Source: a virus
Taxonomy: Duplodnaviria > Caudoviricetes
IMG/VR virus record: IMGVR_UViG_3300016722_000162
Coordinates: 1-38,995 of that record
Reading direction: 5' to 3' (one strand)
DNA length: 38,995 nt
Both the position numbers and the translations under genes were made by a program. Numbering within the stretch: position 1 is the stretch's first letter; each line of letters begins with the position of its first letter. The notes beneath the pieces are model-generated. The model was not told the origin of the DNA. It worked only from the letters and a program-made list of their open reading frames with translations, and made no database searches. Of the stretch, positions 1 to 38,995 are shown piece after piece.

Positions 1-204
1 TTACTGGAACATATACTTGACCATGACGCTGCAAATGGCGACTCCGAGAACGCCCATTACGGCTATGATCATGTTCAATTTTGTGTTGATGACGGCAAAG
101 TTCGTTGCCCCCTTTGCCAACTCCAAGCCGTGTTTTTCAACCTCCTTCTGGAGTTCTTTAAGAGGCTCGCATGGTGAGCCGTGTTCATTGATGTGTTCAT
201 TCAT
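1..204 (-). CDS. Small membrane protein of lysis module (XhlA-like/holin-like)
   Basis: 67 aa, coiled N-terminus plus one C-terminal hydrophobic helix; start overlaps endolysin stop. Confidence 0.6.
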   Translation of the reverse strand: MNEHINEHGSPCEPLKELQKEVEKHGLELAKGATNFAVINTKLNMIIAVMGVLGVAICSVMVKYMFQ

Positions 205-833
205 TATGCGCTTTTCCTCCTAAGATATTTCGGGCTGCAATAGCTGGCTTTGGTCCATGCCACTCTTTTCCATTTTGTTTCCGACGTCCAGTAGACAGTA
301 ACAGTGGCCCCGTTTTTTATACGGTCAACAATTTTGCCCGCAATGCCTGGCTTGTTTCTGATATTTAGGAAACTGCTCCCCACGCCGAAGACTTCGTATT
401 TTGGAAATATCGGGTCCTTGTACATTGCAAAGAACTCCGCAGGGCTGATATGGTTGTGGTTGTCATCATAGAATTCGATATGAAGGTGTGCTGCAGAAGA
501 TAGCCCGGTATTCCCCATTCCGCCGATTCTGACCTTCTGGTGGACATACTGGCCAACCTTGACGGACCGGTACTGAAGATGCTGCAGCAAGGCGGATCCA
601 TATTTGCATTTGATCTCAACAAAATTGCCTCGTTCACCATAGTATTCAGATCGAACAACCTTTCCCCAAATCGGAGAGTAAAGCGGGCATAGTACGCCAT
701 AGGTCCCATAGTCATTTCCCCAGTGTGGCCGTATTTCTCCTGTGACAGGATGAACCCTCTTCAGGTTGAATGGTGATGTCAGGTGATAGGATTGATTCCT
801 GAAAACCCTATCCATTAATTGTTTTTCTGTCAT
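204..833 (-). CDS. Endolysin: M23 peptidase with C-terminal SH3b-like domain
   Basis: HWGND (HxxxD) and HLH (HxH) M23 zinc motifs, GNTGLS motif; LNIRNKPG SH3b-like tail; next to holin. Confidence 0.85.
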   Translation of the reverse strand: MTEKQLMDRVFRNQSYHLTSPFNLKRVHPVTGEIRPHWGNDYGTYGVLCPLYSPIWGKVVRSEYYGERGNFVEIKCKYGSALLQHLQYRSVKVGQYVHQKVRIGGMGNTGLSSAAHLHIEFYDDNHNHISPAEFFAMYKDPIFPKYEVFGVGSSFLNIRNKPGIAGKIVDRIKNGATVTVYWTSETKWKRVAWTKASYCSPKYLRRKSA

Positions 834-834
834 G

Positions 835-1104
835 CTACACCTCCGGATCTGGATCTGTGACTTCCCCTTGCTCAGATTTTATATCATCTTTCAGTTGGTC
901 GCCTGCAAGTGCAGCCTGGGTGAAGCTGTTGTTCTTCCACCATGCCCAGAGCGATGCAATAACCGCCCAAACCACTGTAATCGCGTTGGTCAATTCGGCG
1001 TTGTCGAACGGCAAGGGACTCTTGCCAAAGATTGCTAGGGCTGCGTTTAACAGCCCCAAAATAAGGATTGCTGTGCGGATGATGGTTGCTTTGGATACTT
1101 TCAT
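835..1104 (-). CDS. Phage holin, SPP1 family
   Basis: 89 aa, two TM helices, TIIRT...GKSPLP...WWKNNSFT signature. Confidence 0.9.
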   Translation of the reverse strand: MKVSKATIIRTAILILGLLNAALAIFGKSPLPFDNAELTNAITVVWAVIASLWAWWKNNSFTQAALAGDQLKDDIKSEQGEVTDPDPEV

Positions 1105-1149
1105 GTTGTTCTCCTTTCATACAAATAAAAAAAGCCTTTTGGCTCTAGG

Positions 1150-1320
1150 TTACTTTTGGGGTTTGGGGCTGTTTTCATCTGGCAACGCCCCCGCTGTTTG
1201 AATGCAGTCTCTCAGCATCAGGATGCCCTGCGCCATGGCGATACTATCATCACCTGAGGTCTTTACCTGCATCAGTACTTTGTGCGTATTGGTTAGTTTT
1301 TCAAGCAGTTCTTTTTTCAT
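1150..1320 (-). CDS. Hypothetical phage protein (56 aa, MKKELLEK...)
   Basis: ATG at 1320 preceded by AAGGGAG RBS; between tail fibre and holin. Confidence 0.6.
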   Translation of the reverse strand: MKKELLEKLTNTHKVLMQVKTSGDDSIAMAQGILMLRDCIQTAGALPDENSPKPQK

Positions 1321-1336
1321 TGGTTCTCCCTTCTTG

Positions 1337-3379
1337 TTACCACGTGCCCAGTGCATGAGCTGAACAATACGTAGTACTTGACGATGATGTATTTCTGAGC
1401 ACTTGTATACCAGCGCTCGTTGCGGATATGGGATAACATCCAGCCGCGCCATAGCTTGCCGCCGAACTTCCCATGCTCCCCAAAACACTGTTTGGGGTCG
1501 CGCTAAATAGTCCAGCGGGTAGCGCAAATGTGCCTGTGTGATTGTAAAGCCCGCCAGTACCGAATGCCCCTGTAGAAGCTATGGATATGCCTGTCGGCGT
1601 ACCCCAGCACTCGGCTGTTCTATTTGACATCCTCCGGTATGTCCATACTCCACTAACGCCCGATTCCGTTATGTACCCTGGCGAGTCCACAAATGTAAGT
1701 GTTGATGTACCGGTCTTTTTCAGCTTATACGATTGGTAAGCCGATGTTGAGAGTTTGGCGACAGTTGGCAATCCGGTTATTGTATATGTCACGCTGCCAA
1801 TAGTTATTGTTGGGCTTGCAGCAGTGTTCCCGTTTGAAAACAATACGTCGATTATCTGATCTAAAAAAACATGCCCATCAAAACTACCCTTGTCAGCTGT
1901 TGCGGCCGCAGCCGTGGAGCTATACGAAAATGGTATCTGGGTAAGATTTAACCCTGCGCCAAACAATTCCCAGGCGATTTCGAGTCCAGGAAATTCCGCC
2001 ACCTTTCCAATTGATATTCCAAGCCCACCAGCGAGAAAGTCCATAATGACTTTTGCGGTTGATACCTGCGCCGTTTTTGTCACAGATCCCACTTTATCTG
2101 TTACCGCAGCTTGAACTTCCCATGAGTTAGATGAAGATGCGGATTTGATGAATGAAACGTCAAGCGCAAAATTGTTTGCGTATCCGGACATATCAATGGT
2201 TGTCCAAGTAGAATCCGTAGTTTTTTTATATTTTAGGACATAAGCAGCAGTATTGTTGCTGTTTACGGAGGCAACGACACTCTTCAGCTTTATATTGATG
2301 TATTCTCCATTCGCATCAGTATTGCCTGCAGAGTCACATCGTTCGCTTGTTAAGGTAATTGACGGCGCAACATATGGATACACAGTAATCGCCTGATAGT
2401 ACAAGCCCGACAATCGACCTCTGGAATCCCTTACTCGAAGTGCAACATACATTGTCCCGCTGTAACCCAAAACAGCTGAAACGAAGGTCGCATCCCGATA
2501 GGATGCCGGCAACGATGACATGCTCGGAGTGATGTACCAATAATATGTTGCTGTCGAAGCTCCGTATTGATTGGATACTGTGGACCCCGTAACTTGTACC
2601 TTGCTGATACCTTGGACATAATACGAAAATGGATCCCCGGTGGCATATCGGTTGAATGCGATTCCCGAAACCACCGGAATAACACTGTCAGGCACACTTA
2701 TTGTAAATGTGTCCTCAACATACCCCAGGTTATTTCCATCCGCGTCATAAGTGGTTACTCTGCAAATTACTGTGCCGGAGACATCATTTGGTATCGCATT
2801 AAGCCACGACATAGGCACTGTAAAACTAGCGCTGGTGTCAACGTTGGTATAACTTTGGGTGTACGCTCCAATGCTAAATTTAACGGTGTGGTAAAAACTG
2901 GACGATGCCCTGCTTATGTTTACAACCGCTGCGTTGGATCCATCGACTATTACGGATTCCGTAAGCGAAGAAATCGATGATTTGCGAGGGATTTTTGGTA
3001 AGGTAACCGCAGCTGTTTGGTTGTATGTTCCAGCACCGACTCCTGTGGCGCAATAGCCTTTAACGTCAACTTCTTTGGAACCATCTGTGTTGTGATAGAC
3101 TTTAATGCTGGTCTTGGAAAGAATTGTGTACCACGTCCCCGTGGAAAATCCTCGAAAATCAATGACATCGTCCGTTACTTTTGTATCGCCATCCACTGCA
3201 ATATATACCGAGGCGCCACCATTGTTGTACGATGAAGCATTTGTATCTTCCCGGACTTGGAGCTTGATGTTTATGATGGAGTAATTGCCCGAAATCGACT
3301 GACTATCCACTTCAACAGCGATTCGCCCAGAATGCAAACCACCACTAAATTCTGCTGTTTTATAAATTGTATATGCCAT
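1337..3379 (-). CDS. Siphovirus tail fibre / receptor-binding protein (DUF859-like)
   Basis: 680 aa, S/T-rich beta sequence, IPRKS and RCDSAG motifs, C-terminal WTYRRMSNRTAECWG fibre-tip motif; last tail gene. Confidence 0.75.
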   Translation of the reverse strand: MAYTIYKTAEFSGGLHSGRIAVEVDSQSISGNYSIINIKLQVREDTNASSYNNGGASVYIAVDGDTKVTDDVIDFRGFSTGTWYTILSKTSIKVYHNTDGSKEVDVKGYCATGVGAGTYNQTAAVTLPKIPRKSSISSLTESVIVDGSNAAVVNISRASSSFYHTVKFSIGAYTQSYTNVDTSASFTVPMSWLNAIPNDVSGTVICRVTTYDADGNNLGYVEDTFTISVPDSVIPVVSGIAFNRYATGDPFSYYVQGISKVQVTGSTVSNQYGASTATYYWYITPSMSSLPASYRDATFVSAVLGYSGTMYVALRVRDSRGRLSGLYYQAITVYPYVAPSITLTSERCDSAGNTDANGEYINIKLKSVVASVNSNNTAAYVLKYKKTTDSTWTTIDMSGYANNFALDVSFIKSASSSNSWEVQAAVTDKVGSVTKTAQVSTAKVIMDFLAGGLGISIGKVAEFPGLEIAWELFGAGLNLTQIPFSYSSTAAAATADKGSFDGHVFLDQIIDVLFSNGNTAASPTITIGSVTYTITGLPTVAKLSTSAYQSYKLKKTGTSTLTFVDSPGYITESGVSGVWTYRRMSNRTAECWGTPTGISIASTGAFGTGGLYNHTGTFALPAGLFSATPNSVLGSMGSSAASYGAAGCYPISATSAGIQVLRNTSSSSTTYCSAHALGTW

Positions 3380-3382
3380 GCT

Positions 3383-5707
3383 TTACCCCTTGCACACTAA
3401 TGATACATTACCGTTGTCCCTGTTTTCGAACGCAAACGCTCCGTTCCCAAATCCCAGGCTCGACAAAATAACAGCATTATCGATATAAAGTTTGGAATCA
3501 CCAGATTCACCAGTTGGGTTTTCAAGATACGCGCCGGCATTTCCATCATCATCAAGTAAAGACAATCTCGTTCCAAGTAATTGTAGCTTTGGTCCATCAC
3601 CGCTTGTGCCAAGTATCAGTCCATCATCCGCAGAGAAACTTAAATATTGACTTAGCCCAGATTGAAATGCAACTGAAGAATCCACGCCTGACAACCAATC
3701 GGCAGAATCCGAATCAAACATATTTAGCGATAATCCTGTAGCTGTTATGTTCCCCTGGCTGTCCACTTTGAATTTGTCGCCACAGCTTATTCCATTTGCG
3801 CCAATGTAAACGCTGCCAGTTTCCCCTTCGTTAATGGTGCCGAACACACTTGTCCCTTTGGCAATATAAGCATCGCCTATCGTAAAGGCACCAATTACTC
3901 CTTCGACAGCGTTCAATAACCCACCCACATCAATGCAACTGACAGCTAACTTATCAGCGGTAATCGCACCAGATACAATGTGATTGGCAAGTATGGACTC
4001 AGCTGCAATCTCCTCTGCTGTTATCGATTCTGCAACGATCCTGTCAGCGGTGATTGTCCTGGGCGTGAGCACGGCGCCATCAAGCGAGTCAACGGCAGTA
4101 GAGACTAGTTCACCATAATTATTCAATGCGAACAGCAATCCACCTTCCGCGCCACCTATCAACAGTCTTTCAACAGACAGCGTGCCGGCATTGATTTTAT
4201 TGGCAGACAAGTCTGCAATCAAGGCATTCGTAATGGCGGCTTCTGCAATTTGAGCAGTTTTGATAACGCCCTGATTTGCGATTACAGCGTTCAAGAATCC
4301 ATTGTCAACAGTGGCTATCTTGCTAGTGATGAATTCTGCATCGATGCTTCCAGCAACAAGTGAACTGATTTCGGCAACGTCGATTTTTGCGGATCCAATA
4401 GTAGCTTCTTCAATTGATGCATTTATGGCTTCAATCACGTGTGCCTTTAATATAGCTGCAGATATTTCAGTAACGTTCGCTAAGTCAATTTTCGCGAAAT
4501 GGGCATCCAGATATGAAACATCAATTTGATTCGCTTCAAGTGTGCCAATACGCGCTGTGGCAGCGACTAGATTTTGAATCGTCGCATAGGTTATTTCGGC
4601 CTCTTCGACCTTAAGCCTATTTACAAGTGCGTCCTGGACAAACAGCAAATCGGTATAAATCCGTTCAATTTGTTGAGCGACTGGACCTTTGGATTCAGTG
4701 GATGCATCGGTATCGGTGGTCCCTGGTGACGTGATTCCGGTGATGAGCCCACCATCGAATTGCTGGGTTATCCCGAAAGCCGGAATACTGAAGGTGTTCT
4801 CGCCATCAATTACAGCCAGTAGATCCCATGGTTCAAGTCGATTGTCTCCTAAAAATGTGACTGTCCCAGGTCGATAACTGTATCCTTCAACTTTTGGGTA
4901 CATAACATCGAACATTGCCTGGGTCATAAATGGATTGTTGACCAAGATGTTGGGTGTTCCATGGCTGTACGCAACTTCTGAGACGCTTTCGCCTTCTTCG
5001 TCCTCAAATCCGGATGATACAACCACTTTTATTCCAGTACAGGTGTAATCCAAATCGTTTACTTCGGGAAAGTCGTAATATCTGTCACCCGTCAATGTAT
5101 AGTCCGGAATTGTTGGGAACGGTGCGATTACAATGCCACCATTCGTATCTTCGGTCGCAAATCCGCCAAGTAAACCAGCGATATACCCAAGCATTTCCCT
5201 GTGCAAGTACCCTTTTGGCATTTGTTCTATTAATCCAGTCCCCGACAAACCACCAATTAGCGATATTCCAATCCCGGACTGGGAGCTGATTTCAGCAAGA
5301 ACCGAAGATATGGTTGCCGGGTAGGACAACCCACTAAAATACCCTTCCGTCATCTTTGAAGTGATTCTTCCATTTGCTATAAAGTTCGATGTGTTCCGTC
5401 TGGTCTTTGGTGCGCCAACCGTATAATATCCCATTGAAAGATACTCAACAGAGCCGTCTACCAGCAAACCCATTTCGAGCTTCAGTTCCTTCCCCTGAAG
5501 ACCTTCCACGCAGTTGTCAATTGTTACATCAATATATGGAGAAAAGACCGCGCCAGGGGCAAATACACCGTCAAATGTCGCACCTTGTGTGAGCGTTATC
5601 TGCTTGATGTCGCCTGATACCGGAATGCCGTTATACAAGAATCTAGCAAAAAATGTTCTAGTATCCTGGTTGATTGCAGTTATGTAATTGGCAGATGCAT
5701 TTCTCAT
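3383..5707 (-). CDS. Tail hub/spike (Tal-like) minor structural protein
   Basis: 774 aa after distal tail gene; coiled-coil and ITADKI-type short repeats. Confidence 0.7.
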   Translation of the reverse strand: MRNASANYITAINQDTRTFFARFLYNGIPVSGDIKQITLTQGATFDGVFAPGAVFSPYIDVTIDNCVEGLQGKELKLEMGLLVDGSVEYLSMGYYTVGAPKTRRNTSNFIANGRITSKMTEGYFSGLSYPATISSVLAEISSQSGIGISLIGGLSGTGLIEQMPKGYLHREMLGYIAGLLGGFATEDTNGGIVIAPFPTIPDYTLTGDRYYDFPEVNDLDYTCTGIKVVVSSGFEDEEGESVSEVAYSHGTPNILVNNPFMTQAMFDVMYPKVEGYSYRPGTVTFLGDNRLEPWDLLAVIDGENTFSIPAFGITQQFDGGLITGITSPGTTDTDASTESKGPVAQQIERIYTDLLFVQDALVNRLKVEEAEITYATIQNLVAATARIGTLEANQIDVSYLDAHFAKIDLANVTEISAAILKAHVIEAINASIEEATIGSAKIDVAEISSLVAGSIDAEFITSKIATVDNGFLNAVIANQGVIKTAQIAEAAITNALIADLSANKINAGTLSVERLLIGGAEGGLLFALNNYGELVSTAVDSLDGAVLTPRTITADRIVAESITAEEIAAESILANHIVSGAITADKLAVSCIDVGGLLNAVEGVIGAFTIGDAYIAKGTSVFGTINEGETGSVYIGANGISCGDKFKVDSQGNITATGLSLNMFDSDSADWLSGVDSSVAFQSGLSQYLSFSADDGLILGTSGDGPKLQLLGTRLSLLDDDGNAGAYLENPTGESGDSKLYIDNAVILSSLGFGNGAFAFENRDNGNVSLVCKG

Positions 5708-5716
5708 AATATTCCT

Positions 5717-6070
5717 CTACTGCTGGGTTACACTGACGCTCACAGACTGGTAATAATAGATGCCGTTCACGTATCCCTTATGCTCTTTTTGGATTGTGCT
5801 TCGATAAGCGGTCATGGTTTGTGCACCGTCGTTGTCCCGAAATGTGATCTGGAAGAACCCAGGGACAAGATTTTCTCTGATCACTCGAAGTTCATCTTCA
5901 GTGACCATGGTCCACTCAATATCAAGTGTCTTCTTCTGAGCTATGACATCGCCAACCATCTTTCCACTGTCAGCGGATCGTCCCGTATTTGAAGACCAGA
6001 TGATTTCGTCTGTGCTTGTCACTTTCGACGGTTCGGGCAAATTTACAGCACCGACGGATAAAGTCGCCAT
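5717..6070 (-). CDS. Distal tail-like protein
   Basis: 117 aa directly after tape measure; WSSNTGRS.SGKMVGD motif. Confidence 0.7.
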   Translation of the reverse strand: MATLSVGAVNLPEPSKVTSTDEIIWSSNTGRSADSGKMVGDVIAQKKTLDIEWTMVTEDELRVIRENLVPGFFQITFRDNDGAQTMTAYRSTIQKEHKGYVNGIYYYQSVSVSVTQQ

Positions 6071-6081
6071 ACTATCCCTCC

Positions 6082-8295
6082 TTAGATGTTAATTGGACAT
6101 GTTCCAGTCGCTTTGGTTCTAGCGTTGATTTCCCTAACTACCATATCGGTGACCTTGCGCCCGCTCATGTAGACATCAAGATCAAGCGCCTTGATTGCCG
6201 CCAGTATTTCACGCAATACACGAACGGCATCTTGATTGTTTCCATTTCCTGCGAGTGCTGCGGCTTGTTTGGCCATCTCCAAGAGTTTGTTTTCAGGGGC
6301 AACCACTTCTCCATATCGCCTGTTGTCGCCAATCATGGCCAGTTGTGGAGTGTTCCGCTTGACATAGCCACCCTGGGCAAGTTTAGGATACTGGATGTAG
6401 CCAGCATCTTTGTGGCCTGGTATCTTATTCCAGAATTTAATGATGCCGTTGATGGCATCGATTATCCCACGTATGATACTTCTCAAAAGTGAAGTAAAAC
6501 CGTCTTTTAACTTGAGTGCCACTTCAGCGGTTTTATTTCTTAGCCCATCCCATTTTGATTTTATTGAACTGAAGGTGTTGCTCACAGAACCAGAAATGGT
6601 CTTGACCGCCTTGCTGTTCTTGATTGCATCCCATTTTTTCGAAAGGGAATCAAACGCGTTATCTTTCACTGCTTTAAGTGTCTTGACGATGGTGACCGCT
6701 GCTTCTTTCAGATCTTCCTTCTCGTTGTCCCACCATTCCTTTGCTTCATCCCATTTGTTGGATAAGGCGTCTTTTATGCTGTCAATGGTAGGAATTTTGA
6801 TTTTGGGCATTTTAATTTTTTCTTTGAACCATTTTTTAAGGGTCTTATATTTATCGATGACCCATTTGATGGCTTTGCTCATTAGCTTGAAAGCTGCTGC
6901 AATATCCTTAATATTTTTAATAATTGCCGCCCCAAGCACCTGTGCCATTGGCTTGAATACGTGTTTAATTAGCCACAATGCAATTGGCCTGATAAAGTCC
7001 AGAACATCAGCCAAAAACTGAAAAGCTGCCGCAAGCATATCAATCACAATAGGAGCTAGTTTATTCATAACCCACTTCCCGAGGGGTTTTAGAACTGCCT
7101 TGTAAAAAGCGGCAAAAGATTTTCCCGCCGATTTTTTGAGGTTTCCGAATGCTTCCTTTAGCCTGCCTATATTCTTTTCGTATTTTTTTGCGATTTTATC
7201 AAGAAGCGCATTTCTTTTTTTTGTTTGCGTTTCAGGTTGTGAAAAATCTGCGATTGATGACGCCCCGGTGCTAATCCCTCCGGCACCACTACCTGAGCTG
7301 GTACTGGACTTCTCAGAGAGCTTGGTGATTTTGTCAAACCCCATCAACTCCCTTGCCGCCTTCTTTACTTTGGATGCTGTTTTTTTAGCCGCGGTACCAA
7401 CGCCATTCACAGCTGAACTTGCCGTATCAGCCGATTTCGCCATTGACGACATTGAAGATGATCCCGTGGCAGAAGCATCTCCAAATATCTTGGCTGTCCA
7501 AGTCTTAAAAGCATTGGCCAGCTGACTCAAACGTTGCATTAAATAGTTGATGATCTTAAGCACGGGAGTGAGGGCATTGATAAGACCTTGCCCGACGCTT
7601 GCTTTGAAACTATCAAACTGAAGTTTTAGTATTCTAGTCTGATTGGCCCAGCCATTTTGAGTTCGAATAAAATCACCAGATGCCAAAGAGAGCTGTTGCT
7701 GAACAAAGGCATATCGCAAGGCAACCTTCTCTTGCTCGGTCATAGCGGCGGTAGTCTTCCCATATCCATTGGCCATGGCATATTGATCCAAGCTTGCCTG
7801 GGTCATTACCACTCCAATATCCTTAAGGGTTTCTGTCTCGCCGGTAAAAATGCTTTTCAACTTTATGAAGGCTTCATCCTGATCCATATTGTAGAAGGAT
7901 GCCATATCACCGGCCAGACCAGTAATCGTTGCGCTCATGTCATATGCCTGCTTCTCAGTAAAGCCAAATGCCTTGGCCATCGCGCCGGTTGTTCCCATGT
8001 ATTTCTTCGCCATAGTTTCAGACAGGCCAAATGATGAAGCCGCATTTCGGGCAAAATCATCAACCTTCTTCGACATTGTGGGGAAGGATACGTTCACCAC
8101 GTTCTGCACTTCATTCAAATCTGATCCCAGTTTGACGCAAGACGCAGCGAAACCAGCTACCGCCTTGACTGAAAATGCAGCCAGAAAAACGCCGCCCAAC
8201 TTTTTAGCTGCGGCTCCAATTCCACCAAGCTGACTGTTGAATCCCTTTTTATTAATATTTAGATCAAGGTCAACGCGACCTACTGAATTGGACAT
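6082..8295 (-). CDS. Tail tape measure protein
   Basis: 737 aa, Ala/Lys-rich helical, SDLNEVQNVV motif, Trp-periodic repeats; follows chaperone genes. Confidence 0.92.
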   Translation of the reverse strand: MSNSVGRVDLDLNINKKGFNSQLGGIGAAAKKLGGVFLAAFSVKAVAGFAASCVKLGSDLNEVQNVVNVSFPTMSKKVDDFARNAASSFGLSETMAKKYMGTTGAMAKAFGFTEKQAYDMSATITGLAGDMASFYNMDQDEAFIKLKSIFTGETETLKDIGVVMTQASLDQYAMANGYGKTTAAMTEQEKVALRYAFVQQQLSLASGDFIRTQNGWANQTRILKLQFDSFKASVGQGLINALTPVLKIINYLMQRLSQLANAFKTWTAKIFGDASATGSSSMSSMAKSADTASSAVNGVGTAAKKTASKVKKAARELMGFDKITKLSEKSSTSSGSGAGGISTGASSIADFSQPETQTKKRNALLDKIAKKYEKNIGRLKEAFGNLKKSAGKSFAAFYKAVLKPLGKWVMNKLAPIVIDMLAAAFQFLADVLDFIRPIALWLIKHVFKPMAQVLGAAIIKNIKDIAAAFKLMSKAIKWVIDKYKTLKKWFKEKIKMPKIKIPTIDSIKDALSNKWDEAKEWWDNEKEDLKEAAVTIVKTLKAVKDNAFDSLSKKWDAIKNSKAVKTISGSVSNTFSSIKSKWDGLRNKTAEVALKLKDGFTSLLRSIIRGIIDAINGIIKFWNKIPGHKDAGYIQYPKLAQGGYVKRNTPQLAMIGDNRRYGEVVAPENKLLEMAKQAAALAGNGNNQDAVRVLREILAAIKALDLDVYMSGRKVTDMVVREINARTKATGTCPINI

Positions 8296-8305
8296 TCACT
8301 CACCC

Positions 8306-8647
8306 TCATTTGGCCATTGCAATCAATGCCTGTTTTATCTGTTCCATAGCACCATCAATCTGTTCAGGTGATGCCATTTGTGCACGTCTTCGGAACCATT
8401 CACTCCGAATACGATTTTCTTCTTTTCCAAAATTTTTGATTATTTCTTTGTCCGTTTCAGAACGGATGGACACAATTCGTCCAAGTATAGTTTCCGGTCC
8501 AAGTCCCGCTATCATTGCCTTAAACTCATCCCATTTCATTTTCTTGAAATCTTCCGAGTAAATCCGAATGCCGTATTGGGACATCAAACTCGATACAATC
8601 AAATCAAAATCATCGATTATGCTATACCAGGACTCTGCAACTCCCCC
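8306..8647 (-). CDS. Tail assembly chaperone, frameshift extension (gpT/Gp15-like)
   Basis: Frame is open from the GGGGGAG site, reading GVAESWYSIIDDFDLIVSSLMSQYGIRI; no good RBS of its own. Confidence 0.75.
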   Translation of the reverse strand, partial: GGVAESWYSIIDDFDLIVSSLMSQYGIRIYSEDFKKMKWDEFKAMIAGLGPETILGRIVSIRSETDKEIIKNFGKEENRIRSEWFRRRAQMASPEQIDGAMEQIKQALIAMAK

Positions 8648-8943
8648 GGCTGTTCTTCCTCTTCGTCCGTTCCGGTGACTAGATCCATCGCTGCTTCAAC
8701 GACAGTCGCAAAGTCTTTCGCTTTAAGGTCAATTTTTTGAAATTTTTCTCTGCTCCCATTCGGAAAAAGTAAATCGAACAATTCCATAACTTCCGAAAGC
8801 GTCGGTTCATTGGTCCCTTCCATTACACCCATGACCTTTAAAAGTGTAATAGCATCATCGTTTATAACAAATTCTTCGCCCTTGATAACCAAGATTGGTG
8901 ATTCGTCGAAGTTCAATTTGTCGGTAATATCAATCCGTTTCAT
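8617..8943 (-). CDS. Tail assembly chaperone (gpG-like)
   Basis: MKRIDITDKL start after GGAGG; between major tail and tape measure genes. Confidence 0.8.
   Translation of the reverse strand: MKRIDITDKLNFDESPILVIKGEEFVINDDAITLLKVMGVMEGTNEPTLSEVMELFDLLFPNGSREKFQKIDLKAKDFATVVEAAMDLVTGTDEEEEQPGELQSPGIA
8641..8647 (-). other. Programmed -1 frameshift slippery site G GGG GAG
   Basis: In-frame CCG GGG GAG near chaperone end; -1 frame joins ORF 8306..8602. Confidence 0.7.
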
Positions 8944-8998
8944 AATTCCTCCATAACAAGAAAGGGACCGCATAGAGCAGCCCCCTCATCGTGTATCA

Positions 8999-9430
8999 CT
9001 AAACCGCTGGCGTGATGGTCGGTTTACCGTTGGACATCACTTCAAATTCAAGTGGTCCAACGGCGGTGGATTCTCCAGATCCGCAAGCAGTGACATTGAA
9101 AATGGCATCGGCGAACAGGATTTTTGTTCCATCCGCAAACGTCCATTCAAAATTGCCTTGAGCGTCAGTGCCATTGACCAGTGCCTTGCCAGCGACATAA
9201 TCGTTGCCCACATCGCCAAAGTTTCTTTTCCCCTTGACGGATATGGTAACAGATTTCGCTGTCATCAGGCGTCTAATCCAACCTTCAGTGTTGAATGGAG
9301 TCCACTCCTCGACACCGTTGTCGAAAGAAACATCAAAGCTCTCCATGTCGCTGATTGCATTGGTTGTCCCTGTGGCTCCCGCTTTGAACTGGTTCTTATG
9401 GCAAGGGAAAACTCCAGTAAATGCTGTCAT
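8999..9430 (-). CDS. Major tail (tube) protein
   Basis: 143 aa, DNGVEEW/GKRNFGD/PLEFEVMSNGKP motifs; position. Confidence 0.85.
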   Translation of the reverse strand: MTAFTGVFPCHKNQFKAGATGTTNAISDMESFDVSFDNGVEEWTPFNTEGWIRRLMTAKSVTISVKGKRNFGDVGNDYVAGKALVNGTDAQGNFEWTFADGTKILFADAIFNVTACGSGESTAVGPLEFEVMSNGKPTITPAV

Positions 9431-9837
9431 TCTTCTTCCTCCTTCTTGTAATATAGATCAAACGTGATTACTCGCTCATAGACTCCATTATCATCTGTCC
9501 CGACGTCTTGCGGCTCGGCCACGGTGAGTGTTAGAAAATGGACGAAAATCCCGCTTATTTGAATGTTTGTTTCGCTTCTCAGCTTTTGGAATAAGTCAAT
9601 GGCTGCATCTTCGGTTTCCTTTGCGTTATTGTTCCAATGAATCAGCAGGGATACGCTTTTGACTTCATATCCATTGTTTACAAATCCACCTAGGCACTCT
9701 CGCGCATGACCCGATAATGACCCCTGATATATTCCTATTGATTTTTCTTGTTTGTTGTCCAGTTTTCCGACGTAATAATGTTCGGCAATTTCGTAAGACT
9801 TAATCCAGTCTTTCACACCTGAAAGGTTCATTATCAT
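9427..9837 (-). CDS. Tail terminator / tail completion protein
   Basis: 136 aa before major tail gene; GTDDNGVYERVI motif. Confidence 0.7.
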   Translation of the reverse strand: MIMNLSGVKDWIKSYEIAEHYYVGKLDNKQEKSIGIYQGSLSGHARECLGGFVNNGYEVKSVSLLIHWNNNAKETEDAAIDLFQKLRSETNIQISGIFVHFLTLTVAEPQDVGTDDNGVYERVITFDLYYKKEEEE

Positions 9838-10214
9838 AGCCCGGCATGCCTCCTATAGTGCCTCATAAAGGCTTTTTTGCAGAAATCCTGCTTCCGTCCG
9901 CCATCCAACCAGTCCTCGTACCATCCTCCCCTCGCATTAGGGTTTTCCTCTTTGCTGAAGTTATATTCGGGGTGATAATATAGTCGCCTGGCGTATGGTG
10001 TTGAGGAAATCAATTGTACAGTTCCCGCATCGGCAGATTCAACACTCACAAAGGTCTGGTCATTCTGAAGTATGCCTTGCTTGTAAGGTAATACCTGTGC
10101 CTGAGTGACATCTGTTAGAAGGGATTCTGCCGTATCTCTAAGCGCTGCAACCTGTGCTCTTGACAATTGGCGGATCTTATTCAGGTTCGGCTTAAAGGTG
10201 CACTTCCCGTTCAT
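9834..10214 (-). CDS. Neck / tail completion protein (minor capsid 2-like)
   Basis: TPYARRLYYHPEYNF motif; position. Confidence 0.75.
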   Translation of the reverse strand: MNGKCTFKPNLNKIRQLSRAQVAALRDTAESLLTDVTQAQVLPYKQGILQNDQTFVSVESADAGTVQLISSTPYARRLYYHPEYNFSKEENPNARGGWYEDWLDGGRKQDFCKKAFMRHYRRHAGL

Positions 10215-10549
10215 ATGATTTGGATCTCCGTGAAATTCACAGTACCGTCGGGGTTCCGTTTCTTATACCCTTGCAGAATGTTCCTCTTGAAGCCGGAAAT
10301 AGTTATTCGTCCAGACGTGATTTCCACAACATCCGGGCATAAATCACCTTGAATTAGGAATGTACCCGTCAGCTGCACACGTTTCTGTTCTTTGTCAAAG
10401 ACTGTTTTGCCTCCGGACTGGTAGTTGCCATGGGTTGAGCCCTGAAAAGCGATTGTGGGGGCTCCCTCTTCGGTAAGCCCCTCACTATAAATCACTATAT
10501 CAGCAGCAGTCTTGCACGCCCACAAGGGCACGATAGAAGGGTATCTCAA
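10211..10549 (-). CDS. Head-closure / head-tail adaptor protein
   Basis: KKRNPDGTVNFTEI C-terminus; likely TTG start after GGGGGTGG; position. Confidence 0.65.
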   Translation of the reverse strand: MRYPSIVPLWACKTAADIVIYSEGLTEEGAPTIAFQGSTHGNYQSGGKTVFDKEQKRVQLTGTFLIQGDLCPDVVEITSGRITISGFKRNILQGYKKRNPDGTVNFTEIQII

Positions 10550-10929
10550 TACACCACCCCCTGGCACAATCCTGACTGTTCGAGCAACTTGTATATGTCC
10601 TTCTTGATTGCTATGCCGCTCCTCACCATGACGTTCCAGCTATTGCCGAAAGACATGCTTACACCATTTATTGAATAGCTCTGAATTACCGATTCAATGA
10701 CATCCTGATTTGTATACTCGAAATCTGCAAGCTGGCAACAAACCTCTTGGATCGTCTCCTGCTGAAAGTCTGTTAGCGTTTCAAATCCTCTCGCTACAAT
10801 CCGGTTATACGTCAAGGCATCAATGTGTCTGCTGGCCAATTTCAAAGCCTTTTCGCAGTCGGTTGATGGAATCAAAGTTCCCTTGTAATCAGTTGCATAA
10901 TAAGTGGCATCAGCATAAGGTGTATACAT
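10546..10929 (-). CDS. Head-tail connector protein
   Basis: YADATYY...ASRHIDALTYNRI...SYSINGVSMSF adaptor pattern. Confidence 0.8.
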   Translation of the reverse strand: MYTPYADATYYATDYKGTLIPSTDCEKALKLASRHIDALTYNRIVARGFETLTDFQQETIQEVCCQLADFEYTNQDVIESVIQSYSINGVSMSFGNSWNVMVRSGIAIKKDIYKLLEQSGLCQGVVY

Positions 10930-10931
10930 TC

Positions 10932-11087
10932 CTACTCCTCTTTCATCTCTGCTTCATCGGCATTGGGCTGGACAACTTCAGCCTCGGCTTTCGCCCCTTT
11001 GGATTCCTTGGGAGCCTTAGGCTCTTTAGGTTCTTTGGCCTCGGCTTTCACCTTCTTGGCCTCATACAACAATCCTACTGTTCTCAT
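10932..11087 (-). CDS. Small Lys/Glu/Pro-rich protein after major capsid (51 aa, MRTVGLLYEAKK...)
   Basis: Read manually; GGAGG RBS; fills capsid-connector gap; below ORF-track cutoff. Confidence 0.7.
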   Translation of the reverse strand: MRTVGLLYEAKKVKAEAKEPKEPKAPKESKGAKAEAEVVQPNADEAEMKEE

Positions 11088-11100
11088 TTGTCAGTCCTCC

Positions 11101-11979
11101 TTAAGCTCCAGCTTTTGCGTGCAGATAGATACCTGCAACCTTGTTGCGATATACATCGACAAGGCCGTATTTTCGGTACTTGGAGATGTATGCATCGCTG
11201 TCCGGGTTGTTTTCCGGAGCAATAACGTCACTCGCCACGTGCTTATCAAATTTGATGATTGCCGGTTTGTGGATGATCATGAAATTGATGTCGCCCGCTC
11301 CCGTTGCTTTTGCATAGTGGCCCAGTTCCTCACCCGCTGATTTGCCGTCTTTCAGGTCAATAGCTGTGTAGAATCTTGCCTGGGGAACCTTTTTGACTGC
11401 TGCAAAAGAACTCAGTACTTCTCGGCTCTTGGTTGTATCCAGTGCCATTACACTGTTGACCAAGGTTGGGGTTGCGTACAGATATCGGTTCTCTTCAGGA
11501 ACCTCGTCCTCGTCCATTTTGGTTTTTGCAACCAGAAGAGCTGCAAGGAAAGCCGCTCCATCTGCAAGGGATGCGGGGGTCGCTTTGGAAATGCCAGTGA
11601 TTCCTGCAAGAGTGGCGAAGAAGAAGGCGTCTGCTTCAGGGCCGACTTTCTCTCTCTGTAGGGTTGCTCCAGCCATGCCAAAAGCGATGTTGAAGGACTC
11701 TTGATCGTCCATGGTATCAACAGTAAGTTTGGTACCACGGTCATAATTGAAGGCTGCAGTCTTCCAGATCAGGGAGACGGCGCCGCTTGTGTACCCACTA
11801 TTTCTGTCATAGTCGCCAAGACCGGTGACTTCAATTTGCGGATACAGGATTTCGTTTGCATTGGCGCTGGCTCTCATCATCGAAGAATCGCTGATCAGGT
11901 CAGCAGTGACCGATGCCTCGCGGTAAACCTCATCCAAGAGGTCAGTGTAGTTTTTAGCTAGTGCAATAGAATTTGCCAT
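11101..11979 (-). CDS. Major capsid protein
   Basis: 292 aa after scaffold; GLGDYDRNSGY, DRG..VD.MD..E, PEADA motifs. Confidence 0.9.
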   Translation of the reverse strand: MANSIALAKNYTDLLDEVYREASVTADLISDSSMMRASANANEILYPQIEVTGLGDYDRNSGYTSGAVSLIWKTAAFNYDRGTKLTVDTMDDQESFNIAFGMAGATLQREKVGPEADAFFFATLAGITGISKATPASLADGAAFLAALLVAKTKMDEDEVPEENRYLYATPTLVNSVMALDTTKSREVLSSFAAVKKVPQARFYTAIDLKDGKSAGEELGHYAKATGAGDINFMIIHKPAIIKFDKHVASDVIAPENNPDSDAYISKYRKYGLVDVYRNKVAGIYLHAKAGA

Positions 11980-11993
11980 GTGTTATATTCCTC

Positions 11994-12632
11994 CTATTCT
12001 TTTTTATCTTTGAGACCCATTACCCTGCGCAATGTGTCATCTGCTGTACCGGCTCCACCTTTGCCTGGTTCTCCACCAATTTTCTTGAAGCCTGGTTCGG
12101 ATTGCTGTCCGGTCCCTTTGAGGGATGGCACGTCTGTCAGCACCTTCTCAACAGCTTCTTTTAGCTTAGCGTCGTCGATTTTCCCATCCGTAACCACGTC
12201 TTTCATATCTGCGAGCTTCAGGATATATGGCATTGATTTCATGTCAATTCCCAGTTCAGACGCAAGGCCAAAAGACTTGACTTCGAGTTGGGCGTCAACA
12301 ACAGCCTGTTTGGCGGATGTAAGTTCATTTTTGAGCTCATCTGGATTGGGTTGGCTCTTTGCTTTGTATTCCTTGAAGCTTTCCACTGCGGTTTTCATTT
12401 CCTCTTCGGACAGACCCTGTTGCTTTAAATAGCCAGTCAATACTTGCTTTTCTGTGACAGTCTGTTTCCCGGCAATGATACCGGCCAATTTTTCATAGTC
12501 GATTGCAACAGTTTGAGCTGGTTGGGTAGTTGTCCCTCCTGCCGGTGGGTCTTGTCCTCCGCCACCTCCGGCGGGTGGATCTGCATCCATCATTGGCATG
12601 AATCGGTTCTCAAAGATTTTACTAAAGATCAT
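11994..12632 (-). CDS. Capsid scaffolding protein
   Basis: 212 aa, G/P-rich N-terminus, charged helices, GFKKIG C-terminus; precedes capsid gene. Confidence 0.85.
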   Translation of the reverse strand: MIFSKIFENRFMPMMDADPPAGGGGGQDPPAGGTTTQPAQTVAIDYEKLAGIIAGKQTVTEKQVLTGYLKQQGLSEEEMKTAVESFKEYKAKSQPNPDELKNELTSAKQAVVDAQLEVKSFGLASELGIDMKSMPYILKLADMKDVVTDGKIDDAKLKEAVEKVLTDVPSLKGTGQQSEPGFKKIGGEPGKGGAGTADDTLRRVMGLKDKKE

Positions 12633-12644
12633 GTTGTACCTCCT

Positions 12645-12712
12645 GTTTTAAGTGTGTCTCACTTTCAAAGTTTTACGTGTGTCTCACATTACAGTTTTAG
12701 GGGTGTCTCCCC
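12645..12712 (-). repeat. Three tandem hairpin repeats (stem-AGACA loop-stem-TAAAAC) upstream of scaffold RBS
   Basis: Units begin at 12645, 12670 and 12694 on + strand: GTTTTAAGTGTGTCTCACT, GTTTTACGTGTGTCTCACA, GTTTTAGGGGTGTCTCCCC. Confidence 0.85.
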
Positions 12713-12725
12713 AACAAAAAAGAGC

Positions 12726-12902
12726 CTATTTCTTTGGCTCCTTAGGTTCTGATTTACTTTCTTTTTGCTCAGGCGCTTCTTCTGCCACATTGCTGGCTTT
12801 AAGCACAACCGCTCTAGCTGGTGTTGCTTCGAAGATATCTCCGGGGCTCCTATACACATCATTTTCTTTGTCGAAGAAGTCCCTGGTTGTTTTCATTTTC
12901 AC
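12726..12902 (-). CDS. Small hypothetical head-module protein (58 aa, MKMKTTRDFFDKEND...)
   Basis: Read manually; AAAGGAGGTGG RBS and GTG start; FxDK..D..R..GD.FE motif. Confidence 0.75.
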   Translation of the reverse strand: MKMKTTRDFFDKENDVYRSPGDIFEATPARAVVLKASNVAEEAPEQKESKSEPKEPKK

Positions 12903-12925
12903 ATAACCACCTCCTTTCTGTGCAA

Positions 12926-12953
12926 TAAAAAACCGCCGTTTGGCGGTATTTTT
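12926..12953. terminator. Intrinsic terminator-like hairpin after MuF/immunity pair
   Basis: AAAAAACCGCC-GTTT-GGCGGTATTTTT. Confidence 0.6.
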
Positions 12954-12955
12954 GC

Positions 12956-13174
12956 TTATTTATCCTGAGCTTTGTGCTGTTCAGAATAACGGTATCCGGA
13001 ACAAATCATACCCATCATCTCCAAGTATCCCTCTTTTCTAAGCAAGTCTCTTTGAGCATCTGTAGTATCTGGATGTTCCCAAAAGGCATCGATCTCTGCT
13101 TCGAGTTTCAACCAATAATCCCAATCCGCTATACCTTTTTGGGTCGCCTCAATCAGTTCATAAACCGTCCTCAT
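12956..13174 (-). CDS. Small protein, candidate immunity protein for the MuF C-terminal domain
   Basis: 72 aa, ATGA-coupled to the MuF stop codon; role inferred from position. Confidence 0.55.
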   Translation of the reverse strand: MRTVYELIEATQKGIADWDYWLKLEAEIDAFWEHPDTTDAQRDLLRKEGYLEMMGMICSGYRYSEQHKAQDK

Positions 13175-13983
13175 CTGCTTACCTCCGTAATAAGTTGATC
13201 AAGAAGTTTTGACACCTCATTGTACTGCTGAATGGATGCGGTGGAAAGCATTTTATTTTGAACTGCCGAGTTGAGCCAATCAAGGCGCTTTGTCATTGGA
13301 ATGCTATGCAATGCTTTTGCAAAGTCAATATCTTTACCGTATAACCCTGCAATTCTGTTTATGCCACGAAGTGCCCGGACCCAAGTGCCATAACTTATAG
13401 ATTCAGACATTGGGATTTTTTCCAAAGCAGCGATTTCCTGGGTAAGCAGCTCTGTACTACCTTCTTCAATGACTTGGTTTTTCAAGAAATCCTCTTGTGA
13501 GTGATAGCTCGCTGAGTGTGCATGGAGAAGCTCATGAAGCAGAATGTACGGTGATGTCTCTGGGCGAGTTGTTATATCACAGGTCCATTCTTTACGGGCC
13601 AGCTGTTTCATCTGGTCGTCTACACGCACTTTCCCGCTCCATTTGCTCTCATTCACCGTGTGCTTCGAAGCAACAGCGTCCATTTCTTTCGCTAGCGCAT
13701 TGATTTCTTCCGGTGTCCGGGGGATTATCTCCTGTGCTTCTTTGAATGATGGGTATTCACTTTTCCTGGATTTCCATTCATCCGCCTTTGCCTGATATTT
13801 TACCTGGTTCTCTGGATCAATCGAAAGCGCAGACAGCCGGGAGAAACGATCAAATTGTCTGGAAGCGTAATTCGCGCTCTGCTCTTCCTGGTATGCGTTC
13901 TCAGCCTCTTTGATATCCGTATCTGTTGCTTCTTCCATATCGTCTCCCGGGAAATAGGTTGTATGCCCATCTTTGCAGTTTGG
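13171..13983 (-). CDS. Minor capsid (MuF-type) protein exon 2 with C-terminal HEXXH zincin metallopeptidase domain
   Basis: Begins PNCKDGHTTYFPG, completing GLYH|PNC; contains LLHELLHAHS and IEEGSTE; spliced product 546 aa. Confidence 0.85.
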   Translation of the reverse strand, partial: PNCKDGHTTYFPGDDMEEATDTDIKEAENAYQEEQSANYASRQFDRFSRLSALSIDPENQVKYQAKADEWKSRKSEYPSFKEAQEIIPRTPEEINALAKEMDAVASKHTVNESKWSGKVRVDDQMKQLARKEWTCDITTRPETSPYILLHELLHAHSASYHSQEDFLKNQVIEEGSTELLTQEIAALEKIPMSESISYGTWVRALRGINRIAGLYGKDIDFAKALHSIPMTKRLDWLNSAVQNKMLSTASIQQYNEVSKLLDQLITEVSR

Positions 13984-14086
13984 CTATTTGGACTATCTCA
14001 TAACAAAGGTTTATCCTTTGTCCGATGCGCTTCGAGTGGTACATCTCCACTCTACTTCCTTCCGGAATAGTCTCTACACTTTAATA

Positions 14087-14647
14087 TTAAGTAATATCCT
14101 CTTTGTATTTCCATATAAAACCGCCTGCCGTGCTCTGTTTTCGACCTTTATGTCTCTCCCCCCGGCACACTACATCTATCGCCATTATCCCGGTTTGCCT
14201 AAGGGCCTCACGGTAAGACGGATATTCTTTTATGAAATTACCTTGCAAATCAAATTGAATTACAGGTTTTGAGCCTCGCTTATTTTTTGAAGCGCGATTT
14301 AGTTTCTCAATGCTGTGAACATTGTTCTCGGTATATGTTGCCCACTCCAAGTTAGAAACGTTGTTATTGGCCTTATTCCCATCAATGTGATTCACAATCG
14401 GGCTATTGTTGGGGTTATCAATGAATGCCTCGGCGACTAACCGGTGAACGTGTTTTGGCTTTACCCGGTTTTCCTTGCATAGTTGAACATATTTATATCC
14501 GTTTTCTTTCGTCCCTGGGCTAAGGATGAAATTGCTTTCCCATTCCTTTCCCGTTTGATTTCGGTATGTTCCAACTCTCTTAATTCTTCCTTGGTCGCTT
14601 ACTTGATAAACTCCTTCGTAGCCTACAACATCTTTCCAGTTTTCCAT
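14087..14647 (-). CDS. Intron-encoded NUMOD4-HNH homing endonuclease with C-terminal NUMOD1-like domain
   Basis: MENWKDVVGYEGVYQVSDQGRI (NUMOD4); HRLVAEAFI..VNHIDGNKANNNVSNLEW (HNH); KPVIQFDLQGNFIKEY; AAGGAG RBS. Confidence 0.92.
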   Translation of the reverse strand: MENWKDVVGYEGVYQVSDQGRIKRVGTYRNQTGKEWESNFILSPGTKENGYKYVQLCKENRVKPKHVHRLVAEAFIDNPNNSPIVNHIDGNKANNNVSNLEWATYTENNVHSIEKLNRASKNKRGSKPVIQFDLQGNFIKEYPSYREALRQTGIMAIDVVCRGERHKGRKQSTAGGFIWKYKEDIT

Positions 14648-14668
14648 GATATTACTCCTTATAATAGG

Positions 14669-14697
14669 ATTATACCATAGCTGTAAAGACATCGCAA
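14669..14697 (-). promoter_or_regulatory. Sigma-A-like promoter inside the intron upstream of the endonuclease
   Basis: TTGCGA-17 nt-TATAAT with TG extension. Confidence 0.65.
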
Positions 14698-14834
14698 CAC
14701 TCACTTAATATTCTTAGCACGGGATTGGGCATTGCCGTTCCCCGTTAGCACATAACTATTTTTTTTGTTTGTTATGCACACCGACTTTGTAATGTCGTTC
14801 ACATCGTTTTACTACCACCCAAACTTTTCATTCA

Positions 14835-15662
14835 ATGGTAGAGCCCTGCGGCTATTGCACTACTTAGTAGCGGATAAGGTCCATCCCTGGCTGTTCCGCC
14901 ACTCCAAACATCATCGATGAACACCTTCCCGACAAAGGGCATGCAGATTGTACAAGGATTTCCACGTTTATTCACAATAACAGTGGTGATTCCATATTCC
15001 TTTCGCTTTTCACCCTCACCGGTTAGCTTTGCACGTTTGGAAGCGGTCCTGATGCACATCTTTGAATAGTTCGCTGGTGTATGCCTGGCACCATTCTTAT
15101 ACTCAATACAGTTAATGCCAGCATCCAGATAATCCTTGGTTGCCATGTCAACAGCCTTTTCATAGGTTCCGGCACCTGTGTTTGCATAGACCTGAGCCTT
15201 GAAGATGATCTGTCGGTACTTGTCATTACTCATCCTGAGGATTCCAGTCTGAGCGGTTTTCATATCATTGACTGTTGCCCTACTCAGCGCCCCCAGTTTG
15301 TGCGTATTAAGCTTAAAGAACTGCTCATGAGAAATTGCCCCTGACCCGCTATTGCCTGGCCGAAAGCCACGTTTCATGGCTTCCATGATTTTGATTTCTT
15401 CTTCCAATCCTCCCGTCTCTCTTGCTTTGGCGATGATACCATCAATTGATGCATTCATTTCCTTGAAAGTCTGTGAGAACTTGGTAGCATTTTCTTGCCT
15501 GTAGATTTTAAGGGACTTCAGCTGCTCTGCCTGCCACATTGACCACTGTTTATTTTCGCTGACTTCTTCCACCCGGTGCCTTTTCATGTTCCGGATCATG
15601 GAGGCCATCAACTCATATTCAACTGCCTCAAAAGCTTTACCGATATCATACTCGTTCATCAT
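14835..15662 (-). CDS. Minor capsid (MuF-type, phage minor capsid 2) protein exon 1
   Basis: 276 codons; GINCIEYKNG, C..C...GKVFIDDVWSGG and AIAAGLYH motifs; follows portal. Confidence 0.88.
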
Positions 15663-15879
15663 TACTGTGTACCTTGAAACCGTTTTGCTTGAAAAGCCTT
15701 TTCTCTTGTTTTAGCTGGGTAATGCTCTGGCACTTAATGTTTACGAATTCACCATACCCATGCTTTTCCACAGCATAGATTCCGAAGGGGACACGTTCCT
15801 TGGCAATCTCCAACATCTCAAGAAATTTCTTTCTGGGCATCTCGTATATTTTTTTACCTAGTTTCACTTTCATATTCAT
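15646..15879 (-). CDS. Hypothetical phage protein
   Basis: 77 aa, basic, coupled between portal and minor capsid genes. Confidence 0.7.
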   Translation of the reverse strand: MNMKVKLGKKIYEMPRKKFLEMLEIAKERVPFGIYAVEKHGYGEFVNIKCQSITQLKQEKRLFKQNGFKVHSNDERV

Positions 15880-17570
15880 CAGGAAACCTCCTCAATAAAC
15901 GAAATGGCTTTATCTTCAGGAACACCTAATGTACTTACCGCCATTGATATAGCAGCAGAACGTGATAATTCGCCGGACTTTTGGGATTCGACTATCTTCA
16001 ATAGCGCCTGAATCTGAGCACCATTCAAAGTTCTAATGGCTGACTCGCTTCCAGCTGCTGGTTCGTTGCCGACTCCTGGCTCAGTTGTTGCCATTACGCC
16101 TTGTTCTGTCTTCAGCCGGAGAACCTCGGCCAGTTTCCATTCTTTATCCTTCGTATCACCGTAAAGTTCTTCAACGGAGGCTTCGATACTGAGTATCCCT
16201 CCGGTACGCCCTTTCGATATAGTCTCAATTTGGCTCTCAAATGACGGATTCGCATATTCACCAAAGGGAAAATCCACCGTAAACTCTTCAACGGTTTTTT
16301 TCTTGTGATATTCGTTATATGCGCGGATTGCGGTTTTAATTACATCCGGAATGTCCTTTTGCAGAGCTCCCACAATTGCGTTCCTGGAATACAGCGTCGC
16401 CTTTTCCTTTTCCCTCTGCGCTTCCGCATTGTCCAGCTTTTTCATGTCAATTCCAAGGGTGGACGGGCTAATCAGTCCTTGCAAACAAAGATCTAGCGCT
16501 GTACTGTAGGATGTCAGCATGCCTTCATAGTCAATTGTTGGCTGCTCAGTTTGGATCTTATTAGTTCCGTTTTCTTTGAGATCATCGCCAATGGCTATAA
16601 ACTGATTATCAAAGGGATTAGCCTTCATAAGCTTGCCAGATTTCGGGTCTCTTGGAATAAGGGATTCAGGGATGTACTGTTTTATCTTGCCAGCGCGAAA
16701 CGCCGCCATCCACTGAGACCATACTTCATCGAAAGCATCAAAGTTGTCTACCTTGCGGTCGAAAATGCTCTGCCCTCTCCCTGGCCATTTCTGGCTTTTA
16801 AAAACTCTGATTGGTACCGCGAGCATATAAGTGCCTCTAGTACCTTTATTGCCTTCTGAAGATTCCGTATAACCACCAAAGCTGTAATCCGCCATTCCAG
16901 ATGTTTCAGGGATAGATGCAAGGTCTATTTCTCTGCCATCCCGGTACAACTTGTTTCGGATATAGCCATATCCATATGTCTCTTGGAGCTCATAAGTTTT
17001 ACTGGCATGAGTGTAATATGTCTTGAAAACAATCTCCTGAAGGCGCCCACGTTTGATGACGTAATCCACCCGATCACCAGGATAAAACTCAATAATTGGA
17101 TACTCTGTTATGCTCGGATCAAAAGAATATTTGTATGCACCATCACCAATATGAAGCGTCTCCTTCAAATCGGATTCCAACTCCTCCATGAAGTTGTTGT
17201 CCTGATCTATTTTCTTCCAGAGCTCGGCATACGTCTTTGCTTTATCATCAAATTCGATGCTATTCGCATCAGCTAGAGTAATGTCTACCAAGGTATTGAC
17301 AATGAGGCTAGGAAGCCCAGTGTGCGCTTTCCTAATCTCAAGCCCTGGTGTAGACTTCGCTGCCCAAAAACTTTGACTATATAGGCCGTTGGACGCCAGT
17401 TGTTGATGAAGTTGTTCGAGCTCATTGGAGTCACCACGGTACCAAATTCGGTTCTTGGCAGCATTTGTCTCATAGTCCATGGCCTCGGTTACTCTTAATT
17501 CTCTTGTGCCTGATTTTTCAATCTCAAGAAAGCTTCTAATTCCTGATTTCATCTTCTCAACCCACCTCAT
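15879..17570 (-). CDS. Portal protein (SPP1/A118-type)
   Basis: 563 aa directly after terL; GLISPSTLG, REKEKATLY motifs. Confidence 0.88.
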   Translation of the reverse strand: MRWVEKMKSGIRSFLEIEKSGTRELRVTEAMDYETNAAKNRIWYRGDSNELEQLHQQLASNGLYSQSFWAAKSTPGLEIRKAHTGLPSLIVNTLVDITLADANSIEFDDKAKTYAELWKKIDQDNNFMEELESDLKETLHIGDGAYKYSFDPSITEYPIIEFYPGDRVDYVIKRGRLQEIVFKTYYTHASKTYELQETYGYGYIRNKLYRDGREIDLASIPETSGMADYSFGGYTESSEGNKGTRGTYMLAVPIRVFKSQKWPGRGQSIFDRKVDNFDAFDEVWSQWMAAFRAGKIKQYIPESLIPRDPKSGKLMKANPFDNQFIAIGDDLKENGTNKIQTEQPTIDYEGMLTSYSTALDLCLQGLISPSTLGIDMKKLDNAEAQREKEKATLYSRNAIVGALQKDIPDVIKTAIRAYNEYHKKKTVEEFTVDFPFGEYANPSFESQIETISKGRTGGILSIEASVEELYGDTKDKEWKLAEVLRLKTEQGVMATTEPGVGNEPAAGSESAIRTLNGAQIQALLKIVESQKSGELSRSAAISMAVSTLGVPEDKAISFIEEVS

Positions 17571-18853
17571 TATTTCTTCACGCCCTCCCTGGCTTCAGTT
17601 CGTCCAATTTTATCCTTGAATGGCAGCCAAGCATATTGCCTTGCATTCGTCAAATGATCATTCCTGTCTTCCGGCTCGTTCTTGTCCTCTTTCCAGCTAT
17701 ACAAATTCATCTCCCTGATTGTCTCGGTGCAGACATCCACAATCAAAGCATCTTCATGTGCCAGCCAACCACATTCAAGATTGATTCGGTCAAGAATCTG
17801 CGTTTTCTTCCAAGAGCCCTGAAATGTGTAGGTAAGGCCATTCGCTTTTTTATATTTCTGGCATTCAAGTAGTGTGCCTTGATCTGCATTATCAATAAAT
17901 ACATGCCTTGCAAAGCCCCATCCTAAGCCGCCTTCATTAACCGGTGTTCTGCACTTCTCCAAAAAATCAACAAGCAGCTTCGGTATATCAGAAGGTGTGA
18001 GTGGTACTTTCCTGTCTTTGTTGTTATATGCCTGCTCAGCCAGGGTAACTTTCTTCCTGGTATCGGTTATTCCCTCAAACACAAAAGCAAACTTGTCATC
18101 GCTGGTCTGGCTGTACGAGGTGTCAACACCACAGCTGAAAATAATATAGTTCATTCCGGCTGCTTGTTTTGTCGTGATGATGTTCTTTGGTTCCAGGTTG
18201 AATACGAGGCCTGTCGCCCGTCCTCTCAGTCCTAATATCTTGTTTTTATACAGCTTTGTCCCAACAGGCACATTACCAATGATCTGATCCCGCTTTTCCG
18301 GTGTCAGCCCGGCGTTGTGATCAAAAGAAAAGAACCAGTGCACCCATCCGGGCTTTGGCTCTTCGTTTAGCATTTGATTCAGTTCTTCCGGCGCATCCTT
18401 TTCGAATTCAGGTAATGGCCGGCTGTGGTTGATGTATTCCTTGTACACCGGCAAATCCGGATCATCCGGGTTTAGGGTTGCCATGAGATAGTCACAGCGC
18501 ATGCTGGTCTCTCGGATATAGTCCATGTCGGCGACGTTGATTTCATCGATGAACACACAGCCATTCTGTGAGCCTAGTGTTTTCTTCCAGCGCGCCTTAT
18601 CCCCATAACCCAGAACATATATGATCTTATCCTGGTAGGCAAGATGTGGTAAGTTTTCCTTGCCCCGCCCAGATGGATTGTACTGGACCAAATCCCCAAA
18701 CACATCCAAGATGCCAAGGTCTTTGTTGATAATATTCTTTTCGATGGTTCCAAGATCAAGCCCCGCAATGATGTGCTGTTTTTTAGCACTTTCCTTGACC
18801 ATGAGCATGAACTTTACAATGCCGACCGTTGTTTTTCCTGCATATGTTGTCAT
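17570..18853 (-). CDS. terL: Terminase large subunit, main part (N-terminal 27 codons are in another frame)
   Basis: Partial Walker A TTYAGKTT, Walker B VFIDEIN, ATLNPD, RNase H-type GVD and DHL motifs. Confidence 0.92.
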   Translation of the reverse strand: MTTYAGKTTVGIVKFMLMVKESAKKQHIIAGLDLGTIEKNIINKDLGILDVFGDLVQYNPSGRGKENLPHLAYQDKIIYVLGYGDKARWKKTLGSQNGCVFIDEINVADMDYIRETSMRCDYLMATLNPDDPDLPVYKEYINHSRPLPEFEKDAPEELNQMLNEEPKPGWVHWFFSFDHNAGLTPEKRDQIIGNVPVGTKLYKNKILGLRGRATGLVFNLEPKNIITTKQAAGMNYIIFSCGVDTSYSQTSDDKFAFVFEGITDTRKKVTLAEQAYNNKDRKVPLTPSDIPKLLVDFLEKCRTPVNEGGLGWGFARHVFIDNADQGTLLECQKYKKANGLTYTFQGSWKKTQILDRINLECGWLAHEDALIVDVCTETIREMNLYSWKEDKNEPEDRNDHLTNARQYAWLPFKDKIGRTEAREGVKK

Positions 18854-18933
18854 GTCCCTTCGAGAAACTCTACCGGGGATTTGTGTTTCAGAAAAGTTTT
18901 ATATTTTTCCGATAGTAGAAATTGTTCACTCAA
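18850..18933 (-). CDS. terL: Terminase large subunit N-terminal segment MSEQFLLSEKYKTFLKHKSPVEFLEGT, ending at TGA within a 5-nt insertion
   Basis: TTG start 7 nt after GGGGGTGA RBS; supplies the beta strand and first Gly of Walker A G-T-T-Y-A-G-K-T. Confidence 0.85.
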   Translation of the reverse strand: MSEQFLLSEKYKTFLKHKSPVEFLEGT

Positions 18934-18940
18934 AGGGATG

Positions 18941-19489
18941 TCACCCCCTTCCGCGAGGACGTCTGTTATTGGATTGCTCCTTCATTGTTGCCCATCTACA
19001 GTTTTCTGGGCAATATGCACCGTTAACATCTATCCGATCGATTGTAAGCGTGTCCTCGTAACCATGAGTCAACGCCCAATCACGAAAAGCAACAAAATCA
19101 GTTTCCCATTCAGTACAAACCCTGATTCCTCTTCCGCCGTAAAAAGCGTAATTTGTGGCGGCTTGATTATTGCAACGCTTTTTTATGCCTTTCCAGATAT
19201 TATATAGTCTGGTACCTCTGCCACCGTGCTTCAAAGCGTTGGCTTTGTTCCTTTGCGCGGCTTCTGGAGTAGCAGATATCTCGCGATTATAACAACCACA
19301 ACTCGTGGTGCCTCCGCTTGTTAGGCTTTTGGCCATAATGGACTTTTGCCTTCCGCATGAGCATTCACAAAGCCATTTAGGCGCATGTTTGCCGCTTTTC
19401 GGATATATATAGTCTTCATCTCGTTCAATGACAGTCAAGCGGCCGAACTGCCTGCCAGTCAAATCCTCTAAGGTTCTCCACATCACCAA
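18941..19489 (-). CDS. Free-standing HNH-like (bba-Me) homing endonuclease
   Basis: [53 protein letters not shown] motifs; between terS and terL. Confidence 0.85.
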
Positions 19490-19494
19490 GCCTC

Positions 19495-19938
19495 CTATTT
19501 TTCTTTAAGCTGCTTTATTATATCATCAAGCTTATTATTATTCACGTTAATGCCACCAGAGAGGCTTAATTTGTCCTCGTACAGACCGTAACGTTTGCCA
19601 AGAAGCTCAGCTGCCTTCAAGCGGTCTTTGGCCCCTACCTGCTTATCCCTGAGCCTTTGTTCCCCATCTCCAACAAACATCGGGACCTCTTCGGACTCTT
19701 CCCCACGGAGAATGGCAGTCAGGAACCGCAGGACCTCATCCTGACCCGCGATCAGCGCTGATTCCTTCTCTGCCATGCGTGAGTCAATCGCACTTCGAAT
19801 ATCAAGTTTTGACAAGTTTTGTTGCCCGATTCTATTTGCGGTTTTCCGGGAATACCCCGCTCTTATCGCCGCTGCTGTGGCGTTCAAATCAATCAGGTAT
19901 TCATCGACGAACCGCTTTTGTTTGTCCGTCAGTTTCAT
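19495..19938 (-). CDS. terS: Terminase small subunit
   Basis: [30 protein letters not shown]...KAAELLGK; GGAGG RBS. Confidence 0.93.
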
Positions 19939-20065
19939 GTTTATCCTCCAGCGCCTTCCTGCCGCAAGCTTTGCAGTACCCCAGGCGTTCCTTGCCATGG
20001 GTCACAATAATCGATACCGCTTTGTCGCATCCCGGTGTGGCGCAAATTTTTAATTTCTTTTGCAT
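19901..20065 (-). CDS. Small Cys-rich protein (54 aa, MQKKLKICATPGC...YCKAC)
   Basis: Read manually; CxxxxC and CxxC; GGGATG upstream; first ORF of the late operon. Confidence 0.5.
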   Translation of the reverse strand: MQKKLKICATPGCDKAVSIIVTHGKERLGYCKACGRKALEDKHETDGQTKAVRR

Positions 20066-20188
20066 AATTCATCCCACGAAAAAACCGCCCGATAAGGCGG
20101 CCTTTCCTGCATTAATATATTTTTTGTCAGTTCTCTATGCTAACATATTACCACACTTTTTCTGCGATTTTGCACCATCTTTTGTTTT

Positions 20189-20560
20189 TTACATCAACAG
20201 CAACCTTTCAGCTAAATATTTTATCATTCTAGCTTTCCAACGGCTGAAGGTATTCCGGCCTGTATAATCCGGATAAGGTGTCCGCTTGACTATTTTGTCC
20301 CGGATGTCCTGCCTGTATTCCACCGGGATGATGCTGAAGGCCTCATCCACAGCATTCAGCTTGATTGATAGAAGCGCCCGTTCGATTGCTTCACACTCCA
20401 CCGCTTTGCCTGGGCATCTGGATCTAGGTTGGCCATCGGGGGGTGGCGGACTGGAATGCAGAAGACCTTCGTACTCTTCATGCAGCCTGTCGTACCCCCT
20501 AATGATTCTGATGCACTCGTCCCAAATGTCTTTCGGAACTGTGTACTGCTTTTCGCTCAT
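20189..20560 (-). CDS. Late transcriptional activator (ArpU/RinA-like)
   Basis: 123 aa, last gene before packaging module; helical C-terminus with HTH-like end. Confidence 0.65.
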   Translation of the reverse strand: MSEKQYTVPKDIWDECIRIIRGYDRLHEEYEGLLHSSPPPPDGQPRSRCPGKAVECEAIERALLSIKLNAVDEAFSIIPVEYRQDIRDKIVKRTPYPDYTGRNTFSRWKARMIKYLAERLLLM

Positions 20561-20967
20561 AACGTCACTCTTACCCTTGGAACCTTTTCAAGCGTTTTTA
20601 GAGTCTTGTACTTGCCATACTGCCATGGCTCAAAGCCGGCAGCCTTGGCTTCATTCAGCACGTCTTCTACTGTGACTGTCTGCTTTTTTTCTTTTGGTTT
20701 GACTTCAGGCTTAAGGCTATTGATCCGCTTAAGCTCATACTTGCATTCCGGGCAAGTTTGCTCGTATCCAATTGGTTTGAATTCCGCTCCACAAAGCTTG
20801 CAGGTTCTGGTTTTGTGGAGCTTTGCTTCTTCTCGCATTTTCTTCTGGTATTCCTTTTGCAACTGGTACATCCGCTTCTTCTTGCATTCAGAGCTGCATG
20901 ATTCCTGCTTCTGATGTTTTCTATCAACCTCAAACTCTTTTCCACAAACAATACAGGTCTTTGTCAT
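20557..20967 (-). CDS. Hypothetical protein with CxxC zinc-ribbon motifs
   Basis: CIVC, CSSEC, CKLC, CPEC; YGKY C-terminus. Confidence 0.7.
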   Translation of the reverse strand: MTKTCIVCGKEFEVDRKHQKQESCSSECKKKRMYQLQKEYQKKMREEAKLHKTRTCKLCGAEFKPIGYEQTCPECKYELKRINSLKPEVKPKEKKQTVTVEDVLNEAKAAGFEPWQYGKYKTLKTLEKVPRVRVTL

Positions 20968-21242
20968 CTTTTGAAATTCCTCCTGTCAAACAACCATGCC
21001 GGATCTAAATCGGCTGCTTGTACCGGTTCCAGCATTGCGGCTGATATGTAGAAACACACTCCGTTCAAACTGCATTTTTCGAGAAAATAATGATTTCCTG
21101 AATGGCATCTTTTGATTTTGAATATCCCGCTCTTGAAACGATCCATACGTGTCGAATCGTAATGCAGTCCCCCGTACATTTCCCCGTCCTCCAGATCGTC
21201 CCGGAACTTAACCAAGTCACCGACTTTGTAGGTATTTGTCAT
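20964..21242 (-). CDS. Hypothetical phage protein (MTNTYKVGDLVKFRDDL...)
   Basis: YKVGD.V..R.DL motif; GAGGAG RBS; ATGA overlaps at both ends. Confidence 0.7.
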   Translation of the reverse strand: MTNTYKVGDLVKFRDDLEDGEMYGGLHYDSTRMDRFKSGIFKIKRCHSGNHYFLEKCSLNGVCFYISAAMLEPVQAADLDPAWLFDRRNFKR

Positions 21243-21400
21243 TTTGCTCTCCTCTCGAATTTTCGACACCATCCGCTTCCGTCGGGCTTGATGAACACGC
21301 GGCTCAACCAGCAATACGGATCCTGGTATGGGTTCTCTCTCCCGATCAAGTATGTGCATGCGGCACAGTGGCCGGGTATCTTACGCTTTTGTTTTGGCAT
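21239..21400 (-). CDS. Small Cys-rich hypothetical protein (53 aa, MPKQKRKIPGHCAAC...)
   Basis: Read manually; GGAGGTG RBS; four Cys; ATGA-coupled to next gene. Confidence 0.65.
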   Translation of the reverse strand: MPKQKRKIPGHCAACTYLIGRENPYQDPYCWLSRVFIKPDGSGWCRKFERRAK

Positions 21401-21806
21401 CTGTCACCTCCAACGATTCGATCTCGATAACGATTCCGGGATACTTCTCAGACCACATCTTTTCAACTTGCTCGATGCATACCTGACTGTCATCCTTCCA
21501 GAACCCCAAATCAGTCATCACGTCCTTGAGTAGCTTCTGTAGGTTATCCAAGTCCGGCTTTGTCGACCGCCATGACCCTTCAGGATGTTTCAGCGAGTAG
21601 AATCTCCAACTGACCGATAACTTCAGCGGACCAGTCAAAATTTTAGCCGGAACATGTTTGCTGAAATGTGCCATCAACTTTGACCTGGCCGCTGCCAACT
21701 CCGGAGGCTCATAGAAAATAGGTTTGCCTTTCACAATGCGCACCTTCTTTTCCTGGTGTGTGCAGCAAGGCGGATCCATGGGAACGTAAAAGTTAATTGT
21801 TTTCAT
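21381..21806 (-). CDS. rusA: RusA family Holliday junction resolvase
   Basis: KPDLDNLQKLLKDVMT...WKDDSQV catalytic motif. Confidence 0.92.
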   Translation of the reverse strand: MKTINFYVPMDPPCCTHQEKKVRIVKGKPIFYEPPELAAARSKLMAHFSKHVPAKILTGPLKLSVSWRFYSLKHPEGSWRSTKPDLDNLQKLLKDVMTDLGFWKDDSQVCIEQVEKMWSEKYPGIVIEIESLEVTDAKTKA

Positions 21807-21933
21807 TTTTACTGCCTTCCATTATTTTACATTTGCGTTGAGAGGGAAAATTTCATTAAGTCACTGGTTAGGGGGAGGAGTCGTCGTGCGAGAGCTTACG
21901 CACGACTACTTACCCCCAGCGACGAGCGGGAGC

Positions 21934-22128
21934 GAGGGAAGAAAAAAGTTTTATATTTATATATATGTTTTTTTCTTCCCTCATGTTTTAGGGAAAATAA
22001 CATGATTTTATGTTTTTTTCCATCCGCGCGTTTGAAACTGAGCAGGGAAGAAAATAACTTGATTTTATGTTTTTTTCTTCCCTCAAGGATTTGAGGGAAA
22101 AGGGAAATTTTATGTTTTTTTCCCTCAC
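21934..22128. repeat. Iteron-like direct and inverted repeat cluster, probable replication origin
   Basis: Four copies of TATGTTTTTTT(CTT)CC facing copies of GGGAA(G)AAAA; AT-rich; directly downstream of primase-helicase. Confidence 0.7.
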
Positions 22129-24353
22129 TTCTTTCGTACAAAGCCATCTTCAATCTTGTATCCGCCATGCTCCATCACCCAATTCCGTACTGTCTTTTTT
22201 GTCTTGTCCAGGTACTCGGATAGGGCTTCGATTGTCACTTGCTCTTCATCGAAAACGCACAGGTTGATTGCCGTCTCCAGCTCCATCTTCCGACTCAATT
22301 GTTTCTCTTCCTTCGGCTTTCTCGACTTGATCGCCTTCTTCCATGGCGGGGCTTCCCCCTCCGCATCAACGTCTTTTAGGACCCCGATTTCATCCACCTG
22401 ATGCACCGGATGAGTGAACCAAATATTGATTGGGGACATCTTCGGAAACTCTCTAAATGTGCCCTCGATTCGCCAAGCGGTGAACGTATCGACATACTTT
22501 CCTTTGGCGGCGATTTTGCTTTGAAGGGCCCGAAATTTCGGTTCTGGAAGCATCGTGATGGCGTGTTTGAGCATCGCTTTCGATGAGCATAAATCATCTT
22601 GTGACACGCGGTCTTCCCATGCGGTTTTGCAGTTCTCCTCCAGGGCGTTGATGCATACTTGCACGCTCTCTTCGTTCGTCTTGTTTGTCAGCATCTCCTC
22701 GGTCACTTCAAGCTCGATCACATCGATGAGCGCGTCAGGATCCCGGGCGAATACACCTGATCCGGAAGCTCTATCCATGGAGCGTTTATGCCCCTGGTCA
22801 CCCTTTGAATGATGATGGCAGTAGATGACTGCCGCCCCCAAATCGTTGCATACCTTGTCAAACTGGTTGCAGAAATTCGCCATTTGATCAGCGCTGTTTT
22901 CGTCGCCTGTGATGACCTTATAGATTGGGTCGATCATTATTGCTATGTAACCTTTTTTCGCGGCTCTGCGGATCAATTTCGGCGCCAGTTTGTCCATGGG
23001 GATGCTCTGGCCTCGAAGATTCCAAATGTCGATGTTTTGCAGATTCTCCGGAGCCCATGAGAGCACACGGTAGACATCCGCGAACCGGTGCAGGCATGAC
23101 GCCTTGTCCAGTTCGAGATTCACATATAGAACCTTTCCCTTGGCGCAATTCCATGTGAGCCATTTTTTGCCCTCAGCGATGGCGATGCAAAGCTCGATGA
23201 GCATGTATGACTTGCCAGCCTTTGAGGGACCCGCAAGCAGCATTTTGTGCCCTTGTCTAAGCACTCCATCGATGAGAGGTGGAGACAGTTCCGGGAGGTT
23301 GTCCCAAACATCCGCCAGATTTTCAGAATCAGGCAGATTGTCGTTGATGGACTCTATCCATTCCTTCCATTCATGCCATGACTCCTTGCCGATGTTGGTA
23401 TCCACCAGGTATTGTTTGTTACCGTTTCGAATGATGCCCGGCATACGGGAAAGCCTCGAAGGATTCCGGTTCTGGCTATCGACTTTGAGGCCGTTTTTCC
23501 TGCAAACGTTGTAAAGGTAATCGACTCTTTTTCGATACTCATCATAGTTTCCGGCATCCACACGAACAATGGCATGGAGACTCTTGCCGCCTGAATGAAC
23601 CAGGCATGCAACGGGCAGCTCCAAATCTCTGATGATGGCATTTTGCTTTTCAATCTCCATCTCATCGGATTCCACCAGCGCGAAACGGTAGTCGGTGACG
23701 TTTTCGTTTTTAACACCTTTCCCATCCAGTGGATTGAATCGGATCCATGCGCCTGCCTGCTGATTGTAATCACCGATAATGGCGCCGATGTCCTTCTTGT
23801 TCTTATTGAGCAGTTGAATCAGTTCACCAGCTGTGCGGTCATAGTTGCCTTTATTTGGTAGGAATTTACCGTCCTTCTCCCATGTTCCGGTAACATAACC
23901 GACGTTTTCAGATGCTTCAAATAGTGTCTCTAGGTATTTGATAAGCTGATCTGCCGGCTTCCATGAATCCGGTTCGGCAACTTCCTTGTCTTCAACCCAT
24001 GCAGGATTGATAACCTCCAAATCGTCCCGGTCCGCAATGACATCATCCCAGTCAATTTCACGGTCCTCAGTATAATAAGAAGGCTCCCATCCATGTTCCT
24101 TGGCATACTGGACGATGGTTCCGGCCGTAACCTTGGCATCAAATCCACCACTGAAAGAGTCCCATTTCTTATCGCATTCTCCGGCATGGTATCTTCCAAT
24201 GTCCCTACGGCTCCAGGCATCCCAGACATCGACTCCAAACCCCTCTTCTTTGAGGGCCATGCCCACGTTCACCCATTGCTGGTAATCAAGCATTGATGGG
24301 TCAATGTATTCGAGGGCTTCTGAAATATTTGATTTTCCTAATTGCTGGTCCAT
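22125..24353 (-). CDS. Primase-helicase (PriCT-2 + AEP-like + AAA_25/RepA)
   Basis: WVNVGMALK PriCT motif, SGGKSLH, Walker A GPSKAGKS, IDPIYK, HHHSKG, ASGSG. Confidence 0.9.
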   Translation of the reverse strand: MDQQLGKSNISEALEYIDPSMLDYQQWVNVGMALKEEGFGVDVWDAWSRRDIGRYHAGECDKKWDSFSGGFDAKVTAGTIVQYAKEHGWEPSYYTEDREIDWDDVIADRDDLEVINPAWVEDKEVAEPDSWKPADQLIKYLETLFEASENVGYVTGTWEKDGKFLPNKGNYDRTAGELIQLLNKNKKDIGAIIGDYNQQAGAWIRFNPLDGKGVKNENVTDYRFALVESDEMEIEKQNAIIRDLELPVACLVHSGGKSLHAIVRVDAGNYDEYRKRVDYLYNVCRKNGLKVDSQNRNPSRLSRMPGIIRNGNKQYLVDTNIGKESWHEWKEWIESINDNLPDSENLADVWDNLPELSPPLIDGVLRQGHKMLLAGPSKAGKSYMLIELCIAIAEGKKWLTWNCAKGKVLYVNLELDKASCLHRFADVYRVLSWAPENLQNIDIWNLRGQSIPMDKLAPKLIRRAAKKGYIAIMIDPIYKVITGDENSADQMANFCNQFDKVCNDLGAAVIYCHHHSKGDQGHKRSMDRASGSGVFARDPDALIDVIELEVTEEMLTNKTNEESVQVCINALEENCKTAWEDRVSQDDLCSSKAMLKHAITMLPEPKFRALQSKIAAKGKYVDTFTAWRIEGTFREFPKMSPINIWFTHPVHQVDEIGVLKDVDAEGEAPPWKKAIKSRKPKEEKQLSRKMELETAINLCVFDEEQVTIEALSEYLDKTKKTVRNWVMEHGGYKIEDGFVRKK

Positions 24354-25972
24354 GCGTTAAACCCCCATGATGTTTCTAGTTTAGGTTGATGCGGTTCCGG
24401 TGTGTATGTTTGCGGTGAGATCCCTCTTGGAGTTATCCAGCCATTTGATGCTATGCGGTCAATTAGATTCTTGGCACTTTGGAAGTCCCACGTGCCTACA
24501 TGCTGAAACCCCTTGCTTTCCAGAAATCGAATCTGTTTGGGTGTGGTGAGGCCCTCACTTCTACGAGCGTTCAGGCGGTCAAGTAGCTTAGTAGCCTTGC
24601 CTGCAGAATCAACTTCATCGGGGAAGATTCCCATTTTCTCAAGCGATGCAAGCTGGGCCGCTGATGGCGGCATCATCTCCCAACCAAAGCTTGGCGTATA
24701 GCTCGCAAGATCTTCAGCCTGAATCGACATCTCGAATTGGAGGGGATCCACGAGTTTTCGCTTACGATGTTTCATCTCCGATAGCTGTTTGGCCAAGGCC
24801 ATTTCACGCTGTGCCACCACATCCGACTCGGCTTGCGTTTCAGCTTCTTCGATATCTACCGGGCAGCCTGCCACCTGGATGTTCTCGGTCATCTTCTTGG
24901 CTACGTCTTCCGATTCACAAATCAGATGTGCCGGATGGCAGAGTTCATGGCGCTCGGTGTGCCATAGAAAATCGAGGAGCAGAAGGTTTTCCTTCCCCGG
25001 ACTTAATCGGGTACCACGTCCCACCATCTGAGCATAAAGGCTGCGAATCTTCGTCGGCCGAAGTACAACGATGCAATCAACTGTCGGACAGTCCCATCCT
25101 TCCGTGAGAAGCATAGAGTTGCATAGAACGTCATATTCTCCGGCATCAAATGCCGATAGTACTTCCGCTCTGTCTTTGCTCTCACCATTTACTTCAGCTG
25201 CACGGATGCCCTTTGAAACGAGGATGTCCCGGAACTTTTGGCTAGTTTTGATCAGTGGTAGAAACACCACCGACTTACGCCCTTTACATGTGACCGCCAT
25301 TTCATCCGCGATCTGTTCCAAATATGGTTCCAGCGCATTGCCCAGATCCGCGGTTTTGAAATCTCCGGCCTGAATAGAAACGCTTGTGAGGTCAAGTTTC
25401 AACGGAATCGTCTGCGCTTTGATAGGGCAGAGGTATCCGTCCTTGATAGCTTTGGGGAGTGTGTATTCATATGCCAGGCTGTCAAAAACTTGCCCCAAGT
25501 TCTTCATGTCACCCCTGTCCGGGGTTGCTGTAACGCCCAGCACTTTGGCATCGCTGAAATGATCTAAAACACGCATATAACTATCTGATACGACGTGGTG
25601 CGCTTCATCAACGATAATTTTGTTGAAGTAGTTCTTTGGGAAAGTTGCCAAACGCTTCGGCCTCATCAGGCTCTGTACGCTTCCAACAACCACTCGGAAG
25701 AAACTACCGATGCAGGTATCCTCTGCTTTTTCGACTGCACAACCAAGTCCTGTGGCTTGCCGCAGTTTATCAGCAGCCTGATCGAGGAGCTCCCCCCGGT
25801 GAGCCAGGATTAATATCCTGTCACCGGAGGCAACACACTCTTCAGCCAGTTTGGAAAAAACGATTGTCTTTCCCGTACCGGTAGGCAGTACAAGCAGTGT
25901 CTTTTGCACTCCCCCATTCCATTCACCAAGAATGGCATCTTTCGCCTGCTCCTGGTATGGCCTGAGTTGCAT
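24338..25972 (-). CDS. SF2 DEAD/DEAH-box helicase
   Basis: LRPYQ, PTGTGKT, DEAHH, TATP, LTEGWD, QMVGRG. Confidence 0.95.
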   Translation of the reverse strand: MQLRPYQEQAKDAILGEWNGGVQKTLLVLPTGTGKTIVFSKLAEECVASGDRILILAHRGELLDQAADKLRQATGLGCAVEKAEDTCIGSFFRVVVGSVQSLMRPKRLATFPKNYFNKIIVDEAHHVVSDSYMRVLDHFSDAKVLGVTATPDRGDMKNLGQVFDSLAYEYTLPKAIKDGYLCPIKAQTIPLKLDLTSVSIQAGDFKTADLGNALEPYLEQIADEMAVTCKGRKSVVFLPLIKTSQKFRDILVSKGIRAAEVNGESKDRAEVLSAFDAGEYDVLCNSMLLTEGWDCPTVDCIVVLRPTKIRSLYAQMVGRGTRLSPGKENLLLLDFLWHTERHELCHPAHLICESEDVAKKMTENIQVAGCPVDIEEAETQAESDVVAQREMALAKQLSEMKHRKRKLVDPLQFEMSIQAEDLASYTPSFGWEMMPPSAAQLASLEKMGIFPDEVDSAGKATKLLDRLNARRSEGLTTPKQIRFLESKGFQHVGTWDFQSAKNLIDRIASNGWITPRGISPQTYTPEPHQPKLETSWGFNAWTSN

Positions 25973-26472
25973 TAGAACTCGCCCTTCTGGAACCCTGCAG
26001 CCGGGGCTTGCTGCGGAGTTAATTGTTCTTTTTCGTAGAACTTTTTGATGTCGTTGAAATCATTTCCGTTCTTTGATTTTTTGACGTCAATTTTGCAGCG
26101 ACCGGTTGATCCTGTGAATGTCTGCCAGTTCACCTTTGTCGGTTCGCCCTTCTTCTTTTGCCCGATGCTCTTTAAAAATGTGCTCAGCATTCCTTCTGTC
26201 TTTGTATGGAAGAACAGGTTGTGTCTCATGGTCACGTAGCCATCCGGAGCTTGTGGATATTTGATTCTCAGTTGCACGATAAGCTTACCGCAGGGTGGCA
26301 ATTTTTCAGAGCCTTCATGTCTTGCTCTTTCATAGTCTGCAATCACAAATTCATAGTCTCCTGGGGGGAGTAGAATGAAATCGCTTTCCTTTTCAATCAC
26401 ATCATCAAACCCAAGTTCATGATCATCAAACGTTCCCACTTCTTTTGTTGTTGTTTCTTCAAATCCTGACAT
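25972..26472 (-). CDS. Phage single-stranded DNA-binding protein (DUF669-like)
   Basis: LLPPGDYEF motif, C-terminal F; between recombinase and helicase. Confidence 0.7.
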   Translation of the reverse strand: MSGFEETTTKEVGTFDDHELGFDDVIEKESDFILLPPGDYEFVIADYERARHEGSEKLPPCGKLIVQLRIKYPQAPDGYVTMRHNLFFHTKTEGMLSTFLKSIGQKKKGEPTKVNWQTFTGSTGRCKIDVKKSKNGNDFNDIKKFYEKEQLTPQQAPAAGFQKGEF

Positions 26473-26485
26473 TTTTTCTTTCCTC

Positions 26486-27598
26486 CTAGAATGTAATATC
26501 TTCTATCCGTTTATCAGTAATAGCTTCTTTGACTTGCGTCCAGGCACCGACCAGCACACCGGCGATGAATTCATCGGCGTAGTTTTCAATTGGGGTGTTG
26601 AGCGGATAATATTTTTTCTCGTGGACCGCCGCCTGGATTTCCTCTCTTGTCACTTCCCATTCATCCATCAAGGCGTAAAGTTGCTCCAGTGGTGTCTTTG
26701 ACGTGACGAATGTTTTATTAGATGTTGAGGGCTGTTTCTCTTCGGCTTTTGGGGTAGGTTCTTCATCAACCTGAGGAGCGGGCGCTTCTTCAACCGACAC
26801 TGGAACGCCCAGAACTTCTTCTGCTTTGGCCGCTATTTGTTCTGCGGTTGCGCCTGAAGATTGGGCCTGGTCTGATGGGAACAGGGGGATCACATGCGCA
26901 ATTGAGGCAAATCTGAAATCCAGCTCTTCCGGGAGACCCTCCCGGTTCTTTGCATCCCAACATGGATGGTGCGAAGTGTATATGACGCGTTGTCCGCCAC
27001 GGGCTTTGGCCTTTTTCCCCTCTGATTTCTCGTCTTTGACAACCAATGTCTTGTAATTGGCAAAGAGCAAGAGCGAGGCCCATTCCTTTAGCATTGGTGA
27101 TGTCTTTTTTTCGAGTTTGAGTTCCCATCGGTCATATGCGCCCGACTCATCCGGCTGCTCAAACTTCCGCATAATCGCGTGAGCGGTCAAAACCACATTG
27201 ATGCCGCGGTCCGTCAGATCACTCAGAGCATTGAGCATGCGGCCGAATTCCTCGGCCAAGTAAACGTAGCCTTTGCCATATCCAAAGTCTTCGATGCCGG
27301 CTTTGTCATATTTGCCGCAAACGTACTGTATGCAAAGCTTTTCAGCCCAGTCCGCGGTATCGATGATGAGTGTTCTGCAAATGGATGGATTCTGACGTAC
27401 ATAATTCACGTCATCCACTAACATCGCCCAGCTCGTTGGATTTGGAAGTCTCGCCACATCAAGCGATTCCGTGGATCCTTCCGTATCGATGAACAAGGGG
27501 CTTGGAAATTGCGATGCAAACGTTGACTTTCCGATTCCTTCCGGGCCATACACGCAGACACGTTGAGGTTTAATTATCTTTCCCTTAGTGATTTCCAT
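26486..27598 (-). CDS. AAA_24 / Sak4-like phage recombinase ATPase
   Basis: YGPEGIGKST, IDTEGS, IDTADW, GYGKGY, WDAKNR. Confidence 0.88.
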   Translation of the reverse strand: MEITKGKIIKPQRVCVYGPEGIGKSTFASQFPSPLFIDTEGSTESLDVARLPNPTSWAMLVDDVNYVRQNPSICRTLIIDTADWAEKLCIQYVCGKYDKAGIEDFGYGKGYVYLAEEFGRMLNALSDLTDRGINVVLTAHAIMRKFEQPDESGAYDRWELKLEKKTSPMLKEWASLLLFANYKTLVVKDEKSEGKKAKARGGQRVIYTSHHPCWDAKNREGLPEELDFRFASIAHVIPLFPSDQAQSSGATAEQIAAKAEEVLGVPVSVEEAPAPQVDEEPTPKAEEKQPSTSNKTFVTSKTPLEQLYALMDEWEVTREEIQAAVHEKKYYPLNTPIENYADEFIAGVLVGAWTQVKEAITDKRIEDITF

Positions 27599-27609
27599 TG
27601 TCTCCTCCT

Positions 27610-27792
27610 TTACTCTTCAATCTCTGCATATGCCAGGGCAAAACCAATTAACAGACATGCAATCTTGCTGATTGGTTGATTCGATTCGTCGGCTAGGACC
27701 TTAACCGCTGCATGTAATTCGGTAGAAACTTTCAAAGGTTTCATGTAGTCCTCATTGCTGAATGTTTCTTTTTTGATGATTAATTTATCCAT
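27610..27792 (-). CDS. Small hypothetical protein (RHH-like)
   Basis: 60 aa, coupled to upstream gene; LKVSTELHAAVK pattern. Confidence 0.6.
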   Translation of the reverse strand: MDKLIIKKETFSNEDYMKPLKVSTELHAAVKVLADESNQPISKIACLLIGFALAYAEIEE

Positions 27793-29051
27793 TAGAATGT
27801 TCCTTTCTCAAATTTTGGTGTTTCTCTATCTGGGGAAACCGAGTATCCATCTTCTATAATGATGGAGCATTCGGAACCAGAGGATACCCGAGTGGCAATA
27901 ACTTGTAGCCCTTCGCCTTCAAGCCAGGCGCCGAACTCTTTCATGGTCTGCAGGTCCATCTGTTCCAATTTGTCCAACAATACAAAGCCGCAATTGGGGT
28001 TCAGCTTTCGAACGATGGCCACCGCCACTCTCAGTTGATCCGAGCTACTTAGGCAATCCCATTTTTGACCCTTATAGACCAGCTCTCCATCCTCAACCGA
28101 CAACTCGGCAAGGGGCAAGTTCGCACCCGTCAGGAGCTCGATCTTGGCCTTCCTGACTGACTCGATGGAATCTGTCAAGGCTTCATACCTGTTGAGGTAT
28201 TCTTGTGCGTCTTGATCCGCTTTTTCACGTTCCATGTTGCTTCTGATTTTGTTGTTGATGTCCTCAACAGAGGCGATGTTCGCTTCAAGCTCTTCCGTTG
28301 ATTCGTCATGAAGATCTTGGGCTGATTTTTTTGCGATATCCAAGTCTGCTAGAATCTGTTTCTGCTTAGCCAAAATTTGATCAAGTTGTTCCTGAATATT
28401 TGCAGCCTGCGTTAGAAGAGAATTAACCTGTGCTCTCTTTTTCTGGTTTTCTCCATTTTGGGCTAGGATGGCTTGCTGCTGTTGGATTAGTTCAGAAACC
28501 GAGATAAGCTCCTTGGGGGCATCTGAGAAAAACTCCATTTCAGCAGCATGTTTTTGTTTCTGATCCGCGATTTGCCCCATGGTTCGGCGCTGGTTATAGA
28601 GGTCTTGCTCTTCTCGTTCCAGCTCGTACAATTTGTCCCCAACTCCGATAATCTGCAAAAGCGTTTTTCCCTTATCCTTGCTGTTTGATTCCATGAACTT
28701 TGGAAGGTCTAAGGCCAATTCCGCGATGAACTCGTCAAGCAACTGCTGGCCATTTCGATTCCCAGAAGGATCGATAACCTTCAAGTCCGAGTTTTTCCCG
28801 TCTCTTCGAACCACAAGGCCATTTGACAAAGTGGCGTTGATGATGGGCGGTGTGATGCTGTCTTCCCGTTTGGGTTCCGACGGTTTGAACTTGTTCCCAC
28901 CAAGGACCCAGGCAATGGAATCCAGGACTGATGTTTTCCCCTGGTTGTTGCGCCCCCCGATGATGGTGAGACCGTTTTGGGAAGGCTCTAGCTGCACGGC
29001 CTTCACTCTTTTGACGTTCTCGATTTCTAGCTTGTTGATTTTTACTGTCAT
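27792..29051 (-). CDS. SMC/Rad50-like AAA ATPase
   Basis: GRNNQGKTS Walker A, long coiled coil, LSSSD signature, VLLDKLE Walker B. Confidence 0.88.
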   Translation of the reverse strand: MTVKINKLEIENVKRVKAVQLEPSQNGLTIIGGRNNQGKTSVLDSIAWVLGGNKFKPSEPKREDSITPPIINATLSNGLVVRRDGKNSDLKVIDPSGNRNGQQLLDEFIAELALDLPKFMESNSKDKGKTLLQIIGVGDKLYELEREEQDLYNQRRTMGQIADQKQKHAAEMEFFSDAPKELISVSELIQQQQAILAQNGENQKKRAQVNSLLTQAANIQEQLDQILAKQKQILADLDIAKKSAQDLHDESTEELEANIASVEDINNKIRSNMEREKADQDAQEYLNRYEALTDSIESVRKAKIELLTGANLPLAELSVEDGELVYKGQKWDCLSSSDQLRVAVAIVRKLNPNCGFVLLDKLEQMDLQTMKEFGAWLEGEGLQVIATRVSSGSECSIIIEDGYSVSPDRETPKFEKGTF

Positions 29052-29062
29052 TTCTTACCTCC

Positions 29063-29135
29063 TTGACAATTTGTTCGATAAGGCGCACAATATAATTGCT
29101 TAATTGCATGGGCGCCTTCGGGTGCTTTTTGCTTT
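29063..29135 (+). promoter_or_regulatory. Antisense promoter plus terminator (short sRNA unit) upstream of SMC-like gene
   Basis: TTGACA-17-CACAAT at 29063-29091, then GGCGCC-TTCG-GGTGCT-TTTT. Confidence 0.5.
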
Positions 29136-29301
29136 ATTTTCTTGGATTCATTTCATCCGTTCCGATCCCATGTTCTACAAACTGTTCCATTAGCCTCATA
29201 ATTGGCACTGGATCTGTTGATTGGCCAAAGAATCTTGAGACGAATTTCCCCAGGGATACACAATCCTCCCTATCGAGTTCAATTGAAATCTTTTCACTCA
29301 T
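29134..29301 (-). CDS. Hypothetical protein (55 aa, MSEKISIELDRED...)
   Basis: Read manually; GAAGGGG RBS; adjacent to 29303..29494. Confidence 0.6.
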   Translation of the reverse strand: MSEKISIELDREDCVSLGKFVSRFFGQSTDPVPIMRLMEQFVEHGIGTDEMNPRK

Positions 29302-29302
29302 G

Positions 29303-29494
29303 CTATTCCCCTTCCTTTTCTGCTTGCTCCAAGAGTTTGATCAGCTCTTCCGCACCGCCCCGGTTATTCACATAACCGCCCTCATACTCGCGATTGCCGG
29401 AGTGATCAACTGCGGCGGTATCTTTCAGCCGATAGACGCGGTACATGGTTTTCTCATTGATTCTGTTTGATTCGATTTTCCATTTTCCTTTCAT
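29303..29494 (-). CDS. Hypothetical phage protein
   Basis: 63 aa, AGGAGG RBS; VYRLKD...DHSGNREY motif. Confidence 0.75.
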   Translation of the reverse strand: MKGKWKIESNRINEKTMYRVYRLKDTAAVDHSGNREYEGGYVNNRGGAEELIKLLEQAEKEGE

Positions 29495-29664
29495 TGTTCA
29501 TCCTCCTATTTTCGGGGTCATCATACACCCGTTTTGCCGTGCAATGTGTGCAATTTTCAACACATTTTCAACCTCGCCTACTAACTCAAACTAACTCATA
29601 ATAATGCGTGATAAAACATTATTCGCCATTGAATATTTCCATTTTTCAGACAATTTGTTTTTAG

Positions 29665-30231
29665 CTATTTGCCGCTCACCTCGTAGATTTTCACCTGCTT
29701 TACTCCATGCTCCAAGGCTTCCTCATGGTTCGCGTAGCAGACATCGATTTGATATGTTCCGTAAGTTGTTTTTCCAGCAAAGCCGCCGGTGTCTTCCGCG
29801 ATGCCGTAGATTATCGAGTTGTCCGGATAGACGATTTTCAGCTTGGTCCCGTAAGGTATCACTCTTGGATCCACCGCGATGGTCACCCATTTGTTACCGA
29901 CCGGTTTACACTTGGAGCCTGTTGATGTGGTTCCGTCTGTTCCGCATATCGGACACCCACCCCCGAATCCGGCGCAGTAAGCGGTCGCCTCGAATGATCC
30001 GATGAGCTCGTCGGCGGTCACTTCCTTTTGGATTTCATCGACCGTCTTTTGGAGTTGCTCGCTGGCCATCATGCCTTGGTTCAGCATTTCGCCTTGGTTC
30101 TCTTGGCCTTGGATCAGAAAGGTGATTCCCACCAGCACAACGATGATCAGCATCAGGATAAGGGATAAAAGGAACCGGCCTTCCCGGCTGATTGCTACGT
30201 TTTCACGTAGGATCCGTTTCGGTTGTTTCAT
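29665..30231 (-). CDS. Membrane-anchored 3D-domain protein (putative lytic transglycosylase)
   Basis: N-terminal TM helix; ATAY, IAVDPRVIPYGT, AEDTGG, IDV (three conserved Asp). Confidence 0.88.
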   Translation of the reverse strand: MKQPKRILRENVAISREGRFLLSLILMLIIVVLVGITFLIQGQENQGEMLNQGMMASEQLQKTVDEIQKEVTADELIGSFEATAYCAGFGGGCPICGTDGTTSTGSKCKPVGNKWVTIAVDPRVIPYGTKLKIVYPDNSIIYGIAEDTGGFAGKTTYGTYQIDVCYANHEEALEHGVKQVKIYEVSGK

Positions 30232-30242
30232 TCAGCACCTCC

Positions 30243-30434
30243 TCAATGACCGATGTTCTTCAAGAACTCTTTGGCTGCAGCTACGGTTGTGTAGTAATGC
30301 TCGCCCATTTTGATTGCTGGGAATCTTTCGTCTTTGAATAGGTCTCGAATCTTGTCAATTCCGATTTCCGGTGCAAACAGTTCTTTGTACTGTTTTGGGT
30401 TGATCATTTGATAATCGTCCGTGATCACGGTCAT
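30243..30434 (-). CDS. Excisionase-like winged HTH protein
   Basis: IGIDKIRDL...FPAIKMG..Y motif; early lytic operon. Confidence 0.65.
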   Translation of the reverse strand: MTVITDDYQMINPKQYKELFAPEIGIDKIRDLFKDERFPAIKMGEHYYTTVAAAKEFLKNIGH

Positions 30435-30595
30435 CCACCTCCTTTCTGATTCTTTTAAGTTCCTTCTCGGCCCCTTCCAGAATGGTTTCCATTTGTTCTT
30501 CCATGACCCAATTTGCTGACTTTTGCATCTCTATCCCTCACTCAAGGATGTTTTGTGATATAATTTCTCCAGTATCTGAATATTGGAGGTGTCTT

Positions 30596-31141
30596 ATGTC
30601 TGCTTTTACTGCGTCTGATTGGGTTTATTTTGCCCTTGCTGTGGGTTCGTTTCTTCTTGCCGGTCTTTCCATCGTATTTGTTGTTATTACCGTTAGACAA
30701 AACAACCGAATGATTAAAGCTTCAACACGGGCTTATGTGAATGTACAAATTGTTACTTCTTACGATCACGCCTGGTTCCTTTGGAAAAATTATGGTAATT
30801 CAGCAGCTGTTATAACCTCATTCAAAGTTGATGTCGATTTGTCAAAATGCGCCTTTACTGAACAACACACCCCCTTTGAGAATGCCGTCGGAACGCATTT
30901 GGCGCCGCACGAGTCGATTCTATCGGCATTTATAGGGCCACTGTTGTTTTCATCAGAAAAAGAAATTACTTTTGAAATTGGATATAAATGTAACGTTGGT
31001 GAATATTTGGAGAAAACAACCATTAATCTTCAGTCAATCACAGATCATTTTGCAACTCGCCGGACCGTAAACACGAAGAACGTCGATATTGAAACCGTGA
31101 AGGCCCTTCAAGATATTCACGAACAGCTGTTAAAAATCTAA
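30596..31141 (+). CDS. Accessory membrane-anchored protein, opposite to the early operon
   Basis: GGAGG RBS, ATG 30596, N-terminal TM helix, own TGATATAAT extended -10 near 30556. Confidence 0.75.
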   Translation: MSAFTASDWVYFALAVGSFLLAGLSIVFVVITVRQNNRMIKASTRAYVNVQIVTSYDHAWFLWKNYGNSAAVITSFKVDVDLSKCAFTEQHTPFENAVGTHLAPHESILSAFIGPLLFSSEKEITFEIGYKCNVGEYLEKTTINLQSITDHFATRRTVNTKNVDIETVKALQDIHEQLLKI

Positions 31142-31312
31142 ACTCTTATATTTGACAAGCTGCTTGGTGTCTTCTAAAATATCTTCAATGATTTGCGCAA
31201 TCCGATACTTGGGTTCTAGTTCTTTACCTATTAGTACCAGTATTTTTTCCGCAATCTCTTTTCGATCATCCTCAGCAAATATAAGACCGGGGCCATATTC
31301 AATAAACATCAT
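31130..31312 (-). CDS. Hypothetical protein
   Basis: 60 aa directly after cro, GAGG RBS. Confidence 0.6.
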   Translation of the reverse strand: MMFIEYGPGLIFAEDDRKEIAEKILVLIGKELEPKYRIAQIIEDILEDTKQLVKYKSLDF

Positions 31313-31315
31313 CCT

Positions 31316-31558
31316 CTACTCACCTCCTTCCGATTCTCCGGGTGCGGCTTCTCTAATTAAATTAGAGTTTGAGCCAAAAAAAATATTCGAGTACGATACG
31401 CCAACAATATCAGCAAAGTCTTTGCCCTGATCAATTGACATACTGCCCGGATTTTTCTCGAATTTCTGATAGGTTGTTACATGAATGCCCATTTTATAAG
31501 CGATTTCTTGCTGTGTCGCTCCGATTCCAATGCGTGCTTGCTTAACTGTAATCTGCAT
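31316..31558 (-). CDS. Cro-like XRE HTH regulator
   Basis: ARIGIGATQQEIAYKMGIHVTTYQKFE; divergent from repressor. Confidence 0.88.
   Translation of the reverse strand: MQITVKQARIGIGATQQEIAYKMGIHVTTYQKFEKNPGSMSIDQGKDFADIVGVSYSNIFFGSNSNLIREAAPGESEGGE
31351..31367. promoter_or_regulatory. Palindromic operator inside cro 3' end
   Basis: CTCTAATTAAATTAGAG, 16/17 match to the operator at 31607. Confidence 0.7.
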
Positions 31559-31600
31559 TATATTTCCTCCTTTCAGTTGCGGATTAGTTTTGATAGGCTT

Positions 31601-31699
31601 ATATTACTCTAATTAAAATAGAGTGTCAATGGGCAAATTCTATTTTATATAGATATTTTTAAGTTTTTTGTTGCTTTTTTTCTATTTTAATTGTATGAT
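31601..31699. promoter_or_regulatory. Lysis-lysogeny switch: divergent promoters and three 17-bp operators
   Basis: Minus TTGACA(31624-29)-17-TAATAT(31601-06); plus TTGCTT(31671-76)-17-TATGAT(31694-99); operators at 31607, 31638, 31680. Confidence 0.75.
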
Positions 31700-31748
31700 A
31701 GCGGTAAAGTTACAATGCTCTTATTGTCTAAAGGCAAGGGGAAACAAT

Positions 31749-32105
31749 ATGGGAGTACCAGAAAACATAAAAAGGTTAAGAGAAAAAGCAAATATGACTC
31801 AGGCGGATTTCGGTAGAATCGCCGGGGTTACTGACAAGGCGGTATCGTCTTGGGAGCAAGGTACGGCAGAACCGCGTATGGGAGCTGTTCAGAAAATTGC
31901 CGATTATTTCGGTTTGAAAAAATCCGATGTTATCGATGATGCGTCTTCGGCTGATATCGAACTCCAAGATCTCCAAGAGCAACTCCATAAGACGCCTGGC
32001 ATGCGTACCCTCTTCTCCCTTGCAAAGGACGCCACACCTGAAGATTTGAAGCTTGTCGAGGACATGCTGAAAAGAATGAAAAAAGACAGTGGATTTGAGG
32101 ATTAG
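31749..32105 (+). CDS. CI/ImmR-like XRE repressor
   Basis: IKRLREKANMTQADFGRIAGVTDKAVSSWEQG HTH; no S24 protease domain; followed by ImmA. Confidence 0.9.
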   Translation: MGVPENIKRLREKANMTQADFGRIAGVTDKAVSSWEQGTAEPRMGAVQKIADYFGLKKSDVIDDASSADIELQDLQEQLHKTPGMRTLFSLAKDATPEDLKLVEDMLKRMKKDSGFED

Positions 32106-32169
32106 TGTGCTACTTATCGTAGGACATAAAGAATAGAATAGCCCCGCAACGTATTAATTGGGGGCTGTA

Positions 32170-32382
32170 ATGGATAACGTATTTGTAAGATTAAAAGATT
32201 TGCCTGATGGGGTGAAGGGTTTTGTGGCGCTGGATCCAAACGGAGATTACAACGTATACATCAATAAGGATTTGAGCCAGGAACAACAAATGGCTACGTT
32301 GGCACACGAAGTGCTGCACATAGATAATAACCATCTGCGGGTAATGTTGCCGGCGTGGTTGTGTGAAAAAGAAACCGTATAG
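32170..32382 (+). CDS. ImmA/IrrE family metallopeptidase (anti-repressor), minimal form
   Basis: YNVYINKDLS...TLAHEVLHI HEXXH motif; follows repressor. Confidence 0.85.
   Translation: MDNVFVRLKDLPDGVKGFVALDPNGDYNVYINKDLSQEQQMATLAHEVLHIDNNHLRVMLPAWLCEKETV
32294..32340 (+). repeat. 47-bp direct repeat, copy 1 (inside ImmA gene)
   Basis: Matches 32814-32860 at 45/47; first 31 bp identical. Confidence 0.95.
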
Positions 32383-32395
32383 GAGAATGGGGAAA

Positions 32396-32794
32396 ATGAA
32401 AAAAGTATTTGCGCTACTATTAATTATTGTACTTGTTATTGGATTGGCTGGATGCGGTAACACACAGTCCAGTGGTGAGTCTGCTACTAAAGATACACCC
32501 ACCATCGAGAGATCAATAGATGCGGTTGCAGAAGCTCTCGGGTTTGAAAACGGGGATGATGTTTATTACAGCATGATTGGTGCCATCGATGGTAAACAAT
32601 ATGTCAGTAATGATAAAGAATACGAGATTTATCAGTACGAATTGAAGTCTTCAGAATATCAAAAAATAGTGGATGGCAAAACAACCAATGGGATTGCTTT
32701 TACTGCTTACAATAACGGCTTTGCACTGCTGTGTTTTGATAAAGACGACAAAAAAACTGTTTCAACATTTGAAGGACTCAACATAGGGGATTAG
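32396..32794 (+). CDS. Prophage lipoprotein (candidate superinfection exclusion)
   Basis: MKKVFALLLIIVLVIGLAGC lipobox; lysogeny module. Confidence 0.85.
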   Translation: MKKVFALLLIIVLVIGLAGCGNTQSSGESATKDTPTIERSIDAVAEALGFENGDDVYYSMIGAIDGKQYVSNDKEYEIYQYELKSSEYQKIVDGKTTNGIAFTAYNNGFALLCFDKDDKKTVSTFEGLNIGD

Positions 32795-32813
32795 CCTCTA
32801 CAGATTTGAGTGT

Positions 32814-32902
32814 CTACGTTGGCACACGAAGTGCTGCACATAGACAACAACCATCTGCGGATTGAAATTCCCGAGTGGCTGTGCGAAAAGGGAATTGACT
32901 AA
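32814..32902 (+). pseudogene. Orphan duplicate of ImmA 3' end (TLAHEVLHIDNNHLRIEIPEWLCEKGID*)
   Basis: Colinear with 32294-32382 through the stop codon; offset 520 bp; no start. Confidence 0.9.
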
Positions 32903-33003
32903 AATCACTCAAAACCAGTACTATTTCGTCAAAATATAGAATAAAACGGCAATTTGGCATGAAAAAACATTCGCATTGTGCGAAGGAGTTTTGCAAAAAA
33001 GTG

Positions 33004-33032
33004 TTTACAAACTAGGTTACCGGTGGTATTAT
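33004..33032 (+). promoter_or_regulatory. Sigma-A-like promoter of abi locus
   Basis: TTTACA-17-TATTAT with TG extension. Confidence 0.7.
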
Positions 33033-33038
33033 TACCTA

Positions 33039-33110
33039 ACAGAGAAGAGTTCTTCTCCTTGAATATGGAACGTACGCCGGAAGCCTTAGGGCCCGGCGTC
33101 TTTATTTTTT
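33039..33110 (+). ncRNA. Structured leader RNA upstream of abi gene, candidate RNA antitoxin or attenuator
   Basis: Hairpin GAGAAG-AGTT-CTTCTC, then ACGCCGG...CCGGCGT stem with T-rich tail before the RBS. Confidence 0.55.
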
Positions 33111-33124
33111 GGAAAGGGATAATC

Positions 33125-34069
33125 ATGGCAGAGGATAAAGAATTTCGTACTCACGATCAACTCATTGACAAACTGATAAATGAGCGAAAAATGACAATAA
33201 CAAATCGTAACAAAGCAAAGAAAATGCTTGAGCGAGAAGGGTATTATAATTTGATAAATGGTTACAAAGACCCCTTCTTATCAGCACAGTCTCAATGCGA
33301 AGAATTTCTTCCGGGAACTAAAATGGAAGAATTATTGGCCGTATATACATTTGACCGGGAACTGCGTCAGACAATACTCAAACGCCTTTTACACATCGAG
33401 ACGCATGTAAAAAGCTTAATCGCTTATCGTTTTTCAGAACAATATGGACATGACAATTATCTAAAATATATAAACTTCGATACCTCAGATAGAAATCTTT
33501 ATGAGAAAACGATTAAGCTAATCGCACACATACAACGCCAAGTGGCTGATCGTGCTTTCGACCCTTGCATTGCGCATTATCTTGGTAAATATGCTTACAT
33601 TCCGCTCTGGGTGTTGAACAGTGTTTTGACCTTTGGAACCATAAGTAAATACTACAGTGTCTTGAAACCACAAGACAAAATGAGCGTAGCAAAGTCGATG
33701 CAACTAATGTCTGAAGATCTCGAGAACATATTGCTTGTATTGTCTTCTGCCAGAAATATGTGCGCCCACGGGAATCGACTTTTTTGTTATCGGAGCAAGC
33801 GCCCTTTGATTGACCTGCCAATACATAAAAAAATGAAAATACCAATGAATGCGTCTGGTAAGGAGTATCAATATGGTAAAAGGGATTTATTTTCAGTTAT
33901 TATAGCGATGAAAATGACTCTACCAAAAAAAGAATTCGAAAACATGACAGACAATATTCATTATCATTATAAAAAAATGAACAAGGAGCTTTCAACAATT
34001 TCCGGAACCAGCATTTTGGACATTATGGGGTTTCCTCATGATTGGTTAAAACAAATAAACACAATATAG
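33125..34069 (+). CDS. Abi family (AbiD/AbiF, Abi_2) HEPN abortive-infection protein
   Basis: GYYNLINGYK, YTFDRELR, IETHVKS, PLWVL...LTFG and RNMCAH (RxxxxH) motifs; 314 aa. Confidence 0.9.
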   Translation: MAEDKEFRTHDQLIDKLINERKMTITNRNKAKKMLEREGYYNLINGYKDPFLSAQSQCEEFLPGTKMEELLAVYTFDRELRQTILKRLLHIETHVKSLIAYRFSEQYGHDNYLKYINFDTSDRNLYEKTIKLIAHIQRQVADRAFDPCIAHYLGKYAYIPLWVLNSVLTFGTISKYYSVLKPQDKMSVAKSMQLMSEDLENILLVLSSARNMCAHGNRLFCYRSKRPLIDLPIHKKMKIPMNASGKEYQYGKRDLFSVIIAMKMTLPKKEFENMTDNIHYHYKKMNKELSTISGTSILDIMGFPHDWLKQINTI

Positions 34070-34070
34070 C

Positions 34071-34177
34071 AAAAAACCAAAACGCCCCTGTTACCGCAGG
34101 GGCGCCTGGACTGCAACCGTCCGGAGACGACCACAGATGCACGACATTATAGTAGCATCTCCGGGCCCCAAAGTCAA
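34071..34177 (-). promoter_or_regulatory. Antisense promoter-terminator unit between abi and integrase (about 70-nt sRNA)
   Basis: TTGACT(34172-77)-17-TACTAT(34149-54); stem CGCCCCTG/CAGGGGCG (34083-34104) followed by T tract on minus strand. Confidence 0.6.
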
Positions 34178-34224
34178 TTTGACGGGGTCTTTTTGTACCC
34201 CAAATGTCAGGAGGAGGTACTAAT

Positions 34225-35409
34225 ATGCCTAAAAAACGCGCAAACGGAGAAGGTTCCATCCGTCAGAAGAAGAGTGGTATATGGGAAGGTCGCGTGACCC
34301 TCGCTGATGCCCTGGGGAACAAACAGCGGCCATCATTTTACGGTGAGACCCGGAAATCCGTTCGTAAGCAAATAACTGAAGCACAAAACCAAAGTGACCG
34401 GGGAACCTACATGAATAGCAGTTACACGCTCTGGCAGTGGTTAATGGTATGGCTGTGGTCTATAAAGGATGCAGAGGTAGACAAGAAGCAGCTGAGCCCT
34501 AAAACCTTTGATGGGTACCATGACAGCATCTATAATCATATCAAGGGCGCGACGATGTGCGATATGAAAATACCAGATATCAGGAAGATCCATGTGCAAG
34601 GATGGGTAGACGCAAAAGTGAAAGATGGTGTAAAACCATATGCCATGAAGCAAGCTTATGGGGTTATCCGAAATGCCATGAATGGAGCGGTTACAGAGGA
34701 AGTAATTGCCTTCAATCACATATCTAAGATTCGTTTACCCAAACCACCTCATAATGAGGTCGAAGTATTTAGTCGTGAAGATCAGGCAAGTTTTCTTTCC
34801 GCTATCTCCGGGGATCGTCTGGAAGCCATGTACATATTGGCTCTGACCGGTGGATACCGTGAGGGAGAATTACCGGCACTCAATTGGGATGATTTTGATC
34901 TGAAGGCGGAGACAGTAAAAATAGACAAGGCCGTGGTTCGGATTTCCATCTATGAAAACCAGGAAAAGGTTGGCACAAAACTGATCATAAAAGACAACCC
35001 CAAAACTGCAGCTGGTATCCGGACAAATCCGCTGCATCCTCTCGCTGTTGCCGCGCTAAAGAGACACCGGGCGCATCAGCTTAAAGAGAAGATGAAATAC
35101 CGAAAGCTATACCAGGATAACAACCTAGTCTTCTGTAATGAAATAGGCCAGCTCTATGATCCAAAATCATTTTACATTGCCTTTGCCAAGGTTCTCAAGC
35201 GAAATGGTCTGAACCACATCAAGTTCCATGCTCTTCGACATACCTTTGCCACTCGGGCCCTGGAAGCAGGAATTCAGACTAAAAGCTTACAGGACTTACT
35301 CGGCCATGAGACGCCTGAAATGTCCGAGAAATATATGCACTTCCTGGATGATTTTAAGAAAGAAGAGATGGCACGGCTAGATGGTTCATTTACCAAACAA
35401 CTGAGTTGA
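34225..35409 (+). CDS. int: Tyrosine integrase
   Basis: RANGEGSI N-terminus; GYREGE, KT, FHALRHT, LLGH, KY catalytic motifs; AGGAGG RBS. Confidence 0.96.
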   Translation: MPKKRANGEGSIRQKKSGIWEGRVTLADALGNKQRPSFYGETRKSVRKQITEAQNQSDRGTYMNSSYTLWQWLMVWLWSIKDAEVDKKQLSPKTFDGYHDSIYNHIKGATMCDMKIPDIRKIHVQGWVDAKVKDGVKPYAMKQAYGVIRNAMNGAVTEEVIAFNHISKIRLPKPPHNEVEVFSREDQASFLSAISGDRLEAMYILALTGGYREGELPALNWDDFDLKAETVKIDKAVVRISIYENQEKVGTKLIIKDNPKTAAGIRTNPLHPLAVAALKRHRAHQLKEKMKYRKLYQDNNLVFCNEIGQLYDPKSFYIAFAKVLKRNGLNHIKFHALRHTFATRALEAGIQTKSLQDLLGHETPEMSEKYMHFLDDFKKEEMARLDGSFTKQLS

Positions 35410-35514
35410 CCGTACCCCTACCCGTACCCCAACCCAATAAGTTTTATCAAGTTCCAATAAATCAAGATGGCGATGTTACCCCTTGTATTTTGGGCGATTC
35501 AAGGGGTAACGCAT
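35410..35514. repeat. Candidate integrase arm-binding repeats
   Basis: CCGTACCCC twice in tandem at 35410-35430; inverted GTTACCCCTTG / CAAGGGGTAAC; next to att core. Confidence 0.5.
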
Positions 35515-35548
35515 CCAAACAAAAGCCCATAAAATAGGTTTTGAAGTT

Positions 35549-35593
35549 CTCTTAATCAGGGTGTCCAGGGTTCGAACCCCTGATGGTGTACCA
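35549..35593 (+). tRNA. 3' half of tRNA-Lys(CTT), prophage att site (partial, not a functional tRNA)
   Basis: CTCTTAA anticodon loop, CAGGG-TTCGAAC-CCCTG T arm, CCA end; no 5' half upstream. Confidence 0.9.
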
Positions 35594-35638
35594 AAAATAA
35601 ATCGTTGAAATATCAATGCGTTCAACGATTTTTTTATT
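35594..35638 (+). terminator. Terminator following tRNA 3' end
   Basis: AAATCGTTGAA...TTCAACGATTTTTTT. Confidence 0.7.
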
Positions 35639-35798
35639 GCGATTTTGCATGTTTTATGTGAATTAATTCCGTTATATTTCGTCATTTTCCTGCATGTTTC
35701 CAGGAATTTTATAAGGAAAATTTGAGGCTAAGGTGATATAGCAGCACCAGCAATGAGGCCCACAACTGCAACAAGGATATATGCTTTCAAAAATAAGC

Positions 35799-35826
35799 AA
35801 AAAGAACCCGAATTGGGTTCTCTTTG
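35799..35826 (-). terminator. Terminator after lipoprotein gene
   Basis: AGAACCC-GAATT-GGGTTCT hairpin with A/T tracts. Confidence 0.6.
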
Positions 35827-35847
35827 CGTTTAAATTGTCTCGGTCGA

Positions 35848-36486
35848 TCATTTGCCATCAACCAGTTTTTCGTAATCGGATATTTTTGTTGTTAGCGCAT
35901 CAATATTTTGACTATCGGGTTTAGCTTCAGCTTGGCTGGCTTTATCAAGTGCAGTTCTAACATCAGCAGGCGAGATTTCTTTTTCTAACCACATCGATGC
36001 AGGATTTTTCTCAAACCACTCAAGTGTATATGCTTGATTTTTATGCAAAACAGCATATGGAGTTATAAAGTGTTCAAGAATTTTGTTCATATCCCCCGAG
36101 TACAACAAGTCTATTTCCTCTTGGCTAAATGGTGCAAACTCTTCACCGGCACTCCAGTTTGCTTCTTCGAAGGCTTTTTTTGTTATCGCAAATTCGTTGA
36201 TAAAGCTTAAGATTGTGTAATAATTTTCCGAGCTCATCAAATTTTCCGAAGATTTGTGGCTTTCAAGATAATCAACTTTCGCTTTCCACTGTTCTTCGCT
36301 GATAAGATCGCTGAATAATGAGCTGATTCCGCCAAATGAAGTGTTAGGATTGTATAAAGTGTTCCAAACGGTTTGTTCGCCACCGTATACATTTTGATCG
36401 TCGTCGTTTTGGGCTGATGTGTTTCCACATGCAGATAACGCAATAATTATCATTGACATCAGAACAAACAGTATGCATTTTTTCAT
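35848..36486 (-). CDS. Lipoprotein of unknown function
   Basis: MKKCILFVLMSMIIIALSAC lipobox; acidic helical body. Confidence 0.85.
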   Translation of the reverse strand: MKKCILFVLMSMIIIALSACGNTSAQNDDDQNVYGGEQTVWNTLYNPNTSFGGISSLFSDLISEEQWKAKVDYLESHKSSENLMSSENYYTILSFINEFAITKKAFEEANWSAGEEFAPFSQEEIDLLYSGDMNKILEHFITPYAVLHKNQAYTLEWFEKNPASMWLEKEISPADVRTALDKASQAEAKPDSQNIDALTTKISDYEKLVDGK

Positions 36487-36501
36487 ATCCCTAGCTCCTT
36501 T

Positions 36502-38076
36502 CTAATTATAAGTTGAAGTATCCCCAGAGAATGATACTCCCGGAAATAGTTTTTGTGGATTTTCTGCTCCGCTCGGATTGTTATATTCCGAACTCGTTCC
36601 ATCGCTGATAACGGCAAAATGCAAATGTGGACCCGTCGAATCACCAGTTGTCCCAACATAGCCAACAATTGCGCCTTCACTAACACTATCTCCAACATCA
36701 TATGAGGAAGTAGCGTTCATATGTTTACACGAGTAGCGAAGCAGGTATCCACTTGTTGGATCATAAGATGATGACGTTCGAATAACTATGAAATTCCCTT
36801 CCGATGAACGGTATTCACTAATCATGACAACGCCACTGCTTGGTGCATGAATAGCCCTCCCATTAATACTTGTGCCGTGACCAACAATATCGATTCCATA
36901 GTGTGTCGGACGCGTTGGTAGTTTATAACCTGAAGATATATAATCATAGTACGAAGAGCTGACAAACATATATGACCAACCAAGCTTAGCATAATTCAGC
37001 CAGGAGGAGTCTGTTTTTACGAAAACCCATTTACTGTACTCCGCCCCGCCATTCATATGCTGATCCACATCATAATCCGGGTGATCCGAGCAAACTTTCA
37101 TCCCTCTGCTTAAGTAACTTGCCTGAACAGATAAACGGAAGGTTCCAGCGTCGCTCTGATCTCTAACAATATACCACTCACAATCGTTCGCTATATTATC
37201 CGGATCTGAACCAGTCCCTGTTGTATAGACTGTTATGTTCTGCCCTGATTCATCAGCTGCAGGGTAAGGCGGATCATCACCATGTGTGCCACTTACATGC
37301 AGCGCCAATGTTGTACTATAATTTGGTCTTAGGACGTACCGACCATTGCCAAGATAGGTTACATCCCACTTTTGGTTATTCCCCCCAGTATATGGGCTGC
37401 AATTGACATTTGTATCGTTTGCCGTTCCCGATCCATATACGGTTAAGAACTCCCCTGTATCATAATTTTGTATGTAATACTCATCTGATGATAATGTATT
37501 AGTCATGCTCCCAGTTTGAAGAACTAATAGCCAATATTCGTACTCACTGCCACTTGTTTCAGTGCTAACATACACAGACCCAGACGAATTGCATGTTAGG
37601 ACGAGATTTGGATTAGATTTCAAACGAATAATATAATGTTGCCCATCCGGCACGTAGTCCAAAACCCAAAGTTGGCAATCGTCTGCAGCCGCGAGTTGGC
37701 TATAAATCTCGACATTCGCACCACTTTGTAACGGAGTCTTGACATCAAGTACCTTGGTGCTTGATGTGTATAAATATAGACGATAAGCATCATTCGAACT
37801 GTCATACTCCATTCGCCATTCTTGCTCTTCGCTACTGTCTTGAACCTCAGCATTCACATCAGTATAGTTGGCTGGATTTGGAGCTGCCCCCGTAGAATTC
37901 AGGTAAAGATTTGTTGCTTTGCACTTTAGTTCATACCTAAACCCGTCTGAGACGCCTGCTTGCTCTGCTGGGTTTGAAGTTGCTGTATAAGTTTCTCCAT
38001 ACGCTGGTACCAGATTAATCGAAAGCAAAAACAAGATAGTCAAAATTGCAATTCCAATTTTTCTTTTCTTCCTCAT
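36502..38076 (-). CDS. Secreted protein with two ricin B (beta-trefoil) domains and C-terminal M23 peptidase
   Basis: Signal peptide; repeated QxW motifs (QEW, QLW, QKW); HYGID, HM, GTTGDSTGPHLHF; AGGAGG RBS. Confidence 0.88.
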   Translation of the reverse strand: MRKKRKIGIAILTILFLLSINLVPAYGETYTATSNPAEQAGVSDGFRYELKCKATNLYLNSTGAAPNPANYTDVNAEVQDSSEEQEWRMEYDSSNDAYRLYLYTSSTKVLDVKTPLQSGANVEIYSQLAAADDCQLWVLDYVPDGQHYIIRLKSNPNLVLTCNSSGSVYVSTETSGSEYEYWLLVLQTGSMTNTLSSDEYYIQNYDTGEFLTVYGSGTANDTNVNCSPYTGGNNQKWDVTYLGNGRYVLRPNYSTTLALHVSGTHGDDPPYPAADESGQNITVYTTGTGSDPDNIANDCEWYIVRDQSDAGTFRLSVQASYLSRGMKVCSDHPDYDVDQHMNGGAEYSKWVFVKTDSSWLNYAKLGWSYMFVSSSYYDYISSGYKLPTRPTHYGIDIVGHGTSINGRAIHAPSSGVVMISEYRSSEGNFIVIRTSSSYDPTSGYLLRYSCKHMNATSSYDVGDSVSEGAIVGYVGTTGDSTGPHLHFAVISDGTSSEYNNPSGAENPQKLFPGVSFSGDTSTYN

Positions 38077-38277
38077 TTTGTTACCTCCTAATATTTTACC
38101 TAATCTTATAAAACCTCCTTTCGTCTGAATTTTCACACTATTATTGTAGCACATAATTGGCATCGTGCACGCTATATGGCGAAACTCGTATGTCTACATG
38201 GTGAAACTCGTCTTTTTTTGTCGTTTTCACACAGTTTAGGATAAAAAAAGAAGCTCTGAAGAGCCTCTCATGGTGCT

Positions 38278-38556
38278 TTAGCTTGCGAAAGATTGCAGCG
38301 TTAATATCTTTGGAATAACATCCGCATAGAAATCAAGCTCAAACGGGATACTGAGGTTTTGAATCGAGCCATCACTTAATTTTTTGCTAAACTCAAAAAC
38401 GTTTACCCCAGTGATTGATCTATCTTTTTTATCATAAAAAACCCATACACCGCTATCAAATTCACGCCCTATCGATCTCGGTGATGCTTGAAGCGTGACA
38501 TATAAAATGTCACATTCCCTGTCATAATCAACATGTATTACTTGTTTCTTTTCCAT
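38278..38556 (-). CDS. DUF2283-like protein (putative antitoxin)
   Basis: YDRECDILYV...ITGVNV motif. Confidence 0.8.
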   Translation of the reverse strand: MEKKQVIHVDYDRECDILYVTLQASPRSIGREFDSGVWVFYDKKDRSITGVNVFEFSKKLSDGSIQNLSIPFELDFYADVIPKILTLQSFAS

Positions 38557-38942
38557 TTTACTCCACCTGCATCATTTGAAACGTTAAAGCCCGTCCATGA
38601 AGATGCTACTCTTCCAACTGGATCGTCGTCTGAAGGCATAAACACTGAGGCGTGTGCATAAACAACTTCTGAAATGTCGGGATCCAGATACTCTCGAATA
38701 TAAATTTCCTTCTCGGGTTCTTTCTTATGTTCGTAAATAGCGTCCGGATAATTAATGGTATCGTGCAAATCCTCTAAGGTTATCTCAGCGTCGTGTTTGG
38801 ATTGAATGTGCGCCCATCGCTCTTCGGTGCATATCACCGTGTAGCCTTCGCGACTCCAAACTTCTAAAACTGGACTGCGTCGAAAAACGAGCACTGGGTA
38901 ATGTAATTTCATATGCATAGAAAGGGAGATTACAAATGCCAA
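38538..38942 (-). CDS. Putative RelE/BECR-fold nuclease (toxin partner of DUF2283); start uncertain
   Basis: TEERWAHIQSKH...TINYPDAIY pattern; overlaps DUF2283 gene. Confidence 0.6.
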   Translation of the reverse strand: MAFVISLSMHMKLHYPVLVFRRSPVLEVWSREGYTVICTEERWAHIQSKHDAEITLEDLHDTINYPDAIYEHKKEPEKEIYIREYLDPDISEVVYAHASVFMPSDDDPVGRVASSWTGFNVSNDAGGVKWKRNK

Positions 38943-38995
38943 GCAATAACTCGAAGTACACAGAAGAAATGAGAACCCAAACAGCGGAGTTCATC

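Follow-up and report, generated by a model that had tools for sequence, protein, structure and literature searches.

A short insert that breaks the large terminase gene (terL) of a prophage-like contig at its ATP-binding loop is real, conserved and mobile: inserts of 4–6 bases recur at this one loop in many phages of guts and bioreactors, accompanied by a predicted RNA helix and, in many cases, by a neighbouring HNH endonuclease gene, which suggests that ribosomes likely hop the gap. On comparative sequence evidence, the best reading is probably a stop-triggered ribosomal hop (over 5 nt in the contig described here) that is carried on a homing cassette.

The interrupted terL locus

The window (the whole 38,995-nt stretch analysed) is a prophage-like contig with an integrase at 34.2–35.4 kb; its minus strand carries genes for packaging, head, tail and lysis, and a check for circularity found no terminal repeat in it. 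Its single terL stands in the minus-strand order terS, HNH gene, 27-codon open reading frame (ORF), 427-codon ORF and portal gene (Table 1). Across the break the minus strand reads GAG TTT CTC GAA GGG ACA TGA CAA CAT ATG CAG GAA AAA C, so that the ORF at 18933–18850 specifies 27 residues with EFLEGT at the C terminus, and the ORF at 18853–17570, in a different frame, opens with MTTYAGKTT. A first-pass annotation of this DNA had proposed a 5-nt insert in the Walker A region, with a take-off ACA, a TGA, a landing ACA and a further ACA (18847–45) at which translation would resume. The layout lies exactly as it described, and the insert is confirmed by the sequence and by a contig from the probable source run (X1), which covers the site at 100% identity. 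A contig from a second study (X4, which may be DNA) has five substitutions and no gap over 18828–18977, with fewer than 31 bases of downstream overhang, and it therefore does not formally bridge the insert site. The HNH gene, placed by the same annotation about 90 bp upstream, does end about 90 nt before the insert, a distance that can be refined to 8 nt between its stop codon and the terL start; it may have an alternative start (ATG 19483), and Pfam gave no match for it.

In a structural model of an uninterrupted homolog (L003; pLDDT 88.5), which matches the D6E large terminase (E 5e-27), a strand at residues 23–28 is followed by a loop (29–33) and a helix (34–48); on this model, the break falls between strand beta1 and the P-loop. 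No suppressor tRNA is encoded in the window.

Table 1. Features of the interrupted terL locus, ordered along the minus strand.
Feature	Position	Strand	Basis
terS, small terminase	19495..19938	(-)	Pfam Terminase_2 E 3e-36; open from 19998, homologous part from about 19938
Free-standing HNH endonuclease gene, 180-182 aa, uninterrupted	18941..19489	(-)	phrog_374 HNH (PHROGs), E 5e-63
Very strong Shine-Dalgarno of terL ORF1, overlapping the HNH stop codon	18941..18952	(-)	Sequence; anti-SD duplex -17 kcal/mol
5' arm of predicted leader-junction helix, CCCUUUGAG, holding the UUG start codon	18929..18937	(-)	Predicted fold
terL ORF1, 27 codons, covering the N-terminal helix and strand beta1 as far as the Walker A Gly-Thr	18850..18933	(-)	ORF list; L003 model
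3' arm of predicted helix, CUC GAA GGG (Leu-Glu-Gly), ending at the take-off codon	18856..18864	(-)	Predicted fold
Proposed take-off codon ACA (Thr)	18853..18855	(-)	Sequence; inference
5-nt coding gap TGACA: TGA 18852-50, +4 base C 18849, proposed landing ACA 18850-48	18848..18852	(-)	Sequence
terL ORF2 from the resume codon: remaining ATPase and nuclease domain, no second break	17570..18847	(-)	PHROGs terminase large subunit
Portal gene, uninterrupted (context)	15879..17570	(-)	phrog_533 E 9e-88

Elsewhere in the window, a minor capsid gene (14834–13984, minus strand) stops at ...AGLYH-TGA and resumes at ...PNCKDGHTTYFP after a NUMOD4-HNH-NUMOD1 gene (14087–14704). We take the ends of this interruption to resemble those of a group I intron, given their P7-like motifs and terminal G; Rfam gave no match there, and a related HNH gene occupies a similar place in locus L032. 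An Abi_2 family gene (32978–34069, plus strand) adjoins the integrase, and beyond the integrase lies a gene (36502–38163, minus strand) whose product combines ricin-type lectin domains with a peptidase M23 domain. The contig ends within the start of an ORF (38935–38995, plus strand) that presumably resembles an insertion sequence transposase, which would be the likely cause of the assembly break.

Recurrence of the insert and signals around it

Walker A is visible in 77 of the best 80 closest viral relatives, and six carry a +5 insert: ACA-TG-ACA in the window, ACC-TA-ACC in two and ACT-TA-ACT in three. A scan with a fixed +5 pattern that left 17 central bases free returned 67 viral matches, all with C after the stop (67/67), the stop following the first Thr codon in 66 and the second in one; the uninterrupted terL pattern matched about 1400 stretches (IMG/VR). 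Two variable-gap scans, which admitted gaps of 1–30 nt and whose result sets overlap, yielded real inserts of the +4 and +5 classes only (96 of 104 and 68 of 70 matches) and no in-frame sense insertion. The first comprised 72 +5, 24 +4 (Gly-TAG/TGA-C) and 8 false anchors, which are uninterrupted genes with an earlier anchor, and the second 50 +5, 18 +4 and 2 unrelated matches. GTDB genomes contributed 24 matches (20 +5 and 4 +4), nearly all titled Clostridia or Lachnospiraceae and with isolates included, and metagenomes 106 (83 +5, 20 +4, 2 +4 after Glu and 1 that is not an insert). For the +5 class, the patterns behind these last two sets already require a C after the stop, and the unbiased tests of stop+C are the free-centre pattern, the variable-gap scans and an endonuclease-side search, which added an in-frame +6 insert after Glu (GAA TAG CAA). 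A split match was found in 0 of 15 annotated phage records of this terL family.

Dereplication at 90% reduced 473 loci with enough flank to 167 contexts, of which 99 are uninterrupted and 68 are interrupted in five registers along E-G-T-T, with gaps of 4–6 nt (49 +5 after the first Thr, 15 +4 after Gly, 2 +4 after Glu, 1 +5 after the second Thr and 1 +6 after Glu). The stop lies directly 3′ to the codon of take-off in 68/68. The insert, present in viral, GTDB and metagenome sets, is thus not unique to the window genome, and the same layout in so many phages excludes chance or assembly error. Three kinds of unusual locus were encountered: an in-frame 6-nt insert (GAA TAG CAA GGC) with its own 10-bp helix, a candidate natural in-frame stop-hop (L375:1640-1770); two +4 inserts after a Glu codon, with a helix of wholly different sequence ending at the take-off codon (L561 and L633); and a terL without an insert in which an in-frame TAG precedes Walker A, perhaps because the gene is a pseudogene or the stop is recoded (L594).

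Downstream of the insert, the interrupted genes are under purifying selection. ORF2 is complete in 52/52 interrupted contexts with enough sequence, and the median dN/dS over 150 codons is 0.042 for interrupted (198 pairs) versus 0.043 for uninterrupted genes (64 pairs), the pairs not being independent. EGTT is present in 99/99 uninterrupted contexts, which favours precise removal of the gap, and E27-G28-T29-T30 and G33-K34-T35 are invariant in 60 homologs.

Codon matching across the gap was assessed in the 49 contexts with a +5 insert after the first Thr. The third bases of take-off and landing codons match in 28/49 and differ in 21/49, as against 5/49 for take-off versus resume codons; in uninterrupted genes, the two Thr codons agree at this base in 26/99. 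Third bases of C and of a purine need different tRNAs under wobble rules, and such take-off/landing pairs occur once in 49, versus 4.5 expected from shuffling. Where the stop is TAG, the landing triplet becomes GCN (5/49), which, if decoded, would place Ala at the invariant Thr, where Ala is never seen. In the +4 and +6 registers, the landing triplet matches at no more than two positions out of three (GGY to AGC or GAC; GAA to GAC or CAA). Natural terL stops are followed by C in 12/135. No nascent-peptide signal is apparent, the ORF1 residues being the same as in uninterrupted genes, and a GARGG motif that lies 6–8 nt ahead of landing follows from the E-G codons themselves.

A strong Shine–Dalgarno sequence (SD) precedes 67/68 interrupted versus 29/99 uninterrupted genes. 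Where terL is interrupted, the sequence surrounding its start is predicted to pair with the codons immediately ahead of take-off. A duplex of −6 kcal/mol or lower was obtained for 65/65 unique interrupted contexts, compared with 21% of 160 uninterrupted ones, and window positions 18830–18960 fold at −36.9 kcal/mol (z −3.6, 0/200 shuffles). Because best-register pair counts favour pairing by construction, a fixed-column test was used instead, on an ungapped alignment of 28 of the 49 +5 contexts (those with a 27-codon ATG layout; the sequences are related). Helix cells were paired in 94.6% of cases, versus 30–63% when slid; the pair opposite the third base of the Glu codon was C-G in 19 sequences and U-A in 9, with none broken, and two-sided change was confined to 2/12 helix pairs. 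In the Gly, Glu and second-Thr registers, the helix arm changes sequence and tracks the stop. Whole-region folds gave a helix probability above 0.5 in 43% of +5, 100% of +4 and 0% of uninterrupted contexts. RNAalifold, run on all 49 +5 contexts, returned a weak local SD hairpin (a possible competing fold) and no long-range helix, since start-codon subclasses pair in different registers. The helix base lies 4–6 nt before the landing codon and abuts the take-off codon, so the helix would be incomplete while that codon occupies the P site. The predicted helix could be a mere initiation repressor, and such repression is also compatible with it as a second role. Together, the conserved layout and its co-variation lend comparative support to the first-pass idea of a take-off, stop and landing arrangement like that of T4 gene 60.

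Endonuclease linkage and cassette boundaries

We assessed linkage to HNH genes in contexts with 700 nt of flank, co-occurrence of insert and endonuclease being a check proposed in the first-pass annotation. An HNH gene lies directly upstream of terL in 21/64 of the interrupted contexts, or 14/57 once loci retrieved by way of their HNH gene are set aside, and in 0/79 uninterrupted ones; the insert persists without an HNH gene in 43/64. From the endonuclease side, 10 of the 80 loci of a NUMOD4-HNH family (phrog_59) precede this terL, and 10/10 of these are interrupted; wherever an HNH gene stands between terS and this terL and the Walker A region is intact, the insert is present. Among 80 loci of the window's own HNH family (phrog_374), only the window copy precedes this terL (0/79 others); the window gene differs from the usual partner type, NUMOD4 phrog_59. 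In a further locus (L017:1-480), a window-type HNH (74% over 68 aa) and the same leader stand before a terL with its Walker A region deleted.

The extent of the mobile unit was examined by aligning ten pairs of interrupted and empty alleles. Among the matches listed, three pairs (L170/L273, L161/L540 and L220/L098) are identical up to the old terL start, where the HNH gene begins, and two (L170/L273 and L186/L108) are 100% identical for 60–120 nt past GKT. In one locus (L032) the old terL's first 26 codons are joined to the HNH gene, and HNH remnants persist in two others (L018 and L270). On a FastTree phylogeny of 155 C-terminal TerL sequences, the insert state switches 41 times, with gain and loss indistinguishable. 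These boundaries fit a unit that comprises the HNH gene, a new leader, the first ~27 codons and the insert, and that would replace the old first 27 codons; we infer cleavage at a putative site near E-G-T-T. With an intact gene beside a modified target, a patchy distribution and extant empty alleles, the HNH genes appear to be free-standing homing-endonuclease cassettes. The co-occurrence, and cassette boundaries that lie at the insert, thus bring comparative support to the cassette suggested in the first pass. Protection of terL from the endonuclease by the insert is likely for the family as a whole, and for the window's own HNH it is favoured by a small margin.

Proposed mechanism, rival explanations and known systems

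On the reading that we prefer, a stop codon followed by C, probably a weak terminator by analogy with the RF2 site (PMC5009743), would buy time for the hop; a bacterial paper on stop tetranucleotides was sought in the literature and none was found. The ribosome would pause at TGA, and the peptidyl-tRNA-Thr would leave ACA, slide five bases and re-pair on the next ACA, to give full-length TerL. As the mRNA exits the ribosome, the helix that joins the start region to the Leu-Glu-Gly codons would zip, pushing the ribosome forward and blocking back-sliding; it may also restrict the loading of trailing ribosomes, for which the very strong SD would compensate. The unit of HNH gene, leader, ~27 codons and insert would home into insert-less terL by cutting near E-G-T-T, after which the insert would shield the cut site and leave the invariant protein loop unchanged, and the HNH gene could later be lost or swapped. 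We are evenly divided on a broader proposal, in which these inserts form a widespread, portable, minimal recoding module: a start-region helix clamp would turn almost any codon (Thr, Gly or Glu) into a take-off site and set a 4–6-nt hop despite imperfect landing pairs, and several HNH families would use it to protect an invariant ATP-binding loop.

Of the alternatives, the one that survives best is compatible with this hop: that it is real and regulates the terminase level by sensing release factor or tRNA, with the HNH gene as a passenger. We regard this as possible, if rather unlikely. The 43 of 64 interrupted contexts that lack an HNH gene retain the stop, SD and helix, and a regulatory role has been proposed for the Hau3 gap in the accessible part of its report (PMC10732093); against it, an insert accompanies every HNH gene that stands between terS and this terL wherever Walker A is intact, and the MobA element too persists after loss of its nuclease, according to the available sections of 10.1101/2022.08.31.505936.

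A stop-stimulated single-base frameshift (−1 or +2 at the 5-nt gap, +1 at the 4-nt gap, with readthrough at the 6-nt gap) is unlikely, and would add one or two residues to the P-loop. The +4 class, with GGY, a stop and C after about 26 codons, does resemble the RF2 site as given in the relevant passage of PMC5009743, and its landing match of only two bases in three is in keeping with a shift. However, loop length is fixed in uninterrupted genes (99/99 contexts and 60 homologs) and no in-frame sense insert occurs, inspection found no X XXY YYZ site, the co-variation of take-off and landing codons would go unexplained, and a single mechanism would not span +4, +5 and +6. An RF2-type +1 shift also fits poorly: ACA U and GGY U would re-pair poorly at +1, and the window needs +5 or −1.

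Removal of the extra bases from the RNA before translation, by editing or by guided cut-and-join with the leader helix as guide, is improbable. Such a process could account for a helix that ends exactly beside the insert and for the weaker SD pairing that, in many loci, runs past the stop and loops out the junction, and a probable group I intron lies elsewhere in this phage. Yet inspection shows no complementarity between the leader and the joined sequence, the pairing past the stop is found in uninterrupted genes too, Rfam gave no match near terL or elsewhere in the window, and a conserved weak stop with matched codons would be needless.

Still less probable is a two-piece TerL, offered in the first pass as an alternative, in which termination is followed by re-initiation at an overlapping ATG and the 27-aa peptide reassembles with the rest, the helix possibly bringing the strong SD close. 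The window has the ATGA overlap, and 11/68 interrupted contexts (the window included) have ATG, GTG or TTG in the downstream frame before GKT, with only rare starts in 12 more; but 45/68 have no start there (ATG/GTG/TTG/CTG/ATH), and the idea therefore fails as a general mechanism; a break at the junction of beta1 and the P-loop and the lack of terminal extensions of the kind that the available text of 10.1101/2022.08.31.505936 describes in split mobA/mobE hosts also count against it. Re-initiation may be a side product, in the window only. A decayed prophage gene or a sequence error, conceivable for a contig that is a metagenome prophage fragment, is effectively ruled out by the recurrence of this layout across dozens of lineages and among isolate genomes, an intact ORF2 under purifying selection, a compensatory helix, the X1 contig and the other structural genes, which look intact, as first described, and are uninterrupted in the window.

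Proven bacterial bypassing has been mainly that of T4 gene 60, with Hau3 as a candidate. The terL inserts supply dozens of natural variants in five registers, along with near-identical alleles that are empty, and some come from cultured gut Clostridia; what a hop needs at minimum (stop context, landing match and 5′ helix) could therefore be tested with 120-nt reporters. If the ribosomal hop is correct, it would represent natural bypassing over a very short distance, disseminated by a selfish gene, and a selfish nuclease may thereby immunise a site whose protein sequence cannot change. If the portable module is also correct, it would be the first family of natural stop-hops in Firmicutes and would offer homing endonucleases a new route into essential genes that requires neither intron nor intein. 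Of this terL family, a few percent (about 70–100 matches versus about 1400 uninterrupted stretches in IMG/VR) are otherwise liable to annotation as pseudogenes or truncated proteins.

No prior description of this insert family was found in a literature search (subscription papers and bioRxiv supplements lay outside its scope), which returned only gene 60/MobA, Hau3 and general papers. In the accessible portions of reports on split inteins (PMC2677866), Skunavirus HNHs (PMC12724721) and spliced terL (PMC10055350), none of the systems matches. Essential genes broken near or by a homing endonuclease include the mobE-split nrdA of Aeh1 and, in the portion of PMC10055350 available, the ICP1 terL intron with its neighbouring endonuclease gene. 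Repair there is by protein reassembly and by splicing, respectively, whereas the terL inserts mostly lack a second start and contain no intron, and their HNH gene lies upstream of both pieces rather than between them, as in mobE/nrdA. RF2 (prfB), with UGA at codon 26 nearly always followed by C (per the RF2 passage of PMC5009743), shares an ORF1 of about 26 codons that ends in stop+C; the terL inserts differ in having no CUU-U shift site and no SD 3 nt upstream, and a frameshift product would carry extra P-loop residues. Stop-hops in Escherichia coli, from synthetic constructs, also have matched codons flanking a stop, and the part of that review devoted to them (PMC5009743) knows of no natural in-frame case; the terL case is natural, lies in an essential gene and has added signals.

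The terL genes of Hau3 and StrepC.1 (Antonov et al. 2023, PMC10732093) likewise contain, within a conserved region, a short block that is non-coding. As described in the available text, these blocks are UUA-led and 7–10 nt long (10 nt in Hau3), with a proposed regulatory role, and bypass was seen by mass spectrometry for Hau3 in E. coli with a stop replacing UUA; 'HNH' and 'homing endonuclease' have 0 occurrences in it. The inserts described here always have a stop and never UUA, and span 4–6 rather than 7–10 nt.

The closest likeness is to T4 gene 60 and MobA (Manning & Atkins; Wills et al.). In the T4 case and in terL alike, a stop lies right after take-off, the landing codon is matched with wobble latitude, and the site falls at invariant residues and can shift by a codon. 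Pairing of the exiting mRNA has been proposed to push the ribosome forward on gene 60 (in the sections available of 10.1101/2024.12.09.627546, PMC5009743 and PMC11194080), and by analogy the predicted terL leader helix may act as a similar 5′ driver. For the MobA element, the accessible text of 10.1101/2022.08.31.505936 describes an insert that protects against nicking and outlasts its nuclease, nucleases that are swapped, and a take-off that shifts by one codon; the terL inserts resemble it in that a free-standing HNH gene belongs to the cassette, the insert survives loss of the endonuclease and endonucleases are swapped. The differences from gene 60 are that the host gene is terL rather than a topoisomerase large subunit, that the gap is 4–6 rather than 50 nt and too short for a take-off stem-loop, that there are five registers with Thr, Gly or Glu take-off, and that the predicted helix is long-range and includes the start codon; from gene 60 and MobA alike, the terL inserts are set apart by Clostridia hosts and an endonuclease that lies wholly upstream of the gene. 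The terL insert thus works like gene 60/mobA and yet is not a member of the MobA family, from which it differs in host gene, gap size and take-off stem.
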